A stretch of DNA of 42,573 nt. Source: Rickettsiales bacterium (GTDB lineage Bacteria > Pseudomonadota > Alphaproteobacteria > Rickettsiales > UBA998). Both the position numbers and the translations under genes were made by a program. Below, piece by piece: positions 1 to 42,573 of this stretch. The stretch covers positions 1 through 42,573 of the forward strand of contig JAIEPI010000132.1 in the NCBI GenBank assembly GCA_019749855.1, written 5' to 3'. Under the pieces are notes generated by a model, which saw only the letters and a list, made by a program, of their open reading frames with translations, had not been told where the DNA came from and made no database searches. How positions within the stretch are numbered: position 1 is the first letter of the stretch; every line of letters begins with the position of its first letter.

Positions 1-1311
1 AATACGGGAAGTCGACGATCCAGCAGAATTTGAACACGTTCGGGTCAATGAGATTCAGCACTTTGCCGAGCTCAATGCGCACCTTGCCGGCAATCTCGGC
101 CGCCTCGTCCTGGCTGCCGGAGGAGAAAAAGACGGAGTCGCCATGATTCAGTTTCGCGACGGTACGCAGCTCAGCGAGCTTTTCGGCGCTGAGGAATTTC
201 GCAATCGGGCCTTTCGCTTCACCGGATTCATCGAACACGATGTAGGCCAGTCCCTTTGCCCCTTGCTCCTGTGCGAAGGCAATGGTTTTGTCAAAGAAAC
301 TGCGTGGCTGCGACGCGGTGTTAGGCGCGGGAATAGCGCGGATGGTGCCGCCCTTCTCAATCAGGCCGGTGAAGATGCCAAAGCCGGAGCCGCGCCATAC
401 TTCTGTGGCATCGCAAATCTCGATCGGATTACGCAGGTCAGGCTTATCGACGCCGTATTTCAGCATCGCCTCATCATAGGGAATGCGCACGAAGGGCGGC
501 TTGGTCGCGTCCTTCGTTGAAAACTCTGCAAACACTTCATAGAGCACCGGCTCAATGGCGGCGAAGACATCGTCCTGCGTGACGAAGCTCATTTCCATAT
601 CAAGCTGGTAGAACTCACCGGGCGAGCGGTCGGCACGCGCGTCCTCATCACGAAAGCATGGCGCAATCTGGAAGTAACGGTCAAAGCCCGCCACCATGAG
701 CAGCTGCTTGAATTGCTGCGGCGCTTGCGGCAGAGCATAAAACTTGCCCGGATGCACACGTGAGGGCACGAGGTAATCGCGCGCGCCTTCGGGCGAGGAG
801 GCGGTCAGGATCGGCGTTTGGAACTCATTAAACCCGCGATCAGTCATCTTGCGACGCAGTGCCGCAATGATTTGCGAGCGCAGAATAATGTTCTTGTGCA
901 GGCTCTCGCGGCGCAGATCGAGGAAGCGGTAGCGCAGGCGGATATTCTCGTTCATATCGCGCTCAGCGTTCACCTGCAGCGGCAGTGGGTCAGCCTCGGA
1001 TTCCACTCGCGCTGCAGTCACGCGAACTTCCACTTCACCGGTGGGAAGCTCTTTATTGATGGTCTCTGGCGTGCGCGCAATCACTGTGCCTTCGATGGTC
1101 ACCACGCTTTCCAGCCGTACACGATTCAGTGTGTCAAAATCGACGTGGTCGCTCTCGATCACCAGTTGGGTTAGCCCGTAATGATCGCGCAGATCCACAA
1201 ACATCAGTTGCCCGTGATCACGCTTGCGATGCACCCACCCAGAGAGTTTGACACTCTGGCCGAGCGATATTGGGGTGAGTTCCCCGCAGGTATGAGAGCG
1301 GTATGCGTGCA
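1..1311 (-). CDS. aspS: Aspartyl-tRNA synthetase, N-terminal ~437 codons (3' end lies beyond the window)
   Basis: Hand translation of the minus strand from ATG (1311-1309) gives [13 protein letters not shown]...[22 protein letters not shown]...[22 protein letters not shown]...[10 protein letters not shown]. This is the OB-fold anticodon domain plus class II motifs typical of AspRS. The frame is open to position 1, so it is absent from the ORF track. Confidence 0.93.
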
Positions 1312-1388
1312 TAAAATGGCGCTTTTCTTGAGGTTACAAAGAGAAAGACGGTATAATTGAGCGAACGGCAAAAGCCAAGGGGTGATTA

Positions 1389-1598
1389 CTAATCCTCGTC
1401 AGGCCCATTGCGAAAAAGATCCGTTTGCGGGGCGTATTGCTCTACTTTCATGCGTTCATCGCGTTTTTCCTGTGCGCGATCCGTGAAGAAATGCAGCACC
1501 GACCACAGGATAGCCACCACTCCGCCGGCAATAATCGGTGATTTACTATAGGCCCATGCCCCAATAAACACGAGAAGATAGATGAATAACATCCCCAT
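1389..1598 (-). CDS. Small (69 aa) two-helix membrane protein, function unknown
   Basis: ATG start preceded by AAGGAG at 6-nt spacing. Two hydrophobic helices (MLFIYLLVFIGAWAY, IIAGGVVAILWSVLHFF) are followed by a charged tail. No family recognised. Confidence 0.6.
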   Translation of the reverse strand: MGMLFIYLLVFIGAWAYSKSPIIAGGVVAILWSVLHFFTDRAQEKRDERMKVEQYAPQTDLFRNGPDED

Positions 1599-1710
1599 CG
1601 CTTACTCCTTACCTGCATTCTTGTTCGCCCACACCCTAGCCATAGAACATGCCTTACGTGGCGTCACCCGCACAACAAAAAAGTTTCATACTTGATTTGC
1701 TGGCGCAAAC

Positions 1711-2886
1711 ATGGATGCTCACAGCATGACGCATGTAATTACCACCACCGATGCCTTAGAAAAATTTTGTGAACCGCTACGTGGCGCAAGCTTCATCACG
1801 TTCGATACCGAATTTATTCGTGAGAAAACCTATTACCCGCAGCTTTGCCTGATGCAGATATGCGGGCCGGATGCAACGCACGCCGCCGCCATCGATACAT
1901 TGGCTACGGGGCTTGATCTGTCGCCCGTCTATGCCTTGCTGGATGATACGAATATCGTCAAAGTGATGCATGCGGGCAAGCAGGATATTGAGATTCTGGT
2001 CAATCGACAGGGGCGTATCCCTGCACCGCTTTTTGATACACAAGTCGCTGCCATGGTGTGCGGCTATGGCGAACAAATAGGCTATGAGAGCATTGTGCGT
2101 CAACTCACTGGCACTTCAATTGATAAATCACAGCAGTTCACTGATTGGGCACAGCGGCCGCTCTCCCCACAGCAAATCACCTATGCGATTGCGGATGTCG
2201 TGCATTTATGTGCGGTGTATCGTGCCTTGCTCTCAGAGCTGACCCAAGGCAATCGTCTGCAATGGATGGATGAGGAAATCACCAAGATGCAGGATCTCTC
2301 CGCGTATGTGGTGGAGCCAAAAGACGCCTGGTTACGTCAGAAAAAACGACATGGTTCACCGCATTATCTGGCGCGCTTGCGGGCATTGGCTGCATGGCGT
2401 GAACAAGAGGCACAGGCACGAGATGTCCCGCGCGGTCGCCTGATTAAAGATGATACGCTGCAGGAATTAGCAATGACAGCACCAAAAAATCTGGCAGCGC
2501 TCAGTCGGGCCAGAGGGTTGGGCAATCATTTGTCACAGCAACAAAAAGAAACGCTACTACAACTCGTGGCAGAGGCTTCCGTTTTGCCACGTGAGGCATG
2601 CCCAGTGAGTGAGCCCCACCGCCCTGTCTCTCCCACCCACGAGCTACAACGCGACTTACTCAAACTGTTGTTAAAACTGGTCTGTGAGCGCCAACGCATC
2701 TCGCCGCGCCTTGTGGCGGATGGTGACATGCTGAGCGCGATGATTGAAGGGCAGCGAGAGCTTCCGGTGTTTAATGGCTGGCGTTACGATTTATTTGGTA
2801 AGCTGGCTCTACCATTACTCGAGGGAAAACTGGCCCTTGGCATTGATCCCGCGCAGCAGACCGTGGTTGAATTCAGCAAGGAATAA
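1711..2886 (+). CDS. rnd: Ribonuclease D (DEDD 3'-5' exonuclease plus HRDC)
   Basis: Translation shows FITFDTEFIREKTYYPQLCLMQI and YAIADVVHL (DEDDy exonuclease motifs), then the WREQEAQARDVPRGRLIKDDTL HRDC-like region. The start may be the downstream Met (MTHVITT, 1726). Confidence 0.88.
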   Translation: MDAHSMTHVITTTDALEKFCEPLRGASFITFDTEFIREKTYYPQLCLMQICGPDATHAAAIDTLATGLDLSPVYALLDDTNIVKVMHAGKQDIEILVNRQGRIPAPLFDTQVAAMVCGYGEQIGYESIVRQLTGTSIDKSQQFTDWAQRPLSPQQITYAIADVVHLCAVYRALLSELTQGNRLQWMDEEITKMQDLSAYVVEPKDAWLRQKKRHGSPHYLARLRALAAWREQEAQARDVPRGRLIKDDTLQELAMTAPKNLAALSRARGLGNHLSQQQKETLLQLVAEASVLPREACPVSEPHRPVSPTHELQRDLLKLLLKLVCERQRISPRLVADGDMLSAMIEGQRELPVFNGWRYDLFGKLALPLLEGKLALGIDPAQQTVVEFSKE

Positions 2887-2909
2887 GCGGTAAAAAAACG
2901 CCCGTGATT

Positions 2910-4070
2910 TTAGGCGCCCTGTGTTTGACGCTGGCGTATAATGGCCAGAATGTAGGAGAGATTCTCTACATGCTCCTCCTCTGAGGATTCAATCATACGC
3001 CGCACCACAAAGTTAGAAAAATGATGACTACCAGGGCGCGCACCCTCGGATAAAACTGCCTTCACAGAATCCAGAAGCAGGCGCACGGCTTTATACATCG
3101 TACCCGGAAGCTGTGTTTTATTATACAGTGCACGGAAGCCGAGGCGACCGCTATCAGACACCAGCATGCGTGCATTCTCTAGTGGAATATTGGCCAGCCG
3201 TGCCAACGACGACTCAAAGAATACTAAATTGCCCTGACACAGTGCATTGATGATAAGTGAGGATGTTAAGCGGCCGCTCTCAAAAAGCTGATCGACCAAT
3301 TTAATGGTTTGAGATTGGTCCACTGAAGCGCCCAACAAAGCGAGCGTTGTGCCTTCTTCCGCGAAGCGTGCACCGGCTTCTAATTGCTCCCTGTCGGCAA
3401 CTCTGCATTTATCCTTAAGCTGTCGCAGCATTTCATCGGAGACAAAATGCGTCAGGCGCTCAACGGCAGCCACGGGTAAGCTGTTGCGCGACATCATACT
3501 CATGACGATATTTTGATCCGACTTCGCCTGTTCAGCAATTTGGAAAAAAGATTTATCTGATATGCGCGCAGACTGGTTATCCAGGACTTCTTTGATAACA
3601 TCAGGTAACTGGGTATTCACTAATGAGCCGGACACAGTTTCAGAGAGTTCCTCTCGCTGCGCAATGGCAATATAGCGCCAGATTTCCTCTGTGTTCTGGA
3701 CAATATCAACGAGATCATCATCCTTGAGAACGCTCGACATGGTGAGCATCGGCACGGCAACCGCCTCTAAGTCCCTTGCTAATGTTAAGGCAATGTCATG
3801 CGGAATGTGCGGGTTGCTCTGAAGACTCTCAGACATCGCGTGCCGGACGCGAATAGCTGAGTCCTGCACGAGGAGGCGAAAAATCTGCTCCGCCACCTGC
3901 ATTTCATTTTCGTTGAGAACATCCGGACTGTAATGTCGGCTCACTTTTTCCAAGACATCAATTTTGGTTTCCAGTGTTGGCTGTTCCAGCAAACGCCGTA
4001 CATCGTCCTGCGTTAGACGCACGGAATCTTGTGGGGTGACAACGATCTCAGTGGATGGTCCGAAGCTCAT
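2910..4070 (-). CDS. DUF2336-family protein (paralog 1)
   Basis: 386-aa ORF. HEAT/ARM-like helical repeats (VRxxxAxxL..NPxxPxDIALxLAxD) are shared with the adjacent paralog, a pattern I associate with alphaproteobacterial DUF2336. Confidence 0.75.
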   Translation of the reverse strand: MSFGPSTEIVVTPQDSVRLTQDDVRRLLEQPTLETKIDVLEKVSRHYSPDVLNENEMQVAEQIFRLLVQDSAIRVRHAMSESLQSNPHIPHDIALTLARDLEAVAVPMLTMSSVLKDDDLVDIVQNTEEIWRYIAIAQREELSETVSGSLVNTQLPDVIKEVLDNQSARISDKSFFQIAEQAKSDQNIVMSMMSRNSLPVAAVERLTHFVSDEMLRQLKDKCRVADREQLEAGARFAEEGTTLALLGASVDQSQTIKLVDQLFESGRLTSSLIINALCQGNLVFFESSLARLANIPLENARMLVSDSGRLGFRALYNKTQLPGTMYKAVRLLLDSVKAVLSEGARPGSHHFSNFVVRRMIESSEEEHVENLSYILAIIRQRQTQGA

Positions 4071-5163
4071 GATCTGCTGCAGTGATAAAGTTAATAACCG
4101 CGTTCATATTCGTGACAAGCTGGTCGTAGCGATGCGCTCGAATATAATCCAACAACTGCTGTGTATAAGTCGCGCTGTCAACATGCTCATTACGTGGAGA
4201 CTGCTGCACGTAACGATAAATCGCATCCAATGCATCCACAAAATTGGCAGGAACACCGGCCGCCGTGCAAAGCGTACGGAAACCTAAAGGGCCTCTGTCC
4301 AAAAGAAGTTTACGCGCACTGTCCTGACTAACATCAGCGCGCGTGGCAAGCGCTGCATCAAAAAACTGCTTTTCTCCCTGAGCTAAGGCGCGCAATGTCA
4401 GCGAAATGCTTAAACGTTTGTTTTTATGCATCTGTTGTACCAAAAGCACTGTCTCCTCTTCGCTCATCCATAAGGTTAAGAAACGAAGCATGGCCGATTC
4501 ACGTTGCAAGTCTGCCTCCTGACTCACCATATTCCATGGGAGACGAAACTTCTTGGTCAGCTGTTTCTTGAGTTGGGTAGAAACCAGCGAATGAAGCTTC
4601 TCAGCCAAACGCACATTCATACCACCACGAAACACCAGGGATTCCAGTATGTCCTGTTCATGACGAAATTCGTTAAGCAAATACTCCAGATCCGCATCAC
4701 CGATATCAGCATCACTATTTCCCAGCAATGAAACAACAACGATTTCGCTACGTGTGGCCACCAGCTGACGACTGACTTTTGCTGATAAATTATGACGGCG
4801 ACTGATCGCCAGCCATTTGCGAACTTCCCTAGTGGAGCGAATAATCTCCAGCAAATCTTCGTCGTTCAACAACATAGAAAACTCAAGTACCGGCATCGCA
4901 ATCTCAGCCGTATCATTGGCTAAAGCCAGCACCACATCACGCGGCACCTGGTGATTTCTTTTTAAATTCTCGGCGATGGCTTTACGTACCATGCTGGAAG
5001 TATCTCGAAGCAATAAACGGAAGATCTCAATAGCGATTTTTGCTTCGTTGGGCGTAAATTGCGAATGGTTAAATTGCTCCGAGACTTTAGAGGCAATATA
5101 GGAGCGCACTTTGGGGGATGGTTCATGAATCAGGCGATTCAAATCGTGGGGCGTAATGCTCAC
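4048..5163 (-). CDS. DUF2336-family protein (paralog 2)
   Basis: 371-aa ORF with a GTG start (5163-5161) and AAGGA 8 nt upstream. It has the same repeat architecture as 2910-4070 (VRKAIAENLKRNHQVPRDVVLALANDTAEIAMPVLE versus VRHAMSESLQSNPHIPHDIALTLARDLEAVAVPMLT). Its 3' end overlaps the next gene's start by 23 nt. Confidence 0.75.
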   Translation of the reverse strand: MSITPHDLNRLIHEPSPKVRSYIASKVSEQFNHSQFTPNEAKIAIEIFRLLLRDTSSMVRKAIAENLKRNHQVPRDVVLALANDTAEIAMPVLEFSMLLNDEDLLEIIRSTREVRKWLAISRRHNLSAKVSRQLVATRSEIVVVSLLGNSDADIGDADLEYLLNEFRHEQDILESLVFRGGMNVRLAEKLHSLVSTQLKKQLTKKFRLPWNMVSQEADLQRESAMLRFLTLWMSEEETVLLVQQMHKNKRLSISLTLRALAQGEKQFFDAALATRADVSQDSARKLLLDRGPLGFRTLCTAAGVPANFVDALDAIYRYVQQSPRNEHVDSATYTQQLLDYIRAHRYDQLVTNMNAVINFITAADHELRTIH

Positions 5164-5417
5164 AAGCGCATCCTTAACGGTTAATGATGTTCATCCTCCT
5201 AATTTACGCCAAAGTTAGTAAAGAATTGTTTAATGTATGCGCTAAATAAAACGAAAATTTTAGCTACATTACCTTAGGGGTTATTTTGTATATTTATCAG
5301 TATATAGTAGCTGTATAGTTCTATCTTTTTTTATCTTCTTTTTGACGCTGGTTAAAAATATAAAAAACGTTTATTTAATTAATTTCTTTCCAAAATAGTA
5401 AATATGACGAGAAATCA

Positions 5418-5972
5418 TTAATTGCTTGTGGGATCAGCTTCCCTTTCTTTTCCCTGACGCTGGGTTGCCATTTCATTGGCAATCACGCTGATATGTCCGT
5501 CGGCTTCTATGAAAGCAGCCTTGACCTGATCTAGCCGTTCAATACCTTTTTCTCGCAATTGTGCGTGCAACTCATCCATGGAAATAAGCTCCCTGCGCAT
5601 ATTTCGACGCAGGGGCTTTCCATCTTTCACCAAAAGAAGTGGCGGCGGCTCAAGCCATGAGCGTAGAACCGGAAAACGAAAACTTAGCCAATCAAGCGAA
5701 AAACTCCAAAACATAATCACGGCTACCAGCAATAATCCATCAGGAACCGAATGATAATTGCCTGACATGCCATTCTGCGCTGCGTCAGCAATGAGCACAA
5801 TCACCAGCACATCACTGATGCCGACTGTACCGGCCTGACGTTTTAGCATCAGGCGCATGAGCACGAAAAGCCCGAAATACATCACCGTACCTCGCACGAC
5901 TATTTCAAGAAGCGGCGTATCCCTGCCCCATACGTCTTGCCAGTTTACGGATAAAAAAGACTCCATGGCCAA
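5418..5972 (-). CDS. DUF421/YetF-family membrane protein
   Basis: N-terminal transmembrane helices are followed by LLVKDGKPLRRNMRRELISMDELHAQLREKGIERLDQVKAAFIEADGHISVI, which is characteristic of the YetF C-terminal domain. Confidence 0.8.
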   Translation of the reverse strand: MAMESFLSVNWQDVWGRDTPLLEIVVRGTVMYFGLFVLMRLMLKRQAGTVGISDVLVIVLIADAAQNGMSGNYHSVPDGLLLVAVIMFWSFSLDWLSFRFPVLRSWLEPPPLLLVKDGKPLRRNMRRELISMDELHAQLREKGIERLDQVKAAFIEADGHISVIANEMATQRQGKEREADPTSN

Positions 5973-6020
5973 CCTCCGTTACGGCTCCCATCAAGGAGTG
6001 ATGATGTGCTCGGATGATAC

Positions 6021-7274
6021 CTAGATAAGTGGGTCGCGATAGCGATCTTTGAACCAGAAAAGCGTGAAAAGTGTGACGGCGGCGGAGGCCATCAGGTAAA
6101 AGGCGACGACTTTAGGGTCTCCTGTCTCACGTATCAGCCATGTGGACACAATCGGGGCAGTGCCGCCAAACAACGCACCAGCGATGTTATACGAAATCGC
6201 CATCGCCGTGTAGCGCACACTTGTTGGAAACAACTCCACCAGAACCGCTGGCACCGGCCCAAGAAACGTGCCGTTGATTAAGGCAAAGATCATCAGACCC
6301 AGCAGAATCAGCACAAAACTACCGGAGTTAATCAGCATGAAAATTGGGTAGGCCAGTAATAGCAATGCCAAGGCACTGACAAACAGAACCGGCTTACGCC
6401 CCACACGATCAGATAAACGGGCGCTCCAGATAATCACTGGCAACATGAAAAGCATGGTGATGGTGTTAAGAATCAGCGAATCGCCTATGCTATGCCCAAG
6501 CACCGTCGACAGATAGCTCAGCATAAACACCGCCAGAATATAGAACGGCAATGTCACCGTGAGGTAGATGCCAACGCCTTGCGCCATAGGAGCCAGATGT
6601 TTGCCAAACGCATCGCGCAGTGGTCGCTTGGAGAGTGTATCCGCCTCTTTGGCTTCGATATATTTGGGGCTCTCATCGGTGTGATGGCGAATGTAAAAAC
6701 CAACAAAACCAATGAGCAAACCAAGTGCGAAGGGGATGCGCCAGCCCCACTCAATGAGTTGCGCCTCAGTCATGAGCTCGGATGTCACAGTGGCAACCAA
6801 TGAGCCAAGCAACATACCCGCTACCAGAGAGGCCATGGAGGCACTGCCCGCCAAACCACGGCGATGGTCGCTCGAATGCTCGACGATAAAGGTGATGGAG
6901 CCACTAAATTCCCCACCCAGTGAAAGGCCCTGCAATAGGCGAATCAGCGTCAACAAGATGGGTGCCATCACGCCAATATGGGCGTAAGTCGGCAACAGCC
7001 CGATGCAGGCGGTGGGAATCGCCATCATTAGAATCGCAATGGCCAGTGAAATTTTACGGCCATAGCGATCACCAATATAGCCAAACAGGATGGCACCCAA
7101 TGGGCGCATGGCAAAACCCGCTGCAAAAGCGCCATAGGTTGCGATCAGGGAGATCAAGGGATCGTCTGAGGGGAAAAAATGCCGGCTGATGATGGCGGCG
7201 AAATGCCCATAGAGTGCGAAATCATACCATTCCAAGCCGTTGCCAATCATTCCGGAAATTACGACACGACGCAT
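6021..7274 (-). CDS. MFS transporter, metabolite:H+ symporter (ProP/KgtP-like) family
   Basis: 417 aa with about 12 transmembrane helices. N-terminal GNGLEWYDFALYG and GDRYGRK motifs are typical of the MHS subfamily. Confidence 0.88.
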   Translation of the reverse strand: MRRVVISGMIGNGLEWYDFALYGHFAAIISRHFFPSDDPLISLIATYGAFAAGFAMRPLGAILFGYIGDRYGRKISLAIAILMMAIPTACIGLLPTYAHIGVMAPILLTLIRLLQGLSLGGEFSGSITFIVEHSSDHRRGLAGSASMASLVAGMLLGSLVATVTSELMTEAQLIEWGWRIPFALGLLIGFVGFYIRHHTDESPKYIEAKEADTLSKRPLRDAFGKHLAPMAQGVGIYLTVTLPFYILAVFMLSYLSTVLGHSIGDSLILNTITMLFMLPVIIWSARLSDRVGRKPVLFVSALALLLLAYPIFMLINSGSFVLILLGLMIFALINGTFLGPVPAVLVELFPTSVRYTAMAISYNIAGALFGGTAPIVSTWLIRETGDPKVVAFYLMASAAVTLFTLFWFKDRYRDPLI

Positions 7275-7455
7275 GGGCTGTTCCTTTATTCAATGGCAAT
7301 GGCATCAGACATAGCTAGCGCCGCGGCCTCGCTCAAGCCTTTTTGGCGAGATCCCGGCATCGTAAGGCCCCTGCAACGCATCATTTCAAGCATCCCTGCT
7401 GGTATTTTCTGCCAATTGCCGCTACAGCTTGGAAAAATAACTTGCAGGATTCCGC

Positions 7456-7866
7456 ATGTATTTGAAACCCGCCCTCACCAGTATCGACGTACAACGCATG
7501 ATGAACGCCTGCAAAGAAGAGGCGGTCAAAAACCAATGGCGTGTGAGCATTGCCATTGTTGACGAAGGCGGCTATCTGTTGCATCTGGAGCGGATGGATG
7601 GCGCGGTGCTGCAGAGTCCTGATATTGCTTGGCGTAAGGCGCGTACCTCAGCACTCGCTCGCAATACAACCAAAGCGTTAGAGGCCATTGCCAAAGAGCG
7701 CCCAGGCACACTGACTTTTCCTGACAGACTACCGGTTCAGGGGGGTGTTGCACTTCTTTTTGACGGTCAATGTGTGGGCGCTATTGGCGTCTCAGGCGCT
7801 GCATCCGCGGATGATGAAGTGATTGCGCTTGCGGGCGCAGCGCTCATGCCAGCATCCCTTTCTTGA
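7456..7866 (+). CDS. GlcG/HbpS-like (DUF336) putative heme-binding protein
   Basis: 136 aa. VSIAIVDEGGYLLHLERMDGA...AWRKARTSA...GGVALLFDGQCVGAIGVSGA matches the DUF336 signature. No signal peptide. Confidence 0.85.
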   Translation: MYLKPALTSIDVQRMMNACKEEAVKNQWRVSIAIVDEGGYLLHLERMDGAVLQSPDIAWRKARTSALARNTTKALEAIAKERPGTLTFPDRLPVQGGVALLFDGQCVGAIGVSGAASADDEVIALAGAALMPASLS

Positions 7867-8068
7867 AATATCTTTTTTAATTATATCAACGCATTAAAAC
7901 TTGATGTGTTATACTCTACAAGTAAAACAGCTTCTGGTCATGTGAAGACCGTAGCAGCCTTACGGTTGCATCTAATCAGTCGCTCAAAAAACTGTCTCAA
8001 AAAATTGAAATCTCCCGTTTGATGGGGATTCACTCCGCTCATTCAATCAGTATTTTAAGGTTACGATC

Positions 8069-9244
8069 ATGTCGCCATCAGGCTTGGCTGTTTTTATTCG
8101 CGATCACGCGGAAGAGATCATCACCGAGTGGGAAAATTTCGCGCGTACTCTTATTCCGGCAGCGTCCAACATGAGCCCACTGACTTTGCGCGATCATATT
8201 GGGGAAATTCTCGTCTTCATTGAAAAAGATATTGCATCACATCAAACGGCGGCGGAACAAAAGAAAAAGTCGCGTGGCAAGGGACCTGTGCAACTGAAAA
8301 TCAGCGCGGCACAAACACACGCGGCACTGCGTTTGGCGGGTGGGTTTGATATAGACCAGATGGTTTCGGAGTATCGGGCCTTGCGCGCCAGCATTGTCAA
8401 TTTATGGTGTGCCGATAAACCGCAACTCGTAGCAAAAGACTTGCTGGACCTGACACGATTTAACGAATCCATTGATCAGATTCTCGCCGAATCCGTGAGC
8501 CATTACACGCTTAAAGTATCGCAATCCAAGGATCTGTTCATTGGCATTCTCAGCCATGATCTGCGCACACCACTCCATGTCATCACCATGTCGGCGGAGC
8601 TTCAGGCGAATATCGGCACTATGGATGAAAAACAGCGCATGCTGTCCCAGCAGATATTGGAGAGCACCGCGCGTATTACTAAAATTGTCGGCGATCTGCT
8701 CGATGTGACCAGGGCGCGTTTTGGCTCTGGTATCCCCGTCATTCGTGAGTCAATGAATATGGAATTTGTTACACGGCAGATTATGAGCGAAATGCGCGTC
8801 GCTTATCCTGATAGCACGATCACGCTCACCTGCGCGGGCGACATGAAGGGGGAATGGGACAAAGCGCGGATCGGGCAGGTACTGTGCAACCTCATAGGCA
8901 ATGCGATCCAATATAGTTTCGCGCAGACACCTATTGAGCTGCGGCTGGATGGCTCACCAAGCGGCATGACGCTGACGATTCATAATGTTGGAACACCGAT
9001 TGCCCCTGAGAAAATCCCGATGCTGTTTGATTCGTTCGTCCGTGGCATTGACGATAATGGGGAATGCAAAACCAGCGTGAGTGGAAACCTCGGCCTCGGG
9101 CTGTTCATTACACGAGATATTGTGCAATCCCATGGGGGCACCATTGCCGTCAGCTCCAGTGAAGACGAAGGCACTAATTTCACCGTCTATTTACCGTGCG
9201 AGTCAAGCGATGCTTTGGCAAAAGAAGTGGGTAAAGCAAAGTAA
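8069..9244 (+). CDS. Soluble sensor histidine kinase (HisKA plus HATPase_c) with an N-terminal RsbRD_N-like sensor domain
   Basis: H-box ILSHDLRTPL. N/G boxes NLIGNAIQYS and GLGLFITRDIVQSHGGTIAV. No transmembrane segments, and no response regulator in the window. Confidence 0.9.
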   Translation: MSPSGLAVFIRDHAEEIITEWENFARTLIPAASNMSPLTLRDHIGEILVFIEKDIASHQTAAEQKKKSRGKGPVQLKISAAQTHAALRLAGGFDIDQMVSEYRALRASIVNLWCADKPQLVAKDLLDLTRFNESIDQILAESVSHYTLKVSQSKDLFIGILSHDLRTPLHVITMSAELQANIGTMDEKQRMLSQQILESTARITKIVGDLLDVTRARFGSGIPVIRESMNMEFVTRQIMSEMRVAYPDSTITLTCAGDMKGEWDKARIGQVLCNLIGNAIQYSFAQTPIELRLDGSPSGMTLTIHNVGTPIAPEKIPMLFDSFVRGIDDNGECKTSVSGNLGLGLFITRDIVQSHGGTIAVSSSEDEGTNFTVYLPCESSDALAKEVGKAK

Positions 9245-9323
9245 AAAAGTGCAGGGCTCAACCCTTTGCTACAGCTTGCAAAAGGCTTTTGGCGTACTGG
9301 CAGAGTTGCCTGAAAATGAAAAA

Positions 9324-9352
9324 TGGCGTGCGCACAGGCACTCGAACCGCGC
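9324..9352 (-). repeat. Degenerate copy of the 3' end (acceptor/T-arm) of tRNA-Arg
   Basis: tggcgtgc......actcgaacc at 9324-9348 matches 9424-9448 at 21 of 25 positions, offset by exactly 100 bp. The rest cannot be folded into a tRNA. Confidence 0.6.
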
Positions 9353-9423
9353 AAAGCACTCCGCAGGAGTGTTTGCCAATAATACAGGGGGGGGATGAGA
9401 GTCTTTTGGTCTGACCTTGTCAG

Positions 9424-9500
9424 TGGCGTGCCCGGAGGGACTCGAACCCCCGACATTCTGCTTAGAAGGCAGATGCTCTATCCAGCTGAGCTACGGGCAC
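9424..9500 (-). tRNA. tRNA-Arg (anticodon TCT), CCA encoded
   Basis: The reverse complement folds as a cloverleaf: acceptor GTGCCCG/CGGGCAC, D-arm GCTC..GAGC, anticodon arm TCTGC-CTTCTAA-GCAGA, T-arm GGGGG-TTCGAGT-CCCTC, discriminator G, then CCA. Confidence 0.95.
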
Positions 9501-9570
9501 CTGCCGCTGAAACTAGCGAACTCTGCGCCATGCGGCAAGTCACAACGCAAGGATACTCGGGGCCATGATG

Positions 9571-12219
9571 TTATGCTGGCGCGCGCTCGCCTTGTCGCTG
9601 CTGCACCGCCGCTTGCGAAATGGCGCCACCTGGGGTTTGCGATTCACCGTCTCGACGATCTTCACCACCCGTGACCCGTGCGGACTGCCCCGCCGTGGCC
9701 GCCTGTGCCTGTGCGGCTACGGAAGCGGAGATTGGCGCACGGTCGTCTGGCGCATCGTAATCGATTCGTTGCGCGCCTCGCCCTGCCTGCCGGTAGTTTT
9801 GGCGATTCTGGTCGCGCCGCTCGGCGCTATGGCTTCCAGCGACGGCTGCCCCTGCTTGTTGACCAAGCTGAACCATACCCGAGACCTGACGATCTTCTGA
9901 AACACCAGCTGCCGCTTGTGCGCGACGAACCGCTTGCGTTCCTAACTCGGCAGTCGCAAAACCGCCTAATCCTGCGGCAACATTCGCCGCTTCTCCTGCC
10001 ACAACCCCTGCCAGCTCACCAGTAGAAATTTCTCCATTCGCCCTTGCTACGGCCGCTGAGGCAATGCTTGGCACAGCCATCGCCGCACCCACGACCGCGC
10101 CCACAACCGGTATATTTCTTGCAACAGCACCAGCGCCGTGCAAAGCGCCACCTAAGCGTGCTAACATTGATCCCCTCGCCGCACCCTCGACCGCCTCTCC
10201 AGCAGCACGCCCTGCGGAGGGGTGGGCCGGTGCTCCTGCCCCCGGACGAATCGTGGCATCAGGATCAGGCGCCGAAGGCGTAGTAGCGGTGGGCGGCGGT
10301 GTCGTTGATACCGCCGGCGGCGGAGTGACATGCCCCTCCGGTGGAGTCGTGGCAGGGGGTGTCGTTCCCGTTGCGTGCGGCTCAGGTGCGGGAGGCGTGG
10401 ACGTTGAGGCTCCCGCCGAAGCTGCTTCTGCACGGCCCTGTTGTAATCTCTGATTGCCCTGACTAAGCGTTTCACGTGGCAAGGTGAGGGCAGTATTACC
10501 CCCGACACTCGTCAAATGCGGGGTTACTTGCTCCGGTGTTAAACCTACACGGCGCGCGGCTTCAGCGGCACTCACATCACCAGAGAACGTCAACTGCACC
10601 TGCGTTGCAGGGCCGCTGCCATGCGTCGCCGCACCCACAATGCCTGAACCAGCGTAAGGGCCACCTTGTAGCGATTGCAGCATTCCCTGATTGGGTTGGA
10701 ACTCTGGTGTAGGGACCGAGGCAGTGGGCGTGGTTGCAGCGGTTGCACGCGGCGGAGCCTCTGTCGTTGTAGCAGACAGAGGTGGCGTTTCGCGTCCCGA
10801 GGTAGTGGCCGGAGGTGTCTCACGTCCGGCGGCGGCTGTTTCTCGGGCTTGGGCTTCTGCGGCAGCACGTTCTTGTGCCATCAGTGCATCGGCGCGAGCC
10901 TCCCCCTCCGCGCGGAGACGAGCGGCAGTTGCTTGCGGCGATTCAGGAACATCCGGTACGGCTGAGGGCGGTGGCGGCGTATGCGCCGCTGCAGTGGTCG
11001 GGCGCACACTAGCCTCGACTGCATCACCAGCAATAAACACGGCGGCACCCTCAGTATTTCCCGGGCGATGACGAATATCAGCCTGCGGAACACCTAGAAG
11101 GCCCGGCAAACTATCCGTAAAATTGGGATGGTGAGTTACGCGAACGCCTGCGACTCCGTTGTCCATGGAAGGAACTACACTCACGTGAGCCTGCATGTGA
11201 GGCGGAATCCGCTCACGCAACGCGGCTAGGGATGCATCTGAAACTCTGGCAGGCTCAGGAGTTGTGGCGGCATGTGGGGTAGTCGCTCCTGAGGTGGGAG
11301 CACGGCTATCAGGAGTCGCAGCAGTTCCATGCGAGGGTGTGTCAGGTGGCGCCGTCGTTCGATCGGCTAGTTCTGGAGAAGGCCGGCCAGAAGCTTCTTC
11401 AAGTGAAGAAACGCGTGCAGTGCGAGGATGATTATCAATCACTTGTCTTGCCGAATCCCCAGCTACCCTTGCATCCACTTCAATAGGCTCATGTCGGTAG
11501 GCGAAAGAGTTACTGTTAACTCCCATTGCCCCTTGACGATTTAAGTCCTGATTAACTGCAAAAATCTCTGCCGCGGATTGCAGGCGTGGATCTACAGGTC
11601 TGCCGTGACGAATATCTGCCGCAAGACTATTTTGAAAAGTGTGGCGTGTCTCGTGAGCTAGTGTTTCAACCGCTTGCTCAAAGCTACTGGCATTACCTAC
11701 ATGCAATTCAACTCTTCGCCCTGTTGCAGAGCCTGCACGGGGGTCATGCGATGCATCATAATAACTCACGTCAAAACTATGAGGATATGACTGTGCCAAC
11801 GCACCTTCCACATGCTGGAGTGCTCGAGTCCTCTCTTCAATGGAAAGATTGGGCCACTCAGCTCTGGCTCTCTGCACTTCAGGTGTGTCCAAGACACCAC
11901 TAAGATTTTGGGCCACACGTCCATCAATCTCTTGAAGGGCAGCTCGCGAGGCTTCGTCAGGGCGCATTGATCGATAAGCATCAACAACTTGTGCTTGACG
12001 TTCAGGAGACTGCCCAGCCCCCGTGGCCTCTAGTGTGCCAATCAATTGACGTCTGTCACCTTCGCTTAATCCGCTAAGTGGTCGATGTATGGCGGGAGGT
12101 TCGTAAGTTTCGCGTCGCGCAACTATATCTCTGATTCTGGCCGCTTCCGCTTCCAGATCGGCAAAAAAACTATCAGGAATAGCTGCCCGCGCAGTTGATT
12201 CTGGTGTGGATTCCGCCAT
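9571..12219 (-). CDS. Large orphan protein (882 aa) with a zincin-like HExxHxxQ N-terminal domain, a Pro/Thr/Ala-rich linker and a Gly/Ala-rich hydrophobic C-terminal region
   Basis: 2.65-kb open frame that is visibly more GC-rich than its flanks. AHETRH is encoded at 11641-11658. SATGRRVELHVGNASSFEQAVETLAHETRHTFQ resembles the DUF4157 core. GxxxG-type segments lie near residues 690-770. No Sec signal peptide. Confidence 0.7.
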   Translation of the reverse strand: MAESTPESTARAAIPDSFFADLEAEAARIRDIVARRETYEPPAIHRPLSGLSEGDRRQLIGTLEATGAGQSPERQAQVVDAYRSMRPDEASRAALQEIDGRVAQNLSGVLDTPEVQRARAEWPNLSIEERTRALQHVEGALAQSYPHSFDVSYYDASHDPRAGSATGRRVELHVGNASSFEQAVETLAHETRHTFQNSLAADIRHGRPVDPRLQSAAEIFAVNQDLNRQGAMGVNSNSFAYRHEPIEVDARVAGDSARQVIDNHPRTARVSSLEEASGRPSPELADRTTAPPDTPSHGTAATPDSRAPTSGATTPHAATTPEPARVSDASLAALRERIPPHMQAHVSVVPSMDNGVAGVRVTHHPNFTDSLPGLLGVPQADIRHRPGNTEGAAVFIAGDAVEASVRPTTAAAHTPPPPSAVPDVPESPQATAARLRAEGEARADALMAQERAAAEAQARETAAAGRETPPATTSGRETPPLSATTTEAPPRATAATTPTASVPTPEFQPNQGMLQSLQGGPYAGSGIVGAATHGSGPATQVQLTFSGDVSAAEAARRVGLTPEQVTPHLTSVGGNTALTLPRETLSQGNQRLQQGRAEAASAGASTSTPPAPEPHATGTTPPATTPPEGHVTPPPAVSTTPPPTATTPSAPDPDATIRPGAGAPAHPSAGRAAGEAVEGAARGSMLARLGGALHGAGAVARNIPVVGAVVGAAMAVPSIASAAVARANGEISTGELAGVVAGEAANVAAGLGGFATAELGTQAVRRAQAAAGVSEDRQVSGMVQLGQQAGAAVAGSHSAERRDQNRQNYRQAGRGAQRIDYDAPDDRAPISASVAAQAQAATAGQSARVTGGEDRRDGESQTPGGAISQAAVQQRQGERAPA

Positions 12220-12330
12220 TTGGTACTCGCCTAAGTCTCTTAATCTAGACAGGATACACCAAACTTGATTAACGATTCTTAAATTATTGCCGCTAATATT
12301 AGGAGTAATTTTAATTAAATCTTATGTATT

Positions 12331-12768
12331 TCACCGCGCTTCGGCGGGGGGCTTGTTGAAGCGGCCCACATTACCCATCAACTGCTCGAAGAAGCCAAGC
12401 TCATGCCCTTCGGTGGGGGTCACATCGCGGGTGATTTCAATATCGCGCCGTTCATTGAGCTGATGCTTCTTCACATCGGTGACCATGCCATCGGCATCAA
12501 ACGTTACCTGCGTCACCTGCTGCTTGGTCACTTCGGGCGCCATGAAGCCAAATGCCTCCTTCTGCGCCGTGATGTAGTACCAGCGCTCCTCACCGAAATT
12601 GGAGGTGGTGGAGGGCGAGCCGAGCAACTGCATCACATCCTGCCGGTAACTGCGACCCACGACAATTTTTTCCATGTTCTTTTGCGCATCCACATGCCCA
12701 CGCGCATCCACTTTCGGCGCGCAGCTCAGCAAAACGAGGCAGCATGCCAGTCCAATGGGCTGGCGCAT
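12331..12768 (-). CDS. bamE: Outer-membrane assembly lipoprotein BamE (SmpA/OmlA)
   Basis: MRQPIGLACCLVLLSC lipobox followed by GRSYRQDVMQLLGSPSTTSNFGEERWYYI (SmpA_OmlA). The ORF-track start at 12831 is a TTG that overlaps the divergent gene. ATG starts at 12807 or 12768 are more plausible, and the 5' end remains uncertain. Confidence 0.85.
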   Translation of the reverse strand: MRQPIGLACCLVLLSCAPKVDARGHVDAQKNMEKIVVGRSYRQDVMQLLGSPSTTSNFGEERWYYITAQKEAFGFMAPEVTKQQVTQVTFDADGMVTDVKKHQLNERRDIEITRDVTPTEGHELGFFEQLMGNVGRFNKPPAEAR

Positions 12769-12823
12769 ACCGTGCAAATACTGATATAAAGTGGGGAATA
12801 ATCGCATCAGATAAGGACGCCAG

Positions 12824-13381
12824 ATGCTCAACCAGTTGACTCGCCTGTTTTTTCCGTCCGCTGAACGTCAGCGGGCGCACCTCATCTATGTAGCACTGGT
12901 GGAGCAGTCACGAAACCCCTTTTTCTACACCACAAGGCAAGTACCCGATACGCTGGATGGCCGCTTCGAATTAATCCTGCTGCATATGTATCTGGTGTTG
13001 CATCGTTTAAAGGCAGCACATGGCGGGCAGTTTGACGCGAAAGAAAGCGGCTTTGAGCGTGAATTGATTGAAGTGTTTGTCGAGGATATGGATCGCTCGT
13101 TGCGCGAAATTGGCGTCGGTGATCTCGGGGTTGGTCGCCGTGTAAAAGTCATGGCCAATGCGTTTTACGGCCGCTTGCAATCCTATGAAACGGCCCGTCA
13201 GGCTGATGCAGCCGTGCTACAGGATTCACTGGCGCGCAATCTGTACGGAACCACGCAGGCAACACCTGACACGCTGGCGGCGATGGAGGATTATGTGCAA
13301 ACATCCGTAACCGAGTTAGCGGCGCAACCACTCGCCACCATTCAGGAAGGGCGCATCACATTCCTTGCGATGGGCGCATAA
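12824..13381 (+). CDS. Ubiquinol-cytochrome c chaperone (Cbp3-like) family protein
   Basis: ATG start. YVALVEQSRNPFFY...VPDTLDGRFELILLHMYLVLHRL...FVEDMDRSLREIGVGDLGVGRRVK is typical of the Ubiq_cyt_C_chap domain. Confidence 0.85.
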   Translation: MLNQLTRLFFPSAERQRAHLIYVALVEQSRNPFFYTTRQVPDTLDGRFELILLHMYLVLHRLKAAHGGQFDAKESGFERELIEVFVEDMDRSLREIGVGDLGVGRRVKVMANAFYGRLQSYETARQADAAVLQDSLARNLYGTTQATPDTLAAMEDYVQTSVTELAAQPLATIQEGRITFLAMGA

Positions 13382-14346
13382 AAACGCTCCTTCAAGCGCA
13401 CCAGACTGTATAGCCCATTGAGATGCGGCATTTCCACTTCCAGCCATTTACCAATCTCGCGCACCGCGCCCACAATGGCCTCAATCTCTGTCGGTCTCCC
13501 CGCTTCCATATCCTGCAGCATCGAGGTTTTATGGCCACGCAACGCGGAGGCCGCATCAAGCTTTTGCGAAGGTCGCACGCTAAAATGGATGCCAATTTTT
13601 TCGCCCACCATCCGCGCTTCATTCATGATGGCTTCCATCAGATCCGTATCGTGATAATGCTCCACCACCGCGTCCATTGTCGCGTGGGTGAGCGCGGTCA
13701 CCGGATTAAAGGCGATATTGCCCCATAATTTATCCCAGATTTGACTGCGAATATCCTCCAATGCCTGTGTGCGAATAGCGCCTGAGCGTAACAGCGCCTC
13801 CAGCTGCAACAAACGGGGGCTTAAGCTGCGATCCGGCTCACCGATAAACAGTGTGTTATAGGGCATATCCATGAAGTGGATTTCACCCGGCTTAGTGATG
13901 GTGGTGGCCTGATAGGTGGCCGTGCCAATCACCTGTGCACGCGGCAATGTTTTCCAGATAACGCTGTCAGGATCGAGCGAGTGCAGTCGCGTGCCGTCAA
14001 AGCGCCCCCCATGCGCATGAAAATACCACCAGGGCAAGCCATTGAGCACAAAAACTACAAGAGATTCCTCATGCAACAGGGCGGCAATCTGAGTCGCGGC
14101 GTCTGCTACCGCATGCGCTTTCACACACACGATGACCACATCCTGCGGAGGCAGTGGATGCGAGGCTTCGACCACCCGCACCGGCACACGATGGTCGCGC
14201 TCAGAGGTCACCATCCGTAGCCCTGATGCCTGCATGGCTTCTGCGTGCGCGCCACGGGCCACCATCACCACATCAGCCCCCGAGTGTGTCAAGCGACCGC
14301 CTAATTCACTGCCAATGGCACCGGCACCAAAAATACAGATTTTCAT
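13342..14346 (-). CDS. panE: 2-dehydropantoate 2-reductase (ApbA/PanE family)
   Basis: N-terminal MKICIFGAGAIGSELGG Rossmann motif and ApbA_C-like C-terminal half (KTSMLQDMEAGRPTEIEAIVG). Convergent 40-nt overlap with the preceding gene. Confidence 0.85.
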   Translation of the reverse strand: MKICIFGAGAIGSELGGRLTHSGADVVMVARGAHAEAMQASGLRMVTSERDHRVPVRVVEASHPLPPQDVVIVCVKAHAVADAATQIAALLHEESLVVFVLNGLPWWYFHAHGGRFDGTRLHSLDPDSVIWKTLPRAQVIGTATYQATTITKPGEIHFMDMPYNTLFIGEPDRSLSPRLLQLEALLRSGAIRTQALEDIRSQIWDKLWGNIAFNPVTALTHATMDAVVEHYHDTDLMEAIMNEARMVGEKIGIHFSVRPSQKLDAASALRGHKTSMLQDMEAGRPTEIEAIVGAVREIGKWLEVEMPHLNGLYSLVRLKERFYAPIARNVMRPS

Positions 14347-14509
14347 TTCTTCGCACCCTCTGTTGTCCCTGAAATCTACCGCTTATCTGTGTAGGCACAG
14401 ACGGGAGTGGACGCCATGTTTTTTATACATTGTACATGAGGGAGAAAACGACGAAAGAGCCAGTGAGTGCTGTATAGTTTGGATTCACTAACGTGCAGAA
14501 ACCAGCCGA

Positions 14510-15295
14510 CTAAGCGCTGGTGGCAATAGTGGTCAATGCAACTGTTTGCGCCCCATCAACGTCCGCACTCTCATCAATGGATGAGGACCGGAGGTTGGCT
14601 TCATTACGTGCGGAGGATGCAAAATAGGCTTTCACCCCTGTTTCACGCACCAGCGAAGGCTCACTACGTGACAACACACTCGCCACAAAAGCAGGGCGGT
14701 TATCGTTACTGGCTGCGCGAATCTGGGTGTTATTATTGGCGGCCGTTTGCACCACCACCGCAGCAACCGTAGGGGTATTGACAATGGCCTGACGCGAAGA
14801 AGCCGCTTCTGCTGCGTTTAGTAAAGCAGCCACGCCTGAGGGCGGTGATGGCGGTTTCGACGCATTGCTTGGCTTGTATTTGGTCTGGGTGAACAGCTCA
14901 ATCAAACGCACATCAAGTACGGAGCTCGGAACATTCTCTGTTGCCAGTTGTACCTGCAGGCTCGCGCTATCCTGCGCGGGCAACTGGGCAAAAATTTGTG
15001 CCAGAAACTGTGATGAATAACGGATCGACGACACGTTTAAAGAGGCGCTGGATGAAGCATAACCCCCTGCACTGGACGTGGCGGCGCTGACGTCGGCTTC
15101 ACTGGATAGTGGAGATGCCGGTGTGGACACACTACCACGCAACTGATTTTCAATGCGCCCTTCGGCTGGAGTCGATGCGACCGCATAGCTTGCCAGACGA
15201 ACGCCCGAGGTCACCGCCGGCACAGTTGTGGTCACAATAGGAGCACTGAGCGTGGGCGTCACGGGTGTTGGCGCGGGAAGAATATTCGTTAACAT
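14510..15295 (-). CDS. Ser/Ala/Thr-rich hypothetical protein (261 aa)
   Basis: ATG start preceded by GGAG at 5-nt spacing. Composition is low-complexity, with no signal peptide, no transmembrane helix and no recognisable domain. Confidence 0.55.
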   Translation of the reverse strand: MLTNILPAPTPVTPTLSAPIVTTTVPAVTSGVRLASYAVASTPAEGRIENQLRGSVSTPASPLSSEADVSAATSSAGGYASSSASLNVSSIRYSSQFLAQIFAQLPAQDSASLQVQLATENVPSSVLDVRLIELFTQTKYKPSNASKPPSPPSGVAALLNAAEAASSRQAIVNTPTVAAVVVQTAANNNTQIRAASNDNRPAFVASVLSRSEPSLVRETGVKAYFASSARNEANLRSSSIDESADVDGAQTVALTTIATSA

Positions 15296-15446
15296 TTTTC
15301 TCCTAAATACATCATAGACAGATGTTTATCCTATATATATTAACATTTATTCATGTTTTGTCAAGGTTGCCGCCCCTCCTCATAGCCGTCATGGATTGAT
15401 TTCTGATAGATGCAAGCTATAGTGTGTTAAAAATGGAGCCTAATAT

Positions 15447-16121
15447 ATGCGCTGGGTATTTGTTTCCGGAATTTTAGGTATCGCCATCATTCTTGCCAGT
15501 AGCATGATGTGGTTTGGGCATGAGCGATTTCAATCTTCCGCTAACGAACTAGCCTCAACTAATGAGTCGTCCTCGGCCAATGATTTGGCGGGCTTAACAC
15601 CCGCAGCTGGCAGCGGCAAAGCCTCCATTGGCGGTGATTTTACCCTGACAGATCAAAACGGAAATATCGTTCATTCCGCTGATTTAAAAGGAAAGTTCGT
15701 CCTCATTGCTTTTGGTTTTACCTTCTGCCCCGATGTGTGTCCAACCACACTATCCACCATGACGCAGGCACTCAACACGATTGGCGATCTGTCGAATATG
15801 GTTCAGCCGGTCTTTGTCAGTGTCGATCCGGAGCGTGATACACCGGCTGTCCTGAAAGCCTATGCTAGCGGTTTTCATCCACGCTTGCTGGCCTTATCCG
15901 GCACGCAAGAACAAACCCGTGAAGTGACGGATGCTTATAAGGTTTATTATCAAAGCCATAAAGAGAGCCCTACTGATACGAATTATTTGGTGGATCACTC
16001 GAGCTTCATCTATCTCATGGGGCCCAATGGCGAATACATCACCCATTTTGCTTATTCCATGCCTGCTTCTGAAATGTCAGTTCGCCTGACGGAAATTTTG
16101 CAGGGCGACAATGCATATTAA
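15447..16121 (+). CDS. SCO1/SenC copper chaperone (thioredoxin fold)
   Basis: N-terminal membrane anchor, CPDVCP (CxxxC) copper-binding motif, and a downstream conserved His (VDHSSFIYLMG). Confidence 0.92.
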   Translation: MRWVFVSGILGIAIILASSMMWFGHERFQSSANELASTNESSSANDLAGLTPAAGSGKASIGGDFTLTDQNGNIVHSADLKGKFVLIAFGFTFCPDVCPTTLSTMTQALNTIGDLSNMVQPVFVSVDPERDTPAVLKAYASGFHPRLLALSGTQEQTREVTDAYKVYYQSHKESPTDTNYLVDHSSFIYLMGPNGEYITHFAYSMPASEMSVRLTEILQGDNAY

Positions 16122-16608
16122 GTCATTGTTTCGTTTCTTTGTTTTCTTTTTATTGGTGTGGGCTACCACCACGGACGCAGCACGGGCCGCCTCGCTGGAA
16201 AACATCACTGTGAGCGATGCCTGGTCGCCGCCACGCCTGTCAGGCAGTCATGTGGGAGTGGCTTTTGCCACGTTCCATAATCAATCTTCAGAAGATATCA
16301 CGCTGCATAGCTTAAGCACGCCGCTAGCTAAAACCGTTGAGATTCATACGCATAACCTTTCCGATGACGGTATCATGCGGATGCAAAAGCTGGACTCGCT
16401 CACCATTCCAGCGGGAGGCAGCGTCACCCTGAAGCCGGGCGGCTTACACTTAATGTTGATGGACTTAGACCAGAATGTCACCGCCGAGGATCATTTTCCT
16501 ATCACGCTGCAAGATGCTTCGGGCATGAAACGCTTTATAGTGAATGTACGACAAAACAATCCTTTGTCGTCTCCCCCTGCGTTGGATAATGCTGCGGGCA
16601 CAGATTAA
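16111..16608 (+). CDS. Periplasmic copper chaperone PCu(A)C (DUF461)
   Basis: Signal peptide, then ...EIHTH....MRM...GGLHLMLMDL, the H(M)x10Mx21HxM-type motif. Overlaps the SCO1 gene by 11 nt, which suggests an operon. Confidence 0.88.
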   Translation: MHIKSLFRFFVFFLLVWATTTDAARAASLENITVSDAWSPPRLSGSHVGVAFATFHNQSSEDITLHSLSTPLAKTVEIHTHNLSDDGIMRMQKLDSLTIPAGGSVTLKPGGLHLMLMDLDQNVTAEDHFPITLQDASGMKRFIVNVRQNNPLSSPPALDNAAGTD

Positions 16609-16677
16609 AACGCTGAACCTCTCTGATTTTTACCATATCTTAAGGCGAACGCGGCACACTACGAGGATCAAAAAACC

Positions 16678-17358
16678 ATGCGCTCCGCTTTTGCAATGTC
16701 ATCCCCTGCCAAAACAGCTTGCACGAACTCTGGTATCCGTCGCGGCTTCATGTTTGTACTTTCGTCACCTTCTGGCGCGGGTAAAACAACGCTCTCACGA
16801 CTATTGCTACAACAGGAAACGGATGTACGCATGTCGGTTTCCGTGACAACCCGCCCTCAGCGTCCCGGAGAAAAAGACGGAATAGACTACCGTTTTGTGA
16901 CACAGAACATGTTTCAGCAAATGATTATTGAAGACGAATTACTGGAACATGCCACCGTCTTTGGTCATTCTTATGGTACACCGAGACATCACGTTGAGGA
17001 GGCATTGCTTGCCGGCACCGACATGCTGTTTGATATTGACTGGCAAGGCACGCATCAGCTCAAAGAGAAACGGCCCGAGGATTTAGCCAGTATTTTCATA
17101 CTCCCCCCCTCCATGGCGGAGCTGGAAAACCGTCTGCGAAAGCGCGCGCAGGATAGTGACGAAGTAGTGCGCCACCGTATGGCAAAAGCGGCTGACGAGA
17201 TCGTCCATTGGAATGAATATGACTACATTGTCATCAATCATGACCTCACAGAAACTCTGGAGCAAATTCGTCATATCCTGAAAGCCGAGCGCTTACGTCG
17301 TGACCGGCAAACCACCCTGCCCGCCTTTGTGCAGCGACTGTGCACGGAGCGTCCCTAG
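16678..17358 (+). CDS. gmk: Guanylate kinase
   Basis: P-loop LSSPSGAGKTT, then TTRPQRPGEKDGIDYRFV and DIDWQG motifs. The start could instead be the second Met at 16696. Confidence 0.93.
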   Translation: MRSAFAMSSPAKTACTNSGIRRGFMFVLSSPSGAGKTTLSRLLLQQETDVRMSVSVTTRPQRPGEKDGIDYRFVTQNMFQQMIIEDELLEHATVFGHSYGTPRHHVEEALLAGTDMLFDIDWQGTHQLKEKRPEDLASIFILPPSMAELENRLRKRAQDSDEVVRHRMAKAADEIVHWNEYDYIVINHDLTETLEQIRHILKAERLRRDRQTTLPAFVQRLCTERP

Positions 17359-18206
17359 CGTTGTGGATAGGTCTGAATCAGACGCCCAAATTCCTCTAAA
17401 CTCAATGTCTCTGCGCGACGCGTGGGATCAATATTTGCTGCTTCCAGCCATGTCTCTGTCGGCACTCCCAACGACTTCAGTGCCCCGCGCAGCATTTTGC
17501 GGCGTTGACCAAAAGCTGCGGCCACTATTTTCTCTGCACGCAAAAAATCTGCGACAAAGAGTGGACTGGAACGAGGGGTCAGCACCACCAGACTGGAGAC
17601 TACTTTGGGTGGCGGCGTAAAGGCACCCGCCGGCAGATCAAAGCCCGCTGATACCTCACATAACCATTGTGCCATCACCGCCAGTCGCCCGTAAGCTGCC
17701 TCATTGGGCGCAGCCCAGATGCGTTCAGCCACCTCTCGTTGAAACATCAACACCATCCGCGTCACCACTGATGGCCCATGGCAAGCAATATCTCTCAACC
17801 AGCGTATCAATAAGGGCGTACCAATATTATAGGGCAGATTGGCAATAATCACTCGCGGCGCCGGTGAGATGGATGCTAACTCCACCTGCATCGCGTCCTG
17901 TGAAATAATTGTCAGCTTGCCATGCGTGGCGTCCGATAACTGACCCAGCCACGGAATAAATCGTGTGTCCAACTCAATCGCGGTGACGCTTGCTGCCGCT
18001 GAGCGTAATAATTCGCGGGTTAAGGCACCAGGCCCGGGCCCAATCTCCACCACATGTTGCCCCTCTAAGTTGCCAGCCAGCGCGACAATGCGCGCCAGTA
18101 TCGCCTCATCGGTCAGAAAATGCTGTCCTAAGCGCTTATCAGCTCGCAGTGTTTCTGCACGAATCCATTCACGTACGGATGGCAAATGGACAAATGGATC
18201 GCTCAT
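17355..18206 (-). CDS. rsmA: 16S rRNA (adenine1518/1519-N6)-dimethyltransferase
   Basis: LGQHFLTDEAILARIV, VVEIGPGPGALT (SAM-binding) and ANLPYNIGTPLL motifs. Confidence 0.93.
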   Translation of the reverse strand: MSDPFVHLPSVREWIRAETLRADKRLGQHFLTDEAILARIVALAGNLEGQHVVEIGPGPGALTRELLRSAAASVTAIELDTRFIPWLGQLSDATHGKLTIISQDAMQVELASISPAPRVIIANLPYNIGTPLLIRWLRDIACHGPSVVTRMVLMFQREVAERIWAAPNEAAYGRLAVMAQWLCEVSAGFDLPAGAFTPPPKVVSSLVVLTPRSSPLFVADFLRAEKIVAAAFGQRRKMLRGALKSLGVPTETWLEAANIDPTRRAETLSLEEFGRLIQTYPQR

Positions 18207-19480
18207 TCTGTGGAACCAGCCGAGCGCCGCAACCGAATATCAATAAAAGCAGCACGCCGAAGATCACGTATGTATTTCTGCGATGCCAGCGCCAGTTTTT
18301 CACGAAGGAGCTGCTCGCGAATTTTGTCGCGGTCAGGCGCTGCCATGGGTAACTCGGTTTTTTCACACAGCATGAGCATCTGAATACCCTCAGGGGAAGC
18401 AAACGGCGCACTGACTTCGCCCACATGCAAGCTCTGAACAATGGGTTTAATCTCTGGCGTGATCCCGCTTTGTCGGGTGCGGGTATAATCAACTTTAATG
18501 TTGAGACCTTCAAAATTATTCAGGCCTGCAATGCCTTTTTCCTGACAGGAGCCAGGATGCTGCCGAACGGATTTTGCAATGTCCATCAGCACGTTTACTT
18601 CTTTTGATTCGGCATTTTCATCCAGTGATAGCAATATGCGGCGAAAGGACAGCTCGGAATCTCCTAATGGCTTTGCAATGGTTTCCCGACGTTCTTTCAC
18701 TTGCAGAATCTGAAACCCGACCGGCCCACGAATAGGCCCCACATAGCCGGGTAAGCTTGCTTTGGAGAGCTGCTCAGCCACCAGTGGATCCAGTTGCGTC
18801 GAGTCCACCCAAGTCGGCTCAAGGCTGCTTGCCTGTGTTCCCGCTAATTGCGTCGCCAATGCATCAAAGTTTGCCCCGTTGTCGATCTCAGCACGCAGTT
18901 TCTTGGCCAGTTCACGCGTTGCATCTTCTGACTCAGGACTATCCACGGGCAATACCAGAGAAGCAATCAATAACTCCTCCCGCTTCGCCGATGGGTTCAT
19001 GCGGCGTTCGATCTCGCCGTCAATTTCCTCTCCACTGACATTCACCGTGCGGCGAATGCGCTTGCCCACCAGTTTGCTCCATGCAATCTGTGCGGCCAGT
19101 TGATCGCGGAACGTACGCGCAGGAACGCCCTGTTTCTCGAGAAACGCAATCAATGAGCCAGCCGGACGGCCGCGCTCCTGCTCCATGGCGCCGATAGAAC
19201 CCTCTACTTCATCCGGCCCGACCGCAATGTTAAATCGCTTGGCTTCCTGCTCCTGCAGAGATTCATCAATCAGGTTTTGCACAATGCGCTGCAGCAGCTG
19301 ACGACGCACCTGTGGTGAGTCTGACAAACCCGTGGTTGAAAGGGTAAGCTTCAGCCGGTCCTGTATTTCAAGTTTCGTAATAATGTCTTCATTCACGACA
19401 GCGCCAATTTCATACTGCTCCGCCGCATAGGCCGGAGCCATCATAACCATAATCAAGAGCATGGAACGAAAGATCATCAT
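18203..19480 (-). CDS. surA: SurA-like periplasmic chaperone / peptidyl-prolyl isomerase
   Basis: Signal peptide MMIFRSMLLIMVMMAPAYA and a SurA_N-like domain (AVVNEDIITKLEIQDRL). Located between lptD and rsmA, with a 4-nt stop/start overlap with rsmA. Confidence 0.85.
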   Translation of the reverse strand: MMIFRSMLLIMVMMAPAYAAEQYEIGAVVNEDIITKLEIQDRLKLTLSTTGLSDSPQVRRQLLQRIVQNLIDESLQEQEAKRFNIAVGPDEVEGSIGAMEQERGRPAGSLIAFLEKQGVPARTFRDQLAAQIAWSKLVGKRIRRTVNVSGEEIDGEIERRMNPSAKREELLIASLVLPVDSPESEDATRELAKKLRAEIDNGANFDALATQLAGTQASSLEPTWVDSTQLDPLVAEQLSKASLPGYVGPIRGPVGFQILQVKERRETIAKPLGDSELSFRRILLSLDENAESKEVNVLMDIAKSVRQHPGSCQEKGIAGLNNFEGLNIKVDYTRTRQSGITPEIKPIVQSLHVGEVSAPFASPEGIQMLMLCEKTELPMAAPDRDKIREQLLREKLALASQKYIRDLRRAAFIDIRLRRSAGSTE

Positions 19481-19535
19481 GTTCGTATAACGGGCTTCAA
19501 AGCTTCGTAAAATCGGAAAGTTTGTCCACGCTGTT

Positions 19536-21671
19536 TCAATTGATATTCTTCAATATAACCTGCACCAAAAACGAGCTATCGGGACGAAAATCACGATCAC
19601 GCGTAAATTCACGATCAAAGCGCGAGATCACCGTGACGCATTCATTCTGAAAGGTCAGGCTGGATCCAACAGAGCGCAACTCATTAATATCAAAATCCTG
19701 TCGTGCGTAGCTATTCATCGTCCAGTTTTCATTCAAGATCAGATTTCCTGAAAACAGGCCCTCATCTCTCTCAAACAGTACCGGATCATCCTGTATCACC
19801 AGATAATCTGCGTAGATGGAAAAAGGACTAAAATTTAACAATGCGCGCAATTCGCTTCGACGCAATGTATACTCGTTGGGATCGACACGAAAACGATAAT
19901 CCACTTCATAATTGGCACCATTCAAGCCGAACTTGCCAACGTAATCGGAAAGATCACGCGGGGAGTCGGAGACGGGAAAGACTCTGTCGCCGTCTAATTG
20001 AATATCCTGTCCCAGCATCGCATTGTAGCTAGTGCCGGCGGCTGTACCATACTCACCACGCACGCCGTAAACGGCGCGTGTTCCATTCTCAATACGATCA
20101 TATCCGGCGAAACGATTGTACGAGAATAAGTTAATATCAGAAAATTCAGGCACCAAACTATCTTCATTGGGAATAAAGTCAGAGTTATTGCCGTTACTAC
20201 TGACAATGACCTGTGCCATGGGCTCAACGGTGAGGCTATCATCGCCAATAAACTGCATCACTGGATAGCGCCATCCAGAGGCAAGTCGCGGCACAGCGCG
20301 TGACTGGCTGCCATCAAATTCTCCGCCCGATGCTAGGCTTAGGTCGGAGATAGAATAAATATCCGTACGCACGCTGGCATCGGTTTCAAACACATGTCCG
20401 CCCGAGGTCACGTAGGGGATGGTCCAACCGGAATCCAGTGTAGCTCGGCGTGAGTCTGTATTAATCTGACGTGTAATCGCACGGCCACTGGCCTCAAGAT
20501 GCACCCGTGAGCCTAACACGAGCGGATCACTCTCAAGATACATTTTTGCGGAGGGCAGAACAACCGGCGAGCGATCAGGATCAGAATTTGCCTGCAAGCC
20601 CTGAAAGGCAAGACTCTCCACAACCGTATAGTTTCGATCTTTAATACGCTCACTGAACAAACGTGAGCGCAGCATGTTTTGATTACCAAAGCGATAGCGG
20701 CGGAGATAGGTATCATCCGTCGTGCGGTTCACATCAAAACCCCAGCTCCAATGCTCAGACAAACTACTGCCGCCTTTAGCAAACACATGCCCGCGAATCT
20801 CATTTTGCCCGGGAATCGGTTGTCCAAAATCATCGCGCTCCTGAGGATCAGTGATCGAGCCATCCAGCTGGTAAAAACCATTATCCGTCATGTGCCGGTA
20901 TTGAGTAATGAGCACCGGCTCTTCTTTTGAGGTCAATAGTGGCGTGATCGTCGCATCAATGTTGGGCGCGATATTGAGATACACCGGCACCTGGAATGTT
21001 GAGCCAAGCTGTCGGTTTTGCGAATAAGAGGGCGCTAGAATACCTGTTTTTCTCTCAGCATCCGGCGTTGGATGTCTGAAATAAGGCGTGTAGAGAACAG
21101 GCAAACCATAAAGCTCCATCCACGCCCCGTGATACACAACTTCCTGCGCTTCGTTATCTATCCTGATTTTATCGGCTTTGATTTGCCAAAGGGGCGCGCC
21201 TGCTTCACCTGTTTGCTTGTCACGGCACAATTTGCACGGTGAGTACACGGCTTTTGATAGTTCATAGGTTGTTTCATTGATTTTTTTTGCTTCCCGCGCG
21301 GCAAATAAAGAATTATCCGCCAGACGCACGCGAAAATTGTCAATAATTCCTTGCTGCAAATCATCTTTAAGGCGCAATTCTTTAGCAAATAAAACATTGC
21401 CGTCCGGCTGCAACAAACTGATGTTGCCCTGCGCTCTTACGATGTTTTGATTCTGATAATAGGCAATACGATCGGCAAACAGCACGTAATCGCCCTGTAC
21501 GACCTGCACTTTTCCCTGCGCGACGACAATCGCATTGGTTTTATCATAGCCCATCTGCTGCGCGGACATATACACAGGCTTGCCGGCGTCCCGACCCATG
21601 GCAGCGACATCTGCCTTGCTTACCGAGGCGCTGAGGAAACAAAAAATGAGGGCCAGCTTGAATGCGCGCAT
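19536..21671 (-). CDS. lptD: LPS-assembly outer-membrane protein LptD
   Basis: 711 aa with a signal peptide, an OstA-like N-terminal domain (ADRIAYYQNQNIVRAQGNISL) and a large beta-barrel ending in an aromatic-rich C-terminus. Conserved synteny with surA. Confidence 0.92.
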   Translation of the reverse strand: MRAFKLALIFCFLSASVSKADVAAMGRDAGKPVYMSAQQMGYDKTNAIVVAQGKVQVVQGDYVLFADRIAYYQNQNIVRAQGNISLLQPDGNVLFAKELRLKDDLQQGIIDNFRVRLADNSLFAAREAKKINETTYELSKAVYSPCKLCRDKQTGEAGAPLWQIKADKIRIDNEAQEVVYHGAWMELYGLPVLYTPYFRHPTPDAERKTGILAPSYSQNRQLGSTFQVPVYLNIAPNIDATITPLLTSKEEPVLITQYRHMTDNGFYQLDGSITDPQERDDFGQPIPGQNEIRGHVFAKGGSSLSEHWSWGFDVNRTTDDTYLRRYRFGNQNMLRSRLFSERIKDRNYTVVESLAFQGLQANSDPDRSPVVLPSAKMYLESDPLVLGSRVHLEASGRAITRQINTDSRRATLDSGWTIPYVTSGGHVFETDASVRTDIYSISDLSLASGGEFDGSQSRAVPRLASGWRYPVMQFIGDDSLTVEPMAQVIVSSNGNNSDFIPNEDSLVPEFSDINLFSYNRFAGYDRIENGTRAVYGVRGEYGTAAGTSYNAMLGQDIQLDGDRVFPVSDSPRDLSDYVGKFGLNGANYEVDYRFRVDPNEYTLRRSELRALLNFSPFSIYADYLVIQDDPVLFERDEGLFSGNLILNENWTMNSYARQDFDINELRSVGSSLTFQNECVTVISRFDREFTRDRDFRPDSSFLVQVILKNIN

Positions 21672-21810
21672 ACAAAGTTTGTAGCGGGATTGCTTGTCAC
21701 GTGCAACGCACCCATGCGAATTATGCTATTCCGAAGAAAACTTCCCCAACTTCGCGTCAAAAACATCAAATGTGAGACCAGTTCGCGGATATTCGCTTAG
21801 AGGCTTACAC

Positions 21811-22806
21811 TCATAGATAATGATCTTCATTTACCAGATGGGAGGTCACATAGTCGCGCACCCCGTCTTCAAGCGAATAAAAGGGCGCCATATAACCTGC
21901 TGCACGCAGACGCGTCATGTTCGCTTCAGTGAAATATTGATATTTATCACGTATTTCAACAGGCATGTCGATATAATGAATCTGTGGTGGATGATTGACG
22001 GCACTAAAGACAGCCTTCGCCAGATCCTCAAATGTGCGGGCCTTTCCGGTGCCTAGATTATACATGCCGGAAACCTCAGGATGGTCGAGAAACCATTGAA
22101 TGACGGCGACACAATCTTTCACGTAGATAAAGTCGCGCAACTGGCCACCATCTTTGTATTTTGCATTATAGGAATGAAATAACTTCACCGGTCGGTGAGC
22201 AAAAGCGTGCGGGAAAATCCGCGCGGCGACACTTTGCTGTTCCCCCTTATGATATTCGTTCGGGCCATACACGTTAAAGAAACGTAAGCCCACCCATTGC
22301 GGCGGCTGTTTTTCATTCCGCTCCAGACTGCGTGCGACAAAACAATCAAAAAGCCATTTACTCCAGGCATAGGTATTGAGGGGTTTGAGTGTTTTGAGAT
22401 AATCTGTCGAAAAATCGTCTAAAAAGCCCTGACTGCCGTCGCCATACACTGACGCCGAGGACGCATAAATAAAGCGTGTTTCATGTTCGATGCACCAGGC
22501 GCGAAGAACGCGGGTGAATGTGTAGTTGTTTTCAAGCAACAAATCCGTGTTGCGTTCAGTGGTAGAAGAAATGGCTCCTAAATGAATAATGGCCTCAACT
22601 TCACCTGCGTTCATCTCCAGCCAGTAAAAAAGCTCTGCGGGAGAAATAATCTCATCGACTGGGTGTTTGGAGAGGTTGCGCCATTTCTCATCGCTGCCAA
22701 ATACATCACAAACCACCACGCGCGCATTCGGATGTGCGGCACTGAGCGCCGCCGCCACATTAGAGCCAATAAAGCCGCCACCGCCTGTGACTACATAAGT
22801 TTGCAT
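21811..22806 (-). CDS. hldD: ADP-L-glycero-D-manno-heptose 6-epimerase
   Basis: MQTYVVTGGGGFIGSN Rossmann start (ATG at 22806 with GGAG upstream; the ORF-track start at 22860 adds 18 unlikely residues). YASSASVYG, YAWSK (YxxxK), RFFNVYGPNEYHKG and LRAAGY resemble E. coli HldD/RfaD. Confidence 0.88.
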   Translation of the reverse strand: MQTYVVTGGGGFIGSNVAAALSAAHPNARVVVCDVFGSDEKWRNLSKHPVDEIISPAELFYWLEMNAGEVEAIIHLGAISSTTERNTDLLLENNYTFTRVLRAWCIEHETRFIYASSASVYGDGSQGFLDDFSTDYLKTLKPLNTYAWSKWLFDCFVARSLERNEKQPPQWVGLRFFNVYGPNEYHKGEQQSVAARIFPHAFAHRPVKLFHSYNAKYKDGGQLRDFIYVKDCVAVIQWFLDHPEVSGMYNLGTGKARTFEDLAKAVFSAVNHPPQIHYIDMPVEIRDKYQYFTEANMTRLRAAGYMAPFYSLEDGVRDYVTSHLVNEDHYL

Positions 22807-22881
22807 ATTTTTATCTCCGTATGATCGTCTAAAACTTGCTTTTGGATAGTCTAGGGCCAATATGTAAAGAAGTCGTTACAA

Positions 22882-23148
22882 TTGGAGGATGCCGTGCAGA
22901 AGGATAACAAGTTTTTTGATGATATGTCGCGCATGATGTCTGGTGCGGCGGGCACTATGTTTGATGCCAAACGTGAAATAGAACAACAATGCGCCGCGTT
23001 TGTTGAGAAATTTTTACTGAAAATGAATTTTGTCAGCCGCGAGGAATTTGAGGTGGTGCGCGACATGGCGAGTAAGGCACGTGCAGAAAATGAGGCACTG
23101 AAAGCTCGTCTGGATGCTCTGGAGGCTCACAAGAAACCGTCGAAATAA
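22882..23148 (+). CDS. ubiK: UbiK/YqiC (BMFP) family accessory factor
   Basis: FFDDMSRMMSGAAG...FVSREEFEVVRDMASKARAENEALKARLDALE is typical of the family. The ORF-track start is TTG, and GTG at 22894 is a likely alternative. Confidence 0.8.
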   Translation: MEDAVQKDNKFFDDMSRMMSGAAGTMFDAKREIEQQCAAFVEKFLLKMNFVSREEFEVVRDMASKARAENEALKARLDALEAHKKPSK

Positions 23149-23258
23149 TACGCTTTGAGAGTTTTTTATAAGAATAATGAAACGTATTTTAGAGATTTTT
23201 TACCTTTTCCCTTTATGCTGCACTGCGTCATATTACTTTATTTACGGAGATCCATTCG

Positions 23259-24527
23259 ATGCGAAGCCCACAGGAACTAGAAAAAGAATGGTCATCCTCT
23301 CCCCGCTGGGCCGGTGTGACGCGGAATTACAGCGCAGAAGATGTGGCGCGCCTGCGCGGCACCGTGGCCATCGATTATTCAATTGCGCGCTTAACGGCTG
23401 AAAAACTATGGGCCTCAATGGGCAGCCTACCCTATGTCAATGCGCTTGGCGCACTCACCGGCAATCAGGCCATGCAACAGGTCAAAGCGGGATTGAAAGC
23501 GATTTATCTCTCGGGTTGGCAAGTCGCCGCCGATGCGAATCTGGCTGGACAGATGTATCCCGATCAATCGCTATACCCGGCGGATTCCGTGCCTTCAGTG
23601 GTGAAACGCATCAATAATGCTCTGCTGCGTGCTGATCAGATTCATCACGCGGAAGGCGATGACAGCATCGACTGGATGCAGCCTATTGTCGCCGATGCGG
23701 AGGCTGGTTTTGGCGGCAATCTCAATGCGTTTGAGCTGATGAAAGCCATGATTGAAGCCGGTGCTGCCGGTGTGCATTTTGAGGATCAGCTTGCCAGCGC
23801 AAAAAAGTGCGGCCATATGGGCGGTAAAGTTCTGGTACCAACACAAGAGCAGGTACAAAAACTACAAGCCGCGCGTCTGGCGGCAGACATTTGCGGCGTT
23901 CCAAGCGTGCTGATTGCACGAACGGATGCGAATGGCGCTTACCTGATTACCAGCGATATTGATCCCTACGATGCCCCTTTCGTGGAGAAAGAGCGCACCG
24001 TGGAAGGATTCCACACCATGAAAGGTGGCATTGAATGTGCCATTTCGCGCGGCCTTGCCTATGCGCCGCATTGTGATCTCATCTGGTGTGAAACCTCGAC
24101 GCCCGACCTCAAAGAGGCGCGTCAGTTTGCCGATGCAATTCACAAAAAATACCCTGGTAAATGGCTGGCCTATAACTGCTCACCTTCCTTCAACTGGCGA
24201 AAAAATCTCGACGATACGACCATCGCCAAATTCCAAAAAGAGCTGGGTGCCATGGGGTATAAATTTCAATTTATTACGCTGGCAGGCTTCCATTCACTCA
24301 ATTACTCCATGTTTGAGGTGGCAACCGCCTATAAAGCACAGGGCATGACGGGCTACGTGCAGTTGCAGGAAAAAGAGTTCGCCGCAGCAGCACATGGCTT
24401 CACCGCGGTGAAGCATCAACGCGAAGTAGGTACCGGCTATTTTGATGAGGTGGCGCAAGCGATCTCAGGCGGCACCTCTTCAACAACCGCGTTGCATGGG
24501 TCAACGGAAGAGCAACAATTTGCGTGA
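23259..24527 (+). CDS. aceA: Isocitrate lyase
   Basis: [15 protein letters not shown] signature (KKCGH catalytic loop). 422 aa, with GGAG upstream of the ATG. Confidence 0.95.
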
Positions 24528-24537
24528 GACGCGCCAC

Positions 24538-25404
24538 ATGGCACGCCTCCTCAATATCCCACTGCTCACTGACGCCTGGCGAATGGCAGTTCGATACGGT
24601 GATGTGCTGGCGCCGGTCACGGTGTTTTTTGGCTTCATTAATGACGCGATCATGCGCGTGGGTGGAACGGGCCACGCTCAACAAGCCGCCATCATCAGTC
24701 AATTATCACAAAGCAGCGGCGGTCTGCAAAGTCTTGCGGCCATCAATACAACCATTGGCACCGCGCATAACCCAGCGGACAGTTTTATCTCAATTGGTCT
24801 GTTGCTGTTAGCCGCTTCGGTTGAACTGGTTATTCTATTGGGGCTGACTGATACATTGATTCAGCGCAAGGGCTTACGGCTGAACGTTCTTTTGCGTTTT
24901 TTCAGGCATGGCTTGATTGGATCACTCCAAGGATTCTGGCGGGGATTTTTTCGCTTTCTGCTTTTTAGTATCGCTCTGTCGGTTGGTATTCTGGCGTTGC
25001 TACTCATGCGCGGCGAGGTGTCGTTTGGCGCCTTGGCACTGGTTGCGATAGCGACATTGGCCGTTTTTATATGGATGATGTGGTTCCTGCTGCCCTACAT
25101 CTTTGCGACACTGGATTGTGTCTTGCATGCTAAGGATTTCGATTCGGCCTTCATCCGTAGTGAGGAAGCGTTGAAGGGACGCTACCTTGAAGTGCTGCTG
25201 ACGCTAGGCATCAGCACCCTGCCCGCTTTATTGAGCAATCTGTTGCTAGCATGGTTGCCTGAATCCTATGGCGCAACGGTGACCATTATCCTCACCAACC
25301 TACTGATGGTTCCAGCTCTGGTGCTTCTGTATCTCTATGCTCGTGATTTTTTTGCTGCCCCAGTTAGCAGCACTGAAACAACAATGTCCGTCAACGCTGA
25401 GTAG
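24538..25404 (+). CDS. Multi-pass membrane protein, function unknown
   Basis: ATG at 24538, 11 nt after the aceA stop (the ORF-track start at 24442 lies inside aceA). Several long hydrophobic helices. No family recognised. Confidence 0.65.
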   Translation: MARLLNIPLLTDAWRMAVRYGDVLAPVTVFFGFINDAIMRVGGTGHAQQAAIISQLSQSSGGLQSLAAINTTIGTAHNPADSFISIGLLLLAASVELVILLGLTDTLIQRKGLRLNVLLRFFRHGLIGSLQGFWRGFFRFLLFSIALSVGILALLLMRGEVSFGALALVAIATLAVFIWMMWFLLPYIFATLDCVLHAKDFDSAFIRSEEALKGRYLEVLLTLGISTLPALLSNLLLAWLPESYGATVTIILTNLLMVPALVLLYLYARDFFAAPVSSTETTMSVNAE

Positions 25405-25810
25405 CCGCCAGCAAAACCTGACGTGCCTCATTCAAACGACGGGTATAATCGGCGGTACCACCCTGATCGGGATGATGTTTCTTCATTAACTGGCGCCAGG
25501 CATCATTAATCTCATCTGCCGTAGCATGTACTGAAATATTCAGGACCTCACGGGCTTCCGACTCACTCATGGCCTGTCTGGGATGCGACGTTTGTCCTGC
25601 CGTATGTGCCTGAGCGCGCCATAAGGGCAAGATAGCAAGAAAATACAGCACCAACATTCGGATGCGGGGGACAAACATGCCAAGCAACATCCCCATACGC
25701 GCCAATATCTGTCCGAGTGCGCCTAACCTCTCTGAAGGAACGCGCGTGGCAAGTGTCATCAAGGAATGCACCACGACGACGATCAATACCCCAATGACGA
25801 TAAGGCGCAT
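25391..25810 (-). CDS. Membrane-anchored J-domain protein (Tim14/Pam18-like, DjlA-like)
   Basis: N-terminal transmembrane helices, then a C-terminal J domain SESEAREVLNISVHATADEINDAWRQLMKKHHPDQGG with the HPD motif. Confidence 0.8.
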   Translation of the reverse strand: MRLIVIGVLIVVVVHSLMTLATRVPSERLGALGQILARMGMLLGMFVPRIRMLVLYFLAILPLWRAQAHTAGQTSHPRQAMSESEAREVLNISVHATADEINDAWRQLMKKHHPDQGGTADYTRRLNEARQVLLAATQR

Positions 25811-25820
25811 GGCGAGCGTA

Positions 25821-27362
25821 TTAGTTAAGAAGACGATTCAATAACGGACCCGAACTACGGGCCGTTATGCCCGATGGATCGGCATTTACCGTTGAAGCGG
25901 TCGCCGGAGGCACAGGGGTCATCGCTGGATTCGCTGTAGCAGACGCTGAAGCTCCTTCAGTCACGGGCGAGAGCAGCGGAGCGTTAGCGGGACGAACAGT
26001 GACACTCATCGCCGGAGTGGCTGAGGTGGACGATGTGTTAGTGGCAACCGGAGCAATCGAGACCTGAAGGCTCGGCGAATGTGTAAAGGCTGGCGGATGC
26101 GCTACTGCATTTTGAGACGATGGCTCAACGCTCACGAGTGTTTTAGTCACGGGTGATACGGCACTGAGTGGGCTTTGTTTGGCTGGCTCCCGTGTCACCG
26201 CAGGAATCGGCGTGATGGGAACGGATACAGGGGCAGGAGATGGTGGCGCAACAGACACCGCATTGGCCAATGGCATCGCCGTTTGCATTGGCGACGCTTG
26301 TATAGGCGACGGTTGTAAAGACGGAGCTTGCATAGTCGCTGGGGCTGACACTGGCGCAGATACGGGCGCTGAGTGTGCGGTGTGAGGTGCGTCTATGGAC
26401 GATGGCAGTTTTTCATCAGCGGCCGCCGCTTCTTCTTCCTGCAAACGCGCCATGGTTTCCGCCGCTGTTTTTAGCTCTTCAGTGGCTTCACCGGTACGCA
26501 GTTTTTCAATCCGCCGGTCAACTTCAGGAATTTTCAGAACACTTAGCAGGCTACGAACTTCCTGCCGCGCTGCCACATGGGAGATGGAGAGTTTGCCACC
26601 ATTGTCTGTTTCCAGAACATCGAGCACGGTCAGGCCCTGTAAAAACATTTCGCGGAAGATAACGCGCTCAGAGAAACCCGGGGCCACACGGAAACCAATG
26701 CGACGCGCCAGCTCTTCGGTGACCTTCGTCATGAAGCGCTTGTTCCTCGCATCAATGTTAGAAAGACGATTGCGCATGACAATCCAGTCGATGGCGCCAC
26801 CATCGCGCTTGGCACGCTGCAATTTTTGCTCCCATACCATTTCGGAGTAAATACTGGGCTTAACGATGTTGAGCGTTTCACCGTCCACAGAAGCCAGCAC
26901 ATCAAGATCAACAAAGCTGTCATTGATCGGGGTGATGATCGTATTGGCAAAGGAATGCGCCAGACGCGACATGTAGGTATCGTTACCAGGCGTGTCGATG
27001 ATGACAAAGTCACAGCTCGCATACACGCGTGCCAGACCTTTGGCAAAGCGCTCGCGCTCATCGGCTTTGGCTTCTTCACCGGAATCAAACGGGCTTTTCT
27101 GGATGACAATATGATGTGGCATCGGCATGGAAACACCCTGCTTAGCAACCGTTTGGCGACGATTTTCAAAATAACGCGTCAGCGAGCGCTGGCGTGAGTC
27201 AATGTCAATACTGCCAACCGAGAAACCTAAACGCAGCAGAGCGACGATCAGGTGCATGGTGGTGGTGGTTTTTCCCGAACCGCCTTTTTCATTTCCGACA
27301 ATAATGACATGTGCGCGACGAAACCCAGAACTTGCCGTATCGGTTGCCGCTGTCTCACTCAT
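25821..27362 (-). CDS. mipZ: MipZ-type ParA-like ATPase (division-plane positioning) with a long Pro/Ala/Ser/Thr-rich C-terminal extension
   Basis: HVIIVGNEKGGSGKTTTTMHLIVALL (deviant Walker A), then IDIDSRQRSLTRYFENRR as in Caulobacter MipZ. ATG at 27362 is preferred over the GTG at 27410. The last ~220-250 residues are low-complexity. Confidence 0.85.
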   Translation of the reverse strand: MSETAATDTASSGFRRAHVIIVGNEKGGSGKTTTTMHLIVALLRLGFSVGSIDIDSRQRSLTRYFENRRQTVAKQGVSMPMPHHIVIQKSPFDSGEEAKADERERFAKGLARVYASCDFVIIDTPGNDTYMSRLAHSFANTIITPINDSFVDLDVLASVDGETLNIVKPSIYSEMVWEQKLQRAKRDGGAIDWIVMRNRLSNIDARNKRFMTKVTEELARRIGFRVAPGFSERVIFREMFLQGLTVLDVLETDNGGKLSISHVAARQEVRSLLSVLKIPEVDRRIEKLRTGEATEELKTAAETMARLQEEEAAAADEKLPSSIDAPHTAHSAPVSAPVSAPATMQAPSLQPSPIQASPMQTAMPLANAVSVAPPSPAPVSVPITPIPAVTREPAKQSPLSAVSPVTKTLVSVEPSSQNAVAHPPAFTHSPSLQVSIAPVATNTSSTSATPAMSVTVRPANAPLLSPVTEGASASATANPAMTPVPPATASTVNADPSGITARSSGPLLNRLLN

Positions 27363-27476
27363 TGCATCATTCCGCGCCAAAGGGTTGACTAAAGTTAGCG
27401 AATCCTGCACCCAGTGTAAAGCGAGCTTGGCAAAAAAAGTGATGGTCCCGTCATCGCCTATCGAAATGGCGGCTGG

Positions 27477-42573: not shown

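What the first reader, a model, noticed from the sequence alone, without database searches (positions are those of the whole stretch)
9571..12219. GC-rich 882-aa orphan next to tRNA-Arg: DUF4157-like zincin head, Pro/Thr/Ala linker and Gly/Ala-zipper tail, with no Sec signal
The gene is conspicuously more GC-rich than its neighbours and than its own AT-rich upstream region (12220-12330). It abuts tRNA-Arg, 70 bp from the tRNA 5' end.

The protein has three parts:
- Residues ~160-200 read SATGRRVELHVGNASSFEQAVETLAHETRHTFQ. This resembles the core of Pfam DUF4157 (..A.T.GR.I.f..G......LLAHELtHVvQ), a zincin-like domain that, as far as I recall, marks N-termini of polymorphic-toxin and contractile-injection-system cargo proteins.
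- About 450 residues of Pro/Thr/Ala/Ser-rich, probably disordered sequence follow, including a GRETPP near-repeat.
- A Gly/Ala-rich hydrophobic block with GxxxG spacing comes next (GAVVGAAMAVPSIASAAV ... VVAGEAANVAAGLGGF), then an Arg/Gln-rich tail.

This architecture suggests a secreted effector or membrane-inserting toxin delivered by a non-Sec route. However, no secretion system or immunity gene is adjacent.
Basis: partly seen in the sequence, partly recalled or inferred. Interest (0 to 1): 0.7.

Follow-up and report, generated by a model that had tools for sequence, protein, structure and literature searches.

The report
Head-swapping zincin protein with membrane tail
This gene encodes a long, signal-less protein with a predicted zinc-protease head of an uncatalogued toxin-like family, floppy linkers and a glycine-zipper membrane tail; related bacteria carry unrelated heads at the same chromosomal spot, so it looks like a modular effector with an unknown delivery route.

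Summary
In detail: an 882-aa ORF (9571-12219, minus strand) lies 70 nt from tRNA-Arg(tct). It has no Sec signal, one HExxH, Pro/Thr/Ala linkers, a Gly/Ala hydrophobic block and an Arg/Gln tail.

Three corrections to the interpretation:
- **GC is not a foreign signature.** The excess lies entirely in codon positions 1 and 2 (amino-acid composition). GC3 is below the neighbours (0.44; head 0.34, against 0.55).
- **The head is not DUF4157.** None of 26 family members matches it at E<=5. It belongs to an uncurated zincin family with invariant HExxHxxQ plus a distal Glu. The AF2 model has pLDDT 94, and its weak fold and profile matches are to SprT, IrrE and DUF6782 zincins.
- **The gene is not a tRNA island.** The BamE-gene-tRNA-Arg slot is ancestral. 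Two related genomes hold orthologues with unrelated heads, one of them amidohydrolase-like.

Elsewhere the same zincin domain sits at the C-terminus of large proteins, or behind WXG100. In 5 of 5 cases examined it is followed by a small ORF, three of which are mutually homologous, which resembles an immunity gene.

Best reading: a modular effector-like protein with a swappable enzymatic head and a membrane-inserting tail. The delivery route is unknown, and no secretion or immunity gene is nearby. A tail-anchored, self-acting membrane protease remains a serious rival.

The parts
9571..12219 (-). Complete CDS, 882 aa. It has no Cys, no Sec signal and a modular layout: head, linkers, two conserved middle segments, Gly/Ala zipper and tail.
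   Evidence: It is identical in two independent assemblies.
12184..12219 (-). First ~12 codons (MAESTPESTARA). Together with the upstream intergenic region, they are conserved with the L001 orthologue (MPESATDTTSRA) although the heads that follow are unrelated. This marks the 5' breakpoint of the head cassette.
   Evidence: The DNA alignment ends at window 12185.
11410..12114 (-). Head domain, aa 36-270. It has five N-terminal helices, then a three-stranded sheet, the active-site helix and two further helices. It is a member of an uncurated zincin (gluzincin-type) family.
   Evidence: 27 hits at E<=1e-3, including the window protein itself, in an exhaustive phmmer search. Alignment A1. AF2 pLDDT 94.3, pTM 0.91. 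Zincin-dominated fold hits.
11632..11655 (-). HETRHTFQ, aa 189-196: the HExxHxxQ motif. H189, E190, H193 and Q196 are invariant in 26 sequences.
11479..11487 (-). P245-I246-E247. E247 is invariant and P245 is >=90% conserved. E247 is the candidate third metal ligand, lying at the start of the last helix.
11248..11391 (-). Pro/Thr/Ala linker 1, aa 277-324 (P 20%, T 20%, A 18%). Homology to P0002 resumes at about aa 288, the 3' breakpoint of the head cassette.
10990..11247 (-). Conserved middle segment A, aa 325-410. It is not low-complexity and is 81% identical to P0002.
   Evidence: No Pfam match.
10705..10989 (-). Ala/Pro/Thr linker 2, aa 411-505, containing the two GRETPP copies.
10435..10704 (-). 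Conserved middle segment B, aa 506-595. It is 91% identical to P0002, with pS 0.30 and dN/dS 0.18.
   Evidence: No Pfam match. Not a repeat of segment A.
10150..10434 (-). Ala/Pro/Thr linker 3, aa 596-690.
9955..10146 (-). Gly/Ala-zipper hydrophobic block, aa 692-755. It has two hydrophobic segments (692-727 strong, 736-755 weaker) and is the candidate membrane hairpin.
   Evidence: Equivalent Gly/Ala-rich blocks occur in P0002, the L004 ORF, P0003, P0005 and P0007.
9574..9954 (-). Polar Ala/Gln/Arg/Gly tail, aa 756-882. It includes PISASVAAQAQAA, a motif loosely shared by the three slot orthologues.
   Evidence: The similarity is weak and the composition is biased.
12220..12330 (-). AT-rich (GC 0.297) upstream intergenic region, conserved with L001. 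It is presumed to hold the promoter and 5' UTR, but no sigma-70 consensus site was found.
9424..9500 (-). tRNA-Arg(tct), 70 nt downstream of the stop codon. The same tRNA follows the slot gene in L004.
12331..12831 (-). BamE gene, the upstream synteny anchor of the slot in all three genomes.

Best explanation
The ORF encodes a modular, effector-like protein built on a conserved chassis that sits in an ancestral chromosomal slot (BamE -> gene -> tRNA-Arg) of a small alphaproteobacterial clade.

**Shown**
- The N-terminal ~270 residues form a zincin (gluzincin-type) domain with an intact HExxHxxQ...PxE signature. The family is not curated in Pfam or NCBIfam.
- This head is a swappable cassette. 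Breakpoints lie at about codon 12 and about codon 288. The orthologue in a related genome carries an unrelated head that resembles N-terminal asparagine amidohydrolase, and a third genome carries another unrelated head.
- The chassis is under purifying selection.
- In other phyla the same zincin domain is a terminal module of large proteins. It is fused to WXG100 in one case and was followed by a small ORF in all five cases examined.

**Inferred**
- The head is a protease-type toxin or effector activity.
- The Pro/Thr/Ala linkers act as flexible tethers.
- The C-terminal Gly/Ala-zipper hairpin inserts into or anchors in a membrane. Whether that is the producer's membrane or a target's is unknown.
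- The protein leaves the cytoplasm, if it does, by a non-Sec route that is not encoded nearby.
For: **Head**
- Exhaustive phmmer found 26 relatives, 5 hits at E<=1e-10 counting the query itself.
- Five columns are invariant, H189/E190/H193/Q196/E247.
- AF2 with that alignment gave pLDDT 94.3, with a beta-sheet followed by the active-site helix.
- Foldseek top hits are zincins: PprI/IrrE, M35, ArdC, MATCAP and selecase in the PDB (best E 0.12), and SprT-like and IrrE-like in BFVD (best E 0.015, probability 1.0).
- Weak Pfam hits across members go to DUF6782 'putative metallopeptidase' (7 of 26, best 3.8e-5), SprT-like, YgjP-like and Tox-MPTase2.

**Head swapping on a conserved slot**
- P0002 is syntenic. 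It shares aa ~288-595 at 80-91% identity but has an unrelated head. That head scores PF14736 E=4.4e-5, 23.2 bits against a cutoff of 24.
- UBA1002 has a 464-aa gene with a third head, a Gly-zipper and tRNA-Arg in the same slot.

**Selection**: the middle region evolves at dN/dS 0.18.

**Toxin-like behaviour of the domain elsewhere**
- It lies at the extreme C-terminus of 700-1240-aa proteins.
- It is fused to WXG100 in P0013 (E 1e-10).
- A small same-strand ORF follows in 5 of 5 contexts. Three of these ORFs are mutually homologous across phyla (leave-one-out HMM E 1e-5 to 3e-7).

**Secretion-compatible traits**
- No Sec signal.
- Zero Cys in 882 aa, and likewise in P0003, P0005 and P0007.
- The closest head relatives P0003, P0005 and P0007 also carry Gly-zipper blocks, plus EF-hand loops.
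- GC3 is atypical: z = -4.95 for the head.
Against: - No secretion system, chaperone or immunity-like gene lies in the 42.6-kb window, or next to the alphaproteobacterial relatives P0003, P0005, P0007 and P0002.
- No recognised trafficking domain was found.
- Fold matches are not statistically significant (E >= 0.015, TM 0.2-0.4).
- The glycine-zipper Pfam models do not match the window protein itself.
- The identity of P0002's head rests on a sub-threshold hit, and nothing was found for it in the PDB.
- C-terminal similarity among the three slot proteins is compositional rather than significant by BLASTP.
- Only three slot variants are known. Both metagenome scans found nothing.
- Pro/Ser/Thr/Ala-rich linkers also occur in cytoplasmic proteins of this genome, for example MipZ.
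Confidence: 0.5

Rival explanations
1. It is a tail-anchored inner-membrane protein that acts inside the producer cell. A cytoplasmic zincin head is tethered by a disordered linker to C-terminal transmembrane helices. It would serve as a membrane-localised regulatory protease or scaffold, with the same layout as Caulobacter SpmX (an enzyme-like head without a signal peptide, a Pro-rich disordered region and C-terminal TM helices; this comparison is from my own knowledge). It is not secreted.
For: - No signal peptide, and hydrophobic segments only near the C-terminus.
- No secretion or immunity gene in the window or next to the alphaproteobacterial relatives.
- The slot is ancestral and embedded among housekeeping genes.
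- The middle region is under purifying selection.
- Long Pro/Ser/Thr/Ala-rich extensions also occur on cytoplasmic proteins here, such as MipZ.
- P0003 lies directly after fliL-fliM-DUF6468-MgtE_N on the same strand.
Against: - Orthologues in the same slot carry unrelated heads, which is hard to reconcile with a conserved housekeeping role.
- The same domain behaves as a terminal toxin-like module with a cognate small ORF in other phyla, and it is fused to WXG100.
- Complete absence of Cys.
- Atypical GC3.
Confidence: 0.27
2. It is cargo of a contractile injection system or phage-tail-like particle, analogous to the tape-measure-related effector Tme. A zincin-like N-terminal domain would load the protein into the tube, and the disordered and transmembrane regions would behave like a tape-measure protein.
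For: - The architecture parallels Tme of Streptomyces davawensis: an N-terminal DUF4157 domain, ~70% disorder, multiple predicted TM helices and an exchangeable enzymatic domain (PMC11126660).
- The Gly/Ala-rich region of the L004 orthologue matches phage tail-associated lysin and tape-measure PHROGs (phrog_1047 E=5.7e-14, phrog_167 E=0.002).
Against: - The DUF4157 HMM matches none of 26 family members, even at E<=5.
- The window protein and P0002 have no PHROG hits at E<=1.
- No sheath, tube, baseplate or AAA+ genes occur in the window or in the six related loci examined.
- Tme-like genes are defined by their position inside the CIS cluster.
- The swappable module here is N-terminal, whereas Tme exchanges its C-terminal domain.
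Confidence: 0.1
3. It is a recently acquired GC-rich foreign gene, an islet integrated at tRNA-Arg.
For: - Whole-gene GC is 0.593 against 0.518 for the neighbours, and the gene is adjacent to a tRNA.
- Codon third-position usage is atypical.
- The middle region shows lower synonymous divergence than the flanks (pS 0.30-0.40 against 0.62-0.76). This hints at exchange of part of the gene.
Against: - The GC excess is entirely in GC1 and GC2 (0.72 and 0.61, against 0.59 and 0.41). GC3 is lower than the neighbours, and expected GC from amino-acid composition alone (0.639) exceeds the observed value.
- The gene lies on the 5' side of the tRNA, which is not the usual 3' integration side (established knowledge).
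- There is no integrase nearby.
- The slot is occupied in three related genomes, and the promoter region and first 12 codons are conserved.
- The head has no match in plasmids or phages.
Confidence: 0.05
4. It is a spurious or decaying ORF, made of low-complexity sequence without function.
For: - About half of the protein is Pro/Thr/Ala/Gly-rich low complexity.
- There are very few homologues.
- No promoter consensus was found.
Against: - The 2.6-kb frame is intact.
- dN/dS is 0.11-0.20 over the shared 270 codons, including a linker.
- Catalytic residues are invariant, and the head model has pLDDT 94.
- The slot gene is maintained in three genomes.
Confidence: 0.03

Closest known systems
Zincin metallopeptidases of the SprT-like / IrrE(ImmA)-like / minigluzincin type, and Pfam DUF6782 'putative metallopeptidase'
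   Same: - HExxH lies on a helix that follows a small beta-sheet, with a distal Glu on a later helix.
- These families are the top structural neighbours in both fold libraries.
- They are also the recurrent weak Pfam hits.
   Different: - No member reaches any family's gathering threshold. The window head scores 13.4 bits against DUF6782, whose cutoff is 27.
- TM-scores are only 0.2-0.4.
- This family has its own ~110-residue five-helix N-terminal subdomain.
- It has an invariant Gln three residues after the second His, and a PxE motif.
DUF4157 (PF13699), the zincin-like 'core domain' of CIS/eCIS effectors (Geller et al. 2021, PMC8213781; Nagakubo et al. 2024, PMC11126660)
   Same: - It is an N-terminal zincin-like domain with HExxHxxQ spacing.
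- It is found on long, largely disordered effector proteins with TM helices.
   Different: - The HMM does not match this protein or any of its 26 relatives.
- No CIS genes are nearby.
- DUF4157 is the constant part of those effectors, whereas here the zincin is the variable part.
Tme, the tape-measure-related CIS effector of Streptomyces davawensis (PMC11126660)
   Same: - The overall layout matches: a zincin-like N-terminus, a majority of the protein disordered, a hydrophobic multi-helix region and a modular enzymatic domain.
- The L004 orthologue's Gly-rich region hits phage Tal and TMP profiles.
   Different: - Tme lies inside a CIS cluster upstream of the baseplate genes and carries DUF4157.
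- The window protein has no TMP or PHROG similarity and no CIS neighbours.
X-Tfe effectors of the Xanthomonadales bacteria-killing T4SS (PMC6759196)
   Same: - Variable N-terminal enzymatic heads sit on a conserved C-terminal part.
- There is no Sec signal.
- The genes are scattered around the chromosome.
   Different: - X-Tfes are defined by the XVIPCD domain and come with adjacent immunity genes.
- No Pfam family, and hence no XVIPCD model if this Pfam copy holds one, matched here.
- No immunity-like gene is adjacent.
- The clade is different (Alphaproteobacteria).
Classical polymorphic toxins (Rhs, CdiA, LXG and WXG100-fused toxins)
   Same: - In other phyla the same zincin domain is a C-terminal module followed by a small, conserved ORF, and it is fused to WXG100 in P0013.
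- Unrelated enzymatic modules sit on a shared chassis in the slot orthologues.
   Different: - In the window protein the variable module is N-terminal.
- No trafficking domain is recognisable.
- No immunity gene follows; only a tRNA lies 70 nt downstream.
Glycine-zipper membrane-active proteins (Cdz bacteriocins of Caulobacter; Gly-zipper_Omp/YMGG families; C19orf12-like)
   Same: - The hydrophobic Gly/Ala block has small-xxx-small spacing.
- P0007 and P0003 give weak hits to these Pfam families.
   Different: - The window protein itself does not match those models.
- Cdz proteins are small and secreted by an adjacent T1SS.
- OM glycine-zipper lipoproteins have signal peptides.

Membership tests
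DUF4157 (PF13699) | Match to the Pfam HMM at or near the gathering threshold | tested here: not met
   The protein has no hit at E<=10. None of the 26 head-family members hits at E<=5.
DUF4157 (PF13699) | HExxH followed by Q at +7 (HExxHxxQ), preceded by a beta-strand | tested here: met
HETRHTFQ at aa 189-196. H, E, H and Q are invariant. Strands precede the helix in the model.
DUF4157 (PF13699) | Genomic association with a CIS/eCIS cluster | tested here: not met
   No sheath, tube, baseplate or AAA+ genes occur in the 42.6-kb window or in loci L001-L004 and L007. The rest of the genome is not available.
Zincin / gluzincin metallopeptidase superfamily | HExxH on an alpha-helix that follows a beta-sheet | tested here: met
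   Single HExxH at aa 189. AF2 model with pLDDT 94.3: strands E115-119, E128-131 and E134-138, then helix H145-169 carrying the motif, in domain numbering.
Zincin / gluzincin metallopeptidase superfamily | A conserved third metal ligand (Glu) on a downstream helix | tested here: met
   E247 is invariant and P245 is >=90% conserved in 26 sequences. E247 lies at the start of helix H210-228, in domain numbering.
Zincin / gluzincin metallopeptidase superfamily | Significant structural similarity to solved or predicted zincins | tested here: inconclusive
   Zincins dominate the top hits, but best E is 0.12 (PDB) and 0.015 (BFVD, probability 1.0), with TM 0.2-0.4.
Zincin / gluzincin metallopeptidase superfamily | Zinc binding and peptidase activity | not testable with these tools
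   This needs biochemistry.
Polymorphic toxin systems | Unrelated toxin modules on a shared chassis | tested here: met
   The window protein, P0002 and the L004 ORF occupy the same slot. They share chassis elements but have unrelated heads.
Polymorphic toxin systems | Cognate immunity gene immediately adjacent | tested here: not met
   Only tRNA-Arg follows the gene. An HMM of the partner family finds nothing in the six-frame translation of the window. The feature is met for the C-terminal-head relatives.
Polymorphic toxin systems | Recognisable trafficking domain or linked secretion system | tested here: not met
   No Pfam or NCBIfam domain was found. WXG100 is present only in the relative P0013.
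Tme-like CIS effectors | Remote homology to phage tape-measure proteins | tested here: not met
   The window protein and P0002 have no PHROG hits at E<=1. Only the L004 orthologue hits phrog_1047 and phrog_167.
Tme-like CIS effectors | Largest ORF inside a CIS cluster, upstream of the baseplate genes | tested here: not met
   The neighbours are BamE, a ubiquinol-cytochrome c chaperone, ApbA, a histidine kinase and an MFS transporter.
X-Tfe (T4SS effectors) | C-terminal XVIPCD domain | tested here: not met
   No Pfam match in the C-terminal 200 aa other than Ysc84 and TctA at E>0.05. That this Pfam copy holds an XVIPCD model is my recollection, not something I verified.
Glycine-zipper families (PF13488, PF13441) | HMM match to the Gly-zipper models | tested here: not met
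   The window protein has no hit. P0007 is sub-threshold (22.2 bits against a cutoff of 25). Small-xxx-small spacing is present.
tRNA-linked genomic island | Integrase, flanking tRNA-derived repeats, and absence from related genomes | tested here: not met
   No integrase was found. The gene lies 5' of the tRNA. The slot is occupied in L001 and L004. Repeats were not searched explicitly.

The most novel reading that the evidence does not exclude
A previously undescribed class of alphaproteobacterial effectors. A chromosomally fixed chassis (a short N-terminal leader, disordered linkers, two small folded segments and a Gly/Ala-zipper membrane hairpin) accepts interchangeable N-terminal enzymatic heads, such as a zincin or an amidohydrolase-like domain. 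It delivers them by a route unrelated to the known Sec, T3SS, T6SS or CIS signals. The zincin head would define a new toxin family with its own cognate small immunity family in other phyla.
Probability: 0.3. Interest if true: 0.7.

Novelty: new variant of a known kind. Interest (0 to 1): 0.5.

Why it matters
If the reading is right, three things follow.

- **A new toxin-type domain family.** It defines an uncatalogued zincin domain family spread across at least four phyla. The family has a clear catalytic signature and a candidate cognate immunity family, and both could be added to domain databases and toxin-discovery pipelines.
- **An unusual form of toxin polymorphism.** The variable enzymatic module is N-terminal and sits in a fixed housekeeping slot, not at the C-terminus of a recognised trafficking scaffold.
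- **An open delivery question.** How does a signal-less, Cys-free, glycine-zipper-tailed protein reach its target when no dedicated machine is encoded nearby?

It is also a methodological caution. High GC next to a tRNA was here a pure amino-acid-composition effect, not evidence of horizontal transfer.

Tried and rejected
- **Single-sequence AF2 of the head** gave pLDDT 57.7, and its fold search was meaningless, with pyruvate kinases on top. It was superseded by the alignment-based model.
- **Word-indexed homology searches** with the head alone and with the head profile found nothing, or a single protein. Only the exhaustive HMMER search worked.
- **Profile search of A1 against PDB sequences** gave no credible hit. 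The best was DNA ligase III, E 0.007, over a helical stretch.
- **Internal duplication of the two middle segments** was rejected, with no BLASTP alignment.
- **The middle segments, the C-terminal 200 aa and the L004 ORF** have no Pfam matches.
- **PADLOC** gave nothing.
- **PDB sequence searches of the P0002 and L004 heads** gave nothing.
- **Metagenome scans**, with BamE as synteny anchor and with the conserved middle region, found nothing.
- **tblastn of the head** against plasmids and phages gave no match.
- **Sigma-70 promoter scan** of 9200-12900 found no sites. The only terminator-like site lies beyond the tRNA.
- **Closer strains** (L011, L012) were 100% identical, so they gave no polymorphism data.
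- **C-terminal homology among the three slot proteins** could not be shown statistically. I treat it as positional and architectural only.

Full report
**1. The observation**

The ORF is real and lies where stated: 9571..12219 on the minus strand, ATG start, 882 aa. tRNA-Arg(tct) is at 9424..9500 on the same strand, so the stop codon and the tRNA 5' end are 70 nt apart. The upstream intergenic region 12220-12330 has GC 0.297.

The protein has one HExxH, HETRH at aa 189-193, and two GRETPP copies at aa 465 and 475. Hydrophobic Gly/Ala segments lie at aa 692-727 and 736-755, and the tail is rich in Gln and Arg. There is no N-terminal hydrophobic stretch: maximum hydropathy in the first 60 residues is 0.26. 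The protein contains no cysteine. Two other assemblies, Logan SRR33435819 and ENA ERZ27314161, contain the identical sequence, so it is not an assembly chimera.

**2. GC content**

The gene's GC is 0.593, against 0.518 for 28 reference ORFs of the window. The excess lies entirely in codon positions 1 and 2 (GC1 0.723 and GC2 0.611, against 0.593 and 0.410). It therefore reflects the Ala/Pro/Gly/Arg/Thr-rich composition. With the window's own codon usage the amino-acid sequence would predict GC 0.639, which is more than observed.

GC3 is lower than in the neighbours: 0.444 overall and 0.344 in the head, against 0.55. The head's GC3 lies 4.95 SD below 276-codon windows of the reference genes. 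The same low GC3 is seen in the slot gene of both related genomes, and in the head module of P0003. 'GC-rich therefore foreign' is thus wrong, although codon usage is atypical in the opposite direction. Long Pro/Ser/Thr/Ala-rich stretches are also common in this genome, for example a ~230-aa extension on MipZ and the ORF at 14510-15295.

**3. The head**

Pfam gives no DUF4157 match at E<=10. Only sub-threshold hits to DUF6055 and Ysc84 appear. NCBIfam and PDB sequence searches are empty.

Word-indexed searches failed. An exhaustive phmmer search of 1.84 billion representatives with aa 1-276 found 26 relatives at E<=1e-3. The closest are P0003 (E 2e-44, 44% identity), P0004 and P0005.

A 26-sequence alignment (A1) has exactly five invariant columns: H189, E190, H193, Q196 and E247, in full-protein numbering. 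P245 is conserved in >=90% of sequences. This is the HExxH-plus-distal-Glu pattern of gluzincins.

AlphaFold2 with that alignment gave pLDDT 94.3 and pTM 0.91. The model has five N-terminal helices, a three-stranded sheet, the motif-bearing helix and two more helices. Foldseek found no significant neighbour, but the top of both lists consists of zincins:
- In the PDB: PprI/IrrE, two M35 aspzincins, ArdC, MATCAP, selecase and jannalysin (best E 0.12).
- In BFVD: SprT-like and IrrE-like proteins (best E 0.015, probability 1.0).

Scanning all 26 members against Pfam at E<=5 gave DUF6782 'putative metallopeptidase' in 7, SprT-like in 2, and YgjP-like, BSP, DUF5700 and Tox-MPTase2 in one each. DUF4157 matched none.

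Conclusion: the head is a zincin of an uncurated family.

**4. What the domain does elsewhere**

The domain occupies different positions in different proteins:
- It is N-terminal in the window protein and in P0007.
- It is internal in P0003 and P0005.
- It is at the extreme C-terminus of 700-1240-aa proteins (P0011, P0018, P0019, P0021, P0022, P0026, P0028).
- It stands alone in P0004 and P0008.

P0013 fuses it to a bona fide WXG100 domain (E 1e-10, above threshold). Members come from Alphaproteobacteria, Aquabacterium, a Planctomycetota MAG and Nocardioides.

In all five contexts examined for relatives where the head is at or near the C-terminus, a small same-strand ORF of 111-155 aa follows directly, with spacing from an 8-bp overlap to a 214-bp gap. 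Three of these small proteins, from Aquabacterium, Planctomycetota and a JGI contig, are mutually homologous (leave-one-out HMM E 1e-5 to 3e-7). A fourth is marginal, and the Nocardioides one is DUF4919. None of the homologous set is in Pfam.

This is the layout of toxin-immunity pairs. No homologue of that small protein is encoded in the window or in any alphaproteobacterial locus.

**5. The slot and head swapping**

The only full-length relative in 5.8 billion clusters is P0002 (785 aa). Its gene lies in the same position, after ApbA, the ubiquinol-cytochrome c chaperone and BamE.

DNA alignment shows backbone-level similarity (69-77%) through the flanking genes, the AT-rich upstream region and the first ~35 nt of the CDS. 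There is then no similarity across the head. Similarity resumes at window 11357 (aa ~288) and runs to 10449 (aa ~590). The first 12 residues are similar (MAESTPESTARA against MPESATDTTSRA), but the heads are unrelated. P0002's head gives a near-threshold match to N-terminal asparagine amidohydrolase (PF14736: E 4.4e-5, 23.2 bits against a cutoff of 24).

A third genome, Alphaproteobacteria bacterium UBA1002, has RpoC >=90% identical to the window's. It has BamE, then a 464-aa ORF, then tRNA-Arg(tct). That ORF has a third, unrelated N-terminus, no middle region, a Gly/Ala-zipper block and a similar tail.

The slot is therefore ancestral, and the tRNA adjacency is inherited synteny. The gene lies on the tRNA's 5' side, which is not the usual integration side. 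In L001 the downstream neighbour is a class I aminoacyl-tRNA synthetase instead of the tRNA.

**6. Selection and mosaicism**

Between the window and L001, flanking genes are 69-78% identical in protein with saturated synonymous divergence (pS 0.62-0.76). The shared middle region is 83% identical, and segment B 91%. Its pS is 0.40 (segment B 0.30) and its dN/dS is 0.18. Even the Ala/Pro/Thr linker has dN/dS 0.11. The C-terminal third is only 35% identical, with dN/dS 0.41.

The chassis is therefore a functional coding sequence. Its lower synonymous divergence suggests that this segment was exchanged more recently than the genomes diverged, or that it is under unusual synonymous constraint. I could not distinguish between these.

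**7. The C-terminal part**

Two hydrophobic Gly/Ala segments with small-xxx-small spacing form a candidate membrane hairpin. The Pfam glycine-zipper models do not match the window protein. They give sub-threshold hits in P0007 and P0003, the closest head relatives, which share the order head, linker, Gly-zipper and add EF-hand loops.

The L004 orthologue's Gly-rich region matches phage tail-associated lysin and tape-measure PHROGs (E 5.7e-14 and 0.002). The window protein and P0002 do not. BLASTP finds no significant C-terminal similarity among the three slot proteins. The shared P-x-S-x-SV-x-AQ motif is only suggestive.

**8. Context**

The window encodes RNase D, two DUF2336 proteins, YetF, an MFS transporter, a histidine kinase, BamE, a ubiquinol-cytochrome c chaperone, ApbA, SCO1, PCuAC, an epimerase, isocitrate lyase, MipZ and ribosomal protein L10. 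By synteny with L001, and by size, it also holds Gmk, KsgA, SurA, LptD, RpoB and RpoC.

It encodes no secretion system, chaperone, integrase or immunity-like gene. The same holds around P0003, P0005 and P0007. P0003 directly follows fliL-fliM-DUF6468-MgtE_N.

**9. Mechanism**

My best reading (confidence about 0.5) is a modular effector-like protein with four working parts:
- a swappable N-terminal enzymatic head, here a zincin that is probably an active protease because its signature is intact;
- flexible tethers;
- two small conserved segments of unknown role;
- a membrane-inserting Gly/Ala hairpin.

The shown steps are the domain identity at superfamily level, the head swapping, purifying selection, and the toxin-like genomic behaviour of the domain elsewhere. 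The inferred steps are catalysis, membrane insertion, export and the target.

The main rival (about 0.27) is a tail-anchored, self-acting membrane protease or scaffold of the SpmX type. It explains the lack of secretion and immunity genes, but not the unrelated heads. The CIS-cargo idea (about 0.1) has a striking architectural parallel in Tme (PMC11126660), but it fails the DUF4157 and synteny tests. Whole-gene horizontal acquisition and a spurious ORF are largely excluded.

**10. Novelty**

The pieces are of known kinds: a zincin toxin domain, polymorphic modularity and a glycine zipper. Three aspects appear undescribed:
- the zincin family and its small partner family are uncurated;
- the variable module is N-terminal and sits in a fixed housekeeping slot;
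- no delivery route is apparent.

A full-text search for DUF6782 returned no paper. The DUF4157 literature concerns CIS effectors only. I rate this a new variant of a known kind, of moderate interest.

Noticed in passing
L006:11731-12078, L008:12518-12853, L009:5149-5523, L010:4736-5128 (and L005:9086-9553): A small same-strand ORF (111-155 aa) directly follows every C-terminal-head relative examined. Three are mutually homologous across phyla, one is marginal, and none of that set is in Pfam. The Nocardioides one is DUF4919. This is a candidate cognate immunity or partner family for the zincin domain.
   Followed up: partly
window 10435-11247 vs L001 10826-11614: The shared middle region shows much lower synonymous divergence (pS 0.30-0.40) than the flanking housekeeping genes (pS 0.62-0.76). 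This suggests either recent exchange of this segment between lineages or unusual synonymous constraint.
   Followed up: partly
window 25821-27410 (-): MipZ is 529 aa. The MipZ domain covers aa 34-295 and is followed by a ~230-aa Pro/Ser/Ala/Thr/Val-rich low-complexity extension. The homologue on the related JGI contig L013 is 446 aa.
   Followed up: no
window 14510-15295 (-); L001 6792-7616: A 261-aa Ser/Ala/Thr/Val-rich ORF with no Pfam match and unusually high GC2 (0.567). An unannotated 274-aa ORF occupies the equivalent position in L001, though the two DNA stretches did not align.
   Followed up: no
window 2910-4070 and 4048-5163 (-): Two tandem DUF2336 paralogues, overlapping by 23 nt.
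   Followed up: no
L002 6781-13837: P0003, the closest head relative (1278 aa: head, Gly-zipper, EF-hands), lies directly downstream of fliL-fliM-DUF6468-MgtE_N on the same strand, about 100 nt after the last gene. It may be linked to the flagellar regulon or export, or this may be coincidence.
   Followed up: no
P0005 (L007 8001-12539): This 1512-aa relative has an N-terminal hydrophobic segment (aa 25-50) and a second, different HExxH stretch (RHEIGHG, about aa 183) upstream of the shared zincin domain, so it may carry two metallopeptidase modules. P0003, P0005 and P0007 all end in canonical EF-hand loops.
   Followed up: no
L004 10601-11995: In the UBA1002 slot ORF, aa 131-361 match phrog_1047 'tail associated lysin' (E 5.7e-14) and a tape-measure PHROG. 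The window protein and P0002 do not match. This may reflect shared Gly-rich transmembrane composition or a real phage-tail link.
   Followed up: partly
L001 12490-13149: Synteny breaks immediately downstream of the slot gene. L001 has a class I aminoacyl-tRNA synthetase there and no tRNA-Arg, whereas the window and L004 have tRNA-Arg. The 3' side of the slot is therefore a rearrangement point.
   Followed up: partly
window 24442-25404 (+), 27477-28961 (-), 41285-41740 (-): Three further ORFs without any Pfam match: a 320-aa Leu-rich probable membrane protein overlapping the 3' end of isocitrate lyase, a 494-aa charged protein, and a 151-aa protein next to tRNA-Trp.
   Followed up: no
L005 7705-8004: The 99-aa ORF overlapping the start of the Nocardioides head protein P0029 weakly resembles EspC, a type VII ESX protein (E 0.025). 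This is consistent with T7SS-linked delivery in actinobacterial members.
   Followed up: no
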